Part shown: one piece after another, positions 1 to 64,000 of the stretch
Numbering within the stretch: the stretch's first letter is position 1
Layout of the letters: every line of letters begins with the position of its first letter
From: Acidobacteriota bacterium
GTDB lineage: Bacteria; Acidobacteriota; UBA890; WLXD01
Assembly (NCBI GenBank): GCA_965205505.1
Contig: CBDBHB010000008.1
Span: forward strand, 192,001-256,000
DNA: 64,000 nucleotides
Direction of reading: 5' to 3'
Program-made: the position numbers and the translations under genes
Notes under the pieces: model-generated
The model's database searches: none
Told to the model about the DNA's origin: nothing
The model's input: only the letters and a program-made list of their open reading frames with translations

Positions 1-436
1 GATCGTGGGCTCCGGTCCGGAGGTTGAGCCCCTGCGCCAGCTCGCAGGTCCGACGGTGCGCCTGGCGGGGCGCGTCAGCGACGCCGAGTTGGTGGACCTG
101 TACCGCCGCTGCCGGGGCTTCGTGCTTCCCGGTATCGAGGATGCGGGTATCGCGCCGCTCGAGGCGATGGCGAGCGGGCGTCCGGCGCTGGTGTTGGCGA
201 CCGGCGGTGCCATGGAGACCGTGTTGCCTGGAGTCACGGGCCTGCACATTCCGCAGTCAACACCCGAGGCCCTTGTCGACGTTGTTGACAAGTGCGAAGA
301 GCTCACCTTCAATGCAGATGTCATACGTGCTCACGCAGAGAACTACTCCCTCGACGTGTTCGACCGGCGGATCGTCGGCTTCATCGAGCGCGCCCTCGAC
401 AGCACGCGGCCCGCCTGCAATTCGAACATCTCATGA
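1..436 (+). CDS. GT4-family glycosyltransferase, C-terminal part (5' truncated by window edge)
   Basis: EDAGIAPLEAMASGRP matches the E-x7-E GT-B/GT4 motif; lies upstream of a priming sugar transferase. Confidence 0.85.
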   Translation, partial: IVGSGPEVEPLRQLAGPTVRLAGRVSDAELVDLYRRCRGFVLPGIEDAGIAPLEAMASGRPALVLATGGAMETVLPGVTGLHIPQSTPEALVDVVDKCEELTFNADVIRAHAENYSLDVFDRRIVGFIERALDSTRPACNSNIS

Positions 437-464
437 TCCTGCTAGCTGACGGGGAGCGACGCTG

Positions 465-1931
465 GTGATCAACCGACACCGAGTCACGATCGCGATCACG
501 TTGCTGGTGGCCGACGTCGCCGCGATTAGTGGCGCCTTCTTGTTCGCATACTGGTTACGGTTCGAGTTTCAGATTCTGCCGGCCAGCGATCTGCCCGGCG
601 ACATCCCGACGTTGGTAAGTTACCTTCGGGTGCTCGTCGCGGCGCTGATCATCCTGCCGCTGTCGCTGTCGTCGACCGCCCTGTACCGAATCCGACGAGC
701 GGATTCGCGCACCGAGACCTACTTCCGTACCGCTGGCGCGGTGATGTTCGGAATGATCCTGGTGGCAGCGTTCGTGTCGCTGTTCTTTCGACCCACCCAA
801 TGGGTCCCGGTGGTTGTCGGAACCGACACGGCGCTCATGCGGGTGCAAGAGTGGAACGTTTCTCGCCTGTTCCTGTTCATCTTCTCGAGCCTGGTCATGG
901 TGCTGACCGTAGGGACTCGGATGAGCCTGCAGGCCTGGGTGGATCACCTGCGCCGGTCTGGACGCAACATTCGGCGCATTCTCATCGCCGGCAGCGGCGA
1001 GTTGGCCCATAGCGTTATCGACCGCATACGGCTGCACGAGGAATTCGGTTTCGAGGTGATCGGCATGGTTACGGACGAGGCCGAGGCCGACGGCTACCGC
1101 GGTGTTCCCCTCGTCGGAGCCCTGAGCGACGTGCCCGGCCTGGTTCGTGACCAGGGTGTGCACCAGCTCTACATCGCGCTGCCGATGTCGTCCGACGAGC
1201 GGATACTGGACGTGTGGCGGAGCGTCGCCAATGAGATTGTCGAGGTGAAGGTCGTGCCCGACCTGCTGCAGTACCTGACGCTCGGTGCCTGCCTGGAGGA
1301 TCTCGACGGGGTGCCGATCGTCAACCTGTCGCGGATCCACATGGAAGGATTCGCTGCAATGCTGAAACGAGCCTCCGACATCGTCGTGTCGGCTGCCTGC
1401 TTGGCGCTTTTCGCCCCACTGTTTCCGCTTATCGCGCTGGCTGTCAAGATCACGTCACCCGGGCCGATTCTCTATCGGCAGCAACGCATGGGCCTCGATG
1501 GCCGCGCCTTCGAGATCCTCAAGTTCCGCTCGATGAGCGTTGATGCGGAGAAACACACAGGACCTGTGTGGGCCAACGAGCAGGATACGCGCTGTACGTC
1601 GATCGGTGCGTTGCTGCGCAAGCTCAGCCTCGACGAGCTGCCGCAGTTCTGGAACATCTTGCGCGGCGATATGAGCCTGGTCGGACCCCGCCCGGAACGT
1701 CCTTATTTCGTCCAGGAGTTTCGCCATCGGATCCCGCACTACATGCTCCGCCACCGGGTCCGCGCCGGGCTGACAGGCTGGGCACAGGTGCACGGCTGGC
1801 GCGGCAGGACATCGCTCGAGAAGCGCCTCGAGTACGACCTCTACTACGTCGAGAACTGGTCGCTGTCACTCGACCTGAAGATCCTTTGGATGACGGTGGC
1901 CAACGGCATGGCGCACGAGCACGCCTACTAA
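465..1931 (+). CDS. Undecaprenyl-phosphate glucose phosphotransferase (WcaJ/GumD-like priming glycosyltransferase)
   Basis: N-terminal TM helices, Rossmann-like middle domain, C-terminal KFRSM...DELPQF...MSLVGPRPE...GLTGWAQV motifs. Confidence 0.92.
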
Positions 1932-1932
1932 C

Positions 1933-2886
1933 ATGAGCGTCAAGAAGACGGTCCTGATTACCGGTGGTGCGGGGTTCATCGGCTCTCACCTCGCCGAGAG
2001 TCTCCTCGACGACGATCATCGCGTGATCGTCATGGATAATCTGCTCACTGGCTCGACGGCGAACGTAGCGCGCTTCGCGAATCGCGACTTCCTGTTCATC
2101 GAACACGACGTTACCAACTACGTGTTTGTGGACGAGCCGCTTGACTACGTGCTCCACTTTGCCTCCCCCGCGTCACCTGCCGACTACCTCAAGTATCCGA
2201 TTCACACGCTCAAGGTCGGCGCGCTGGGCACCCACAAGGCCCTCGGGCTGGCGCGCAACAAGGCGGCGCGCTTCATGCTCGCATCGACCTCCGAGGTATA
2301 CGGCGACCCGCAGGTCAACCCACAGCCGGAGACCTACTGGGGCCACGTGAACCCGATCGGGCCACGCGGCGTGTACGACGAGGCCAAACGGTTCGCCGAG
2401 GCCCTTACCATGGCATACCACCGCAGCCACGGGCTCGAGACCCGGATCGCCCGTATCTTCAACACCTACGGTCCGCACATGCGCATCGACGACGGGCGCG
2501 CAGTGCCGAATTTCATCATGCAAGCACTCTCGGGCAACGACCTCACGGTGTACGGCGACGGCGGCCAAACGCGCTCGTTTTGCTATGTCGACGACACCGT
2601 ACGCGGCCTGCTCACGCTATTGCGTTCCGACGCCAACACCCCCGTGAACATCGGTAATCCAAACGAGGTAACCATCCTGCAAGTTGCCGACCTGGTGATC
2701 GAGTTGTGTGACGGCGACAGTCAGATCGTCTTCGAAGAGCTACCGGTGGATGATCCCAAGGTGCGCCGGCCGGACGTGACGCGTATCTCCGGCGAGCTCG
2801 GCTGGGTGCCGGAGATTGACCTCCGCAACGGGCTGGAACGCACGCTGCCCTGGTTCCGCGCGCAACTGCGCGCGGCTACTCGCTGA
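1933..2886 (+). CDS. UDP-glucuronic acid decarboxylase family (extended SDR)
   Basis: [38 protein letters not shown]. Confidence 0.9.
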
Positions 2887-2953
2887 GTCGGCGCCGCGGC
2901 GACCGGCGACCCAGACCGCGCCTTGCGCAACTACTGCAGACAGCCGATCGTAG

Positions 2954-4069
2954 CTAATCCGCGAGTGCCGCGAGCAGGGCTTCGTCGGTAACTTCTACCG
3001 CCCAGTTACCATCACGCTCGGCCATGCGGCCGATGTCTTCGGCGAGCGCACAGCGCAGCACACCGCGCCTCGACTTCTTATCGTGGCGGGCCGCGACGAG
3101 CACGTCGGCGGGCGCGCTGCCCGCCGGTAGCGCCACCGGAAGACCGGCGCGCACGCACAGGGAGCCGATACGCTCGGCAAGGCCGGCGGTGGCTCCTACG
3201 ACTTTTTCGGCGAGCCTCGCTTCCGCCACCATTCCGATGGCCACGGCCTCGCCGTGCCGCATCGAGTAGCCCTGCGACGACTCCACACCGTGGGCGACCG
3301 TATGGCCGAAATTCAAGATCTGGCGCCGGTTGCCTTCGCGCTCATCGGCAACCACAACCGCTGCCTTGAGGCGTACGCAGCGCTCTACGATGAGCGCGAG
3401 CGCCTCCGGAACCTTGGCGAGGCACGATTCAAGCAGGCCGTCTTCGAGATCGACAAAGAGCTGCGCATCGAGGATGACACCGTACTTGATGACCTCACCT
3501 AGCCCGGCCCGCAACTCCTCCTCAGGCAGTGTCTGCAGCAGGTCGATGTCGGCTAGCACCCGGCGAGGCTGCCAGAAGACGCCGATGAGATTCTTGCCGG
3601 CCTCGGTATCGACGCCGGTCTTGCCGCCGACGGAGCTATCGACCATAGCCAAGAGGGTGGTCGGAAACTGCACGTACGCAACGCCACGGTAGAGCGTCGC
3701 CGCGACGTAGCCGGCGATGTCGCCGACCACGCCCCCGCCGAACGCAAGCACCGCAGATTGTCGATCTGCGCCAGCCTCGATGGCGTCATCCTGCAGCGCT
3801 GCAGCCACCTCTCGGGTCTTGGAGCTCTCACCGCTCGGTACGCCAAGCTCGACGAAGCGGATTCCCGAGGCCGAGAGCGCGCCACGCAGCCGATCTCCGT
3901 GCAACCCGGCAACGACCTCGTCGGCAATCACGATGACCTGAGTTTCGCCCCCGAGCACCTCGCGCAGCTGCTCGCCAACTCCCGCCATCAGCTCACTACC
4001 GATGACGACGTCGTAGACGGGCGCGGCCTGACGCTCCAGCGCCACCGTAATACGTCGCTCGCCGCTCAT
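2954..4069 (-). CDS. aroB: 3-dehydroquinate synthase
   Basis: GGGVVGD, PTTLLAMVDSSVGGKTG, KNLIG, LNFGHT, HGEAV. Confidence 0.96.
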   Translation of the reverse strand: MSGERRITVALERQAAPVYDVVIGSELMAGVGEQLREVLGGETQVIVIADEVVAGLHGDRLRGALSASGIRFVELGVPSGESSKTREVAAALQDDAIEAGADRQSAVLAFGGGVVGDIAGYVAATLYRGVAYVQFPTTLLAMVDSSVGGKTGVDTEAGKNLIGVFWQPRRVLADIDLLQTLPEEELRAGLGEVIKYGVILDAQLFVDLEDGLLESCLAKVPEALALIVERCVRLKAAVVVADEREGNRRQILNFGHTVAHGVESSQGYSMRHGEAVAIGMVAEARLAEKVVGATAGLAERIGSLCVRAGLPVALPAGSAPADVLVAARHDKKSRRGVLRCALAEDIGRMAERDGNWAVEVTDEALLAALAD

Positions 4070-4782
4070 GCCTCGCCTGCCCGAGCAACACCAGAACGCA
4101 ACAGAGACTCCAGCAAGAGAACTTCGCTAGCGTCGAGCATCGGCACACGCGCCGTATCCGTGTCGACGACAATCGGCAGCTCTGTACACCCCAGGATCAG
4201 GAGCTCCGCACCGGCGGCGATGAGCTCCTCGATGGCGGGAGCTAGCCGCTCGCGCGCTCCAGCTCCGCCGCCCTTCACGGCGCGAATCGCCGCCATCACA
4301 CCGGTCTGTGCTTCCGACTGCGGCCGCAGCGCACGCAAGCCGCGCACCTCCAGCGCCCGATCGTACAGTCCTAGCTCAATCGTCCCGTTGGCCGCCAGCA
4401 CTCCGACAGAACCACCCGACGGCAATGCCGCTGCGGCGCGGGCGGCGGTCAGACCAATCATGTCGAGCACCTCGATCTGTACGGCATCCCGGATCGCGGC
4501 AAGGTAAGCATGCGCCGAGTTGCATGGAATGGCGATGAAGTCAGCGCCGCCGCGCTCCAACGCGCGGCTCGCGATTTGAAGCGCCGCAGTCGGATCGGGT
4601 CCCTTGCCGGTGAGGTGCGCCGTGCGGTCGGGTACGTGGGTGGCGTTGTAGAGCAGGCACGGCGGGTGGTCCTGATCCCTTTCGGCGGCGACCCGATCCA
4701 CCAGCTGCTGGAAGAAGTGCGCGGTGGCCGCCGGCCCCATCCCCCCGAGAACACCGATAGTACGGAAGCCTGTATCACTCAC
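4066..4782 (-). CDS. Aspartate/glutamate racemase family protein
   Basis: IGVLGGMGPAAT, IPCNSAH, LGCTELP (two catalytic Cys); GTG start chosen just after the gcvPB stop. Confidence 0.88.
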   Translation of the reverse strand: MSDTGFRTIGVLGGMGPAATAHFFQQLVDRVAAERDQDHPPCLLYNATHVPDRTAHLTGKGPDPTAALQIASRALERGGADFIAIPCNSAHAYLAAIRDAVQIEVLDMIGLTAARAAAALPSGGSVGVLAANGTIELGLYDRALEVRGLRALRPQSEAQTGVMAAIRAVKGGGAGARERLAPAIEELIAAGAELLILGCTELPIVVDTDTARVPMLDASEVLLLESLLRSGVARAGEA

Positions 4783-4786
4783 GGGG

Positions 4787-6298
4787 TCAGGCGTCGTCGT
4801 TCTCGCCGGGATCATCGGATCGCGGTTTCCAGCTGAGTACGGGTCGTCGAGCCGCCTGCGTTTCGTCGAGTCGTCGGTGATAGGTCGTGTACGGTGCGCC
4901 CCTGACCAGCGCGGCGTCGTCGCGGGATTCGCGGGCAATCGCCAGCATGGCGTCGACGAACCCGTCGAGCTCCTGTAAGGACACCGTCTCGGTGGGCTCG
5001 ATCATCAACGCACCCGGGACCACGAGCGGAAAGTACACCGTCGGCGGATGGAAACCGTAGTCCATCAGTCGCTTGCAGATGTCCATCGCCGACACGCCGC
5101 GTTTCTTCTGACGGAGGTCGGAAAAGACCACCTCGTGCATGCAGGGACGATCATGCGGCAGTTCATACTCGCCCTTCAGCCGCTCCTTCACGTAGTTGGC
5201 CGCCAGTACGGCATCCTCGGCGATCTGCCGGAGGCCCTCCGCTCCGTGGGCACGGATGTAAGCGTATCCACGCACCATCATGGAGAAGTTGCCGTAGAAA
5301 CCGTGGATCTTCCCCATGCTGTCGGGGCGGTCGTCGTCGAGCCCATAGCTGCCGTCTTCGTCCCGAACTACCACGGGGCGCGGTCGGAAAGGCTCGAGAC
5401 GCTCCGACAGGGCCACCGGTCCGCATCCTGGCCCGCCGCCCCCGTGAGGCGTGGTGAACGTCTTGTGCATGTTGATATGGAAGACGTCGGCACCGAAATC
5501 ACCCGGCCGCGTCTTGCCGAGAATGGCGTTCAGATTGGCACCGTCACAGTAGATCAGGCCACCGGCGTCGTGAACGATATTGGCGATCTCGTCTATGCGA
5601 TCCTCGAACAAACCGAGCGTGTTCGGGTTGGTCAGCATGAGCGCCGCCGTGTTATCGCCCGCTGCCGCCCGCAGCGCGTCAAGATCGACCGTACCGCGCT
5701 CGTTGCTCGGTATCTCGACCGGTTTGAGTCCGCACAGACTCGCGGTCGCCGGGTTCGTACCGTGCGCCGAGTCCGGAATGAGCACCTCTTGCCGCCGTTC
5801 GCCGCGCTTGTGGTGATAGGCGGTGATCATCATGATCCCGGTTAGCTCACCTTGTGCACCGGCCGCCGGCTGCATCGAGAGATACGGTAACCCGGTGATT
5901 TCCGAGAGGATTCGTTCCAGGCGCCACATGAGCTCGAGCACGCCCTGCGAGGCGGCTTCGGGCATGTACGGATGGGCCTCGGCAAAGCCACGGAACCGTG
6001 CCACCCGCTCGTGCAACTTGGGGTTGTACTTCATCGTGCACGACCCCAACGGGTGCAGGCCGAGATCGATGCCGTAGTTGTGCTGGGAGATCCGCGTGAA
6101 GTGGCGTACCACATCCACTTCGGAGACCTCGGGAAACCCGCTTACCTCGCCTCGCACGAGGTCCGATCCCCACGCATCCTCCGCATCGACCTCTGGAACG
6201 TCAAGTAACGGTAGCGAGTAACCGACGCGGCCCCGGCCACCGCGCTCGAAAATAGGCGGCTCTTGCTTGAGCTGCCCCTGCCGGTCTGCCGACGACAT
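4787..6298 (-). CDS. gcvPB: Glycine dehydrogenase (decarboxylating) subunit 2
   Basis: PLGSCTMKYNP, SAHGTNPAT, HINMHKTFTTPHGGGGPG, FHPPTVYFP. Confidence 0.96.
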   Translation of the reverse strand: MSSADRQGQLKQEPPIFERGGRGRVGYSLPLLDVPEVDAEDAWGSDLVRGEVSGFPEVSEVDVVRHFTRISQHNYGIDLGLHPLGSCTMKYNPKLHERVARFRGFAEAHPYMPEAASQGVLELMWRLERILSEITGLPYLSMQPAAGAQGELTGIMMITAYHHKRGERRQEVLIPDSAHGTNPATASLCGLKPVEIPSNERGTVDLDALRAAAGDNTAALMLTNPNTLGLFEDRIDEIANIVHDAGGLIYCDGANLNAILGKTRPGDFGADVFHINMHKTFTTPHGGGGPGCGPVALSERLEPFRPRPVVVRDEDGSYGLDDDRPDSMGKIHGFYGNFSMMVRGYAYIRAHGAEGLRQIAEDAVLAANYVKERLKGEYELPHDRPCMHEVVFSDLRQKKRGVSAMDICKRLMDYGFHPPTVYFPLVVPGALMIEPTETVSLQELDGFVDAMLAIARESRDDAALVRGAPYTTYHRRLDETQAARRPVLSWKPRSDDPGENDDA

Positions 6299-6309
6299 CG
6301 TGTCGCGGC

Positions 6310-7707
6310 TCACGCCACCGCCTCCGCGAGCACGTCCGCCATCCGGTCGATTGCCTGCTTGCGGTGCACCTCCGTGACGCAGACCAACAGCTGATCTGCA
6401 CGCGACGCGTCGAAGCGGCCGAGCGCAACACCGGGAATCACGTCGCGCGGCAGACATCGATCTACCACGTCGGCAACATCGCCACCCACGCGCACAGCGA
6501 ACTCGTTGAAGTGTGGGCCGTCATATACCGTCCGCACGCCCCGCGCCGCAAGCGCCTGGCGCGCATACGTAGCCTTCGCCAGATTGGTGCGGGCGAGCTC
6601 GACGATTCCGTTGCGGCCCAAGCTGCACATGTGGATGCACGACGCGAGGGCACACAAAGCCTCGTTGGTGCAGATATTGGACGTCGCTCGGGCGCGGCGG
6701 ATGTGCTGTTCACGGGTCGACAAGGTGAGGACGTAGCCTCCCTTACCCTCCTCATCAGTAGTGCGCCCGGCCAGACGCCCCGGCAGATTGCGCTTGTCTC
6801 CGTCCCGGCAGGCCATGAAACCAACCAGGGGCCCACCGAAGTTCATGCCGTTGCCGAAGCTCTGCAACTCGCCCACAACCAGATCGGCGCCTGCCTGGGC
6901 GGGGGGTATCGCCAACCCGAAGGCGACGGGCTCGGTGGTGTTGACCACGAATTTGGCACCGGCTGCCGCCGCCTCCTCGCCAGCCACCCGTAGGTCTTCG
7001 ACGATGCCGAAGAAGTTCGGCTGTTGAAGCACGAGCGCGATCACGTCGTCGTCCACCTGATCTATGACCGTGCGGCCGTGCTCGTCCAGCGGCAGCACCT
7101 CGAACTGAATATCCTCGATGTATCTGGCATAGGTTCGCACCACCGCCGCGTACGCGGGGTGCAGACCTTCCGATATCAGCACCCGTCCACCACGACGTGC
7201 CAGCCGACGCGTCATGAGCACTGCCTCGGCGACGGCGCTGGCTCCGTCGTAGACCGATGCGTTGCACACGTCCATGCCGGTCAGCATGCACACCAGGCTC
7301 TGAAACTCGAAGATCGCCTGCAGCGTGCCCTGCCCTAGCTCGGGCTGGTAGGGCGTATAGGCGGTGAGGAACTCCTGGCGCTGAATCAACGCATCGACGT
7401 GACTAGGCACGAAGTGGGGATTGCAGCCGGCACCGAGAAAACTCGAGACGCGACGATCCGAGGCGTTGCCAGCTGCCAGCTGCTCGAGGTGATCGAGGAG
7501 CTCGATCTCCGACATCGCGGGCTCCAGCCCGAGCATCCCCTCGAAACGCGCCGCCGCCGGAATAGACGCGAACAACGCGTCGATATCGGCAACCTCGACG
7601 GCCGATAACATTGCTTTCCGGTCCGCGATACCGAGCGACAGGTAGCGGCCGCCGCCGCCAGTGTCGTTGCGTGCGGCGGCCGCTGAATTCGGCGCAGTGT
7701 CCACCAC
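6310..7707 (-). CDS. gcvPA: Glycine dehydrogenase (decarboxylating) subunit 1
   Basis: FLTAYTPYQPE, NASVYDG, TREQHIRR-ATSNICTN; the ORF-track extension to 7872 runs into a MITE and is discarded. Confidence 0.95.
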   Translation of the reverse strand: MVDTAPNSAAAARNDTGGGGRYLSLGIADRKAMLSAVEVADIDALFASIPAAARFEGMLGLEPAMSEIELLDHLEQLAAGNASDRRVSSFLGAGCNPHFVPSHVDALIQRQEFLTAYTPYQPELGQGTLQAIFEFQSLVCMLTGMDVCNASVYDGASAVAEAVLMTRRLARRGGRVLISEGLHPAYAAVVRTYARYIEDIQFEVLPLDEHGRTVIDQVDDDVIALVLQQPNFFGIVEDLRVAGEEAAAAGAKFVVNTTEPVAFGLAIPPAQAGADLVVGELQSFGNGMNFGGPLVGFMACRDGDKRNLPGRLAGRTTDEEGKGGYVLTLSTREQHIRRARATSNICTNEALCALASCIHMCSLGRNGIVELARTNLAKATYARQALAARGVRTVYDGPHFNEFAVRVGGDVADVVDRCLPRDVIPGVALGRFDASRADQLLVCVTEVHRKQAIDRMADVLAEAVA

Positions 7708-7708
7708 G

Positions 7709-7987
7709 CTAGTGTCCTTTAACAGAGGTTCGTTGCATATTGTGGCGCGCGCGACTGAGCTGAATCCAAGGCGACTCGACGACGGCGATGCTGAGCGTAT
7801 CGCAGAGGAGAGCCAACGCCGGAGGTGGCCAGTTCCACTGCCACCCGGAGGGCTGGGTCGATATGGGGGCAATCTCAGCGTTGCGATTCGTCGACGATTG
7901 GCACCGAATCGCCATCCTCATCGCGCCTTGAGCTTGCCCCCATCTCGACCCAGCAATATGCAACGAACCTCTGCTAAAGGACACTAG
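7709..7987. mobile_element. MITE family 1, copy A (279 bp, ~34-bp terminal inverted repeats, CTAG at both ends)
   Basis: CTAGTGTCCTTTAACAGAGGTTCGTTGCATATTG ... CAATATGCAACGAACCTCTGCTAAAGGACACTAG; the right CTAG contains the gcvH stop. Confidence 0.9.
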
Positions 7988-8367
7988 GCTTCTATGTGCT
8001 GTCGGTAATCGGCGCTGCTCATCAACGTATCGGCCAACGACGAATCATCGAGCTTGATCCGTATCATCCAGCCGGCGCCGTGCGGATCCTCGTTGACCAG
8101 CTCCGGGGTGTCGATCAACGCATCATTGACTTCGACGATCTCGCCGGCGACCGGCGCGTACAGATCAGACACCGCTTTGACTGACTCGATCGTGCCGAAA
8201 ACCGCGTCCTGGGCACAGGTCGTACCAAGCTCCGACAGCTCGACGAAGACGACATCGCCCAGCTCGTCCTGGGCATGGTGGGTGATCCCGACAGTGGCGA
8301 TACCATCGTCGACGGAGATCCACTCGTGCTCCGAGCTGTACTTGTACGTATCTGGATAGTCGGCCAT
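7984..8367 (-). CDS. gcvH: Glycine cleavage system H protein
   Basis: HEW, GITHHAQDELGDVVFV, lipoyl motif IESVKAVSDLYAP, DPHGAGW. Confidence 0.97.
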   Translation of the reverse strand: MADYPDTYKYSSEHEWISVDDGIATVGITHHAQDELGDVVFVELSELGTTCAQDAVFGTIESVKAVSDLYAPVAGEIVEVNDALIDTPELVNEDPHGAGWMIRIKLDDSSLADTLMSSADYRQHIEA

Positions 8368-8432
8368 GACCTTATCCTCTCAGCCAGCCGCCGGACGCGC
8401 CGGCAGCGTCGATCCCGCGTTTGCGAGCTGGT

Positions 8433-9530
8433 CTATCGTTGTCTGCGATAAAAGGGTGTCTTCACAACCGTGGCCGGTGTCGCTCGGCCGCGTATTTCTA
8501 CCGCCACCTCAGTGCCGGGGGCGGTGTAGTCGGCCTTGACACAGGCAAGCCCAATGCCTTTTCTCAGCGTCGGACTGAAGGTGCCGGAGGTCACCGTACC
8601 GATCGACCCTCCCCCCTCCTCGAGCACTTCGTAGCCGTGGCGCGGGATGCCTCTGCCCGGTATCTCCAGCCCCACGACGCGCTCCGCGGGCCCCGAGGCT
8701 CGCTGCTCAACCAGCGCCTGCCTGCCGATGAACTCGCCCTTGTGGGGTTTCACAACCCAGCCGATTCCCGCGTCGATCGGGGTGCGCGCGTCGTCCATAT
8801 CACTACCATAGAGCAGCATGCCGGCCTCGAGGCGAAGCGTGTCGCGCGCGCCGAGCCCGGCTGGCGCTATGCCATCCGCGGCCCCGGCATCCATCAGGCC
8901 GTCGGCAAGCGCCTCGGCGTGCTGCGGCGCTAGGTAGACCTCGAATCCGTCCTCACCGGTATAGCCGGTGCGCGAGATGATCGCGGGCGCCCCGCGATAC
9001 TCCGCAACTACGAAGCGATAGTACCGAATGGATGCCAAGTCCGCGTCGACGACTCGGGCCAGGATAGCCTCGCTCCGCGGTCCCTGGAGCGCCAACTGGG
9101 CCCAATCCGAACTCTCGTCGTCGACCACCACGTCGCCCTCAAGGTGGGCGCATATCCAATCGTAGTCCTTGTCCTTGGTGCCAGCATTGACGACGAGAAA
9201 GTAGTCGTCATCGGCGACCCGGTGGACTAGCAGATCGTCCACGATCCCGCCCGACTCACGCGTCATGGCGGTGTACTGGGCCTGGCCGATCTCCAAACTG
9301 GCGGCGTCGTTGGTGATCAGACGTTGTACGTTGGCGAGCGCTGCGCTTCCACGCAGTCGAATCTCGCCCATATGGCTGACGTCAAACAGCCCGGCTCGCT
9401 CGCGCACGGCGGTGTGCTCGTCGACCAGACCGCTGAATTGTACGGGCATATGCCAGCCGGCAAAGTCGACCATTCGGCCCCCCCGCCGTACGTGCCAAGC
9501 GTGCAGCGGTGTCGCTCGCGGCTCCGACAA
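8433..9530 (-). CDS. gcvT: Glycine cleavage aminomethyltransferase T
   Basis: FAGWHMPVQF, GLFDVSHMGE, SRTGYTGEDGFE, GLGARDTLRLEAG. Confidence 0.97.
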   Translation of the reverse strand: MSEPRATPLHAWHVRRGGRMVDFAGWHMPVQFSGLVDEHTAVRERAGLFDVSHMGEIRLRGSAALANVQRLITNDAASLEIGQAQYTAMTRESGGIVDDLLVHRVADDDYFLVVNAGTKDKDYDWICAHLEGDVVVDDESSDWAQLALQGPRSEAILARVVDADLASIRYYRFVVAEYRGAPAIISRTGYTGEDGFEVYLAPQHAEALADGLMDAGAADGIAPAGLGARDTLRLEAGMLLYGSDMDDARTPIDAGIGWVVKPHKGEFIGRQALVEQRASGPAERVVGLEIPGRGIPRHGYEVLEEGGGSIGTVTSGTFSPTLRKGIGLACVKADYTAPGTEVAVEIRGRATPATVVKTPFYRRQR

Positions 9531-9681
9531 TAGACGTTCCTTGCTACTCGGAAGGAGGGCTTCGAGCGCTACCAGGCACTAGCGCAGCTTTTGAAGCTAC
9601 CATAGCAGGCAGCCTACGGTCTTCTGCCCGCTGCCAACGCTGGCGACTGGACTGCAGGACTCACACCGACACAGGAACCGC

Positions 9682-10278
9682 CTACCAACGGCGATGCCAG
9701 ACGCCGTCGGCGTGACGGCGGCGCCAGAGCGAGAAACGGGCCGTGGCACCGTAGACCCGAATTGCGACGGCGTCGCCGAATCGGTTACGCAGGTAGAGGC
9801 TGCCGGACGTGGCCGTGCCATCGGCCGACAGTGACAGCAGATCGCCCCGGCCGAATGCAACGCCGTCTGTAGGCGGCGTGCCGCCAGTAGGGGTCCGCAC
9901 GCCCGGCGGCAGCCCCGCCGTCACTCCCGGGTAATTTCTGCTCACGCTGCGCGGCGGGCCGAGCGCCACATCACGCCCAGCCCGCAAATCGGCACGCCGC
10001 AGCCCGTCTCCATCCCCATCGGCGACCGGCGTCCAGACGATCTCCCCGGCCCTCGAATCTATGGCGATGCCACGCGAAGCACCGGCCGCAGCCGCGGCCG
10101 TGCGTAAGCCCACGGCAAAGAGCACCAGCTCTTCCGCCGCCGCCTCCAACCTCCGCGCCTGACGCCAGCGCACAAACGCTGGCGCCACTGTCTGGACGAC
10201 GATTCCCAACACCGCCAGCACAACCACCACCTCGATGATTGAGCTGCCCGTGCTGCGGCAGGCGCGGTTGGAGCTCAC
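9682..10278 (-). CDS. Prepilin-type (GspH/FimT-like) pseudopilin
   Basis: Class III signal-like G-SSIIEVVVVLAVLGIV with E at +5; translationally coupled to comEA. Confidence 0.7.
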   Translation of the reverse strand: MSSNRACRSTGSSIIEVVVVLAVLGIVVQTVAPAFVRWRQARRLEAAAEELVLFAVGLRTAAAAAGASRGIAIDSRAGEIVWTPVADGDGDGLRRADLRAGRDVALGPPRSVSRNYPGVTAGLPPGVRTPTGGTPPTDGVAFGRGDLLSLSADGTATSGSLYLRNRFGDAVAIRVYGATARFSLWRRRHADGVWHRRW

Positions 10279-10643
10279 GCCCCTGAGTCGCCCCGAGCAT
10301 CGACGGTCACATAGGGACGCAGCTTTTCCAGTGTCGTCACCCCGATTCCGCGGATGTTCAACAGATCCTCGAGCCGCTCGAACGGCCCATGTTCCTTTCG
10401 CCAGTCGAGAATGCGACGCGCTGTCGCCAGACCGATTCCAGGAACCGTCTGCAGCTGCTCCTCATCGGCGCGGTTCACATCAACACGTGCCGTTGGAGCT
10501 TCCTGCTGCCAGGGAGCGTGTCTCCCAGCCTCCTGCTGTCGAGCTATCGACAGGTCAACTACCGCCGGCCGCTCGGCCACACTGAGCGCCGGCGCGGAAG
10601 CGACAATCACCAGCGCCACAGCTCCTACCAATCCGCAGATCAT
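10275..10643 (-). CDS. comEA: ComEA-like helix-hairpin-helix DNA-binding protein
   Basis: Signal/TM segment followed by VDVNRADEEQLQTVPGIG...GPFERLEDLLNIRGIG. Confidence 0.85.
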   Translation of the reverse strand: MICGLVGAVALVIVASAPALSVAERPAVVDLSIARQQEAGRHAPWQQEAPTARVDVNRADEEQLQTVPGIGLATARRILDWRKEHGPFERLEDLLNIRGIGVTTLEKLRPYVTVDARGDSGA

Positions 10644-10911
10644 GGTTCCCTCCGAGTTGCTGTTTGGCCTCTGTGGGCGCCGTGACCTCACCGCGCCCCG
10701 CTACCAGGAGACGGTCAACGATCCTCGGATTCTCGATCGGGGTGCGACCCCGCGACGGCGGCGCGGCGGGGCCCCGCGAGAGGTGTCCGGAGCCCATGAA
10801 GAAAGGTGATTTCGGCGTATCAGGCCACGTTTGCGTGCTTCCTGGGGGCGTGCTAGCTTGCCGTTCTTCCGCCTCCGGGACCTTTCTCCCGACAGTCCCG
10901 CCCACGAAAGC

Positions 10912-12369
10912 ATGGCCAAAGACCGAACATCTGACGATTCGTTCGTAACCGAGATCACGCCGAAGTCCGAGGACTTCTCGCGCTGGTATACGGACGTGGT
11001 TCGCCGTGCCGAGCTGGCTGACTACTCACCGGTCAAGGGGTGCATGGTCATCCGACCCTACGGCTACGCCTTGTGGGAGAACGCTCGCAACCTGCTCGAC
11101 GCCCGCATCAAGGCCACCGGACATCAGAACGCCTACTTCCCGCTGTTGATCCCGGAGAGCTTGCTCCAAAAAGAGGCCGAGCACGTGGAGGGGTTCGCGC
11201 CCGAGGTCGCGTGGGTCACACACGGCGGCGACGAAGAGCTCGAAGAGCGCCTTGCCATTCGCCCCACATCCGAGGCGATCATCTGCAGCATGTACAGCAA
11301 GTGGGTGCAGTCCTGGCGCGACCTCCCGGTGCTCATCAACCAGTGGGCGAACGTGGTGCGCTGGGAGAAAGTGACGCGATTCTTCCTGCGCACGACGGAG
11401 TTTCTCTGGCAGGAGGGACACACCGCCCACGCAACCGAGGCGGAGGCGCAGGAGGAGACCTTGAAGATGCTCGGTGTCTACCGAGACTTCCTCACTGAGG
11501 ATCTCGCCATCCCGGCGATCCCGGGCATCAAGACCGATCGTGAGAAGTTCGCTGGCGCCGATCGCACATACACGGTCGAGGCGATGATGTCCGACGGGCG
11601 AGCGCTGCAGGCCGGAACCTCGCACAACCTCGGACAGAGATTCGCCAAGGCGTTCGACATTCGATTCGAGGACCGGAACCAGGAGCTGCAGTACGCCTGG
11701 AGCACTTCCTGGGGTATGTCGACGCGAACCATCGGCGCGCTCATCATGACCCACGGCGATGACAGCGGACTGCAGCTGCCGCCACGTGTGGCCCCCTACC
11801 ACGTGGTGATCGTTCCCATCCGGGCGGGCAGCTACGAGGAGGAGGTACTGCCGGCCGCCAGGGTGCTGCGCGACCTGCTCGTCACCGCCGGCCTACGTGT
11901 CTATCTCGACGACCGCGACGAGCATACTCCTGGCTGGAAGTACAGCGAGTGGGAGATGCGCGGCGTGCCACTGCGCGCCGAGATTGGGCCGCGCGATGTC
12001 GCCAAGAGGCAGACCGTGCTGGTGCGGCGGGACACCCGTGAGAAGAGCTTCGTGCCGGTGGACCACGCACCCTCGACCGCCGCGAAGTTGCTGGACGAGA
12101 TTCAGACTTCCATGCTGGAGTCGGCGCGCGCCTTCACCACCGACAACACCCACGCTGTCGACAACTACGACACCTTCCGCGAGATCATGTCCGGGCAGCG
12201 CGGCTTTCTGAAGGTGAACTGGTGCGGCGACGTCGACATCGAGGCACGCATCAAGGACGAGACCTCTGCCACCATCCGCTGTCTGTTGCTCGACGAGGAG
12301 CCCAGCGGGCCCTGCTTCTACAGCGGCGAGCCGGCGAAGCACGTGGCGTTGTTCGCCAAGTCGTACTGA
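10912..12369 (+). CDS. proS: Proline--tRNA ligase (archaeal/eukaryotic-like family II type)
   Basis: DFSRWYTDVV, IRPTSE, FLRTTEFLWQEGHTAH, LQAGTSHNLGQ, C-terminal FAKSY. Confidence 0.97.
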   Translation: MAKDRTSDDSFVTEITPKSEDFSRWYTDVVRRAELADYSPVKGCMVIRPYGYALWENARNLLDARIKATGHQNAYFPLLIPESLLQKEAEHVEGFAPEVAWVTHGGDEELEERLAIRPTSEAIICSMYSKWVQSWRDLPVLINQWANVVRWEKVTRFFLRTTEFLWQEGHTAHATEAEAQEETLKMLGVYRDFLTEDLAIPAIPGIKTDREKFAGADRTYTVEAMMSDGRALQAGTSHNLGQRFAKAFDIRFEDRNQELQYAWSTSWGMSTRTIGALIMTHGDDSGLQLPPRVAPYHVVIVPIRAGSYEEEVLPAARVLRDLLVTAGLRVYLDDRDEHTPGWKYSEWEMRGVPLRAEIGPRDVAKRQTVLVRRDTREKSFVPVDHAPSTAAKLLDEIQTSMLESARAFTTDNTHAVDNYDTFREIMSGQRGFLKVNWCGDVDIEARIKDETSATIRCLLLDEEPSGPCFYSGEPAKHVALFAKSY

Positions 12370-12370
12370 A

Positions 12371-12931
12371 CTAGGCGCGCAGCAGCGCCTCGATGCTCGC
12401 CGCGACGTCATCGACCGGCGCCTCGGCATCGACGATCAGATCCGCCTGCGCATAGATCGCGTTGCGCTGCTCCAGTAGTACCTGGGCTGCCTCTGGATCG
12501 GCCCACAGCGGACGGACGGCTCGCTGTCGCGCCCCTGCAGCGTCGATCCGACGACGCAATTCGGCAAACTCGCAGCGCAACCATACCGAGGTTGCCGTCC
12601 GCGCCGACAGCTCGCGGTTCTCCGCCGCCAGGTGGGCTCCGCCCCCCAGGGCAACGACGGTGCGCGGTTTCTGCGTTGCCTGACGGAGGACGAATGTCTC
12701 CGTCTGCCGGAAGCTCTCCTCGCCTTCCTCGGCAAAGATATCGGCGATCGGACGGCCAGCGTGCCGCACGATAAGAACGTCGAGATCGAGGAAGTTCCAT
12801 AGCAGGCGGCGGGCTAGCAACTGGCCCACGGTACTCTTGCCGCACCCCATGAAGCCCACCAGGTGAACCTGCCGCTTGCCACGCGCATCGTGGTGCATCG
12901 TGACAAGGCTTTCGGGGGCATCAGCGGTCAT
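12371..12931 (-). CDS. aroK: Shikimate kinase
   Basis: GFMGCGKSTVG P-loop, GEESFR, ALGGG, RPL. Confidence 0.92.
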   Translation of the reverse strand: MTADAPESLVTMHHDARGKRQVHLVGFMGCGKSTVGQLLARRLLWNFLDLDVLIVRHAGRPIADIFAEEGEESFRQTETFVLRQATQKPRTVVALGGGAHLAAENRELSARTATSVWLRCEFAELRRRIDAAGARQRAVRPLWADPEAAQVLLEQRNAIYAQADLIVDAEAPVDDVAASIEALLRA

Positions 12932-14229
12932 CGACGGGCGACCAACCTCAATTGCTCATAGAAGCCGGGATACGACACCGACGCGGCGTCGGCACCGAGG
13001 ACTTCGATGCGGCCGCTCGCCGCACCGGCGACGGCGGCCATCGCCAGCGCAATGCGATGGTCTCCGCAGGCATCGACGGTCCCACCCATCAAGCCCTGGC
13101 GGCCCGGTACGGCTAAACCGTCAGGGAACTCGTCGACCTGCGCGCCCAGCGCCCTAAGGGCCGCACAGACTGCTGCAATACGGTCGCTCTCCTTGACCCG
13201 CAGCTCGGCGGCGCCGCGAATCTCCACGCCCTCCTCGGTCAGCGGTCCCAGCAACGCCAGCAACGGCAGCTCGTCAATCAGCGCTGTCACCGCCCCCGCA
13301 GCTATGACACCTCCGCGCAGGCCGCCGCCGTGGCGCACACGCAGCAAGGCGCAGGGCTCACCGTGCCAGTCGTACTCGGGCTCGAGCTCGATCATGGCGC
13401 CCCAGTCACGCAGCACGTCAAGCACCGCCGAGCGCGTCGAATTGACACCCACACCTGGGAGCTCCACATCCGCATGTTGGGCAACGCTTGCCGCTGCAAC
13501 CCAGTAGGCAGCCGACGACACGTCACCTGGCACTCTGCCCTGCAGCGGTCCGAGCCGTGGCCGCGGGCGCAACCTCACGCCGCCGTCAGCTGCAGCGCCT
13601 GTAATCTCCGCTCCCATCGATGCGAGCATACGTTCGAGGTGATCGCGTGAAGGCCGCTCCTCGTGCACCACAGTGTCGTAGTCGGCGCGCAGCCCGGCCA
13701 GCAGCACACAGGACTTCACCTGAGCCGACGGTACCGGCGTTCGATATGTGACGCCGCGTAGCTGGGCGCCTTCAACGATGAGAGGTGGACGGCCACCATC
13801 GCGCGTGCTCACCGTCGCACCCATCGCCCGTAGCGGCTCTGCGATGCGCTCCATCGGGCGGCCACGCAGCGACCGGTCCCCGTCCAGCGTGGTACGAAAC
13901 TGATTGCCGGCCACCAGTCCGGCGAGCAGCCGCATGGTCGTGCCACTGTTGCCGCACGGGAGCGGATCGGCGGACTGCCGCAGCCCGTCTATCCCCGCAC
14001 CGCGCACACGCGTCGACCCGTCGGACGAACCCTCGTCGATCTCGATACCGAGTTGCTGCAAGCACACCGCGGTCGAGCGCACGTCCTCTCCCCGCGATAG
14101 TCCATGAATGTGGCTCGTTCCGACCGCCACCGCTGCCAGCATCAGCGCCCGATGGGAGATCGATTTGTCACCGGGAACTTCGATCCGACCGTGCAGGCCA
14201 ACCGCAGGTTCGAGATCCCAACGGGCCAT
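12928..14229 (-). CDS. aroA: 3-phosphoshikimate 1-carboxyvinyltransferase (class II)
   Basis: PGDKSISHRA, GNSGTTMRL, SAQVKS, LRVKESDR, DHRIA. Confidence 0.96.
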   Translation of the reverse strand: MARWDLEPAVGLHGRIEVPGDKSISHRALMLAAVAVGTSHIHGLSRGEDVRSTAVCLQQLGIEIDEGSSDGSTRVRGAGIDGLRQSADPLPCGNSGTTMRLLAGLVAGNQFRTTLDGDRSLRGRPMERIAEPLRAMGATVSTRDGGRPPLIVEGAQLRGVTYRTPVPSAQVKSCVLLAGLRADYDTVVHEERPSRDHLERMLASMGAEITGAAADGGVRLRPRPRLGPLQGRVPGDVSSAAYWVAAASVAQHADVELPGVGVNSTRSAVLDVLRDWGAMIELEPEYDWHGEPCALLRVRHGGGLRGGVIAAGAVTALIDELPLLALLGPLTEEGVEIRGAAELRVKESDRIAAVCAALRALGAQVDEFPDGLAVPGRQGLMGGTVDACGDHRIALAMAAVAGAASGRIEVLGADAASVSYPGFYEQLRLVARR

Positions 14230-14247
14230 GGACCGTATCCGTCGAGG

Positions 14248-14358
14248 CTATTCGTCGCGGCCGCGGTCGATCCGTACCGAGCGCAACAGCAGCAGCCCGA
14301 AGCCGCCCCATATGAATCCGAGGACGAACAACATCATGACAATCGCGCCTGCGTCCAT
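14248..14358 (-). CDS. MetS-like small subunit of NSS transporter (36 aa, not in ORF track)
   Basis: Hand translation MDAGAIVMMLFVLGFIWGGFGLLLLRSVRIDRGRDE*; single TM with a WGG motif, starts 2 nt after the NSS gene stop, GGAGG RBS upstream. Confidence 0.75.
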   Translation of the reverse strand: MDAGAIVMMLFVLGFIWGGFGLLLLRSVRIDRGRDE

Positions 14359-14360
14359 CG

Positions 14361-15857
14361 TCAACTTCCTCCACTAGCAGGCCGTGCTGTCTCGACGCCC
14401 AGCGTCGCAGCGGCGATGCGATCGTTGAGCAGCCAGAAGATGAAGAAGGCCACTCCCCACTGCAACAAGCAGGTTCCCAGGCTGAACGAGGCAAACGGGT
14501 TCCACCAGTCCGGCTCGCTGATGGCGGCCTGATACAGCCACCAGGCGATCAGAATCAAGAACTGGGCCGGCACCACCCAGCGAAGTAAGACATCGAACCA
14601 CCTGCCAATCGGCAGGTCGTTGCGCGCCGGCTCGATGAGCTCGCGCCGGAAGCGCGCCGCACCGAAGCGATTCACCGCCACGGCAAAAAGGAAGCCCGAC
14701 ACCATCAGGCCAATCCCCCAGACGTTGTCCTGGTTCACCAGAAACTCGGTATTGAGCGCCGATGGCAGGCCGAACAGGAAACCGCCCACCGTCACGAAGA
14801 TCACCGCGCGCTCCCGGCTGAGGCCAGCGTCAACGAACAGGCGCGACGACATTTCAATCATCGCAACCAGCGAAGATATCGCCGCTACGACCAGCGCCAG
14901 GAAAAAGAGCACCAGTGAGACCTGCCCGAATGGCATCTGCTGGAATAGCTCGGGAATCCACAAAAAGCTGAGCGCCGTGTTCCCCGGACCTCCCAGCTGC
15001 AGCAGTTCCTCGGCCGGCGGGCTACCGGGGTTCGACGGAGCCAACGCGAACACCGAGCAGATCACCATGATGCCGGCCAACAACGAGGCGGCGTTGTTGC
15101 CGAAGCCAATGGTCAGTGAGTTCATCACGATGTCGTCGCGATGGCTGGTGTAGATCGAGTACGTCAGCAACAGTCCATAGCCGGCACCAGTCGACCACGC
15201 CGACTGCGTCAAGCCCTCGAGCCAGATCCGGTAGTCGAGCAGCGCGCCCAGGTCGGGGTTGAAGAGAAAGTTCAAACCGCCGATCGCTCCCGGAAGGGTG
15301 ACCGCCCGCACCGCCCCTCCCAGCAACAGCAGGAACAGCAGCGGGATCATCACCTTGCTGGCGCGCTCGATGCCGGCCACCACACCACGATAGACGATGG
15401 CCCCGGCGCAGCTGATCGCCACCAGGAGGAAGAAGACCGATTCGCTCGGCGATGCCTGAAACGCGTCCCAGAACCCGCGCCCGCCCTGCTCGAACACGTC
15501 TCCGCTGATCGCTCCGAACAGATACTTGAAGCACCACCCAGCGACCACCGCGTAGTAGAACATGATCGCCATCGAGCAGAAGCCGATGAAGCTGCCCATC
15601 CACGAGACGTTGCGCCCCACCAACCTGCCAAATGCGCCGATGGTGCCCTTCTGCGCTTGCCGCCCCATGGCCGTCTCGACCATCAGCAGCGGGATCGACC
15701 ACAGCAGCAGGAACACCAGCCAGGGGATGAGGAACTCCCCGCCGCCGTTCTGTGCAGCGACACGTGGAAATCGCCAGATGTTGCCGGTGCCGACAGCCAT
15801 CCCGATAGCCGCTACCAGTAAACCGAACCGGGAGGTGAACTGTTCCTGTGTCTTCAT
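14361..15857 (-). CDS. Sodium-dependent transporter, NSS/SNF family
   Basis: AVGTGNIWRFP, GGGEFLIP, about 12 TM helices. Confidence 0.93.
   Translation of the reverse strand: MKTQEQFTSRFGLLVAAIGMAVGTGNIWRFPRVAAQNGGGEFLIPWLVFLLLWSIPLLMVETAMGRQAQKGTIGAFGRLVGRNVSWMGSFIGFCSMAIMFYYAVVAGWCFKYLFGAISGDVFEQGGRGFWDAFQASPSESVFFLLVAISCAGAIVYRGVVAGIERASKVMIPLLFLLLLGGAVRAVTLPGAIGGLNFLFNPDLGALLDYRIWLEGLTQSAWSTGAGYGLLLTYSIYTSHRDDIVMNSLTIGFGNNAASLLAGIMVICSVFALAPSNPGSPPAEELLQLGGPGNTALSFLWIPELFQQMPFGQVSLVLFFLALVVAAISSLVAMIEMSSRLFVDAGLSRERAVIFVTVGGFLFGLPSALNTEFLVNQDNVWGIGLMVSGFLFAVAVNRFGAARFRRELIEPARNDLPIGRWFDVLLRWVVPAQFLILIAWWLYQAAISEPDWWNPFASFSLGTCLLQWGVAFFIFWLLNDRIAAATLGVETARPASGGS
14374..14386. repeat. Short remnant of the MITE family 2 end, inside the last codons of the NSS gene
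   Basis: CTAGCAGGCCGTG is identical to the first 13 bp of family 2 ends at 28832, 45035 and 53804. Confidence 0.5.
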
Positions 15858-16442
15858 CGCGAGCGACTCTGAATCGAATCTCTGTAATTTGTTGATCTCA
15901 AAAGGTTTATCTATCCGGATCGTTTGCCGAATCGCCTCATCCCTGGTCAGCCTTGCAGAGCAACGCGGCGAGCGGGCGGATTCTAGCCCGTCGCTGGCCG
16001 TCGTGCGACTGGCGCCGGCTGGCTAACTCAACCGCCCCTCACACTTTGGCGCTGTCGTGCCGGGGACGCCGCCGCGCCCGCGTGTTTTCCTGCCGCCGAC
16101 TGCAACCTGCGCCATATAGCTTTCGTCACATAGTATGTCTCACGGAATCAACGACGGCATGGGGCCGTCCCCGCGCTGAGCCTGGTCGCCGTCGGCACGG
16201 CCTGATTCGGCGAGGGATTGCCGGCCGGTTCCGTAGGCACTGCGTGCCCCTTTGATCTCACGAGCGACGGCGCGCAGTATCCTGGGGCTTCTCCCGAGCG
16301 CCGAATGCCATATGCTGCCCGGTCGGCACCCGATGCCGCTGGCAGCACATCCGCAACCGACCCAGGCGCCCGGCACCGTTTGTTGAAATTCTGCCCTCCG
16401 GCAAGAGATCGGGATGAGGATTACTCCGGAGCGAGGAAGACC

Positions 16443-17603
16443 ATGGACTTCTCACTGACCGCCGAACAAGAGCTGATCATCGAGAGCACCCGCGAGTTCG
16501 TGCAGCGCGAGTTGCTGCCACACGAAGACCTTGTCGAAGAAGCCGACGAAGTCCCGGACGAGCTATACGAGCAAGTCAAGCAACGCGCCCTCGAGCAAGG
16601 GCTGTACGCTGCCGATATCCCCACCAAGTACGGCGGGGGCGGGCTCGACCCACTCTCGTTCACGTTGCTCGAGCGCGAGCTCGGCTGGGCCTCCTACGCG
16701 CTGCAGTACATCGTGCACCGCCCCTGCAACATCCTGCAGGCGGGAACGGACGAACAGATCGAGACCTACCTGAAGCCGACCGTACGCGGTGAGCGCCTCG
16801 ACTGCCTGGCGATGACGGAGCCCGCCGCCGGATCGGACCTGCGAGGCATGCAAACAACCGCGAAGAAGGACGGCGACGACTACGTCATAAACGGCTCCAA
16901 GATCTACATCAGCTTCGGCATGCGCGCCGACTACGTGATTCTGTTCGCGGTCACCGGCGTCGACGAGACGTCGCGCGGCCCGCGCAACGAAATCTCCACA
17001 TTCCTGGTCGACAAGGGCACGCCGGGCTTCGAATGGCAGTACGGCGGCAGCTGCGTGTCGCATCGCGGCTACGACCACGCCGAGCTGTTCTTCGACAGCT
17101 GCCGCGTGCCCGCGACCCAGATGCTGGGCGAGCCCGGCGAGGGATTCAAGCTCGCCGGGGTATGGCTGGCGCCGGCCCGCCTCTCGATGGGCGCGTTGTG
17201 CGTTGGCCGGGCGAAGCGGGTGTTCAAGCTGGCGTCCGAATGGGCCGCCACCCGCAAACAGTTCGGCAAGCCCATCGGCCAGTTCCAGGGAACCGGCTTC
17301 AAAATCGCCGACATGGCAGCGCAGATCGAGGCCGCCGACCTGCTCACCCTCAAGGCGGCGTGGAAGTGTTCCCAGGGCACCATGACGGGCCTCGACGCCG
17401 CGGTGTCGAAGCTCTATGCCAGCGAGATGCTCGCCATGGTCACCGACCACGCGGTGCAGATTTACGGCGGTATGGGGGTGATGAAGGAGATGCCCATCGA
17501 GCGCTTCTGGAGAGACGCGCGGCTCGACCGCATCTGGGACGGCACCAGCGAGATTCAGCGCCACATCATCGCGCGCTCGATCCTGCGTCCGCTGGAAGGC
17601 TGA
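16443..17603 (+). CDS. Acyl-CoA dehydrogenase
   Basis: LAMTEPAAGSD, INGSKIYIS, RKQFGKPIGQFQ, AVQIYGGMG, IWDGTSEIQR. Confidence 0.93.
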   Translation: MDFSLTAEQELIIESTREFVQRELLPHEDLVEEADEVPDELYEQVKQRALEQGLYAADIPTKYGGGGLDPLSFTLLERELGWASYALQYIVHRPCNILQAGTDEQIETYLKPTVRGERLDCLAMTEPAAGSDLRGMQTTAKKDGDDYVINGSKIYISFGMRADYVILFAVTGVDETSRGPRNEISTFLVDKGTPGFEWQYGGSCVSHRGYDHAELFFDSCRVPATQMLGEPGEGFKLAGVWLAPARLSMGALCVGRAKRVFKLASEWAATRKQFGKPIGQFQGTGFKIADMAAQIEAADLLTLKAAWKCSQGTMTGLDAAVSKLYASEMLAMVTDHAVQIYGGMGVMKEMPIERFWRDARLDRIWDGTSEIQRHIIARSILRPLEG

Positions 17604-17613
17604 TCACGGCGCA

Positions 17614-18273
17614 CTAGCGGGCGCCGCGATCGCCCAGGCCACTGACCGCGCTCTCGAGAACGGCGCGTGCCGCGCCCAGCGGATCAGCCTGCGCCACCAC
17701 CGCCGAGAGCACGGCGACGCAGTCGGCGCCGGCGGCAGTGACGCCGCGTGCGTTGGTCGCGTCGATACCACCGATGGCCACCAGCGGCTGATCGGTGAGT
17801 CGCCGCGCGGCGCGCACGTGCTCCAGGCCGACGGCGGCTCCGGCGTTTGCCTTGCTACCGGTGGCGAACACCGGACCCACCGCAAGGTAGTCGATCGGCA
17901 GCTCGCCAGACCCCTGAACGTCACCGAGAGAGTCGGTCGACAGCCCCAAGCACTCCTCTGCCAATAGCCGGCGAGCCCGCTCGACGGGCATGTCCGTCTG
18001 GCCGATGTGGGAGCCGACGCCAGTCAGCGCCGCCGCGACCCCGACACGGTCGTTGAGCAGCAGATAAATGCCCAGCGAGTCGCACAGGCGCTCGGCGACG
18101 CTAGCGGCGGCGAAGAACGCGTCGTCGGTGGCGTGCTTGTCGCGATACTGCACCCATTCCGCACCGGCCTCCGCGAGTGCCTCCAGGGTCGGCGACAGCG
18201 GCCACCTCGCGATGCCCGGGTCATAGATCGGCAGCATCGCCGGAATTCGGCCGGTGACCCACGGCAACGGCAT
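17614..18273 (-). CDS. thiE: Thiamine-phosphate synthase
   Basis: QYRDK, LLNDR, HIGQTD, DYLAVGPVFATGSK, VAIGGI. Confidence 0.88.
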   Translation of the reverse strand: MPLPWVTGRIPAMLPIYDPGIARWPLSPTLEALAEAGAEWVQYRDKHATDDAFFAAASVAERLCDSLGIYLLLNDRVGVAAALTGVGSHIGQTDMPVERARRLLAEECLGLSTDSLGDVQGSGELPIDYLAVGPVFATGSKANAGAAVGLEHVRAARRLTDQPLVAIGGIDATNARGVTAAGADCVAVLSAVVAQADPLGAARAVLESAVSGLGDRGAR

Positions 18274-18279
18274 CGACGG

Positions 18280-19641
<1,362 letters not shown>

Positions 19642-19680
19642 ATTCCAAAAGCACCGGCGCAGATGGCGACGGGCAACGGG

Positions 19681-20133
19681 TCAGTCAGGCCGTACGGCAA
19701 AGAGCTCCTGGCCGTACTCCACTGGCTGGGCGTTCTCGTGCAGCACCGCGACGAGCTCTCCACCGACATCGGAGGTAATCTCGTTCATCAGCTTCATGGC
19801 CTCGACAATGCACAGGATCTGACCCTCTTCGATACGGTCGCCGACTTGTACGAACGCCTCCGCCCCCGGCTCCGGCCCCAAGTAGAGCGTCCCCACCATT
19901 GGCGACCGAATCACGTGTGCACCGTCGTATTCCGTAGCAACCGCGGCTGTATCGCCATGACCTGCGCCCGTTGCGATCGTGCGTGCGGTGGATGAAATCG
20001 GTGCAGCGGCGGCGATAACGTGAGGCTCGGGGCGTCGAATGCGTAGGCTCACCCCATGTTGCTCGATCTGGAGCTCCGCCAGATCGTGCTCGATCATCAG
20101 GTCCACAAACTCGCGAATGCGGTCGATTTCCAA
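19681..20133 (-). CDS. accB: Biotin carboxyl carrier protein
   Basis: SPMVGT, EAMKLMNEI biotinylation motif, PVEYGQ. Confidence 0.96.
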   Translation of the reverse strand: MEIDRIREFVDLMIEHDLAELQIEQHGVSLRIRRPEPHVIAAAAPISSTARTIATGAGHGDTAAVATEYDGAHVIRSPMVGTLYLGPEPGAEAFVQVGDRIEEGQILCIVEAMKLMNEITSDVGGELVAVLHENAQPVEYGQELFAVRPD

Positions 20134-20205
20134 TACCGGTCTCCGGTGTAGGCGGACCCCAGAATACCACCGGTACGGTGGGGCTTCACACGCCTACGGA
20201 CTCCG

Positions 20206-21249
20206 TTAGGTCGCCGCGAACATTGCTCTCGGAGGCAACCGGTTCAGCACCTCGGCGCCGGTCTCTGTGACCAGCACCAAGTCTTCAAGTCGCATGCCGC
20301 CCTTCCCCGGCAGGTAGACACCCGGCTCAATCGTGACGACGGTACCGGCCATCAACAGGTCGTCGCTTCGCTGCGCCAGGCGGGGAGCCTCATGCACCTC
20401 GAGGCCTACCCCGTGTCCGAGCGAATGCACGAACGCCTCGCCGAGGCCCCGTTCCGCGAGCGCCTGACGCGCTGCCGCATCCACTTCGCGAGCAGACACC
20501 CCCGCCGTCACCACAGCCAGCGCCGCCCCGCGAGCCGCGCTCAGAGCCTCCTGTACACGCTTCCAGCGAGCCGGCAGTTCCGGGCCCAGGAAAACCGCCC
20601 GCGTAATATCGCTGCAATAACCGTCCACCACACAACCCATGTCGACAACCGCCAGCTCACCATCTTGAAGTACGCGGTCGGTAGGACTTGCGTGCGGCAG
20701 AGCGCCGCGAGGACCCGACGCGACGATGGTGTCGAACGACATGCGCTCTGCTCCCCGCACCCTACAGGCGTGCTCTAGCGCCGCCGCCAATCCAACCTCG
20801 GTGATCCCTGACCGCAAAGCCTCGACGGTCTCTTCGAGCGCCGATTCCGCCACCTCCAGTGCCTTACGGATAGCACTGACCTCGCTACGGTCCTTTTCGA
20901 CACGAAGCTCCTCAACCAGATCGCGAGTTCCCTGCCAATGGATGGCGTCGTGTACTCGTTCGAGCTCCTCCCAGACGGCCACCGGCACGCCGTTTGCCTC
21001 GAAGCCCACGGGTGCCGCAATGTGTTCGAGTGACGGCCCCAACGCCAACGTCAGGCCGGTGGAGGCGATGATCAGGTCGCAGTCGGGCGCTTCGTCGACC
21101 GCCTGCTGACGGTAGCGCGAGTCCGTCACCAGGGTGGATCGCACCGGCTCCACAACGGCCCACCCGCTGGAGCCGGTAAACCCCGTCAGGTAGCGCACGT
21201 TGGCGCGCTGCGTGCACAGCAGCGCGCCGAGCCCAGCTGCCTCGAGCAA
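20206..21249 (-). CDS. Xaa-Pro peptidase (M24B family); true start may lie ~14 codons upstream (CTG at 21291 overlapping the previous stop)
   Basis: [17 protein letters not shown]...[31 protein letters not shown]. Confidence 0.92.
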
Positions 21250-21287
21250 GTCGAGGAGTCGACGGCGACGGTCGGCCGCGCGAGCGT

Positions 21288-23009
21288 TCAGCTGACGGTC
21301 ACCGTCAGGGTCGCGGTATCGGTTGCGCCGAAGTTGTCGCGAATCGTCAGCGTCACCGTGTACGTCCCGGCCGTGCTGAAGACGTGCTCCGCGAAGAGAT
21401 CCGCTTCCAGCGTTGGGCTCGTACCGTCACCCCAGTCCCAACGTGCCTCCTGGAGCGTCGCACCCGGGTCGAGCGACGACGACGCATCGAAGGAGACCAC
21501 CTGACCGGCGGAAGGATTGTCGGGCGAGTAGACGAAGCTGGCAATCGGTGCGCCACCGATGACGGTCACCGCAAGGGTCGTAGTCCCGATTTCGCCGAAG
21601 TTGTCGGTTACCGTGAGCGTCACCGTGAACGTCCCCGCCGCGCTGAACCTGTGGTGCGCAGAGGCGTCGCGCTCGATGTCCGCGCTCGTGCCGTCACCCC
21701 AGTCCCAACGGTACTCAACGATGCTGCCGCCCACGTCGAGCGAAGTGGAGGCGCGGAAGGAAACCACCTGGTCGACGGCCGGGTTGTCGGGCGTGTACGT
21801 GAAGCTGGCTACCGGGGCGCCACCGGTTATCTGGAGGGTGATCTGGTTCGAGATCGCCTGTACGGCAGACGTGACGTCGTCCAGGAGCTCGGCCTCGACC
21901 ACGATGATAGCATCGGGCTCGTGGCCGAACAGCGTGTTGAATGCCATGCCGAGGGTGCTGGTGCTCCCCGGGGTGGAATCGGAGAACGTCGCCCGGAGGG
22001 CAACGTCCTTGGTGCTGTACTCGACGATCGTCCAGCGAACCAGCCGGCCACTAAGGACCGTGCCGGAGTCGAGATCGGTCACCGTTGCCGTCATTCCCTC
22101 ACCAACGTTGGGTGCGCCCGTGGTAGAGGTCGTACCGTCGTCGAAGGCCAGTGTGACCGCAGTGTTCTCCTGCGTAGCAGTGGCAATGGCGGTCACCTGG
22201 TTGGATCGGAAGATGACGCTCCCGTCCACCGGATCGAGCACGTCGGCGGTAAGCGTAACGGTGCCTTCGCCCTGCAGGAGAATGGTGGCGAAAGCCTCGC
22301 CGGCGGAATCGGTCAAACTTCGGCTCGGGCTGCCGAAGAAGGCCGCTCCGTGGCCGGAACCGATCGTCAGGTCCTCGATGATGTGGAATTCAACCTCGAC
22401 CCCGGCGATCGCCAACCCGTCGACGGTCTTGACTTTCCCCACCAGGGTGAAATCGGTGGGGGCGACGCCGCGAACGCTGATCGTATCGCCACCGCCGCCG
22501 CGGAAGATCAAATCGACCAGCGCCTCCAGCGGTACCCGGTCGAAGGTCACACGCAGTACGGTGGCAACGTCGGCAATCCATGCTGTCACCGTGCCCGAAC
22601 CGGTGACGGTACTGCGCACAGCAAACGAAGCATTGCCCTCGAATGTTCCTGCCCGCACAGAGCTCGCCGCGGTGGCCGGGTCGGCGCCGAACAGACGGAT
22701 GGTGCCGATGTCGATCGAGACGTTCACCGGGGTGCCGTTGGCCACCGGGTTACCGTTATCGTCGCGCACACGCACGTTGATTATCAGGTCGGTAAGGCCA
22801 TCGGCGCTGCCTATGCCGCCGCCAGTGACGCTGATCAACCCGGAAAACGTGCCCGCGACGTTGGGCGTGTTGCCGGTGAGATCGACGGGGGCGGTCGGGG
22901 CGGTCGGATCGTTGGTCTTGCAGGCCGGCGACAACGCCAAGACGGCTATGAGGACCATCAGAATCATCACGCTCGGGCGCGGGCGACAGAAAAGGAATGC
23001 GCGTCTCAT
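21288..23009 (-). CDS. Lipoprotein with Ig-like (Big) repeats and two C-terminal PKD domains
   Basis: Lipobox LSPA-C; two PxASFxYxPDNP...WDWGDG...H.FS.AGT.TVTLT..DNFG repeats. Confidence 0.8.
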   Translation of the reverse strand: MRRAFLFCRPRPSVMILMVLIAVLALSPACKTNDPTAPTAPVDLTGNTPNVAGTFSGLISVTGGGIGSADGLTDLIINVRVRDDNGNPVANGTPVNVSIDIGTIRLFGADPATAASSVRAGTFEGNASFAVRSTVTGSGTVTAWIADVATVLRVTFDRVPLEALVDLIFRGGGGDTISVRGVAPTDFTLVGKVKTVDGLAIAGVEVEFHIIEDLTIGSGHGAAFFGSPSRSLTDSAGEAFATILLQGEGTVTLTADVLDPVDGSVIFRSNQVTAIATATQENTAVTLAFDDGTTSTTGAPNVGEGMTATVTDLDSGTVLSGRLVRWTIVEYSTKDVALRATFSDSTPGSTSTLGMAFNTLFGHEPDAIIVVEAELLDDVTSAVQAISNQITLQITGGAPVASFTYTPDNPAVDQVVSFRASTSLDVGGSIVEYRWDWGDGTSADIERDASAHHRFSAAGTFTVTLTVTDNFGEIGTTTLAVTVIGGAPIASFVYSPDNPSAGQVVSFDASSSLDPGATLQEARWDWGDGTSPTLEADLFAEHVFSTAGTYTVTLTIRDNFGATDTATLTVTVS

Positions 23010-23026
23010 GGCGTCGTCAGCTCCCC

Positions 23027-23629
23027 TCAGTCAGCAAAGTCGGCGAAATTGAGGCCGATCGCCGCTTCTGCTTGAACAACGTCGCCAGCAATCGTGTGTC
23101 CGAAGAAACGCACGGTGGCCGTGGCCTGGATGTTTACGAAGCCGGTGACGGGCTCGAACCCAGGCAGAATCAGATGCGAGAGTGGCGGCTGGCTCTTGTG
23201 GGTCGACGGAACCAGCACCAGGGTGAGGCCGGTGATCGTCTCGGTGGGTGAGCCATGGGGCGTCACGCGGACCTTGGCGCTGAGGGCGCGCTGGAATCCT
23301 GGCGGTTTGACGGTTCCCCCATCCGTGCGGTTGAACGTCACCTCATAGCGCTCGAGAAGGATGTCCTGTAGCGCCGGTTGCGATAGGTCGGACGGGTTCT
23401 TCATCCGCGCGATGAGCGTGACGCTGACAGAGTCCTCGGGCAGCGTTCCGTCCGTGCTGAGAATATCGCCGAAGGGTGCGTTGGCGGCCAGGAGGGACGA
23501 GACGATCAGGATGACGGGCGCCGGAGTGTTTCCCAGCCCGCCGCTGGTGCCGCAGCCCGCAACGGCGAGCACCAAGCTGCACACCGCCACGGTGGCCATT
23601 GCTCGTCGGGCACTCGATGGCATGGTCAC
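23027..23629 (-). CDS. Hypothetical lipoprotein in the pil operon
   Basis: Lipobox AVAG-C, beta-rich; overlaps the pilQ stop. Confidence 0.7.
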   Translation of the reverse strand: MTMPSSARRAMATVAVCSLVLAVAGCGTSGGLGNTPAPVILIVSSLLAANAPFGDILSTDGTLPEDSVSVTLIARMKNPSDLSQPALQDILLERYEVTFNRTDGGTVKPPGFQRALSAKVRVTPHGSPTETITGLTLVLVPSTHKSQPPLSHLILPGFEPVTGFVNIQATATVRFFGHTIAGDVVQAEAAIGLNFADFAD

Positions 23630-25096
23630 TGCTCCAAGATCCGTGGCGTGATGAAGATGAGCAACTCGTTGTTTGTCTGCTCGGTCTTGCGGCTCTTGAA
23701 AAGGGAGCCGAGCAGCGGAATGCGGTGAAAGAACGGCACCCGCGATTCCTGCTCGGTAGAGGTCATCTGGAAGATGCCGCCGATGACCGTGGTGCCACCA
23801 TCGCGCACGAGGAGCTTGGTCTCGGCACGGCGCGTGAAGATGGTTGGAATCCCCAGGACCGCGTTACCGAAGTCGGGCTCGCTCTTGTCGACCACGATGT
23901 CGAGCATGATGGTCTGCTCTGAGGTGATTTGCGGCGTGACTTCGAGCCGCAGCTGGGCGTTGATAAAGGTGATCGAGGCGGTGTTGTCGATCAGGGTCTG
24001 CACCGGGATCCGGCGACCGCTCTCGATCGATGCTCGGACGTTGTCCTGGGCAGTGACCTTGGGCGACGAGATGATCTTGCCGCGTCCCTCTTCCTCCATG
24101 GCCGATAACGCCACGTCGAGTCGGAAGGTATCGAGGATGTTGCCCATCGTCAGAGCAACGCCGGTCGTAGCGTTCTGTGAGGGCAGATTCACGGCGAATG
24201 GAACGCCGCCCGTCCCCACCTGCTGAGTGAGGCCGAGCGGGTTGTTGAGACCCTGGATCCCGATGTTGTTGGGGAAAACCAGACCGGTGGTGTTGCCGTG
24301 CTGGGCATCGGCCACGCCGCTGAAGCCCCACTGGATGCCGAGCTCGCGACCGAATTCCTTGGTGGTTTCGACGATGCGCGATTCGATTAACACCTGGGGC
24401 GCTGCGACATCCAGCGTGGTCACCAGGCCGAGGATCGCGTCGAACGATTCGGCGGTGTCTTTGATGATCAGAGTGTTGGTGCGCGTGTCGACCATGACCT
24501 CGCCCCGCTGCGACAGCTGCGCCTCGATAATCGGCACCAGGTTCGCGGCGGTGGCGTAGGACAGTCGCGTGGTATGGGTCTCCAACGGAGACGCTAGCTC
24601 CGCCTGGTTGGCGAGTCGGGCGCGGTCTTCAGCCTCGTCGGCCATACGGCTCAGCGACGAAACTCTGACGATGTTCTCGTCGATGCTGAAGCTCAGCTGG
24701 TGGGCGCGCAGGATCGCCTGGAATGCCGTATCCCAAGCAACGTCGAAAAAGCTGACCGTCACCGGGCCCGAGACTTCAGGGTCGACCACCACGTTGAGAC
24801 CCGTGAGGTTGGAGAAGAAACGCGTCACGTCGCGGATATCTGTGTCGACAAAGTTGATGCTGATCGAAACGCCTTGGAGGTCGCCTTGCGCCAGGATGTC
24901 GGACTCCGTCGGCAACTGTCCGGCAGCGATCCGCTGTTCAACTGGGATCTCCGCTTGGCCCGTGGCCAGTGGTAGCTGTGCAAACGCATCCGCGATGGGG
25001 TACTGGCAGCAGGGTGATGGAAACAGCCACCACCACAGCTGCCAGGCGTCGCCGTTGACGGCTCCGGCAACCTGTCGAACGGGAATGTGCGCCCAT
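23626..25096 (-). CDS. pilQ: Type IV pilus secretin PilQ (short form without AMIN domains); +1 frameshift near 24997-25000 separates the signal peptide
   Basis: N0/N3 and secretin domains (VDTRTNTLII, QVLIESRIV, ISSPKVTAQDN, GGTTVIGGI, ELLIFITPRI); 25096-23626 is 3n+1. Confidence 0.88.
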
Positions 25097-25102
25097 GGCC
25101 AC

Positions 25103-25780
25103 TTACTCTCCCGCGTCCTTAACCAGTCGTTTGATCACCTGGCGCTTGCTTCGCGCACCCAGAAGGTCTTCGACCTCCTGCTCGAACACGATCTCGTGCT
25201 CGTTGATCGTCACGATGCGGCCGTCGTACAACTCGGTGCCAACTTCGGCGAAGTACGTGCGCCGGTCGAGCCCAATGAGCATGGCGTGCCAACGCCCCTG
25301 GAACTCGGCCAGGGCCGAGATGCCTATCTCACCGAGCATGAAGCCCGCTAACCCTGGAGGCCGCAGCGTTGGCGCGCTGAGCTCGCGCTGACGGAGCAGC
25401 AGGAGGCTGCGAAAGGGGTCGCGGCGGCCGCCCGCGTTGTACACGAAGTTCTGCCCGCTCAAGATCATCTGCTGCTCAGCCAGGATCCGCTCGATGAGGC
25501 GCACCGCTTGCTCCTCGTCGTTGGTCATGCCGGCGCTGATCACCGGCAGCTCACCCGGATCGATCAACGCAGGGTGCTCGGGCTCCGCGTCCGGATCGAC
25601 TTCGGCGTCATCCGATTCCTGCGACTCTGGCAGACCCTCTTGCTGGATCGCGGCCACTGCGGTGCCCCCTGTCCGCGCAGGCGTGAGCCGGGCCGCGGCG
25701 ACAAGGCTGCCTTGCGCCATCATCAATACGACAAGCTCCGAACCTGCGTTCCTTCGCCAGGACCCACATCGAAAGCTCAT
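25103..25780 (-). CDS. pilP: PilP-like type IV pilus assembly protein
   Basis: Y...GRRDPF motif and position between pilO and pilQ. Confidence 0.75.
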   Translation of the reverse strand: MSFRCGSWRRNAGSELVVLMMAQGSLVAAARLTPARTGGTAVAAIQQEGLPESQESDDAEVDPDAEPEHPALIDPGELPVISAGMTNDEEQAVRLIERILAEQQMILSGQNFVYNAGGRRDPFRSLLLLRQRELSAPTLRPPGLAGFMLGEIGISALAEFQGRWHAMLIGLDRRTYFAEVGTELYDGRIVTINEHEIVFEQEVEDLLGARSKRQVIKRLVKDAGE

Positions 25781-26379
25781 TGAGCCACCATCTCCTCGAA
25801 CTCGTCGGCGGCGAGATTGTCGAACTCGTCTTCCACGAAGATGAACGTCATTGCGGTTACCGTGGCCTCGACTGACGCGTCGGTGCCGTCCAACGCCGAG
25901 ATGGCAACTTCGTCGACGTTGATGATGCGTGCGAACTTGCCGATCCGATCGAAGAAACGCGCCAGATCGTGATAGGTGCCGGTGAGCTCGAGCTCGATCG
26001 GCGACTCGGCATAGAATTCGTGCGGAACCGGGTCACGGAACTCGAGGTCGCGGATGTCGAGATTCGACTGTGCCGCGAGCGTCCCCACACCGCGCAGCAG
26101 GTCGGCGGTCTCGTACTCTTCCGGCAGAATGTGCGCCAAGACTTGGAGGCGGCGGTCGAGGGCGGAAAGCTCCTCGCGAAGCTCCGGCAGGCTGTCGGCG
26201 ACCGCCTGTATTTGCTGCACCTCGATCTTGAGGCTAGCGATTTCGTTCTCTGTTTGAGTGATCTCCCGGGAGGTCGAGCGCCAGAACTGCATGTAGTACA
26301 TGCCGACGAGCGCCAAGCACAGGGCGACCGACACAAGCCACTGCTTTTTCGGTGACAGGTCGTTCATGGACAACGCCAT
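25777..26379 (-). CDS. pilO: Type IV pilus assembly protein PilO
   Basis: TM + coiled coil + ILP..E...GTYHDLARFFDRIGKFARIINV. Confidence 0.9.
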   Translation of the reverse strand: MALSMNDLSPKKQWLVSVALCLALVGMYYMQFWRSTSREITQTENEIASLKIEVQQIQAVADSLPELREELSALDRRLQVLAHILPEEYETADLLRGVGTLAAQSNLDIRDLEFRDPVPHEFYAESPIELELTGTYHDLARFFDRIGKFARIINVDEVAISALDGTDASVEATVTAMTFIFVEDEFDNLAADEFEEMVAQ

Positions 26380-26989
26380 CAGCCCCCCCGCCGACGGCCG
26401 GGGTCGTCGGCTCCTGTACAGAAGACACGTTGTTCGCCTTGAAGACCAGAGTGATCTGGAAGCTCACTGTCTCGCCGGAGTTACCCATCGTGCGCAGGCG
26501 CACTTGCTCGAAATACCGCGAGGCCTGGAGGTTGGTGAGAAAGCCGGCCACAGGGTTGTCCGACAGAGCCGCTCCGCGGAGCGTGACGTCACCGCTGGCA
26601 AGATCGAGCTTGGTCAGCCAGAGCCCATCGGTAACCAGCCGGATGATTTCATCGAGCAACATTACTGGGCCTGTCTGATTGGCTTTGAGCTCGACGATGA
26701 CCTCGAGCTTCTGGCGTAGCAGATCGGTGCGGTCTTGTAGCGCGTCCACCTGGTCCGCTACCTCCTGGACCCGGGCGCGCTCGGACTGTACGAGCGCGAG
26801 CTCGGTTCGCATCCGCTTGAGCGTGCCGCTCTGAGACCACCAGGCGAATCCGATGCCCAGCAGCATGACAACGAACATCCCCGCAATGCCCGCCTGCACC
26901 GCGCCAACCGAGAACTCCGGCAGCCGGATGGCGCGCAGACCCTTGCTTTTCTTGGCGGAATCGGCGCCCAGCAGGTTGATACAAATCAT
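26234..26989 (-). CDS. pilN: Type IV pilus assembly protein PilN (natural stop probably TGA at 26379-26381, out of frame by one G)
   Basis: MICINLL N-terminal PilM-binding motif, TM, coiled coil, LWLT...LRGAA. Confidence 0.88.
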   Translation of the reverse strand: MICINLLGADSAKKSKGLRAIRLPEFSVGAVQAGIAGMFVVMLLGIGFAWWSQSGTLKRMRTELALVQSERARVQEVADQVDALQDRTDLLRQKLEVIVELKANQTGPVMLLDEIIRLVTDGLWLTKLDLASGDVTLRGAALSDNPVAGFLTNLQASRYFEQVRLRTMGNSGETVSFQITLVFKANNVSSVQEPTTPAVGGGADGVVHERPVTEKAVACVGRPVLGARRHVLHAVLALDLPGDHSNRERNR

Positions 26990-26996
26990 CGTTCCT

Positions 26997-28139
26997 TTAC
27001 TCCGTCACGCCACGTAGCGCCAGACCCAGCGCAACGGTCGATTCGGGGCCGGTCTCCCAGACGTACTCCGGATCGAAGCCCCCGTCGGGTATCGAGATCC
27101 GCCGCATCGGATCGAACTGTTCGACCGGCCATCCGAGCCGCTCCTCGAGGCGAACGGCCAAGTCGGTGATATGAGCACCGCCGCCAGCCAGAAAAATTGC
27201 GTCGAGACGATCGCGTACCGCCTGGATCTGGTAAAAGTCGAACGTCTTACGGATCTCGGTGATGATCTGGTCGGAGACCTGGCCAATGGCCTCGAGCACA
27301 CGCGGATCGGTGGCGGCATCGCGCAGTTCCGAGCCCGCCTCGTCGTCGTCGCTCCACTCGGCGAGTCCGCGGTCTTTGTCCTGCGGCCCGCCGGTGGCGC
27401 TCTCGCGGCTGACCCGTCGCAGGACCTCTTCGGCGTCGAACGGATCGAGCATGAACTGACGCTGCAACGCCGCGGTATACCGGTTCATTCCCACGGCGAT
27501 GTCGCGCCAAAAGGTCGGCCTGCCACCCTCGAGCACCGCCATGTTGATCACCGATGCGCCCAGGTTGAGGATCGCGACGTCCTCGAACTGGCGCTCGGGA
27601 TAGCTGAACTCGAAGGCGTTCTGCACGGCGAACGCGTCGATATCCATGATCGTCGCGGTCCGCGTGGCCGCCTCGATAGCCGCAACATGCTCGTCTACAC
27701 AATCTCTCTTGGCTGCCACGAGGACGACGTCCATGGTGTCCTTCTCTTCGTCGTCGTCGAGCACCGCGAAGTCCAGGTCGACATCGTTGATCTCGAACGG
27801 GATGTACTCCGCGGCATCTGAGGACAGCGATTCCCGGAACTCGTCGGGATCCTGGCGCCTCGTAGTCAGGCGCCGCACGATGACCGCGTTACCCGAAACC
27901 GATGCGGCGACGTATCGGGTACGGATCTTGTGCTGGTCGAAAAGCTCCACGATGGTCTGGGCGACGGCCGTCTGGTCGACGATCACGCCATCGACGACGG
28001 CCTCGCTCGGAAGCTCGGCGGTGGCGAAGTGAGTGAGCTCGAAAGGCAAGTCGCCCTTGACGCTGCGTACGGCGACCAACTTGACCGCGTACGAGCCGAT
28101 ATCGAGCCCTACAATTTGTCGGGTCCGGCTCAGGAACAT
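26997..28139 (-). CDS. pilM: Type IV pilus assembly protein PilM
   Basis: VGLDIGSYAVK, YIPF, VLVAAKR, IFLAGGGA, ALGLALRG (actin/FtsA-like fold). Confidence 0.93.
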   Translation of the reverse strand: MFLSRTRQIVGLDIGSYAVKLVAVRSVKGDLPFELTHFATAELPSEAVVDGVIVDQTAVAQTIVELFDQHKIRTRYVAASVSGNAVIVRRLTTRRQDPDEFRESLSSDAAEYIPFEINDVDLDFAVLDDDEEKDTMDVVLVAAKRDCVDEHVAAIEAATRTATIMDIDAFAVQNAFEFSYPERQFEDVAILNLGASVINMAVLEGGRPTFWRDIAVGMNRYTAALQRQFMLDPFDAEEVLRRVSRESATGGPQDKDRGLAEWSDDDEAGSELRDAATDPRVLEAIGQVSDQIITEIRKTFDFYQIQAVRDRLDAIFLAGGGAHITDLAVRLEERLGWPVEQFDPMRRISIPDGGFDPEYVWETGPESTVALGLALRGVTE

Positions 28140-28186
28140 GAATTCCCACCCCAGAACGGACCCAGCTTGCTTTTCGCCCGTCCATA

Positions 28187-28216
28187 TTTGTAAACGTCGG
28201 TGGTGGGCAGTGTCAA
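28187..28216 (-). promoter_or_regulatory. Candidate sigma70 promoter of the pil operon
   Basis: Minus strand TTGACA-N18-TACAAA about 50 nt upstream of the pilM ATG. Confidence 0.5.
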
Positions 28217-28398
28217 GCGCCCCCACGAAGTTTTGCCTCCGTATGCACATCAGAACGCAAACGAAGCCAACCGGATCTACCAGGGTGGAGGGCGGAGTCT
28301 CCCGGCCTACCTCACCCGATTAGACGGCCATCGGAAGCAACGATCCGGAGCTGCCCAGACCTCGGACGTGGCGCCGCGGGGTCAGGGCGACGCCGTGG

Positions 28399-28791
28399 TC
28401 ATGCGGTAGCGACGGCGTCGATCTCGACCCGCACGTCCTTCGGTAACCGTGCCACCTCCACCGTGGCACGCGCCGGGGGCGCGTCGCCGAAGTACTCACC
28501 GTACGCGGCGTTGACCTCGGCGAAGTCGCCCATGTCGACCAGAAAGATGGTCGTTTTGACGACCCGGTCGAAGCTGCTGCCGGCGGCCTCCAGCACTGCG
28601 GCCAGGTTGGCCATCACGCGGTGTACCTGGTCGGTGATCGAACCTTCGACGATGTCACCGGTGCTCGGGTCGATGGGGATCTGGCCCGATAAGAACACCA
28701 GGCGGCCAGCTCCCAGATCGATGTCGGTGGCCTGAGAGTACGGACCCAGAGCACCCGGGGCGTTGTCGGTATGAATGGCGCGATGGCTCAA
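28399..28791 (-). CDS. ridA: RidA/YjgF enamine deaminase
   Basis: APGALGPYSQA, SGQIPIDP, VVKTTIFL, PARATVEVARLPKDVRVEID. Confidence 0.93.
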   Translation of the reverse strand: MSHRAIHTDNAPGALGPYSQATDIDLGAGRLVFLSGQIPIDPSTGDIVEGSITDQVHRVMANLAAVLEAAGSSFDRVVKTTIFLVDMGDFAEVNAAYGEYFGDAPPARATVEVARLPKDVRVEIDAVATA

Positions 28792-28831
28792 GTAACCTCC
28801 GCGAACGGTTGGCTATGACCTGCCAATTATC

Positions 28832-28864
28832 CTAGCAGGCCGTGGTGGAAGTGTGGCCTGCTAG
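28832..28864. repeat. Collapsed MITE family 2 element (33 bp) at the rel stop codon
   Basis: CTAGCAGGCCGTGGTGGAAGTGTGGCCTGCTAG. Confidence 0.8.
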
Positions 28865-31050
28865 GGAACGCGACCGCGGTGTACTGACCGGACACCCTCG
28901 ATGATCTCGATCGCGGCCACCAGCGTGCGTAGATGCTGACTGTCCGTCACGTCGAGAATCAAATCCACTCGCCCCTTGTATCCTTCGAGCTTCGACTCGA
29001 TGTGTCGGATGTTGGCGCCGCCCTCGGCGATCTTCGAGGTGAGCGCGGCGAACAAGCCGGGGCGGTCGTCGAACTCGACCCGCAGCCGAACGGGAAGGAC
29101 GCTGCCTTCCTCCCCCTTCCAGACAACGTCGATGCGTCGATCCTCGGTCTCCAGCAGCAGCCCGATATTTCCACAGCTAGTGGAGTGTACGGAAACACCC
29201 TTACCGCGGGTCACATAGCCCACTATGGCCTCCCCCGGAACCGGCCCGCAACAGCGGGCGCGATAGACCATGATGTCGTCCAGGCCTTTCACCTGGATGG
29301 CACCCTGGGCGCTCCAACCGAGCGCCCGATCCACCATTCGGCGCAGGCGAGAAGGCTCCCTCGTCGGCGCCTCGATCTTGTCAAGCGGTAGGATCTTTTC
29401 GATTAGCGGCCCTGCGGTAACCTTGCCGAAGCTCACGGCCACCAGCAGGTCCTCGGCACTCGAGGCACCGAACTGGGCGCCGATTCGCTCCAGGGTGCCG
29501 TCCGACATCAGCTTCTTGAGCCGCAGCCCGTACTTGCGGAACTCTTTCTCCAGGATCTTCCTTCCGAGCTCGAGGCTGCGGGCGCGCTCTTGCTTATTGA
29601 GCCAGTTACGAATCCGATTGCGAGCCCGCGAGGTCTCCACGAGATTGAGCCAATCGCGGCTCGGAGAGGCATCCTGCGCTGTGTTGATCTCGACGATATC
29701 GCCGTTACGCAGCTGCTGACGCAGCGGTACGAGCTTGCCGTTGATCTTGGCGCCGGTGCAGTGCTGCCCGATCTCCGTGTGGATCATGTAGGCGAAGTCG
29801 ATGGGCGTCGCACCCCGGGGCAGCGACTTGACGTCGCCGTCGGGGGTGAAGACGTAGACCTCGTCCGGGTACAGGTTGAGCTTCAACGATGACAGGAACT
29901 CGCCTGGGTCCGACACTTCACCCTGCGACTCCACCAGCTGGCGAAGCCACGCCAGCGGCTGAGTCTCCTCAGCGGTCGCATCCACGCCCTCCTTGTAAAG
30001 CCAGTGCGCCGCGATGCCCTCCTCGGCCACCCGATGCATCTCCTCGGTGCGGATCTGCACCTCGAACGGTCTGCCGCGATCCATCAACGTGGTATGAAGC
30101 GATTGGTACATGTTGCGCTTTGGCATCGCGATGAAATCTTTGAAGCGCCCGGGAAGCGGACTCCACTGGTTGTGCATGATGCCGAGCGCCGCATAACAGT
30201 TGCGGACGGTATCGGTGGTGATACGAAACGCGATCAGGTCGAATACCTGGTCGAAGTCCAGGTCGCGGTCGCGCATCTTGCGGTGCAGGCTAAGCAGCCC
30301 CTTGATGCGGTGGGCTGCGCGGCACGGAATGTCGTGGTCAGCGAGCGCCCCTTCGATCTCCCCTTTGATGCGCTCGGTGAAGTCTTTCCCGGCCCGGGTA
30401 CGCCCATCGACCAGCTTGTTGAGACGCTCGAAAGCCTCCGGCTCGAGGTGGGCGAACGCCAGATCCTCGAGCTCGGCCTGGATACGCCCCATGCCCAATC
30501 GGTGAGCCAGCGGTGCGTATATCTCGCTGGTCTCGCGCGCTATGCGACGGCGCGCATCGCTGCCTAGCCAACCGAGCGTGCGCATGTTGTGAAGCCGGTC
30601 GGCCAGCTTCACCAGCAACACCCGGGCATCCTCGACCATGGCCAACAGCAGCTTGCGATAATTGTCGGCTTGCTCGTGCGCCTTGGAAGTGAACTCGATC
30701 TGACCGATCTTGCTTACGCCCTCAACGAGCTTCGCGACCTCTTCGCCGAACAACTCCGCCAGCTCGTCTCGCGTAACGGCCGTGTCCTCGAGCACGTCGT
30801 GGAGCAGCGCAACCGCGATGCTGTTGGCGTCGAGGTGTAGCTCGGCGAGGATGCTCGCCGCCGCCACCGTGTGGTTGACGTACGGCTCGCCGGAGCGTCG
30901 GGCCTGGTCGCCGTGCGACGCGCACGCGAAGTCATGCGCCCTCGATATCAGATCCAGATCCTCCGCACGGTGCTGCCCGGCGAGCTGCTCCATCAGTCCG
31001 GCGAAGCTGCTCGCCTTGTCAGGCACTCCGGGTGCACTACGGGTGGACAT
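28861..31050 (-). CDS. rel: Bifunctional (p)ppGpp synthetase/hydrolase (long RSH)
   Basis: HD domain (HDVLED, KLADRLHNMRT), RFKD, YQSLHT, EVQIRT, TGS and ACT domains. Confidence 0.96.
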   Translation of the reverse strand: MSTRSAPGVPDKASSFAGLMEQLAGQHRAEDLDLISRAHDFACASHGDQARRSGEPYVNHTVAAASILAELHLDANSIAVALLHDVLEDTAVTRDELAELFGEEVAKLVEGVSKIGQIEFTSKAHEQADNYRKLLLAMVEDARVLLVKLADRLHNMRTLGWLGSDARRRIARETSEIYAPLAHRLGMGRIQAELEDLAFAHLEPEAFERLNKLVDGRTRAGKDFTERIKGEIEGALADHDIPCRAAHRIKGLLSLHRKMRDRDLDFDQVFDLIAFRITTDTVRNCYAALGIMHNQWSPLPGRFKDFIAMPKRNMYQSLHTTLMDRGRPFEVQIRTEEMHRVAEEGIAAHWLYKEGVDATAEETQPLAWLRQLVESQGEVSDPGEFLSSLKLNLYPDEVYVFTPDGDVKSLPRGATPIDFAYMIHTEIGQHCTGAKINGKLVPLRQQLRNGDIVEINTAQDASPSRDWLNLVETSRARNRIRNWLNKQERARSLELGRKILEKEFRKYGLRLKKLMSDGTLERIGAQFGASSAEDLLVAVSFGKVTAGPLIEKILPLDKIEAPTREPSRLRRMVDRALGWSAQGAIQVKGLDDIMVYRARCCGPVPGEAIVGYVTRGKGVSVHSTSCGNIGLLLETEDRRIDVVWKGEEGSVLPVRLRVEFDDRPGLFAALTSKIAEGGANIRHIESKLEGYKGRVDLILDVTDSQHLRTLVAAIEIIEGVRSVHRGRVP

Positions 31051-31189
31051 CGATATCGGGATTGCGGGATCGCGCAGGGCGGCCCATGAGGGATCCCGGC
31101 GCCCGGGACAGGCGCCGCTACGTCAGGATACCATCGAAACTGCGGCAATCGGCTTGGTGGTCGCGGGCTGTTGCAGCCCCCACCCGGGG

Positions 31190-32347
31190 TCAGTGTCGAC
31201 GCCGGGCCTGCTCGCGCGACTGCCACTCATAGACCAGCGGGCTGGCGATGAAGAGCGACGAGTAGGTTCCTACCAGCACGCCCACGAGCAACGCGAAGGA
31301 GAAGTCGTTGATCACCGGGCCGCCGTAGAGGAACACTGCGATCACCACGATCAACGTGGTCGTCGAGGTGAGCAGGGTGCGGGAGAGCGTTTGGTTCAAG
31401 CTGATGTTGATTCGCTCGTAGAGCGACGTCCGACGCAGCACGCTGGTGTTCTCGCGAACGCGGTCGAAGACCACGACGGTGTCGTTGAGTGAATAACCAA
31501 CGATGGTGAGGAACGCCGCTACGACCGGCAAGTTGAACTCTCGCCCCGCGATCACGAAGGCGCCGAGTACCACCAGCACATCGTGAACCAACGCCACGAC
31601 CGCCGCGATCCCGAACTTGAACTCGAATCGATAGCTGATGTAGGCGAGCATTCCGAACAATGCCCAGACCACCGCCTGAATTGTCCGTCGCCTCAGATCG
31701 TCCCCCACTTGCGGGCTGACCGACTGACTGTCGCGGATCGTGAAGCCGCCGAGGTGGGCGCGCGAGCGCAAGCTGTCGAGTACCGCGGCATCGAGCCCAG
31801 CCCCGGCCAGCGCGTCCCAATCGGTGAACAGGCCCACCGTCCGCTTGGCGTCCAATACCAGCTGAGCCTGGGCTTGATAGACGGTCTGAGCGCTCTCGAG
31901 ACCGGCATTCAGGTCGAGCTGTAGCGGATTGTGCTCCATTAACGAATCCAGCAGCTGGTCACGACCAGCCATGTTCAGGTCGAGTTGCGCCTCACTGGAC
32001 TCGCTCAGGCTACGGAAGGCCTCGGTGATCGCCGCCACCGCAACGTCCAACGCCTCCCCCTCCTCGACTCTCGGAGTGCGCACCAGAATCTCGTTAGAAC
32101 CCTGCTCGAACTCCTGGATGGTGGCCTCGGCCAGGCCCGATTCGGCCAGCGCGCGACGCAGCGTGACGAGGTCGGGAGGCTGGGCGAACTTTGCCACGAT
32201 CTGTGATCCGCCGGCGAAATCGATGCCCAGGGCCGGGCCTCGCACGAAGAAGGCCACCAGCCCTGCGCCGATCACGATCGCAGAAGCAACCAGGGCAATG
32301 TGGCGCATTCCGAGAAAGTCGAGATGGGTGGTGCGGAGAAGCCGCAT
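31190..32347 (-). CDS. secF: Protein translocase subunit SecF, with an inserted periplasmic domain
   Basis: GIDFAGG, VSPQVG, ALVHD, GYSLNDTVVVFDRVRE, GTYSSLFIA. Confidence 0.95.
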   Translation of the reverse strand: MRLLRTTHLDFLGMRHIALVASAIVIGAGLVAFFVRGPALGIDFAGGSQIVAKFAQPPDLVTLRRALAESGLAEATIQEFEQGSNEILVRTPRVEEGEALDVAVAAITEAFRSLSESSEAQLDLNMAGRDQLLDSLMEHNPLQLDLNAGLESAQTVYQAQAQLVLDAKRTVGLFTDWDALAGAGLDAAVLDSLRSRAHLGGFTIRDSQSVSPQVGDDLRRRTIQAVVWALFGMLAYISYRFEFKFGIAAVVALVHDVLVVLGAFVIAGREFNLPVVAAFLTIVGYSLNDTVVVFDRVRENTSVLRRTSLYERINISLNQTLSRTLLTSTTTLIVVIAVFLYGGPVINDFSFALLVGVLVGTYSSLFIASPLVYEWQSREQARRRH

Positions 32348-32358
32348 CGAATCGCCGT

Positions 32359-33897
32359 TCAGATGCTGAGCGCCCGCGGGCGCTGTCGGGTCCACAGGTC
32401 GAAGAGCACTCTGGAGACGAAGATCGCGGTAAACATCGATGCCAGGATGCCGATCGAGATCGTTACCGCGAAGCCTTTCACCGGGCCGGTACCGAACTGG
32501 AAGAGGAACACGGCGGCGATCAACGTCGTGATGTTGGCGTCGACGATGGCCGAGAATGCCTTGGCGAAGCCGGAATCGATCGACGCTCGCACCGTCTTGC
32601 CGACATCGAGCTCCTCGCGAATACGCTCGAAGATCAACACGTTGGCGTCGACCGCCATGCCGATGAGCAAGATGATGCCGGCGATGCCTGGCAACGTTAG
32701 CGTCGCCCCGAGGGCGTTCATCACACCCAACACGATCACCATGTTGAGCGTCAGCGCGACCACGGCGTTGATGCCGGCCCCGCGGTAATAAACCAGCATG
32801 AAAGCAACCACGATCGCGAATCCGACGGCGGCCGACAGCACCCCGCGATTAATGGACTCTCTACCGAGCGAGGGGCCCACCGACCGCTCTTCGAGATAGC
32901 GGATCGAAGCGGGAAGCGCACCCGAGCGCAGCACCAGCGCAAGATCCTCGGCTTCGGCAACGGTGAAGCGCCCCGAGATCTGTCCGTCGCCAGCAATGCG
33001 GCTTTCGATGACCGGGGCCGAGTAGATCTCGTCGTCGAGAACGATGGCCAGTTGGCGGCCGATGTTGGCGCCTGTGTACGCGGCGAACTTCCGCGCTCCA
33101 TCAGCGTTGAGCGAGAAGCTGACGGCCGGAAGGCCGAGATCGTCCTGACTCATACGGGCGCTTCTGAGATCGCGGCCGGTAACGACCGGCTCCCCCTGGA
33201 CCACGTAGAAACCCACCGGGAGCCCGTCTTCGGGCTTGGCAGCGAGGAGCTCCGTGTTCGGCGCCATGCTGCCACCACTGGCGGCGATGAGCTCCTGTCG
33301 GGTGAGCGCCGGCCCTGCCACGACCGTCTTCAACTCGAGCAGCGCCGTGTTACGCAGGAGCGCCTTCACTCGCTCTGGGTTCTCCACTCCGGGCAGCTGC
33401 ACCAGAAGACGATCACCGGTCAGACCTTGGCGTTGGATCACCGGCTCGCTGACACCGTAGCCGTCCACACGATTGCGGATCGTCTGCAGAGCCTGGCGAA
33501 CCGCGCCATCGCGTACCGCGGCGTCCGCCGCGCTCAACAGCGTCAAGTCGATCGTTCGATCGTTTCGGTCGACGCTGTAGGTATTGGGGAAATACTCGGC
33601 CACGAGCTGGACGACCCGATCGGCGTCGCCGTCACCGGAGGCAACGATCGTAGCGCCGCCAAGTCCATCGACGGAGGCATCGTCGATCGACACCGCTTCG
33701 TCCGTGAACAGCCGCCGCAGCGAGTCGAGGTTATCGCGCAACTCGGCGGCAATGGCCTCCTCGGTTTCGACGCGGAGCAGCAGATGAATGCCTCCGCGCA
33801 GGTCGAGGCCGAGCTTCACATCCTCGGTGAAGGCAAGGAACGCGAACACCGCCACGATCGCCACGATCACGATGACCTTCACGCGCAATTCCTGCAT
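32359..33897 (-). CDS. secD: Protein translocase subunit SecD
   Basis: LGLDLRGG, GVSEPVIQ, LRSGALP, GMAVDANVLIFERIRE, GTGPVKGFA. Confidence 0.96.
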   Translation of the reverse strand: MQELRVKVIVIVAIVAVFAFLAFTEDVKLGLDLRGGIHLLLRVETEEAIAAELRDNLDSLRRLFTDEAVSIDDASVDGLGGATIVASGDGDADRVVQLVAEYFPNTYSVDRNDRTIDLTLLSAADAAVRDGAVRQALQTIRNRVDGYGVSEPVIQRQGLTGDRLLVQLPGVENPERVKALLRNTALLELKTVVAGPALTRQELIAASGGSMAPNTELLAAKPEDGLPVGFYVVQGEPVVTGRDLRSARMSQDDLGLPAVSFSLNADGARKFAAYTGANIGRQLAIVLDDEIYSAPVIESRIAGDGQISGRFTVAEAEDLALVLRSGALPASIRYLEERSVGPSLGRESINRGVLSAAVGFAIVVAFMLVYYRGAGINAVVALTLNMVIVLGVMNALGATLTLPGIAGIILLIGMAVDANVLIFERIREELDVGKTVRASIDSGFAKAFSAIVDANITTLIAAVFLFQFGTGPVKGFAVTISIGILASMFTAIFVSRVLFDLWTRQRPRALSI

Positions 33898-33917
33898 TCT
33901 CTTCCCCTCCAGGGGAT

Positions 33918-33943
33918 CTAGTGTCCTGCCTAACAGAGCCTAG
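33918..33943. repeat. Collapsed MITE family 1 element (26 bp) at the yajC stop codon
   Basis: CTAGTGTCCTGCCTAACAGAGCCTAG resembles CTAGTGTCCTGTAACAGAG and ends in CTAG. Confidence 0.7.
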
Positions 33944-34224
33944 TCCGAGTTGTCGGCGAGGCCGGCGATACTCTGCTTGGTTACGTCGACCTTCACCTGA
34001 TGGGCGATCTTGAGCCGAAAACGGTCGTCCTGAATGCCCACCACGGTGCCGTACAGGCCGCCGTTCGTCACGACTTTGTCGCCGTTCTTCAAGTTGGCGA
34101 CGAGATCGTCGTGCTGACGCTGTCGCTTACGTACCGGAGCGATCAGCAAAAAGTAGAAGATCAGGACCATCGCAACGATCGGGATCAGCCCGGTGATCGG
34201 GCTCTGGCCCGGCGCGGCGGCCAT
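33940..34224 (-). CDS. yajC: Preprotein translocase subunit YajC (start may be a few codons upstream)
   Basis: IFYFLLIAP.RKRQ, LKNGDKVVTNGGLYG. Confidence 0.92.
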   Translation of the reverse strand: MAAAPGQSPITGLIPIVAMVLIFYFLLIAPVRKRQRQHDDLVANLKNGDKVVTNGGLYGTVVGIQDDRFRLKIAHQVKVDVTKQSIAGLADNSD

Positions 34225-34307
34225 CAGCAGTAGGGAGTGCAGCGAACTCTCTCCAGCGAGAGCCGGAACTACCTCCGGCGCGGCGATGGGATCGGCGTCT
34301 CGAAGCG

Positions 34308-35426
34308 CTAACGATCTTCGCTCGAGCGGCCGCAATACGACGTCGCGGCGCGCATTTCCGCGAACGCGCCGGAGCCGATAGCGTGCCGGATGCGCCTCAT
34401 GGTGTCAAGGTAGTGCCATAGGTTGTGGATCGTCATCAGCACGCCTCCGAGCATTTCCCCACGCAGCTTCAGATGACGCAGATATGCCCGACTGTACCGC
34501 TCGCAGGTGGGACATTCGCAGGTGGCATCGAGCGGCCCGTCGTCGCTCGCGTGGCGCGCGTGGCGTACGGTCACTGTCCCGTTACTGGTGAACGCGACTC
34601 CGTTTCGCGCGTGGCGCGTCGGCATGACGCAATCGAACAGGTCCACACCGTGCGCCACTGCCTCGATCAGGTCATCCGGTGTTCCCATACCCATCACATA
34701 GCGCGGTCGATCAGTTGGCAGCACACCTGTTGCGGCACTCAAGGCGGCCCAGGTCTGCCCCTTCGACTCGCCGACGGCGAGGCCCCCGATCCCGTAGCCG
34801 TCGAACTCGAGCGCCGCGAGCTGGCGCGCATGCGCCTCGCGTAGCTCCGGGTAGACGCTTCCCTGGACGATGCCAAAGAGTCCTCCTGCAAGCTTTCCGG
34901 CGAGCGGCCGGCTGCGCTCCGCCCACATCAGGCTGCGGCGCACCGCGCGGGCCGCGTCTACGTATTCGGCGGGGCTGGCGATGCATTCATCGAGCACCAT
35001 CGCCACGTCTACGCCCAGCATCGCCTGGATCTCGACCACCAGCTCCGGCGTGAGGCGACGGTATTGCCCATCGAGGGGCGAGTGGAATGTCACACCGTCG
35101 TCGTCGATGCTGCGGCGATCGGCCAACGACATCACCTGATATCCGCCGCTGTCAGTAAGAATTGGTGCCGTCCAGCCCATGAATCGATGAATTCCGCCGA
35201 CCTCGCGGATGATCTCGGCGCCCGGCCGCTCCCAAAGGTGATATGCGTTGGCCAGCAGAATCTGCACCCCGAGCCGCTCGAGCTGCTCGGCGGGCATACC
35301 CTTGACGGCGCCGTACGTGCCGACGGGCATGAAAGCCGGCGTCTGGATGCAGCCATGCGGGGTCTGCAGTTGCCCCGTACGTGCTCCGGAGCCGGCGTCC
35401 TTGCGCTCGACACCGAAGGCGATCAC
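34308..35426 (-). CDS. tgt: tRNA-guanine transglycosylase
   Basis: TPAFMPVGT, LTDSGGYQ, GIVQG, GGLAVGE, DLFDCVMPTR, CxCxxC...H zinc site. Confidence 0.96.
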   Translation of the reverse strand: MIAFGVERKDAGSGARTGQLQTPHGCIQTPAFMPVGTYGAVKGMPAEQLERLGVQILLANAYHLWERPGAEIIREVGGIHRFMGWTAPILTDSGGYQVMSLADRRSIDDDGVTFHSPLDGQYRRLTPELVVEIQAMLGVDVAMVLDECIASPAEYVDAARAVRRSLMWAERSRPLAGKLAGGLFGIVQGSVYPELREAHARQLAALEFDGYGIGGLAVGESKGQTWAALSAATGVLPTDRPRYVMGMGTPDDLIEAVAHGVDLFDCVMPTRHARNGVAFTSNGTVTVRHARHASDDGPLDATCECPTCERYSRAYLRHLKLRGEMLGGVLMTIHNLWHYLDTMRRIRHAIGSGAFAEMRAATSYCGRSSEDR

Positions 35427-36448
35427 CCGGGTGCTCCAGCTGCAAACGGGTCCCAGCCGGCAGGCGTCAAAGGTTCGTCGGCATCCCCGATGCGGATGGT
35501 CAATCCATTGGCGGCTGTGACGAACACACCGATGCGCCGGGCGTTCAGCTCGAAGCGATCCGCGGCGGCAGCAAGGTCGTCCTGGCGGTCGTTGTCGCAC
35601 GAGCAGATGAGCGCGTAGTCGTCGCCCCCGCCAACCGCAAGCTCTAGCGCCGAGCTGCTGAGCTGGTTAGCCAAAGCCGCGAGGTCTGGATCCACCAACG
35701 CGTCGCCCTCCAGCGCCACGCCGACACGCGACGCGGCGCACAACCGACTCAAGTCGAGGCCAAGCCCGTCGCTGACGTCCATCATCGCGCCGACCAGCCG
35801 ACGCTCGGCGACGTGGCTGGCGAAGGATAGCGGCGGCGTCGGCATGCGATATGCCTCGATACTTCGTTGCGCCAGCGGGTCTGTCGTTTCGGTGGCGCCG
35901 GCGCCCAGCAGCAGCCGGCCGGCGGCAGCCAACCCGAGGTCGCCGATCACCCAACAGGCATCTCCGGCGACCGCCCGATCGCGTAGCGTTGGCGGTACGC
36001 CTTCGGCGAGGGTCCCTCCGGCGCAAAGGCATAGCCCCACACCGCGCGCCGAGACCGTCACATCGCCGCCGATCGTAGGACATCCAAGCTCGCGTCCGCC
36101 GTCGCGCAGGCCACGGACGAGCTCATCCAGCCAGTCGACCCCGAGCTCGCCCGGCAGCTCCAGCGCGCACAGGGCCCATGTGGGGCTGGCTCCCATTGCC
36201 CCCAGGTCGCTGACGCAAACGGCGAGCGCGCGCCGACCCAGCGCCCACGGTGACAGCCACGAGCGTCGGAAGTGAACGCCTTCGGTCTGACGGTCGGTTG
36301 TCAACACCAGGCGTCGCGACGACATGTCGATTACCGCAGCATCGTCACCCGGTCCGACCTCGAGACCCGGCACACCTGTCTCTAAGCCAGACCGGATGCG
36401 CTCCACAAGCTCCAGTTCACCGATCTCGTCCACATTCGTCGGCCTCAC
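35423..36448 (-). CDS. thiL: Thiamine-monophosphate kinase
   Basis: GELELV, GDDAA, TTD..EGVHF, SDLGAMG, IGGD, MDVSDGL, GGDDY. Confidence 0.92.
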   Translation of the reverse strand: MRPTNVDEIGELELVERIRSGLETGVPGLEVGPGDDAAVIDMSSRRLVLTTDRQTEGVHFRRSWLSPWALGRRALAVCVSDLGAMGASPTWALCALELPGELGVDWLDELVRGLRDGGRELGCPTIGGDVTVSARGVGLCLCAGGTLAEGVPPTLRDRAVAGDACWVIGDLGLAAAGRLLLGAGATETTDPLAQRSIEAYRMPTPPLSFASHVAERRLVGAMMDVSDGLGLDLSRLCAASRVGVALEGDALVDPDLAALANQLSSSALELAVGGGDDYALICSCDNDRQDDLAAAADRFELNARRIGVFVTAANGLTIRIGDADEPLTPAGWDPFAAGAPG

Positions 36449-37650
36449 CTCGCGCCCCCCTCTCGACTGACGCTCGGTCGAGCCTGCGTGCGTGCCCAGG
36501 CACGGGCGTTCTGGGCCGTTCGCCATCGGCGCATGATCTGCCCTAGCGCCAGCTCGCGTAGAAGGCGGCCTAACTGCGGACCAGGGCTCATGCCCCACGA
36601 GATCAGATCGTCGCCAGTGACCCAGCGCGACTCCGCGGCGCGCTGGGCGGCACGATACAGCTCGGCCCCCTGGTTGGTGGGGCGCAGGCGTGAAGCCAGC
36701 GCGCTGGCGTCAACCGCCGCGCCGGGGTCACGCAACGACCATGCGGCCAACCGTTCGGACGAAGCATCGTCGCAGGCGCGGGTCCAACAGGCGACGCGCT
36801 CGGCGCTGCGCACCTGTGCCGGTGGCCAGCGCCCATCGAGCAGGCGTGCCACCACCACGTCGATACCGACCTCGGCAGCCAAGTCGAGAATCAGCGCTCC
36901 CAACCGGCCGCGCAGCTGCGGAGGATCGAGACGCAGTTCCGCTTCGGTCGCCGCCCAGGCGTCGACGGCGGCATAGCCACTCAGCTCACCCAGCGTCGGT
37001 CCACACACGCCCAACTCGCTGCCCAGGCGCAAGGCGCCGCACCAGTTCGCGGAGCCGAGGTTCAGACTCCACTCGGCCTGCGTGCGCTCACGCGCGACGC
37101 CGGCGAGCTGCGCCGCGGCAGACGAGACGGCGTCGGCAGTCGAATTCTCCAGACGAAAGCCTGGGAGATCGGTAGCATACCGAACGGCGCGCAGGGCGCG
37201 GAGCGGGTCCGCGGCGACCACGCCCGGAGATGTTTCCCGCAGGCGTCCGGAGAGGATGTCGGGCAGGCCGCCGTGCGGGTCGACGAGCGCCGATTCCGGA
37301 TCTTCCACTCGACTCATCGGCACCGCCAGAGCGTTGACACTGAAATCACGCCGGGCAAGGTCCTGCTCGAGACTACCGTGGCTACGCGCGACGTCGACCT
37401 GGATGCCCTTCCAGCGGAACCGGTGTGTTTGCTGAAACGCGTCGCCGATATCTGCCGGGCGCGCGCCGCGTGCCGCCTCGATGGCATCGAGATAGCGTTC
37501 GAAACCCTTCTCCACCACCAGATCCAGGTCTGTCGGTGCTCGCCCGAGCAACACGTCTCGGATGGCCCCTCCAACCAGCGCCACCGTGATTCCGTCGGCC
37601 GCGAGGGCCGCGAGGGGCGCCAGAGGAACCTCGGCAAGCAGGCGCGCCAA
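36445..37650 (-). CDS. Class II tRNA nucleotidyltransferase/poly(A) polymerase family (probably CC-adding type); start uncertain
   Basis: LVGGAIRD, DLD, DLARRDFSVNALA, DPLRALRAVR, C-terminal PGPQLG. Confidence 0.85.
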   Translation of the reverse strand: MARLLAEVPLAPLAALAADGITVALVGGAIRDVLLGRAPTDLDLVVEKGFERYLDAIEAARGARPADIGDAFQQTHRFRWKGIQVDVARSHGSLEQDLARRDFSVNALAVPMSRVEDPESALVDPHGGLPDILSGRLRETSPGVVAADPLRALRAVRYATDLPGFRLENSTADAVSSAAAQLAGVARERTQAEWSLNLGSANWCGALRLGSELGVCGPTLGELSGYAAVDAWAATEAELRLDPPQLRGRLGALILDLAAEVGIDVVVARLLDGRWPPAQVRSAERVACWTRACDDASSERLAAWSLRDPGAAVDASALASRLRPTNQGAELYRAAQRAAESRWVTGDDLISWGMSPGPQLGRLLRELALGQIMRRWRTAQNARAWARTQARPSVSREGGAR

Positions 37651-37675
37651 CCCCTGCCAATCTGCGCGACGCGCC

Positions 37676-38134
37676 TCAGGTTTGCTGGTCGAGGAGGGTC
37701 TTGAGTTCCTCCATGAACGCATTGACATCCCTGAAGTGACGGTACACCGAGGCGAACCGAACGTAGGCGATCTCATCGAGGTTCCTGAGGCGATCCATCA
37801 CCATCTCCCCGATCTCCTGGCTGTCGATTTCGCGCCCGCTGCCCTCCTGCGCCCGAGTCTCGACCTGATCGCAGATGGCTTCCAACTCCTGGGCGGGAAC
37901 CGGACGCTTCTCGCAGGCGCGCATGATTCCAGACAGCAGCTTGCCTCGATCGAAGCGCTCGCGGCTACCGTCCTTTTTCACCACAACGATGGGCACCACC
38001 TCGATCTGCTCGTAGGTGGTCATCCGACGGCCGCATTCCAGGCACTCCCGCCTCCGCCGAATCACATTGCCTTCGCGCACCTCGCGCGAGTCGACCACCT
38101 TGTCGTTGTTGTGACCGCAGTAGGGGCACTTCAT
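37676..38134 (-). CDS. nrdR: Transcriptional repressor NrdR
   Basis: MKCPYC...VVDSR...IRRRREC..C, ATP cone, AYVRFASVY. Confidence 0.97.
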
Positions 38135-38212
38135 GGCACGCAGGCCTATTATCGTGGGCAACGCGGTCCCCGCACCGCGTCAAAGACATGGAACGGATTA
38201 TAACGCCCGGTC

Positions 38213-38399
38213 CTAGTGTCCTGAGTCAGGAATCCGTTGCATATTGCTGGCCCAGCCTTCCGGGTGGCGGCGGGACCGGCCGCCTCCGGCGTCGGCGCTC
38301 CTCGACGATGCTCATTGCATCGCTGTCGTCGCGCCTCCTGGGATCCGGCTCGGTCGCGCTCGCCACAATATGCAACGGATTCCTGACTCAGGACACTAG
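38213..38399. mobile_element. MITE family 1, copy B (187 bp, perfect 34-bp TIRs, single internal module)
   Basis: CTAGTGTCCTGAGTCAGGAATCCGTTGCATATTG ... CAATATGCAACGGATTCCTGACTCAGGACACTAG; interior is the reverse complement of the first half of copy A. Confidence 0.92.
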
Positions 38400-39416
38400 T
38401 TCAGCGGCTCGCCCGGCGACTCACCCAGACGACGTAGCGCCGCGAACGTGAGTCCCTCACGCGCCAGCAACAGCGCTCCGAGAGCTCCCAGCGGCAGGAA
38501 GCCGATGGTGTGGCTAACGATCGCAAACGCCACGGCAACATCATTGTCGACCCCGAACAACGTCACGAGCCCGATCTGCGCCGCCTTATGGAAGGCACCG
38601 ACAGCCGCCGGTGTCGGCACCACCACACCGACGACCAACAGGGCGACGAGCGGAATCGAAGCGTAGGCGGGCAGGTCGATGCGAAAGGCCCAGAACATCA
38701 CCACGTACATCGAATGTATGACGCCCCACAGCAGCATCGAGCTGGCGATGATGCGCGCCACCAACCAGGGACTCCGCAGCCCTGACATGCCCTCCAGGAA
38801 CGAAGCCGCGATCGACGACACCCGCGCTGGCAGCCAGGACTCCGCCAGGGCTTCGTAGCGCGCGTGCAACGCCGCGTTGCGGCTCGCGGCGACGACGACA
38901 ACTCCCCCCGTCGCGATCCCGACCGCGCCCAGCATACCCGCCAGGCGAATCGCGTCGAACACCGCGGCAGCATCGCCTTCGAGGCGCGGCGGCGGCGGAA
39001 AGACGGCCAGATAGATGCCCAGATAGAGCACCACGGCTACCACGTCGAATACGCGCTCCAGCACCACCGAGCCTATGGCTGCACTGGCGCGAATCGGTGT
39101 ACGCCGCGCCAACAGAACCGGGCGCACGATCTCGCCCAGGCGACCGGGGAGGACCACCGACACCGTCCACCCCATGAGAGTGCACTCGACCAGGGGCCGC
39201 AAGCCGACAGTACCGAGAGGTGACAGCAGCTGCCGCCAGCGCCACGCGCGCGGTAACGTGGTCAGCAAGATGGCGCCCAGCGCCGCCAGAATCCACAACG
39301 GATCGGCATCGCGTAGGGGCCTTCCAGACTTCTCGGAGGTCAGCCTGTCGAAGAAACAGCCAGACGAGACCGGCAGCCAACAGCAATCCGACGACGAGCT
39401 GGGTCCGACGGGACAT
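38396..39416 (-). CDS. Lysylphosphatidylglycerol synthase TM/flippase-like (UPF0104) membrane protein; +1 frameshift at ~39316-39319
   Basis: MSRRTQLVVGLLLAAGLVWLFL...WKA joins LRDADPLW...RAWRW...LPGRLGEIVR...ERVFD...PTPAAVG.FH in a second frame; length is 3n+1. Confidence 0.82.
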
Positions 39417-39555
39417 GGAATTCCTGACCTCGCAGGTGCAACTGATCTCCCGGCGCGCAACGGTAGACGCTACCTGGACCGTTGGCAAACGCGACCTGGT
39501 AAACTCCCGCAGCCCAGCCATCCACGAGGATCCGTGCGAGAGACCGGCGCCCACG

Positions 39556-40299
39556 ATGTCTAGCCAAGCCGACGTCGCCGCGGCCATCGTGTCCGCCGGC
39601 CGGCGACTCTACGAGCGTCGAATCCTGGCGTCCTACGAAGGCAACCTGAGCGCCAGGATCGGATCCGATCGTGTGCTCACGACCGCCTCCGGTGTGCACA
39701 AAGGACGCCTGCGCGAGGCCGATCTGGTGCTCGTCGACCTGACCGGCAAGCCGTTGAGCGACGGCGCGCCGTCCTCAGAGCTGAAACTGCACTTGGCAAT
39801 CTACGAGGAGCGCCCTGAGCTACGCGCAGTGGTCCATGCGCATCCGCCGATCGCTACAGGCTACGCCGTCGCCGGCAAACAGCCTCCTGCCGCACTCGCT
39901 GAGGTCGTGGCGTTCTTGGGCTGCGTGCCGGTGGCGCCCTACGGCACCCCGTCGACGGCGGCGCTGGCGGATTCCGTGCGCGCTCCACTGCGCGACTTCG
40001 ACGTCGTGTTGCTCGCCAACCATGGTGCGGTAACGGTCGGAACCTCCCTCGAGAAGGCCGAGGAGCGCATGGTACAGTTGGAACACTTCGCTCAAATCGC
40101 GTTGGTGGCCCACTTGCTTGGCGGGCCCCAACATTTCAGTCATGAGCAGATCGAGGAGCTCTCCCAGCTGCGCGAAGCGGCTGGCGGTTCGCCCGTTCCA
40201 GCGATCTGCTACCCCTCAACCGATGAATCGGGCACCATTACGCTGAGTCACGATGAACTGGTCGGTCTGATCGCCGATGCATTACGCACGATCCGCTGA
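39556..40299 (+). CDS. Class II aldolase (fuculose-phosphate aldolase-like) with a C-terminal encapsulation peptide
   Basis: EGNLSAR, SSELKLH, VVHAHPP, LLANHGA; amphipathic tail [18 protein letters not shown]. Confidence 0.9.
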
Positions 40300-40343
40300 A
40301 GTCTGCCGTCTCGGCAAACGGCTCGCACGAGGAGAAGCAGTCC

Positions 40344-40634
40344 ATGGGAGATTACGGAGAAGCCCTCGGAATGATCGAGACGCGGGGCTTCGTCGGAATG
40401 GTCGAGGCATCCGATGCCATGGTGAAGGCTGCCAAGGTAACGATGATCGGCTACGAGAAAGTTGGCGGCGGTCTGGTGACGGCCATCGTTCGAGGTGACG
40501 TGGCGGCGGTAAAGTCGGCGACCGACGCGGGCGCTGCGGCGGCGCGGCGCGTCGGCGAGCTGATCTCCGTCCATGTCATCCCGCGACCACACGATGGCCT
40601 CGAGGACTGCCTACCGATCGGCAAGAGCGACTAG
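40344..40634 (+). CDS. Bacterial microcompartment hexamer shell protein (BMC-H, EutM/PduA-like)
   Basis: ALGMIETRG...ASDAMVKAA...VRGDVAAVK...HVIPRPH. Confidence 0.96.
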
Positions 40635-40908
40635 TGGCCTGTAACAGATGATCGTTGCGTATCGTGGTGGCGAAATGGGTCCGGATGCCAGGCGCGACGA
40701 GGAGACGATGTTTGCCCATCTTGGAGGAGGAGCAACGCCGCAGACGGGCCGATTTCGCCGCCATCCTGCGGACAGATGGGCAGTTGCGGGCGATATCGGC
40801 GTTGCGCCTCGTCGACGATGCCCACTGCATCGCCTTCCTCGCCGCGCCTTGATCTCACCCGCAAATCCCATCTGCGATATGCAACGATCATCTGTTACAG
40901 GCCACTAG
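40631..40908. mobile_element. MITE family 1, copy C (278 bp)
   Basis: CTAGTGGCCTGTAACAGATGATCGTTGCGTATCG ... CGATATGCAACGATCATCTGTTACAGGCCACTAG; the left CTAG contains the BMC-H stop. Confidence 0.92.
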
Positions 40909-40925
40909 GAGCCGGAGAGGGGGCC

Positions 40926-41201
40926 GTGTTTATCGCTCGCGTGGTGGGCACAGTAGTCGCGACTCGCAAGGATCCGAAGCTGGTCGGAAGCCGGCTGTTG
41001 ATCGTCGTCCCGGTCGATGTGAACGGCGACGACGAGGACGGCTACCACGTGGCGCTGGATACGGTCGACGCGGGGTACCGAGAGACAGTCCTGTGCGTTC
41101 GCGGGTCGTCCGCTCGTATGGCCGAGGGGCTCGCTGACCGACCAGTCGACACCGCCATCGTCGGTATCGTCGACGAAACGCACGTCGACGAAGGGTCATA
41201 G
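40926..41201 (+). CDS. BMC pentamer (EutN/CcmL) 1
   Basis: ARVVGTVVATRKDPKL...ALDTVDAG..E.V....GSSAR...DTAIVGIVD. Confidence 0.93.
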   Translation: MFIARVVGTVVATRKDPKLVGSRLLIVVPVDVNGDDEDGYHVALDTVDAGYRETVLCVRGSSARMAEGLADRPVDTAIVGIVDETHVDEGS

Positions 41202-41232
41202 ACACGACGGGCAACAAGACACGAGGCTCTCG

Positions 41233-41502
41233 ATGGACATAGCGCGCGTAATCGGCACGGTCGTCTGCACCGTGAAGGACAACACCCTAAAGGGTAGGAC
41301 TCTGCTACTGGTGCAACCGCTAACACCAGGCGGTACGAAGCAAGGTCGACCTCTCGTAGCGGTTGACTCGGTAGGCTCCGGCGTTGGCGAGACGGTGTTC
41401 TACGTCACCGGTCGTGAGGCCTCGTTCGCCTTTCTACCGGCCTCCGTCGTCGCCGATGTGTCGATCGTCGGCATCGTCGATAGCGTGTCGCACGCTTCAT
41501 GA
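41233..41502 (+). CDS. BMC pentamer (EutN/CcmL) 2
   Basis: ARVIGTVVCTVK...VAVDSVGSGVGE...GREAS...IVGIVD. Confidence 0.92.
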   Translation: MDIARVIGTVVCTVKDNTLKGRTLLLVQPLTPGGTKQGRPLVAVDSVGSGVGETVFYVTGREASFAFLPASVVADVSIVGIVDSVSHAS

Positions 41503-41771
41503 TCGTAGGACGGGTGGTGGGAAACGTCGTATCGACGCAGAAGCACCCCAAGTATTGCGCCAGCAAACTGTTACTCGTCCAGCCGCTCGGCCGAGGCGGA
41601 GACGATTCCGGCGTCCAGTTCATGGCAGTGGACAGTGTCGGTGCAGGAGCAGGCGAAACGGTCTTGGTGGTTGTCGAGGGCCGTTCTGCGAGCCAGGCCA
41701 TGGGAATCGACTTAGCTCCGGCCAACGCTGCGATCGTCGGCATCATCGATCAAATCGACTGGGGTTCTTAG
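41499..41771 (+). CDS. BMC pentamer (EutN/CcmL) 3
   Basis: GRVVGNVVSTQKH...AVDSVGAGAGE...EGRSA...AIVGIID. Confidence 0.92.
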   Translation: MIVGRVVGNVVSTQKHPKYCASKLLLVQPLGRGGDDSGVQFMAVDSVGAGAGETVLVVVEGRSASQAMGIDLAPANAAIVGIIDQIDWGS

Positions 41772-41815
41772 CCCCGATCATCGACCGCCGGAGCGGGCGG
41801 CAAGGAGTATCGTTC

Positions 41816-42736
41816 GTGAGCGCCAAGCTCCTTCTAGGCAAACCGGTACAAGAGGCGATCCTCGCCGAAGTCAGCGCCGCGACGGCGGACTACGTGGCGG
41901 CGGGACAAGCGCCGCCGCACCTTACCGCGGTCCTGGTGGGTGACGACCCCGCATCTGCCATCTACGTGCGCTCAAAGACAAGTAAGTGTCACGAGGTCGG
42001 CTTCGGCTCAGACGCGCGGATCCTGCCGGCGAGCACGAGCACCGAGAAGCTCCTGACCGTCGTGCACGAGCTCAATGCCGACGACGGCGTCGACGGCATC
42101 CTGGTACAACTTCCGCTCCCGGCACAATGCGATACTAAGGCGGTACTCGACGCGGTGGACCCCCGAAAGGACGTGGACGGATTCAATGCCGAGAACGCCG
42201 GCCGCCTGATTCAAGGACGTCCACGGTTCGCCCCCGCCACCCCCGCCGGTATCATCGAGCTACTGGCGCGCAGCGACGTCTCAGTGTCCGGCAAACATGC
42301 CGTCGTCATCGGGCGCAGCAACATCGTCGGCAAGCCGATGGCAATGCTGCTTCTGCAGCGTCACGCCACCGTAACCATCTGTCATTCGCGCACGCCCGAC
42401 CTCGCGGGGGTAGCGCGTGGCGCCGATATACTGGTCGCGGCGGCGGGTAGGCCGGGCTTGGTGACACAGGATTTCGTCAAGCCTGGAGCCACGGTGATCG
42501 ACGTGGGTATCAACCGTGTAACCGACCGCGACGAAGCCGAAGCAATCCTCGGTGATGCCGCCGATTGGTCGAAGTACGACGAGCGCGGCTATCTGGTCGT
42601 CGGGGACGTTCGCCCTGATGTGGCACAGATCGCCGGAGCTCTGACGCCGGTCCCGGGCGGCGTCGGTCCGCTGACCATTGCGATGCTGCTCGTCAATACC
42701 CTCAACGCAGCTCGCTGGCGGCGCAGGACTGAGTAG
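41816..42736 (+). CDS. folD: Methylenetetrahydrofolate dehydrogenase/cyclohydrolase
   Basis: LVGDDPASAIYV..K, GILVQLPLP, KDVDG, GRSNIVGKP, TPVPGGVGPLT. Confidence 0.96.
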   Translation: MSAKLLLGKPVQEAILAEVSAATADYVAAGQAPPHLTAVLVGDDPASAIYVRSKTSKCHEVGFGSDARILPASTSTEKLLTVVHELNADDGVDGILVQLPLPAQCDTKAVLDAVDPRKDVDGFNAENAGRLIQGRPRFAPATPAGIIELLARSDVSVSGKHAVVIGRSNIVGKPMAMLLLQRHATVTICHSRTPDLAGVARGADILVAAAGRPGLVTQDFVKPGATVIDVGINRVTDRDEAEAILGDAADWSKYDERGYLVVGDVRPDVAQIAGALTPVPGGVGPLTIAMLLVNTLNAARWRRRTE

Positions 42737-42742
42737 CCGCGC

Positions 42743-43381
42743 GTGCGAACCATTCTTGGCGTCGGCCTCACCGGAAACATCGGTGCCGGCAAGAGCACCG
42801 TCGGCGCGATGCTGCAGAGCGCTGGCTGCCTTCTCATCGACGCCGACCTTCTGGCCCGCGATGTTCTGGCGGCTGGCACCGAGGCCAATGACGAGGTGGT
42901 GGCGGTATTTGGCGAACGCGTCCGCGCCGCGGACGGCAGCATAGAACGGGCCGTGCTGGCGAGCATCGTGTTCGCCGACGACAGTGGTCGTCGGCGTCTC
43001 GAGGCGATCATCCACCCGCGCATTCCAACGCTGGAACGTGACCGTATTGCCGCCTGGGGAGTCGAGTGCGGGATCGCCGTCACCGAGGCCGCGTTGCTCG
43101 TCGAGACCGGAGGAGCAGCGCGCTACCAGCGCCTGGTCGTGGTCACCGCAGCGGTCGAGACGCGGTGGATGAGGCTGGTGGAGCGTGGCCTTGCAGAGGA
43201 CGACATCCACGGCCGCATGGCGGCCCAGATGCCCGAAGCCGAGAAGGTTGCGGTAGCCGACTACACGATCGACAACAGTGGCTCTTTGGAGGCTACCGCC
43301 AAGCTCGTGCAGGGGCTCCTCGTGGCGCTACGAGAGGATCTCGATAATCTGGTGGCCGGCATCAACCTGTCGCCGCGCTGA
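42743..43381 (+). CDS. coaE: Dephospho-CoA kinase
   Basis: GLTGNIGAGKSTV, IDAD, LEAIIHP, ALLVE, ADYTIDN. Confidence 0.93.
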   Translation: MRTILGVGLTGNIGAGKSTVGAMLQSAGCLLIDADLLARDVLAAGTEANDEVVAVFGERVRAADGSIERAVLASIVFADDSGRRRLEAIIHPRIPTLERDRIAAWGVECGIAVTEAALLVETGGAARYQRLVVVTAAVETRWMRLVERGLAEDDIHGRMAAQMPEAEKVAVADYTIDNSGSLEATAKLVQGLLVALREDLDNLVAGINLSPR

Positions 43382-43751
43382 GGATGTAGTCGGCACCGCG
43401 GTCGCAGCCCACCTCCACGGCAGTGATGCGATAGGCCTCGCCGCGGTTCTTACGCGCTAACCCGTGCAACAACCAGCGGGCCACCTGCTCGGCGGTTGCC
43501 GAGTTCTTGCCGAGCTCGGGGTGCTCCTCCAGAGCGGTCCCGCGCAGCTCGTCGAGCAGTTCCTCCGTCTGCCCGCGCAGCTTGCGGAAGTCGACCACGA
43601 TCGAGATTCGATCGAGCTCGGTTGATGAAGCCTGCACCACGACACGCCAATCGTGCTCATGCTCGGCAGCGCTGTTGCCGTCCGGTCCAACGCGATGGCG
43701 CGCGCGGAAGCTCGTCTCGATGCGTACGTCGAAGGTGGCTGCCCCGCTCAA
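43362..43751 (-). CDS. QueD/6-pyruvoyl-tetrahydropterin synthase-like T-fold protein (divergent)
   Basis: F.A.H, H.H.W.V.V, VVDF..L, TAE.VA; TTG start overlaps the upstream TGA. Confidence 0.72.
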   Translation of the reverse strand: MSGAATFDVRIETSFRARHRVGPDGNSAAEHEHDWRVVVQASSTELDRISIVVDFRKLRGQTEELLDELRGTALEEHPELGKNSATAEQVARWLLHGLARKNRGEAYRITAVEVGCDRGADYILSAATG

Positions 43752-44920
43752 TCCTGACGCTCCTCTCCCATGGTCTCCCAGGCGTGACAGTGCGGACATC
43801 GCGCAAACAGCTCGGCGCTCTTGAACCGGCATTGGAAGCAGACGTACGGATCGAGCAACCGGGCATCGTCGAGCGCCTCATCCAGCAACTCTATGAACTG
43901 CTCGATTCCCTCGCCTTCGAGGCGCAGCAATTCCCATAATTGACGCTGTACCGCGAGCGACCCGGGCCGCTCGCTGAGCGCCGCGCGCAACGCCTCGCGA
44001 GCGCCGGCGAACTCCCGGCGTTCGGTCCGAACACGCGCCAACTCCAGCCACGCTCGCCAGGCGCGAGGATCCCGCTCGAGGATCGCGTTGCAGGATCTCT
44101 CGAGAACAGCCTCATCGCCGAGCACTCGACAGGCGCGCCTCAGGACGGCCATCGCCGCTAGCGCCCACGGCGGCCCGGCATGGATCGCCTGCTCGAGGTG
44201 ATCCCGAGCCGCTTCGGCGCTGCCCTGCTCGAGCAGGCATGTGGCTAGCCCGATTCGAGCCGGTGCATAGTCGGGCCGCAGGTCAAGCGCGGCTTGAAAA
44301 TGCACCGCCGCCGCCTCCGGGTCATCGGCCCCCACCGCCCTGCCCCACTCTGTCTGCAGAGCCGGGCGGAGGTCCGGTTCCGCGCCGCGCGTCATCGTCT
44401 GGATGCGCTGGTGAAAGCGCTGTGCCTCTTCCCAACGTCCACTCTCCTCGGCGATCTGCTGCAGTGCCGTCAGAGCCGCGAGGCTTTCCGGCTCGGCATC
44501 CACGACCTCCTGGAAGGTGCTGGCGGCGCGATCGATCAAGCCGGCCCGCTTGAAGTCCATCGCCAACGAGAACAGCACTTGCGTGTGCTCCCACCGGGAC
44601 TGGTTCGGCCGGTGCAGGAGACTGCGGTGAACATCGATGGCACGCTCAGTTTGCCCGCTTTCGCGCAGCAGGTTGCCAAGTGCGAGGTACGCCTCGAGAG
44701 CATCGGTCTCGTGTCGCACGGCCTGGGAGAGCTCGCGAATCGCCTGGTCCGGCTGGTGCGACACCAAGAAGTTCAGGCCGAGCAGGTAGTGAGGCCGAGC
44801 GCCGGAGCTCTGGGGCGGCACCCGCGGCATCCGGAAACGCGCCCAGAGCTCACCGAGGAGCGCGCCAAGCGACAGCAGGGCCAGCGCAGCGCCAAGCGTC
44901 AGCGGCCAGTCACCCTGCAT
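43748..44920 (-). CDS. lapB: LapB/YciM-like TPR protein with a C-terminal rubredoxin-type CxxC...CxxC
   Basis: TM anchor, YLLGLNFL...QPDQAI, LGNLLR..G..ERAI..H, YVCFQCRF...CPHCHAWET; located among Kdo/LPS genes. Confidence 0.82.
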   Translation of the reverse strand: MQGDWPLTLGAALALLSLGALLGELWARFRMPRVPPQSSGARPHYLLGLNFLVSHQPDQAIRELSQAVRHETDALEAYLALGNLLRESGQTERAIDVHRSLLHRPNQSRWEHTQVLFSLAMDFKRAGLIDRAASTFQEVVDAEPESLAALTALQQIAEESGRWEEAQRFHQRIQTMTRGAEPDLRPALQTEWGRAVGADDPEAAAVHFQAALDLRPDYAPARIGLATCLLEQGSAEAARDHLEQAIHAGPPWALAAMAVLRRACRVLGDEAVLERSCNAILERDPRAWRAWLELARVRTERREFAGAREALRAALSERPGSLAVQRQLWELLRLEGEGIEQFIELLDEALDDARLLDPYVCFQCRFKSAELFARCPHCHAWETMGEERQD

Positions 44921-44953
44921 GCGTTGCTTCTCCTGGACATTGGCGCGGTCTCA

Positions 44954-45503
44954 CTAGTGGCCTGTAACAGATGATCGTTGCATATCGCAGATGGGATTTG
45001 CGGGTGAGATCAAGGCGCGGCGAGGAAGGCGATGCTAGCAGGCCGTGATGGAAGTGTGGTGGGTCTGGCAGGTGGGACTCACGGGCTAGGGCAAGGATCG
45101 ACGACGAGGCGATGTTGGAGCCATCGTCGAGGAGGAGAGACGCCGCCATCGCCCGTGACTCCCACTTGCCCTACGGGTTACGCCGCCAACGGCGCGTCTC
45201 CGGCGTTGCCGCTCCTAGACGATGCGCACGGGCATCGCCGGCGACGCGGCGCCTTGGATCTGCGCCCTTGGCGGCGTAACCAGACCCATCACACTTCCAT
45301 CACGACCTGCTGGGGCATCGTCGACGAGGCGCAACGCCGATATCGCCCGCAACTGCCCGTCTGTCCGCAGGATGGCGGCGAAATCGGCCCGTCTGCGGCG
45401 TTGCTCCTCCTCCAAGATGGGCAAACATCGTCTCGTCGTCGCGCCTGGCATCCGGACCCATTTCGCCACCACGATATGCAACGATCATCTGTTACAGGCC
45501 ACT
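44954..45503. mobile_element. MITE family 1, copy D (inverted near-identical copy of C), interrupted by a nested family 2 MITE; its right CTAG is split by the IS
   Basis: 44954-45034 and 45314-45503 match the reverse complement of 40631-40908; it ends ...TTACAGGCCACT, and the missing AG is at 46906-46907. Confidence 0.92.
45035..45313. mobile_element. MITE family 2, copy E (279 bp), nested in copy D
   Basis: CTAGCAGGCCGTGATGGAAGTGTGGTGGGTCTGG ... CCAGACCCATCACACTTCCATCACGACCTGCTGG. Confidence 0.88.
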
Positions 45504-45516
45504 TCTATGAGAAGGC

Positions 45517-45763
45517 GTAGTTCGGTCAAGGGCAATGTGGTGCCCAGCGAAGAATCGATCTGCACGCCATGCTCCTATTCGCACTCTGGTGGACGAGGAT
45601 TCAGGTCGTCCGGTGCATTCTGGGGTCCGTCCCGATTCGAGGCGCTGCAATCTAGCTGCCGAGCTCGAAGCTCGTAGTGACCTTCGCAGTCGCCCGGACC
45701 GGGCGGTCAGATCGATAACCGTTGGGTCGCGTCGCCCTACCGACCTCCTGGTTGCGGGTTAGT
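45517..45763 (-). ncRNA. Putative bridge/seek RNA of the IS1111-type element (boundaries approximate)
   Basis: Lies downstream of the transposase; contains CUGCGA-[AGGUCACUA]-CGAGCU UCG AGCUCG-[GCAGCUAG]-A-UUGCAG, whose loop arms match the reconstructed target AGGCCA-CT-AGCT. Confidence 0.7.
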
Positions 45764-46806
45764 TCATGCTGCTGAAACCTCTACAGGTGCGCGCAACGGT
45801 TCGTACTCGTCTCCACTCAGCCACAGTCGGTGCAGCACAACGGCGAGCTTACGGGCGACAGCAACTGCTGCCTTTTTGTTGCCATGAGGACCACCGCGTC
45901 CGGCCAGCTTGAGCCCCCAGCGTCTGAGCTCAGTATCGGGCCCGAAGGGGCCCAGGATGTAATGCGCCGAGCCCACCAACAGGCGTCGGAGCATTTTGTC
46001 GCCCGCCTTGGTTATTCGTAGCGCAGGGTCCTTGTCCCCCGACTGCCGTTTCTTCGGTCTCAGTCCCAGGTACGGGCCCACGGCTCTGGAGGTATTGAAC
46101 CGCTCCGGCTCCTCGAGCGTCAGCACATACGCCAGTGCGGTCAGAGCTCCGACCCCGGCCACTTGCTGGAGCTGCTGTGTCTCCGGGTATCGCCCCTGGC
46201 ACAGCTGCACGATCTGACGCTCGTATTGCTGGATGTTGCCCGTCAGCATGGCGATCGTTTCAAGCACCGGCTCGAGCGCTCCCTTGAGCCGCTCCGGTAT
46301 GTGCTCTGGCGCGGTGCGCGCGAACGCCGGCGTCGAGCACCTGGGAATACGACAACCGGCCGACTTGACCGCACCACGCACATGGCTCACCAACTGCGTG
46401 CAGCTCTTTACCAGAGCATCTCGGCTCCGAATCACGGCTAGATCCGCTCGCGCTTGTCTGCCTCGATGCTGCACCGTCTTAAGCAGCTTTGGGTCCATTC
46501 TGCCCACTCGTGCCAGGTGCTCGGCATCCAACCGGTCGGTCCGTGCTCGCCATAGATCAGCTTCAGCCGCCTCGGGTTAGCCACCAGCACCTCATGACCC
46601 AGTTGCTTCAACTGCTCACTCATCCACGGCGAGCGCGTTCCAACCTCCAGCACTACTCGAGCGGGCTCCTCGCACCCGAACCGCCTCGCCAGCCCCTCCG
46701 GGCTCGTCCTCACCCGCCCTTCCTCCATCACCCTGCCCTTACTGTCGAGCACGCACATACGGCTGTACCGGTCGCTTACGTCCAGTCCAATCGTTACACT
46801 TGTCAT
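45764..46806 (-). pseudogene. IS110-family transposase/recombinase, frameshifted at ~46541-46545
   Basis: GLDVS..VLEVG..VANP in one frame, TDRLDA..LAR and GVG...YLGL.P...QSG...ITKAG..LR.LL...A.VAVARKLA in another; total length is 3n+2. Confidence 0.88.
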
Positions 46807-46807
46807 C

Positions 46808-46891
46808 GGCCAACCTCCTTGGGCTTCGAGCCCGTTACGTTTGAAGAAACGTTTGCAGAGCCGTCAGGCTACTGCGTTCAGGAGGTTGGCC
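46808..46891 (-). promoter_or_regulatory. 12-bp inverted repeat able to sequester the transposase RBS
   Basis: GGCCAACCTCCT (46808-46819) / AGGAGGTTGGCC (46880-46891); the minus strand of the first arm contains the AGGAGG 7 nt before the ATG. Confidence 0.6.
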
Positions 46892-46908
46892 TTCTCATCT
46901 CATCTAGC

Positions 46909-47508
46909 TCACGGCGCATCCGCATCGGCGCCGGGCGCCGCCGACTGGCGGCGAAGATAGTCTTGCAGCACGCAGCTCCAGAGATCGCGAGCGGTCACGA
47001 CGTCGTCCACCACCTCGCGCAAGGCGCCCCGTCCTCCAGCCGACGCGGTAACCCAATCAGCCACCTCAAGAATCCGAGGGTGTGCGTCGGCCACCGCAAT
47101 ACCAACACCGACGTGTCGCATCACGGCCAGATCAACCAGGTCATCCCCCAGGAAGGCTACCTGCGATGCTTCAAGCCCGAGCTGCCCCTGCATCTCCAGA
47201 CAGGCTCCGACCTTGTCGAAAGCTCCCTGCCGGAGCTCGAGCACGGGCAACTCCGAGAAACGCCGAGCGACAGCGGCCGATTCGCGTGCCGTGACCACCG
47301 CGATATGCAGATCGATAACCGTAGCGATATAGAAGGCGCTGCCATCGCGAACATGGAACGTCTTGGCTTCGCAGCCCGCTCCGGCATAGACGATCGAGCC
47401 GTCGGTCAACACGCCATCGACGTCGGTAATCAGCAAACGGAGCTCACGCAAGCGATCCTCGTACGCTTGCCTGGAGAGTCTAGTGTCCTGTAACAGACGT
47501 TCCACCAC
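46909..47508 (-). CDS. kdsC: Kdo 8-phosphate phosphatase (alternative TTG start at 47451)
   Basis: DVDGVLTDG, FHVRDG, FLGDDLVDL, GGRGALRE. Confidence 0.92.
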   Translation of the reverse strand: MVERLLQDTRLSRQAYEDRLRELRLLITDVDGVLTDGSIVYAGAGCEAKTFHVRDGSAFYIATVIDLHIAVVTARESAAVARRFSELPVLELRQGAFDKVGACLEMQGQLGLEASQVAFLGDDLVDLAVMRHVGVGIAVADAHPRILEVADWVTASAGGRGALREVVDDVVTARDLWSCVLQDYLRRQSAAPGADADAP

Positions 47509-47518
47509 GGCTTGCTAG
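47480..47518. repeat. 39-bp chimeric remnant: family 1 left end joined to family 2 right end, at the kdsD stop
   Basis: CTAGTGTCCTGTAACAGA-CG-TTCCACCACGGCTTGCTAG. Confidence 0.8.
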
Positions 47519-48507
47519 ACCATCTGTGTACGCCACAGGTCGTGCAAGTGCACGACACCAACGGCGCGTCGATCGCCACCGCCGACGACCAGCACGGTAA
47601 TCCTGCTCTCCTCCAACAGCCGCAACGCCTCCGGAGCCAGGGCATCGGCAGCAATCAGAACCGGATTTGGCGTCATGCATTCGCGCGCCAAGCTGTCGAT
47701 GTCGATGCCGCTCTGAACGATACGCCGAACGTCACCATCGGTGATGATGCCGGCGACCCTACCGTCGGCCGACTCCACCAGCGTCATGCCGAGACCCTTG
47801 GCGGTCATTTCCTCGATCGCCGCGGCGAGTGAAGCTGTCTCGTCGACGCGCGGCACCTGATCGCCCGTGTGCATTACCGTGCGCACGCGCAGCAAACGAC
47901 GACCCAGCGATCCCTTCGGATGGAAACGGGCGAACTCCTCAACCCCGAAGCCCCGCTCCACGAGCAGCGCCATCGCCAAAGCATCGCCAAGCGCCAGAGC
48001 TGCCGTGGTCGACGCGGTCGGGGCGAGTCCCAGCGGGCACGCCTCGGCATCGACGTCGATGCGCAGCACCACGTCTGCCTCGCGAGCGATGGTCGAGCCG
48101 GAATCGCCGACGATGGCGATCAGCCGGACGTTCAGGCGCCGAATCGCAGGCAGCAGCGCGACGATCTCGCCGGTATCGCCACTGTGGCTCAGGGCGATGA
48201 ACACATCACCGTCGACGAGCATACCCAGATCACCGTGGCCGGCTTCCGCAGGGTGGAGAAAAAACGCCGGGCTGCCAGTCGATGCCAGCGTAGCTGCGAG
48301 CTTTCTGGCGATGATTCCCGACTTGCCCATGCCCGAGCACACGAGGCGCTTATCGCATGCAAGCAGCAGATCCAACGCTCGACCCAGCGCCTCCTCGTCG
48401 AGCCCGTCCGCGAGCTTCTCCAACGCGCGAGCCTCGGTCCGCAGTACCTGCCGCGCCATCTCCAACCCGGCGCGGCGGGCAGTCGTGCCGGTACGTTCTG
48501 CGGTCAT
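47515..48507 (-). CDS. kdsD: Arabinose-5-phosphate isomerase (KpsF/GutQ)
   Basis: GMGKSG, HPAEAGHGDLG, EACPLGLAPTASTT, FHPKG.LG, CBS pair. Confidence 0.95.
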   Translation of the reverse strand: MTAERTGTTARRAGLEMARQVLRTEARALEKLADGLDEEALGRALDLLLACDKRLVCSGMGKSGIIARKLAATLASTGSPAFFLHPAEAGHGDLGMLVDGDVFIALSHSGDTGEIVALLPAIRRLNVRLIAIVGDSGSTIAREADVVLRIDVDAEACPLGLAPTASTTAALALGDALAMALLVERGFGVEEFARFHPKGSLGRRLLRVRTVMHTGDQVPRVDETASLAAAIEEMTAKGLGMTLVESADGRVAGIITDGDVRRIVQSGIDIDSLARECMTPNPVLIAADALAPEALRLLEESRITVLVVGGGDRRAVGVVHLHDLWRTQMV

Positions 48508-48508
48508 C

Positions 48509-48534
48509 CTAAGCAGGCCGTGGTGAAAGTGTGG
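48509..48534. repeat. Family 2 end remnant encoding the last residues and stop of kdsA
   Basis: CTAAGCAGGCCGTGGTGAAAGTGTGG compared with CTAGCAGGCCGTGGTGGAAGTGTGG. Confidence 0.7.
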
Positions 48535-49339
48535 CGGCTCGGATCCTTATCAGCTTCTCGAGCAGTGGTTCGAGTCGTTCCAGCGGCAGCTGCGTGCTGG
48601 CATCGCTCAGCGCGGCCGGTGGGTTGTCGTGGACTTCCAGGAACAGGACGTCGACTCCGGCCGCCACGCCTGCGGCCGCGAGCGGCTCGACGAACTCGGG
48701 CTCTCCGCCGCTGCTCTCGCCTTGGCGGGCCGGGAGCTGCAAGCTGTGCGTGACGTCGAGAACTACGGGATAGCCGAGTCCGGCGAGAAAGCTCAAGCCC
48801 TTGAAGTCGACAACGAGATTATTGTAACCGAACGATGTGCCTCGCTCGGTGACCAGCAACGCCTCATTGCCCGTGGACGCCGCCTTCTCGACAACCCTGC
48901 TCATGTCCCAGGGCGCCAGAAACTGTCCTTTCTTCAAATTGACTGGACGGCCGGTCTGGGCCGCGGCGAGAACCAGGTCTGTCTGCCGGCACAGAAACGC
49001 CGGAACCTGTAGGACGTCAACGCACTCCGCCGCCGCGGCCGCTTGCGCCGGCTCGTGCACGTCGGTGAGCACGGGAAGGCCGACAGCGTCGCGAACCTCG
49101 GCGAGGATTCGCAGCCCATCGTCAGGGCCGGGCCCGCGATACGTAGAAACCGACGTTCGGTTGCCCTTGTAGTAGGAAGCCTTGAACACGCACGGGATCC
49201 GCATTCGCCGGCTGATGTTGGCCACCGCTTCGGCCATACGGAGACAATGCTCGCGACTCTCGATGACGCACGGGCCGGCGATCAGCCCGAGGTTGCCCTC
49301 GCCGAAGACTACGCCGTCGGCAACCGTCACCGCGCCCAT
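48509..49339 (-). CDS. kdsA: Kdo 8-phosphate synthase
   Basis: IAGPCVIES, KASY.K.NRTS, PAFLCRQTDL, KKGQFLAP, ERGTSFGYNNLVVD. Confidence 0.96.
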   Translation of the reverse strand: MGAVTVADGVVFGEGNLGLIAGPCVIESREHCLRMAEAVANISRRMRIPCVFKASYYKGNRTSVSTYRGPGPDDGLRILAEVRDAVGLPVLTDVHEPAQAAAAAECVDVLQVPAFLCRQTDLVLAAAQTGRPVNLKKGQFLAPWDMSRVVEKAASTGNEALLVTERGTSFGYNNLVVDFKGLSFLAGLGYPVVLDVTHSLQLPARQGESSGGEPEFVEPLAAAGVAAGVDVLFLEVHDNPPAALSDASTQLPLERLEPLLEKLIRIRAATLSPRPA

Positions 49340-49345
49340 CCCGGG

Positions 49346-51836
<2,491 letters not shown>

Positions 51837-51844
51837 AGCCTCTC

Positions 51845-51953
51845 CTAGTGTCCTGTAACAGAGGTTCGTTGCATATTGTGGCGCGCGCGACTGAGTCGAA
51901 TCCAAGGAGGCACGACGACGGCGATGCTGAGCGTATCGCAGCCGTGGTGAAGG
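51845..51953. repeat. Truncated family 1 MITE (left ~97 bp of copy A) followed by a family 2-like fragment
   Basis: CTAGTGTCCTGTAACAGAGGTTCGTTGCATATTGTGGCGCGCGCGACTGAG...GGCGATGCTGAGCGTATCGCAG then CCGTGGTGAAGG. Confidence 0.85.
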
Positions 51954-51974
51954 TACACCGACGACTGAGGCCTC

Positions 51975-52901
51975 TCAATCCACCGGCGGCACTCGCAGCG
52001 TCAACGCCCCTGGCAGTATGGAAAAGTGCCCCGGCAGGCGCCCCTGCACCTCGCCGTCGGTCTCGACCAGAGCATCGCCCTGGAGCGTGAAGCGCCGCCC
52101 GCGCACCACGCGGATGGCCGGATCCACCAGGCTGCCACCGCGCAGCGCCTTGACGAGCAAGCCCGGGATCCTGGACACGTGTATGGCATCGATCAGCGCC
52201 ATATGTAGCAACCCATCGTCGTGCCGAGCCTGCGGACAGGGGCGCATCCCGCCCCCGAACGAGGGTCCGTTGCAGATCGACACGTTGAGGAGGACGGCGC
52301 GACCCGAGCCCACATCACCATCCCAGACAAACTCGGTGCGCGCGCCGCGCACGACAGCAGGAACGGCTGCCAGCAAGTAGGCTGCTGCCCCGAGCCGACG
52401 CAAGGTTGTCGAGCCGCTCACCCGCTCGGTCACTACCGAGCCCAGCCCTGCATTGGCATCGTTGATGAAGTAGATACTCGTTCGTCGCTCCCCCTCCCCG
52501 CCCGACGATAATTCCGCCACTCCCACGTCCAGCGAGAGGCGTTGGTAGCGAGACAGGGGGACCTCGAGCGCAACTTCTGCCGCGGCGAGAGGGAGAGACC
52601 GGGCCAGGTCACAGCCGGTACCGAGCGGCAGACACAGTAGGTCCGGGAGGCCGTTCGTACCTGCTTTCATCAGTCCGTTCACAGTCTCGTGCAGTGTACC
52701 GTCGCCGCCAGCGACGACCACAAGCTCAGCCCCGTCGCGTCGCGCCTGTTCTGCAAGCGTCACCGCATGCCCCCTGCTGGAGGTCCACCGTACTTGGCAG
52801 CCTGGTGCCCACTTGTTCAGGCGCGGCCGCAGCCGTTCGAACGCACCACGTGCCGCACCACCCCCAGCGGCGGGGTTGGCGATCACCACTACCGATGACA
52901 T
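51975..52901 (-). CDS. Diacylglycerol kinase family (YegS/DgkB-like) lipid kinase
   Basis: NPAAGGG, GGDGTLHE, PLGTGCDLAR, FGGG, DGE. Confidence 0.88.
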   Translation of the reverse strand: MSSVVVIANPAAGGGAARGAFERLRPRLNKWAPGCQVRWTSSRGHAVTLAEQARRDGAELVVVAGGDGTLHETVNGLMKAGTNGLPDLLCLPLGTGCDLARSLPLAAAEVALEVPLSRYQRLSLDVGVAELSSGGEGERRTSIYFINDANAGLGSVVTERVSGSTTLRRLGAAAYLLAAVPAVVRGARTEFVWDGDVGSGRAVLLNVSICNGPSFGGGMRPCPQARHDDGLLHMALIDAIHVSRIPGLLVKALRGGSLVDPAIRVVRGRRFTLQGDALVETDGEVQGRLPGHFSILPGALTLRVPPVD

Positions 52902-52936
52902 GTCAGCATCACCCGACTCCGCCGGCTGGCGGTTTC

Positions 52937-52965
52937 TTGACAGCTTTTCGGCACCGGCCTATCGT
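52937..52965 (+). promoter_or_regulatory. Candidate sigma70 promoter
   Basis: TTGACA-N17-TATCGT about 100 nt upstream of the ATG at 53070. Confidence 0.6.
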
Positions 52966-53069
52966 AGCCGCGCTTTGCAGCGGGGACGAAGGAATATCGA
53001 GGGTAGGAGCATCGCTCGATCAGTCCGCAGAACCCGTCCGCCCGACGATCCGCGACGCACTGGGATGAC

Positions 53070-53807
53070 ATGATCAGCGAGGGACTCGGACGCGGCGGGA
53101 CGGCGCTCAAGCGCGCCATCGCAGCGGTTATCGGGGGGTTCGGAATCCCCCCGAACGTTCTTACGCTCTCGTCGCTGATCCCGATGATGATCGCTGCGTG
53201 GAACCTCGCGCAGGGTCGGCCATTCGCTGCTGCCGGGTGGATTGTTCTCGGGGGCGCGCTAGACCTCATCGACGGGGCCGTGGCGCGCGCCTCCGGCACG
53301 GCGACCGAGTTCGGTGCCGTGCTCGACTCAGTGGTAGATCGAGCCTCGGACACGCTCGTTCACATCGGCGTCGTGTATCACTTCCACACGCTGGGCGAGC
53401 CGCTCTACGTCGTGCTCAGCGCTGTATCGTTGGGCGGCTCCCTGGGCGTCTCCTATACGCGTGCGCGGGCCGAGAACGTGATCCCGGAGTGCCGGGTCGG
53501 GTTCACCGAGCGCGGCGAGCGGCTCGTGCTCTTGATGCTCGGGCTGTTCGCGGGGCGGCTCGCGCAGGCCGTGACGCTGCTCGCCTTCCTGGCGTGGCTG
53601 ACCACTGTGCAGCGCTTGCTGCACGCGTATCGCATTCTGCGGCGGCGGCAATACGGTGCCGACGACGGTGCGCAACTGCCGCAAGGGCTCGAAGCGTGGG
53701 GAACCGTGGGGCGCTGGGTGTTCCTGAACTGGCCGCGCGGATCGTGGCAATACGACCTGGTCTGCACCGCGATCATCGTTGCGTTGCTCATGCTGCCGGG
53801 CATCTAG
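53070..53807 (+). CDS. CDP-alcohol phosphatidyltransferase family
   Basis: PNVLT, DLIDGAVAR...FGAVLDSVVDRASD, SYTRARAE, ERGER. Confidence 0.9.
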   Translation: MISEGLGRGGTALKRAIAAVIGGFGIPPNVLTLSSLIPMMIAAWNLAQGRPFAAAGWIVLGGALDLIDGAVARASGTATEFGAVLDSVVDRASDTLVHIGVVYHFHTLGEPLYVVLSAVSLGGSLGVSYTRARAENVIPECRVGFTERGERLVLLMLGLFAGRLAQAVTLLAFLAWLTTVQRLLHAYRILRRRQYGADDGAQLPQGLEAWGTVGRWVFLNWPRGSWQYDLVCTAIIVALLMLPGI

Positions 53808-53840
53808 CAGGCCGTGGTGGAAGCGTGGCGGGCCTGCTAG
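53804..53840. repeat. Collapsed MITE family 2 element (37 bp) between convergent genes
   Basis: CTAGCAGGCCGTGGTGGAAGCGTGGCGGGCCTGCTAG. Confidence 0.8.
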
Positions 53841-54635
53841 TCGGAATGCCTCCCGATCGACCGAGGGCTCGAGCTCCACGGAGCCGATAGTTATGTCGAG
53901 TACCGCACGGCGCTGCGGCCAACTCAGCTGCAAGTGCCCGCTGGGTGGACCCCGGCGCGGATCCCATCCCTCGTATGTGGTGATCACACGTAGCGACCCG
54001 GCATCGTCGAACCGCTCGATGCGTCGGATCTCCTGGGAAGAGGGATCGAAGACGATGCGTCGAAGCAGGCGCGCAGGGTCGGCCGCCATCAACATCAGCG
54101 CCACCTCGCCTGGCCGTCGCTCGAGGACCAGCAACGCTGCGGCCCCGGTAACCACTGGCACGACTTGTGGCAGCAGCGCATCGGCGATGTCAAGCGGGGC
54201 GAGCACAAGATGCGGCCGCGATCGACCGCTGGAAGGCAGGCCGAGCGCGTCGTGCACCTCGGGCTCGGCAGCGCTCCCGAGTCGGAGCTCCAGCATGCGA
54301 CCGTCGCTGGCCATCTCGACGTCGCCCCCCGGCCCCGTCAGGCGAGCGGCGAACGCGCCGCTTCGCGCCACCAGCAGCGTCCCCTCGAGGCTGACGCAAC
54401 GATCTCGATGACAGGCGCCGATCATCGCTTGGAGCCGTACTAGGCGGGCGCGAAAGCTGCTGGCGATCTCCGCCAGCTCCTCTGCAGTCGACTCAGCGAA
54501 TGGCGCTACGACCGATGGCGCTATCGTTGTCGGCGACGACGCATTGCCTCCACAGGCGGCCACGCCGACGACCATGAGCAACGATGTGATTCGCCGCGCC
54601 TGCAGGAGCCACCCTGGCGACTGCTTTGCTGACAT
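53837..54635 (-). CDS. Putative LolA/LolB-fold lipoprotein; 3' end unresolved (frame reads on to 53328)
   Basis: Lipobox VAA-C, beta-rich with a C-terminal ...VDREAF; TAATG coupling to the upstream gene. Confidence 0.5.
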
Positions 54636-55627
54636 TAGTAACGCCGGCGAACAACAAAATCCGGTAGCTCTGCCAACGCGTCGCGCGCTTCGCTCGGGGG
54701 CAACACGGCCAAAGCTGTGCGCGCCTGCTCGGCGTAGCGCTGCGCCGCCTGCAGCGTTGCGTCCAGGCTGCCGGCCGCTCGCATTCCGTCGACCACCTCG
54801 CCGAACCCTTGCGCCGCGCGGTCGGCGTCGCCGAGACACGATACGGCCAGTCTACGCACCGATTCGTCGCCCTCGCGCAGCAAATGAATGAGAGGGAACG
54901 TCATCTTACCTTCGCGTAGATCCGTACCAGGGTCTTTGCCGAGATGGGCCGCGTCGGCATCATAGTCGAGCAAGTCATCAATGAGCTGGAACGCGAGACC
55001 CACGTCGTGCCCGTAACCGGCGAGCGCCGCTTCCTGCTCCGGTGATGTATCCGCGAGCACCGCCGCCGCTTGGGCACAACCGGCGAAGAGCGACGCCGTC
55101 TTGCGATCGATGATGTCCATGTAGGTGTCCATATCGAGCTCGGCGTGCCCGTTGTGGATCACGTCTAGCATCTCGCCTTCGACCAGGCGTGAGGTCGCAT
55201 CGGTGAGCACCTCCACCAGGCGGAGCTTGCCGAGCGCCACACTCATGGCAAGCGATTTGGCGTACAAATAGTCGCCGAACAGAACGGCGAGCCGATTGCC
55301 CCAAACGCGATTGGCGGGTTCCTGTCCGCGCCTCACCTTGGCGCCGTCGACGATGTCGTCGTGAACCAGCGACGCCGTATGGATGCACTCGACAATAACC
55401 CCCAGGTCGACGTCACCGGTGCCTTGGTAACCACACGCCCGGGCGCAGAGCGCCACCAGCGCCGGGCGCACTCGCTTGCCACCGTTGTCTAGCAGGTAGG
55501 CGGCAATCTCGCGCACAAACGGGATGTCGGAGTCGCGCAGAGCCGCGATCTCACGCTCGACGAGCTCCAGCCGGTCTTTCGCAAGGTGGAAGGCGGCGAT
55601 CTGGGTAACAGGGTGGCCGTCGCGCAT
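54635..55627 (-). CDS. Polyprenyl diphosphate synthase (IspB/HepT-like)
   Basis: GGKRVRP, HDDIVD...RRG, KTASLF, FQLIDDLLD, GK..G.DL.EGK.T. Confidence 0.94.
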   Translation of the reverse strand: MRDGHPVTQIAAFHLAKDRLELVEREIAALRDSDIPFVREIAAYLLDNGGKRVRPALVALCARACGYQGTGDVDLGVIVECIHTASLVHDDIVDGAKVRRGQEPANRVWGNRLAVLFGDYLYAKSLAMSVALGKLRLVEVLTDATSRLVEGEMLDVIHNGHAELDMDTYMDIIDRKTASLFAGCAQAAAVLADTSPEQEAALAGYGHDVGLAFQLIDDLLDYDADAAHLGKDPGTDLREGKMTFPLIHLLREGDESVRRLAVSCLGDADRAAQGFGEVVDGMRAAGSLDATLQAAQRYAEQARTALAVLPPSEARDALAELPDFVVRRRY

Positions 55628-55646
55628 TTCTTAGCGTGCTGGTGGC

Positions 55647-56354
55647 TCAGCTGCCGAGTTGCTCGACCTCGACATCCGCAGGAACCGTGAACTGAAACAG
55701 TTCTTCTGCCAATCCCAGGTCGGTCTCAACCTCGAGGAACAGGAACTCCGATGATTCGCCGAGAAGGCCGAACGATACCAGTCGAGCGATCATCGCGGTG
55801 TCCGGGTCAACCTCGAGGATCAGATGGGTGTACGAGGCATCCTCGGTCAGTGGATCCAACCGCAACTGAACGTTGCCGGGGGCCAGCTTCTCCTCCCACT
55901 CGGTGCCCGCCACCAGGAAGTCGCTGCCGAAGTCGCCCCCGCCGGTCAGATACAGCATGGGCGTCTGACTCGATGCCACCGAATCCTGGGCACGGATCTG
56001 CACCTGCCGGTCCTCGGGGAGGTACCAATAGAGGGCCTCCCCATCGGCGACAAGAACGCGCCCGCTGACATCATATTCAACTCGTATCCTCCCCGGCGGG
56101 CGCGCAAACCACACCCCTGACGCTTCGCGAGCCGGCATTCCGGGCCTTGCAATGCTGCGCTGCCGAAATCGAGCGCGGAGATCCTGCAGCGCTCGATAGC
56201 GCTCCTGTACCCGGCGTAGCAGAACATCGAGCGGCAGCTCGGAGCGTTCCTGGATTGCCAAGCGAGTGGGGCCGCTCGGTGCGGCGACCACCGGCTGAGC
56301 AGCACCAGCGAGCGCCGCGATCACGGCCATCATCAGCAGCTCTCTCCCAGGCAT
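55647..56354 (-). CDS. lolA: Outer-membrane lipoprotein carrier LolA-like protein
   Basis: Signal peptide; A.F.Q, G......RPPG..R.EY, VADG...Y.P...QV, F.F..P. Confidence 0.8.
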   Translation of the reverse strand: MPGRELLMMAVIAALAGAAQPVVAAPSGPTRLAIQERSELPLDVLLRRVQERYRALQDLRARFRQRSIARPGMPAREASGVWFARPPGRIRVEYDVSGRVLVADGEALYWYLPEDRQVQIRAQDSVASSQTPMLYLTGGGDFGSDFLVAGTEWEEKLAPGNVQLRLDPLTEDASYTHLILEVDPDTAMIARLVSFGLLGESSEFLFLEVETDLGLAEELFQFTVPADVEVEQLGS

Positions 56355-56570
56355 CGGCGATCTCACTGGCCCCTCCAATCTACCCGCAGCCAGGACATCC
56401 GTCGCAGGCTGCGGAAGAACGTGTCCAGTCTCCCCTGCTGCTATCATAGCGTGACACGTTGGCGGGTTTTGGGCCTCCCTTTTTGGTGGCTGGCCCTGCC
56501 TGTTCTTGTTGTCGGCGGCTTTGTTGTCGGCGGCCCTAGTCCACGCCACTTCTCGCTGCGAGCCTCGCTG

Positions 56571-57314
56571 ATGGCGATCCGTCTGCTCATTCTGGATATC
56601 CTCGACCCACGCGGTCAGATCGGATTGTCGGTCGCGGCGCGGGCCGCTGCCGACGCGGGAGCCGACGAGATTCTGCCAATCACCACCGGGGCAATCGAAC
56701 GATCGGCAGACGGCTCGGTGCATGTGCGTCCGACGCTCGCGCGAGGCCTGCGGCGAATGCTGCATGGAGCATTTCAACGTCGCGTAGACGGCATGTTGAT
56801 CGGACTGTTACCCAGCTATTGGCAGGCCCGGGCGGTTTCGAAGAACCTGGCGCAGGCACTACCGGAAACCCTGGTCTACGCCCCCGACGCGACCTCAGCT
56901 GGAGGCCTCGGCCAGATGCTCAGTGCAACGAACCGCAAGGCACAGGTGGCCACTATTCTGCCCGAGACGACGGTAGCCCTGCTGCCGGCGCTGGAGATTA
57001 GCTCCTTGCTCGGCCTACCCGATACCGATGACCAGGCAGCGCTGGCGCAGCGGCTACTCGACGCCGGAGCCTACGCAGCCTGGGTGCGCGGCAACCTGGA
57101 CGGAGCGCGTGCGGTGGACTTCGTCGCCTACGGAGAGCGCACGGCAGTGCTGGATTACCCTCAACCTGTGGGTCCTGCTGCAGCCGCCACTGCGTCGGGG
57201 GCGCTCGCGGCCCTGCTGGCGCGAGGGTGCTCGCTCGAGGAATCCGTCGATCGCGCGCACCGTCGCGCCGCCCATGTAGATGGGAGCCTGCACGCCCCAG
57301 CGGTACGAGGCTGA
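56571..57314 (+). CDS. Divergent ThiD/HMP-kinase-like (ribokinase fold) protein
   Basis: DP.G..GL N-terminus and C-terminal SGALAALLARG.SLEESV..A resemble ThiD; the GTGC motif is absent. Confidence 0.55.
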   Translation: MAIRLLILDILDPRGQIGLSVAARAAADAGADEILPITTGAIERSADGSVHVRPTLARGLRRMLHGAFQRRVDGMLIGLLPSYWQARAVSKNLAQALPETLVYAPDATSAGGLGQMLSATNRKAQVATILPETTVALLPALEISSLLGLPDTDDQAALAQRLLDAGAYAAWVRGNLDGARAVDFVAYGERTAVLDYPQPVGPAAAATASGALAALLARGCSLEESVDRAHRRAAHVDGSLHAPAVRG

Positions 57315-57323
57315 GGCGCGCGA

Positions 57324-58922
57324 TCAGTCGATCTCGCAGGCGCGCTCGGCGAAACTGCGGACCTGTTTGGAGTCGATGCGGGGAAACAGCATCTCGCCCC
57401 TGTGAACCCCGGCGCCCGAGCCGACCTTAAGCAGCCGCTCTGCGCCCTCGTAGCAAAACTCGTCGAGCCTACTGGTCTCGCCTAGCGATGCCCAGAGCTG
57501 CTGCATCTTGCCGGGCATTACCGGTGCCAGGAGCACGGCGATGCTCTTCACGACGCTGCCACACGCTGCCATCACTGCGTCGTACGCGACGCCCGCCTCC
57601 GGGTCGGTTTCTCTGTTCTTGCGCAACTGCCACGGCTCGGCGTCCTGGATCATCTTGTTGCAGGCGCCAACGGATCCCCAGAGCGTGCGCAAAGCGGCTG
57701 CGAACCCGAACTCGCTGAGCTGCGCTTCGTATACCGGCACCATCTCCTCGAACCCACGGAACAACTCGGCGGTGGCAGCGGTGTGCTGTATATCGACGGC
57801 GAATGCGCCCCCGTCGCGCTCCACCAGGTTGAGCACACGCGAGGCGAGATTGCCGAGATCGTTAGCGAGATCCGAGTTGATCCGTTCCACGAGCACCGCG
57901 GCAGCGAAATCGCCGTCCTGGCCGAAGGGCATCTGACGGAGCAAGTAGTAGCGCAGCGGATCGGCACCGAACTCGTCGATGAGCCGGTTCGGATCGATGA
58001 CGTTGCCGAAGCTCTTGGACATCTTCCGTCCTTCGACAGTCCACCAGCCGTGAGCAAAGATATTGCGCGGCAGCGGCAGATCCAGTGCCATTAGCAGTGT
58101 CGTCCAGTAGACGGAATGCGTCGTCAAGATATCCTTGCCGATGAGGTGGTAATCGGCCGGCCAGAAGGGCCCGTACCTGGGGTCGGCGGGCGTGCCCGGA
58201 TTGAGATAGCGCAACCCCGTGCAGTAGTTCAACAGCGCGTCGACCCAGACGTAGCAGACGTGCTCGGTGTCGAAAGGGAGCTCGACGCCCCAGGCCAGCC
58301 GCGACTTCGGCCGGGAAATCGACAGATCACCCAGCGCCTGACGCAAGAACCCCAGAACCTCGTTCCTTCGTGTCGGCGGGTGGATTTGCAGAGAGCCGCT
58401 CTCGATCGCCTCGACGAGCTTGTCCTGGTACGCGCCCATGCGGAAGAAGTAGTTCGATTCGCGCACGAACTCGACTCTTCCGTCTTCTTTGAGCCGCTCT
58501 ATCTCGTCCGTGTCGGTGACAAACATCTCCTGTGAAACGTCGTACCAGCCCTCGTAATCCTGCTCGTATATCTGCCCGTCATCGTAGAGTTGCTGCAGGG
58601 CACCGCGTACCTGCTCCTTGTGCTCGGCATCGGTCGTCCGTATGAAGGCGTCGTGCGAGATTCCGAGCCGCTCCCAAAGCTGCCTGAAGTTGCGATGCAG
58701 CTCGTCGCAATGCTCCTGCTCGGACACGCCCCGACTTGCGGCCGCCCGGGCCACTTTCTGGCCGTGCTCGTCCGTGCCGGTGAGAAAGAACACCTCGACG
58801 CCCCGCTGGCGCATGAACCGCGCCATCGCGTCAGCCGCGACAGTGGTATACGCATGCCCGAGATGCGGTACGTCGTTGACGTAGTAGATCGGCGTCGTCA
58901 GGTAGAAACGCTGCGTGCCCAC
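57324..58922 (-). CDS. metG: Methionine--tRNA ligase (short form, no C-terminal tRNA-binding domain)
   Basis: TTPIYYVNDVPHLGH, GTDEHGQK, YVWVDAL, IGKDI, KMSKS. Confidence 0.96.
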   Translation of the reverse strand: MGTQRFYLTTPIYYVNDVPHLGHAYTTVAADAMARFMRQRGVEVFFLTGTDEHGQKVARAAASRGVSEQEHCDELHRNFRQLWERLGISHDAFIRTTDAEHKEQVRGALQQLYDDGQIYEQDYEGWYDVSQEMFVTDTDEIERLKEDGRVEFVRESNYFFRMGAYQDKLVEAIESGSLQIHPPTRRNEVLGFLRQALGDLSISRPKSRLAWGVELPFDTEHVCYVWVDALLNYCTGLRYLNPGTPADPRYGPFWPADYHLIGKDILTTHSVYWTTLLMALDLPLPRNIFAHGWWTVEGRKMSKSFGNVIDPNRLIDEFGADPLRYYLLRQMPFGQDGDFAAAVLVERINSDLANDLGNLASRVLNLVERDGGAFAVDIQHTAATAELFRGFEEMVPVYEAQLSEFGFAAALRTLWGSVGACNKMIQDAEPWQLRKNRETDPEAGVAYDAVMAACGSVVKSIAVLLAPVMPGKMQQLWASLGETSRLDEFCYEGAERLLKVGSGAGVHRGEMLFPRIDSKQVRSFAERACEID

Positions 58923-58996
58923 TCGATACTCCAGGCCGAAGTGCCGGTCGCGCCGACGTCCCACCGCGTCGCCCACGCGCGGGCGGTGGTGGCAGT

Positions 58997-59713
58997 CTAC
59001 CGCCTCGTCGCCGCCGGCGGCTCCACGCTCTTGTCGTCGTAGCCACAGAGGTCTTCGATTCCGCAGCGCCAGCACTCGGGCCGTCGCGCGTGGCAGACCT
59101 GGCGGCCGTGCCGAATGACGTTCACGTGCAAGGGAAAGGCCGCCCCCGGCGGGACCGCGGCCTGCAGCTCGTCGTTCGCCCGCCCAAGATCACGCTGCCG
59201 GTGAATGCCCAGCCGGTGAAGCACGCGGTACACGTGCGTATCCACGGGAAACGCCTCGAGCCGGAGCGAGAACAACAGGATGCAGTTGACGCTCTTTGCA
59301 CCCAGCCCCTTGATGTCGCTGAGCTCGTCGCGGGCCGCAGCCAGGTCCATCTCGCCCAGGTGGTCGAGGTCGTACGAACCTCGTTGCTCGTACACTCGAG
59401 ACAGGATCTCCTGAATCCGCCGCGCCTTCACGCGCTGCAGCCCGCCCGGCTGCAACGCTTGTTCGAGATGCTCAGGCAGAGCAGCCGCGACACTTTGCCA
59501 GTCCGGGTAGCGCTGGCGTAGCCGCCCCCAGGCGCGGTCACGGTTCCTATCGGTGGTGTTCTGCGACAGGATCGTCAGTACTAGTTCGTCGAGCGGCGGC
59601 AGCGCCCGCACCGGTTTCGGTTCGCCGTGTAGCTCCAGCAACCTGTCATGCAGCACGCCAAGCGCGCGGCGTTGCGTCGCAAGCGCTCGCGAACGCGGAC
59701 GCTTACCCGCCAC
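58997..59713 (-). CDS. nth: Endonuclease III family HhH-GPD DNA glycosylase with a 4Fe-4S site
   Basis: TILSQNT.D, GLGAKS, FPVDTHV.R, HGR.VC.AR.P.C..C.....C. Confidence 0.88.
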   Translation of the reverse strand: MAGKRPRSRALATQRRALGVLHDRLLELHGEPKPVRALPPLDELVLTILSQNTTDRNRDRAWGRLRQRYPDWQSVAAALPEHLEQALQPGGLQRVKARRIQEILSRVYEQRGSYDLDHLGEMDLAAARDELSDIKGLGAKSVNCILLFSLRLEAFPVDTHVYRVLHRLGIHRQRDLGRANDELQAAVPPGAAFPLHVNVIRHGRQVCHARRPECWRCGIEDLCGYDDKSVEPPAATRR

Positions 59714-59719
59714 GACCGG

Positions 59720-61108
59720 CTAGCCGCCGAAGCGCTCGCCGAGATACGCCGGCAGGGCGTCCAGGCCGATGCGCTCCTGTTCCGTGGTATCGCGATGACG
59801 TACCGTCGCCGCGTTGTCCTCGAGGGTGTCGAAGTCGACCGTGACACAGAACGGTGTGCCCACCTCGTCCTCACGTCGATACCGCTTGCCGATGCTCCCG
59901 GCGCCATCGTAGAGCACCCCAAAGCTGCCGCGCAGCGTATCCGCAAGCTTCCTCGCTGGCTCTGCCAGCTTCTTCACCAGAGGAAAAACCGATACCTGAC
60001 GTGGCGCCACATGCGGCGCCAACCGCAACACGGTGCGTTGCTGGCCTCCGATCTCATCAACGTCGAAGGCATCGGCCAGCACGGTGAGCACCGTGCGGTC
60101 GAGACCTGCCGAGGTCTCGACTACCGACGGTACGTACTTCTCGTTGCGCACAGGATCGAAATAGCTCTGGTCCTTGCCCGAGTGCTCGGCATGCTGACTC
60201 AGGTCAAAACAGCCGCGATTGGCGATCCCCTCGAGCTCAGCCCATCCGAACGGGAATTTGTACTCCACATCAGTCGTATAGCTGGCGTAGTGGGCGAGCT
60301 CGTCGGGCTCGTGTTCACGCAGTCGTAGTCGGTCCGACTGGATCCCGAGCTCCGCGTACCACCGATAGCGCTGCTCGACCCAATAGTCGAACCACTGGCG
60401 CTCGTCTTCTGCGTGAACGAAGAACTCCATTTCCATCTGCTCAAACTCGCGTGAGCGGAAGGTGAAGTTACGCGGTGTGACTTCGTTGCGGAACGCCTTC
60501 CCGACCTGCGCAATCCCGAACGGCACCTTCATGCGCGTCGAAAGTTGAACGTTGCGAAAGTTCACGAAAATAGCCTGGGCGGTCTCCGGGCGAAGGTAGG
60601 CTACCGACTTCGAGTCTTCGGCGGCGCCTACGCGCGTCTCGAACATCAGGCCGAACTGACGGGGCAGCGTCAGCTCACCAGCGCAGGCTGGGCAGCGGCT
60701 CGGAATCGAGCCGTCCGTGGGCGGCAGGTCGCCCTCATGACCGGGGAAGATCTTGCCGAGATCGCCCGAGTCGACTGCTCTTTGAACGAGGTGGTCGAGC
60801 CGAAACCGGCGCTTGCACTCCTTGCAATCGACCATCATGTCGTAGAAGGACTCCACGTGCCCGGATGCCTGCCAGACGCGCGGATGCATGATGATCGACG
60901 CGTCGAAGCCGACGACGTCGTCGCGCTGCACTACCAGGCGGCTCCACCAGAGATCGAGCACTCTGCGCCGGAGCTCGACGCCGAGCGGACCGTAATCCCA
61001 GAATCCGTTCAGGCCGCCGTAGATTTCGCTGCTCTGGAAGATGAACCCCCGGCGCTTACACAGCGAAACGAGAGGATCGAGATTCGGCAGTCCGCTTGCG
61101 TCGGTCAT
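59720..61108 (-). CDS. glyQS: Glycine--tRNA ligase, homodimeric (alpha2) type
   Basis: KRRGFIF.SSEIYGG, YLRPETAQ, GKAFRNE, REFEQME, ELEGIANR. Confidence 0.96.
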   Translation of the reverse strand: MTDASGLPNLDPLVSLCKRRGFIFQSSEIYGGLNGFWDYGPLGVELRRRVLDLWWSRLVVQRDDVVGFDASIIMHPRVWQASGHVESFYDMMVDCKECKRRFRLDHLVQRAVDSGDLGKIFPGHEGDLPPTDGSIPSRCPACAGELTLPRQFGLMFETRVGAAEDSKSVAYLRPETAQAIFVNFRNVQLSTRMKVPFGIAQVGKAFRNEVTPRNFTFRSREFEQMEMEFFVHAEDERQWFDYWVEQRYRWYAELGIQSDRLRLREHEPDELAHYASYTTDVEYKFPFGWAELEGIANRGCFDLSQHAEHSGKDQSYFDPVRNEKYVPSVVETSAGLDRTVLTVLADAFDVDEIGGQQRTVLRLAPHVAPRQVSVFPLVKKLAEPARKLADTLRGSFGVLYDGAGSIGKRYRREDEVGTPFCVTVDFDTLEDNAATVRHRDTTEQERIGLDALPAYLGERFGG

Positions 61109-61179
61109 GGCGATCTTCTTGGCTACGGCCTCAGATGGGCACGGCGCGTTGAGGTCACGTGCTCGGCGCCAGTCGAGTG

Positions 61180-62412
61180 TTACAGAGGCGTGATGAACGG
61201 ATCAACCGGAGCGAGCTCGGCAGCGTAACGCTGCACTTTTTCGAACGCACGGGCTACGTCCAGCGCATCCTCGGAGCTCCCGATAAGCGCATTGTGGCGG
61301 ATCCACACAGCTTCGCTCGCGCAGGCGTGCTCGGCAACTCCACAGTCGCCGCTACGATGCGGCGCCCGCTGCGCGTCGTCGAACATCGGCTGACTGTAGA
61401 CCGGCACATCATAGCCCGCCGACGCCGGTACCCCCTCGGCGACAAGAGCCTCCACACACGCGCGCTTCGGAGCTCCCTCGAAGGCCGCCGCATCGATGCG
61501 AACGATGATCAGGTGCCAGGAGCACTGTTCGGTACCGCGCGGCAGCATCTGGCAGGTCACTCCCGGGATCTCGTCAAGCGCCCGGCGTAGTTGCATCGCG
61601 TTCTCGGCCCTACGCTGCAGCTCCTCGGGGTAGCGCTCGAGGGCAGCGCACAGCACCGCGCCCTGGAACTCCGACAACCGAAAGTTGCCCCCGAGCCGAA
61701 CGTGAGTGTAGTTCCCGCCCACCGCGACGCGCCCGTTGTTGGAAACCGATCGACAACGTTCGGCCAGGTCGCCGTCGTCGGTAACCACGACGCCTCCTTC
61801 GCCACAGGCCAAGTTCTTGCTGGAATGAAAGGAGAACCCACCGGCGTTGCCGATCGTCCCGACACCGGCGCCGTCGAAGCGCGTACCCCAAGCCTGGGCG
61901 GCATCTTCGATCAGCGCCAGGCCGTTGCGCTCTGCCAGGTCTTGCAACGGTCCCATGTTGGCCGGTACACCGCCGAGGTGGACCGGCATGATCGCCGACG
62001 TTCGCTCACTGAGCACCGACTCGGCGCTGCGGACATCGAGGCCGTAGGAGCGCCGATCGATATCGGCGAAGACCGGAACGAGCCCCGCCTGCAGGATGGC
62101 CGTGGCCGACGCCACGAATGTGTAGGCTGGGAGGATGACTTCGGATCCGCGCTCGATGTCCAGCGCTTCGAGCGCCACCCGCAGCGCCGCCTCGCCGCTA
62201 CTCACACAGACCGCGTATCTGGCGCCCTGATACGCCGCGAACTCGGTCTCAAAACGGCGCACGAACTGCCCGTGCCGGCTGTCCCAATCGCCCGAATCAA
62301 GTACCACATCGAGGAGCTCGCGCTCCCGTGCTCCAGCTTGCGGCCAACGAGGATAGGCTCGCACGCGGATGGGGTCGCCGCCGACGAGTGCCAGCTCAGG
62401 CACGTGTGTCAT
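61180..62412 (-). CDS. DegT/DnrJ/EryC1/StrS PLP-dependent aminotransferase
   Basis: PAYTFVASA, PVHLGG, IEDAAQA, FSFHSSKNL.CGEGG. Confidence 0.9.
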   Translation of the reverse strand: MTHVPELALVGGDPIRVRAYPRWPQAGARERELLDVVLDSGDWDSRHGQFVRRFETEFAAYQGARYAVCVSSGEAALRVALEALDIERGSEVILPAYTFVASATAILQAGLVPVFADIDRRSYGLDVRSAESVLSERTSAIMPVHLGGVPANMGPLQDLAERNGLALIEDAAQAWGTRFDGAGVGTIGNAGGFSFHSSKNLACGEGGVVVTDDGDLAERCRSVSNNGRVAVGGNYTHVRLGGNFRLSEFQGAVLCAALERYPEELQRRAENAMQLRRALDEIPGVTCQMLPRGTEQCSWHLIIVRIDAAAFEGAPKRACVEALVAEGVPASAGYDVPVYSQPMFDDAQRAPHRSGDCGVAEHACASEAVWIRHNALIGSSEDALDVARAFEKVQRYAAELAPVDPFITPL

Positions 62413-62427
62413 GCCGGCGCGCGCGCA

Positions 62428-63519
62428 TCACAGGAACCGATCCAACGACGCTTCGGCCACCTTGTCGCGCAACGCCTTGATCTGCTGGGAGCGATCCAGC
62501 GGCGCCACCAGCAGCACGCCTCCGGCGCGCACGATAGCCAGCCCCTTGACTCCTAGCAGCGCCACCATGTCCTCCGGTGCATGCACCAGATTGTCGCTGG
62601 CGTCCAGCGCCACCAACTGCCCGTCCACTACGTTGCCGAGGTCATCTCCCTCGAGGAGCTCCTTGAGCGCCTCCCACGAACCGACGTCCGACCAATCGAA
62701 CTCGGCCTTCACACAAGCGACGTTCTCGGCCCGCTCCATGACGCCATAGTCGATCGAGGTGGCCGGCATCGCCCGGTACGCGTCGGCACGACTCGTGTCG
62801 TCGGCGGCGGCGAGCATGGCATTGGCGGCCTCCACGGCGTCGGGCAGGTGCTGCTCCATCGCGGTCAGCAGCACCCGCGCCTCCCAGACGAACATTCCAC
62901 TGTTCCAGAGGAAGGAGCCGTCTGCCACATAACGCTCCGCTGTCTCGAGATCCGGTTTCTCGCGGAACGCAACCACCTTGTTAACCGGAAGCTCGACCGA
63001 TGCGCCATCCAGCTCCAGCCTGGTACCCGTTTCGACGTAGCCGTAGCCGGTCTCGGCGTACCGAGGGGGCACGCCGAAGGTAACCAGATACCCGCTGCGA
63101 GCCGCCGCAGCCGCGGCGTTCACGGTACGTGCAAGGCCGGCAACGTCGCCCACTACGTGATCCGCGGGGAAGACCAACATCATCGCTTCCGGGTCGCGCT
63201 GCGCCAGCACCGCCGCTGTCCACGCGAGGCAGGGGGCGGTGTTGCGAGCCTGCGGCTCCGCCAGGAGGTTGGCGGGTGGCAGCTCCGGAAGCTCCTGCAC
63301 CGTGAGCGATGCGTAGGAGGCGGCAGTGACCACCAGCACGCGTTCAGGATCTCCGACCACCGCGACGCTCCGATCCCAGGTTTGGCGCAGCATCGAGTCG
63401 GCGCCGACGATCGGCAGGAACTGCTTTGGGCGATCGCGCCGCGACAATGGCCAGAAGCGCGTCCCACTGCCGCCGGCCATGATCACGGCGTAGGCGTGCG
63501 GGTCGCCAAGGTCGGTCAT
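62428..63519 (-). CDS. manC: Mannose-1-phosphate guanylyltransferase
   Basis: MAGGSGTRFWPLSR...PKQFL, EP..RNTAP, TGYGY, FREKP, WNSGMF, WSDVGSW. Confidence 0.94.
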   Translation of the reverse strand: MTDLGDPHAYAVIMAGGSGTRFWPLSRRDRPKQFLPIVGADSMLRQTWDRSVAVVGDPERVLVVTAASYASLTVQELPELPPANLLAEPQARNTAPCLAWTAAVLAQRDPEAMMLVFPADHVVGDVAGLARTVNAAAAAARSGYLVTFGVPPRYAETGYGYVETGTRLELDGASVELPVNKVVAFREKPDLETAERYVADGSFLWNSGMFVWEARVLLTAMEQHLPDAVEAANAMLAAADDTSRADAYRAMPATSIDYGVMERAENVACVKAEFDWSDVGSWEALKELLEGDDLGNVVDGQLVALDASDNLVHAPEDMVALLGVKGLAIVRAGGVLLVAPLDRSQQIKALRDKVAEASLDRFL

Positions 63520-64000
63520 CGTCGTCCGCCCTCGATGGCGCCGAGCGCTCTCTCGACGCTGTGCAACCGACTCTCCACGAGCCGCCTGATCTCTTCCAGG
63601 CGCTCCCGGCTCTGCGCTTCGAATCGGAGAATGATCTGCGGCCCGGTATTGCTTGCCCGCGCCAGACCCCAGCCGTCATCGAACTCGACTCGTACCCCGT
63701 CGATCGCTACTACGTCGTAATCGGCTGCGAGCTCGTCGCGCAGTTGGTCGCATACCGCAAACTTGTGCTTTTCGGTGGACGGATGACGAATCTCCGGCGT
63801 TGAGAAGACCTCGGGCAGGTCATCGAGTTGCGCGGAGAACGAATCGTCCTGCCGCGAGTAGATCTCCATCAGCTTGGCGCCGGCATACACCGCGTCGTCG
63901 TGTCCGAAGAAGTTCTCGCCGAAGAACAAGTGGCCGCTCATCTCACCTGCCAGTAGGGCCCCTTCCTCGCGGATCTTCTGCTTGATGAACGAGTGGCCGG
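63516..64000 (-). CDS. Phosphomannomutase/phosphoglucomutase, C-terminal part (5' truncated by window edge)
   Basis: GHS...AGEMSGHLFF, STPEIR, IDGVRV...GWGL.RASNT. Confidence 0.9.
   Translation of the reverse strand, partial: GHSFIKQKIREEGALLAGEMSGHLFFGENFFGHDDAVYAGAKLMEIYSRQDDSFSAQLDDLPEVFSTPEIRHPSTEKHKFAVCDQLRDELAADYDVVAIDGVRVEFDDGWGLARASNTGPQIILRFEAQSRERLEEIRRLVESRLHSVERALGAIEGGRR

Follow-up and report, generated by a model that had tools for sequence, protein, structure and literature searches.

An IS1111-type insertion sequence (IS) occupies positions 45504 to 46905 on the minus strand of the window, the whole 64,000-nucleotide stretch of Acidobacteriota DNA that was analyzed. We propose that it belongs to an autonomous family whose predicted seekRNA or bridge RNA, donor loop included, directs insertion to the tips of a resident MITE family, and we give this reading a probability of roughly 0.88. 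The anatomy of the element, a census of its sites, the covariation of guides with flanks, and the finding that the MITE is older than the IS support it directly. The interpretation made in an initial annotation of this DNA is thus supported, with small corrections; each of the checks suggested there that lent itself to computation agreed with it.

Anatomy of the IS1111-type element

The window copy of the IS measures 1402 bp, and intact copies measure 1406 bp. Across the genome, 27 full-length copies (98-100% identity) are present, and no other IS110-family elements were found. Borders were set by the published convention of 7-nt and 3-nt terminal extensions. On the plus strand, the order is TTACAGGCCA, CT (45502-3), IS (45504-46903), CT (46904-5), AG (46906-7), and CTCAC; the range 45504-46905 includes one copy of the core at the left end. 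The initial annotation had placed the element at 45502-46907. The IS is indeed there, but the AG at 46906-7 belongs to the target. Read on the minus strand, these two nucleotides are a CT, which the junction and the comparison with orthologs identify as the target-derived remainder of the right CTAG duplication of the MITE. The right junction carries another copy of the core dinucleotide (45502-45503, AG on the transposase strand), and AG flanks both sides of all copies.

Also on the minus strand, the left terminal extension AGATGAG (7 nt, 46899-46905) starts with the core AG, as judged from the sequence and from relatives, and adjoins the left subterminal inverted repeat ATGAGAAGGCC (46888-46898), read from the sequence. 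The right terminal extension is AGA (3 nt, 45504-45506; AGA or GGA in relatives), and the right subterminal inverted repeat (45507-45517) is CGCCTTCTCAT in the window copy and GGCCTTCTCAT in 24 of the 27 copies. The repeats ATGAGAAGGCC and GGCCTTCTCAT are 11 bp long, with agreement at 10/11 positions in the window copy. Such 11-bp repeats with asymmetric extensions (7 left, 3 right), a layout also found in the relatives, are characteristic of the IS1111 group, as are noncoding regions of 261 nt downstream versus about 99 nt upstream of the transposase gene. Near the right end lies a −35-like hexamer, TTGACC (45524-45529, minus strand), and TTGAC occurs in the noncoding region of every listed relative. 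By analogy with the Pjunc promoters described in the cited part of PMC12288879, it may be half of a circle-junction promoter.

The transposase gene (45764-46806, minus strand) encodes an IS110-family DEDD protein. In the window copy, it is split into frames of 122 and 255 amino acids by a 4-bp deletion (ACAA) near position 46542, which is common to 12 of the 27 copies at different loci. This copy is therefore transposase-dead, and its movement would depend on transposase from other copies. The intact protein has 348 amino acids and is carried by 10 of the 27 full-length copies, for example the one at C8:5461-6870, so that the repaired transposase called for in the initial annotation is unnecessary. 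It matches both IS110-family domains (Pfam PF01548, E = 1.4e-17; PF02371, E = 5.4e-17) and NCBIfam NF033542 (202.8 bits versus a cut-off of 140), and phmmer relates it to the recombinases of IS621 (8wt6, E = 9e-8) and ISCro4 (9t56, E = 7.5e-9). Its length and the motif GLRPKKRQSG agree with the IS1111-group pattern (330-350 amino acids, GL-P----S/TG). The 11-bp repeats, the 7/3 extensions, the DEDD transposase, and the downstream noncoding region all agree with the earlier assignment to the IS1111 type.

The target lies at the tip of an older MITE

The MITE copy next to the IS spans 44958-45501, and its right tip, CTGTTACAGGCCA, is the right half of the IS target. It is 544 bp long here because a second, unrelated MITE-like repeat is nested in it at 45037-45311. 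This nested copy has an inverted repeat of 32 nt that is 94% complementary, and BLAST coverage changes stepwise at 45035 and 45311. A unit of the target family measures 270 bp, and 28 of the 70 adjacent end pairs are spaced 250-299 bp apart. The terminal inverted repeats are 32 nt long and perfect (44956-44987 and 45472-45503). The left copy of the target-site duplication, CTAG, stands at 44954-44957; the orthologous site in the congener G004 has a single CCAG and contains neither the MITE nor the IS. More generally, CTAG flanks the MITE on both sides, whereas congeners with an empty orthologous site have one CCAG or CCGG there. As expected of a MITE, the family is short, noncoding, multicopy, and polymorphic for presence, with terminal repeats of about 30 nt. 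The spacing of end pairs revealed no autonomous partner; only one pair, with ORFs between its ends, was 1-5 kb apart (C2:8069-10068).

The MITE occurs in all four other genomes of the genus, and the IS was found in none (0/4). There are 71 MITE matches in this genome and 49-64 per genome in three congeners without the IS. The MITE family is therefore real, mobile, and older than the IS, which bears out the earlier claim that the target is the end of a resident multicopy MITE. That claim needs one amendment: the right half of the target is the MITE tip, but the left half (CT and the host flank) is outside the MITE. Because CTAG is the target-site duplication of the MITE, the IS site straddles the MITE/host junction.

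A predicted guide RNA with two target-binding arms

The downstream noncoding region is predicted to encode a seekRNA or bridge RNA. Its putative target-binding loop domain (45631-45703, minus strand; RNAfold and relatives) comprises an outer stem, two arms, and a central hairpin. On the transposase strand, 45645-45689 reads CTGCGA, AGGTCACTA, CGAGCT-TCG-AGCTCG, GCAGCTAG, A, and TTGCAG, exactly as in the initial annotation, which had described a 6-bp hairpin between two arms closed by an outer stem. RNAfold recovers all these parts (−43.3 kcal/mol for a 101-nt context, z = −2.15). The loop is identical in all 27 full-length copies, and its conservation, raised earlier as a check on the idea, extends to the architecture of 14/14 relatives. 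Since a scan of positions 44500-48000 of the window against Rfam 15 (E <= 1) matched no family, the RNA family label rests on this architecture. The region is represented in contigs assembled from two RNA libraries of a single study; such libraries can hold DNA, and the contigs show neither transcription nor ends nor strand. A single joint in X1 (45503 to 46808) appears in one contig, with a 21-nt side.

Arm 1, AGGUCACUA (45675-45683, minus strand), is predicted to pair with the top strand of the target, TAG-TGGCCT, that is, a T, the core AG, and 6 nt of the MITE tip. Eight of the nine positions are complementary and one forms an rU:dG pair, at the very position that varies among MITE tips; both the 8/9 match and the placement of the wobble had been pointed out before. 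The rU:dG pair recurs at 30 of the 31 sites, and arm 1 is perfect only for TGACCT. Arm 2, GCAGCUAG (45652-45659, minus strand), agrees in sense with the left flank and core (..AGCT-AG) and is predicted to pair with the bottom strand opposite (AG)CT-AG. The hairpin CGAGCU-UCG-AGCUCG (45660-45674, minus strand) separates the arms and is replaced by one of other sequence and length in 14/14 relatives. The earlier reading that arm 2 matches through AGCUAG is correct for the window copy but not as a general rule: the general part is only CUAG, and the extra AG is present at 6 of the 28 distinct occupied sites. At most sites arm 2 thus pairs with only 4 nt, a weaker match than in relatives.

A second loop may hold the donor. 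Its 3′ arm, GTGCGAATAGGAGC (45571-45584, minus strand), contains ATAGGAG, which resembles the right end plus core, ATAGA-AG, with one mismatch. Of the 14 loci where this motif was found, 13 show identity with the right end plus core, and the motif follows A/G changes in the IS end and AG/AA changes in the core. For the 5′ arm, no consistent complement to the left end was found across the elements compared.

Together, the two arms would direct the IS to the AG within CTAG-TGGCCT, in a single orientation. By analogy with ISEc11 and IS621, the RNA would be made, be bound by the transposase, and drive recombination.

Site occupancy follows base-pairing rules

All 31 right junctions in the genome have TGGCCT (30) or TGACCT (1) in one orientation, so that the other copies, whose flanks had been proposed as a check, lie at the same type of site. 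AG is the only sequence common to both junctions, in line with the site- and orientation-specific insertion of the IS1111 group. Deleting the IS and one CT from the window copy leaves GGCCA-CT-AG-CTCAC, which is how 109 unoccupied CTAGTGGCCT sites read elsewhere in the genome; the earlier observation that this removal restores the intact MITE end therefore fits the genome at large. Empty sites have the form CTAG-TGGCCT, which is the MITE target-site duplication followed by the MITE tip.

The tips of empty sites are TGGCCT (109), TGTCCT (87), TGCCCT (6), and TGACCT (2). None of the 87 CTAGTGTCCT sites is occupied, versus 30 of 139 TGGCCT sites (Fisher p = 2e-7), and one of the three TGACCT sites in the genome is occupied. 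In this genome, the variable position opposite the guide U may be G or A; the common T is not accepted, and the T of CTAGTGTCCT cannot pair with that U. One RNA-library contig from another sample has the IS adjoining a TGTCCT tip, and therefore the position is not absolutely discriminated. The left flank also matters: AG precedes CTAG at 6/28 distinct occupied sites versus 0/109 empty ones (p = 4.6e-5). Empty AGCTAGTGGCCT sites were not found, and there are nine empty AGCTAGTG[A/C/T]CCT sites.

Base composition predicts about 13 CTAGTGGCCT sites; the genome has 109 empty and 30 occupied ones, and the majority are MITE tips. Because the site consists of the CTAG duplication and the first 6 nt of the terminal repeat, a 10-12-nt site arises at each insertion of the 270-bp MITE. 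The older MITE family therefore supplies more than 100 landing sites.

Guide arms and flanks covary among relatives

Relatives were gathered by genome search; a search with a single protein had given only L031. From a starting set of 28 relative loci (L031, L033, and L062-L087), an automated end-finder failed on nine (L063, L065, L067, L070, L071, L073, L075, L081, and L083). L078 was dropped after its arm 1 was seen not to match the apparent right flank, and the stem of its T-loop diverges. L080, L085, L082, L086, and L084 proved to be additional copies of L062, L072, and L074 and were merged with them. The covariation set thus has 14 distinct elements, this IS counted.

In this set, the mean Watson-Crick run of arm 1 is 7.29 for cognate versus 3.25 for noncognate flanks, and the mean match of arm 2 is 3.5 versus 0.29. 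None of 20,000 permutations equaled the cognate score for either arm, and therefore arms and flanks match more than expected by chance. From one relative to another, the arms shift along with the target, the natural reprogramming expected of a seekRNA or bridge RNA, and the covariation that the initial annotation had suggested examining is present across the 14 elements. The nearest relative, in G011 (62-68% amino acid identity), has three compensatory changes in each arm. The two-arm and hairpin architecture is folded by 14/14 relatives, with compensatory pairs in the outer stem, and wobble pairs also occur in L031 and L076.

Loci outside the count were compared by eye. Arm 1 matches at 8/8 positions in L073, over 8 nt in L081 (arm 2, 5), and as 6+3 with a bulge in L067 (arm 2, 5). 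Arm 2 matches over 5 nt in L071, 6 in L083, and 5/6 in L070, and in L078 arm 2 matches at 7/7 positions while arm 1 does not match the apparent flank. L063 and L075 come without flanks, and L065 was left out of this comparison. L064 and L081 show no complementarity to the core. The targets of the relatives are short 10-12-nt motifs with no clear sign of being MITE ends.

Alternative explanations

The association with the MITE could be fortuitous if the IS had been acquired horizontally not long ago, with a guide tuned to a different site, and reached the MITE tips because a wobble pair lets it cross-react with a motif that the MITE of this genus had made abundant; it would then not have been programmed against the MITE. 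The guide is perfect only to TGACCT, which occurs three times in the genome; the search of four congeners, in which the IS was not found, and the near identity of its copies point to a recent arrival; 12 of the 31 occupied flanks are not repeats of at least five copies, and about five have no recognizable MITE tip beyond 6 nt; and the targets of relatives are not evidently MITE ends. We nevertheless regard this explanation as unlikely, if well short of negligible. The excess of CTAGTGGCCT sites consists mostly of MITE tips, the MITE supplies sites in practice, whatever the history, and because L031 and L076 have wobble pairs too, wobble need not mean a foreign origin. Whether the transposase protein itself reads CTAGTGGCCT, with the loop complementarity a coincidence, may be asked given that arm 2 pairs with so few nucleotides at most sites and that the link from RNA to targeting is drawn here from sequence. 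This is highly improbable: both arms track the flanks across 14 elements with conserved transposases and ends (0/20,000 permutations), occupancy obeys base-pairing rules (G and A accepted, T not), and RNA guidance is experimentally proven for the family (cited sections of PMC11187229 and PMC11208160).

Least credible is that the IS and MITE form one composite element, or that the "MITE end" is part of a longer IS. The MITE-tip sequence next to the right end of the IS is indeed always the same over 6 nt and usually over 13-30 nt. However, in 12 of the 31 copies the right flanks lose their similarity after 6-13 nt, the MITE is present in three congeners without the IS, and 109 MITE-type sites are unoccupied. 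The flank divergence and the IS-free congeners contradict this reading.

Going beyond RNA-guided insertion at MITE tips, we tentatively consider that the IS lives on the MITE as an obligate hyperparasite and that transposase-dead copies that keep the guide spread in trans as nonautonomous riders, as the 4-bp deletion found in 12 of the 27 copies would suggest, a joint reading that we think somewhat doubtful. Because the attachment site is absent until a MITE inserts, each MITE transposition would make up to two new sites. An IS at the tip would separate the flank from the terminal repeat, perhaps locking that MITE in place. Dead copies with the guide RNA and ends would be RNA-carrying riders on a nonautonomous element.

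Implications

The system introduces no new principle and is a clear natural example of an already known mechanism and lifestyle, in which one mobile element uses another as a safe harbor; the twist is a site that spans the MITE/host junction. It also provides a natural specificity data set for an RNA-guided recombinase, with about 230 near-identical candidate sites in one genome that differ at single positions. Occupancy tolerates rU:dG but not rU:dT, and the best 12-nt matches are saturated. The census predicts that TGACCT is used at least as much as TGGCCT, both far above TGTCCT, and AG-CTAG above other left flanks. A family of at least 14 relatives, naturally reprogrammed on conserved scaffolds, could be mined for programmable recombinases.

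Comparison with known systems

[quoted passage not shown] Their targets are large autonomous plasmid transposons, unlike the chromosomal MITE here.

Both seekRNA and bridge RNA have already been published (PMC11187229 and PMC11208160). In the cited sections of Siddiquee et al. (2024, PMC11187229), the RNA of IS1111 elements lies downstream of the transposase gene, and the top-strand match is 5′ of the bottom-strand match. The IS described here resembles ISEc11, ISKpn4, ISPst6, and ISPa11 of that work in the downstream RNA, the subterminal inverted repeats with 7/3 extensions, the transposase of 330-350 amino acids with GL-P----SG, the pair of short target matches carried by a single folded RNA in the order just given, and the natural retargeting between relatives. 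It differs in its target, and its RNA is likened to theirs by architecture. With IS621 (Durrant et al. 2024, PMC11208160; PDB 8wt6), it shares a homologous DEDD recombinase, two-loop logic, and a 2-nt shared core. In contrast, IS621, of the IS110 group, is described in the cited sections as having an upstream RNA, short subterminal repeats, and a reversed arm order, and relative to it the donor loop of this IS is only half supported.

ISPpu9 and ISPpu10 of Pseudomonas putida likewise target a multicopy repeat and have AG on both sides (PMC12288879, cited part). Their circle-junction promoter and trans-mobilizable derivatives are likened to this IS, but they insert into a REP, not into a MITE end, and ISPpu9 has the small RNAs Asr9 and Ssr9. 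The IS1111 of Coxiella burnetii offers a parallel in lifestyle, with 20 of 21 copies in QMITE2, an older resident MITE conserved between strains (PMC5896051, cited part). That element targets a GTAG REP within its MITE, whereas the IS described here uses the MITE tip together with the target-site duplication, and its site therefore exists only after MITE insertion.

The insertion sequence and its ends

The mobile element at window positions 45502-46907 carries its genes on the minus strand, where each half of an IS110-family transposase (PF01548 and PF02371) is matched by one of two overlapping frames (122 and 255 aa). The genome that holds the window (5.98 Mb, 9 contigs) contains 27 full-length copies of this IS that are 98-100% identical, in addition to fragments. 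Alignment of the copies shows that the window copy is missing 4 bp (ACAA) at ~46542, a deletion common to 12 of the 27, while an intact 348-aa protein is encoded by 10. The intact protein matches both Pfam domains and the NCBIfam model NF033542, "IS110 family RNA-guided transposase" (202.8 bits; cut-off, 140), contains the motif GLRPKKRQSG, and has distant homology to the solved recombinases of ISCro4 (E = 7.5e-9) and IS621 (E = 9e-8).

Read on the transposase strand, the element is laid out as [flank]CT-AG ATGAG ATGAGAAGGCC ... GGCCTTCTCAT AGA-AG-TGGCCT[flank], with 11-bp subterminal inverted repeats, a left extension of 7 nt (AGATGAG) and a right extension of 3 nt (AGA). Because AG is found at both junctions, it is the core dinucleotide. 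The non-coding region is 261 nt long downstream of the transposase gene versus ~99 nt upstream. Subterminal repeats of this 11-bp type, 7/3 extensions, a long downstream non-coding region and the protein motif are among the traits that Siddiquee et al. (PMC11187229) describe for the IS1111 family, and the ends, non-coding region and protein of the IS agree with that description. By the published convention, the IS proper occupies 45504-46905; the range of the initial annotation, 45502-46907, included 2 nt of target. In every listed relative, a conserved TTGAC lies 17-20 nt from the right end and would fit the family's junction promoter (PMC12288879).

The copies with the 4-bp deletion are transposase-dead and lie at differing loci; likewise, a 1-bp deletion at 46401 is common to 5 of the 27 copies, and a 1-bp insertion near 46656 is common to 3. 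The presence at separate loci of defective copies that keep their RNA and ends suggests trans-mobilization, or else gene conversion. Among four copies on one contig (C6: 423088, 512430, 189955 and 11749), two have an identical 30-nt left flank and differing right flanks, and the two others share the right flank TGGCCTAACGCC... and differ on the left, as would be expected if the IS had mediated an inversion or rearrangement, or if contigs were duplicated. In the genome with the nearest relative of the IS (G011), the transposase gene of that relative (C1:3908161-3911885, loci L033 and L037) is broken by an insert of ~2.7 kb (residues ~150 / 146). A single DNA contig from sequencing run X1 joins the MITE tip (45503) to a position shortly before the transposase start codon (46808) and leaves out the 1304 nt between them; the side is only 21 nt. 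Contigs from two metatranscriptome runs of one study span the non-coding region together with the greater part of the transposase gene, and one of them has the intact 4-bp form; such libraries may contain DNA and contigs reveal neither ends nor strand, and the coverage is not evidence of transcription.

The target is the tip of an older MITE family

The initial annotation placed the IS at the terminus of a resident MITE, and the flanks of the other copies bear this out. The right flank starts with TGGCCT in 26 of the 27 full copies and with TGACCT in one, and the sequence left of CTAG is unrelated among copies. When partial copies are included, all 31 right junctions in the genome are of these two types (30 TGGCCT, 1 TGACCT). 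Empty sites read nnnCTAG|TGGCCTGTAACAG..., the tip of a family of repeats that most often measure 270 bp and carry terminal inverted repeats of ~30 nt; the spacing between adjacent ends is 250-299 bp in 28 of 70 pairs. The family has two main subfamilies, with tips TGGCCT and TGTCCT. The MITE copy in the window (44958-45501) has perfect 32-nt terminal repeats.

All four same-genus genomes carry the 270-bp unit; the three near-complete ones have 49-64 matches, and matches of lower identity extend to other genera in the family and the order. Counts of the bare 10-mer CTAGTGGCCT in three congeners are 65, 127 and 135. At the orthologous locus of congener G004, the flank is 93% identical and the sequence, ...tctcaCCAGctcacgg..., has neither MITE nor IS. 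Congener G003 has CCGG at the orthologous position, and congener G001 has CCGG directly before the same flank, with a different upstream sequence. By these comparisons, the MITE is mobile and predates the IS. The empty and variant orthologous sites indicate that CTAG is the target-site duplication of the MITE, which by this comparison is 2-4 bp long, the range being set by the palindromic CTAG. Consequently, the IS target straddles the junction: its left part is CT and host flank, its right part AG and 6 nt of MITE tip.

A second, unrelated MITE-like repeat (45037-45311), with 32-nt inverted repeats beginning AGCAGGCCGTGATGGAAGTGTGG, is nested in the first MITE; its left flank is CTAG, its right flank is CTGG, and its ends are multicopy (BLAST coverage, 160+). 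CTAG is strongly underrepresented in the genome (11,706 observed versus ~39,400 expected from base composition), yet both MITE families insert at it, and it makes up half of the IS target. In ten cases, two MITE tips are <50 bp apart (for instance, CTAGTGGCCTGTTACAGGCCACTAG; loci such as C9:1656969, C9:496030 and C8:1258113) and form REP-like mini-palindromes; they may derive from MITEs by internal deletion or be relics of excision. CA-CTAG sites, the type found in these close pairs, are underused by the IS (1 of 28 occupied versus 41 of 109 empty sites, P = 2e-4).

Natural specificity of insertion

Sites of the form CTAG+TGGCCT are empty in 109 cases and occupied in 30, whereas CTAG+TGTCCT sites are empty in 87 and occupied in none (Fisher's test, P = 2e-7). 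The guide's U at the variable position can pair with G or A and not with T. On the arm 2 side, the dinucleotide before CTAG is AG at 6 of 28 distinct occupied sites and at none of the TGGCCT sites that are empty (n = 109; P = 4.6e-5). No AGCTAGTGGCCT site is left empty, in comparison to nine AGCTAGTG[A/C/T]CCT sites, and the best-matching sites appear saturated. Counter to a strict specificity, however, a 1281-nt contig over 45447-46723 from another sample (run X16) has the IS, in its intact 4-bp form, adjoining a TGTCCT-type tip (45499 C>A), although no such tip is occupied in the window's genome. The flank starts a repeat of at least 5 copies at 19 of 31 occupied sites; most of the others keep 13-20 nt of MITE tip, and ~5 share only 6 nt, so that recognition extends over ~10-12 nt and not over the whole MITE.

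Arms of the putative guide RNA covary with their targets

The segment at 45645-45689, which the initial annotation had proposed as a bridge RNA loop, has exactly the sequence reported there and is invariant in all 27 copies. RNAfold places it within a longer stem (45631-45703) that encloses a central hairpin, the two arms remaining largely single-stranded, as proposed; the minimum free energy fold adds 2-3 weak pairs between the arms. Arm 1 (AGGUCACUA) can pair along TAG-TGGCCT, one of the pairs being rU:dG, and arm 2 (GCAGCUAG) reads in the same sense as the left flank and core. The top-strand complement lies 5' of the bottom-strand complement, the same order as in the IS1111-type seekRNAs described in PMC11187229. 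No Rfam family matched the RNA region.

Homologues with 43-68% identity came from searches that first covered 41 relatives and later 401 genomes of the phylum. Nearly all of these homologues have the layout AGATGGG-ATGAGAAGGCC ... GGCCTTCTCAT-(A/G)GA-AG and keep the RNA frame GACUGCG-[arm 1]-[hairpin]-[arm 2]-AGAU(G/U)GCAGC. The nearest relative has arms CGGACUCUA and CCGAGUAG and the site GGAGAGT-AG-[IS]-AG-AGTCCG, and differs from the IS by three compensatory changes per arm. Across 14 distinct elements, the longest Watson-Crick run of arm 1 against the flank averages 7.29 nt for cognate and 3.25 for noncognate pairs, and the suffix identity of arm 2 to the left flank averages 3.5 and 0.29, respectively; in each case, none of 20,000 permutations reaches the cognate value. 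Both arms follow their flanks. Because the 14 elements are kin and two pairs have common targets, the permutation count overstates independence; the covariation is nonetheless plain in the matrix. All 14 folds have the same architecture, with central hairpins that vary in sequence and length. Compensatory pairs occur in the outer stem, where U:A replaces C:G in 5 elements, A:U replaces G:C in 2, and C:G replaces G:C in 3. Arm 1 of L078, a locus left out of the 14-element count, conflicts with its flank. In two relatives (L064 and L081), 8 nt of arm 1 match the flank, and the arm ends in AC where CU would be needed to pair with the AG core; not all members of the clade thus pair with the core through arm 1.

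Downstream, GTGCGAAUAGGAGC (45571-45584) holds AUAGGAG. The corresponding motif equals the right end plus core in 13/14 relative loci where it was found, and it tracks CATAGA versus CATGGA and core AG versus AA; in the IS itself, it has one mismatch. No match was made for the 5' arm of this second loop. The loop is consistent with the donor-binding loop of bridge RNAs described in PMC11208160, an assignment that we consider half supported.

Comparison with known systems

Taken together, an RNA-guided IS that inserts at MITE tips is well supported in silico, and the IS/MITE system carries a useful built-in specificity data set. In a full-text search of the literature on IS110/IS1111 elements and MITEs, we found no description of a target composed of a MITE tip and its duplication, which does not prove absence. 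Other multicopy or mobile targets are attC sites, used by ISKpn4 and ISPst6, and reportedly the terminal repeats of Tn21-family transposons, at which IS4321 and IS5075 are aimed. Both IS110 and IS1111 elements have been known since 2024 to find their targets by RNA guidance (PMC11187229, PMC11208160), and REP sequences are described as targets of ISPa11, IS621 and ISPpu9 (PMC12288879). IS1111 itself targets a MITE: of its 21 copies in Coxiella burnetii RSA 493, 20 lie in QMITE2 (PMC5896051). Given that both RNA guidance and multicopy or mobile targets are known, the IS adds a case to an already known class.
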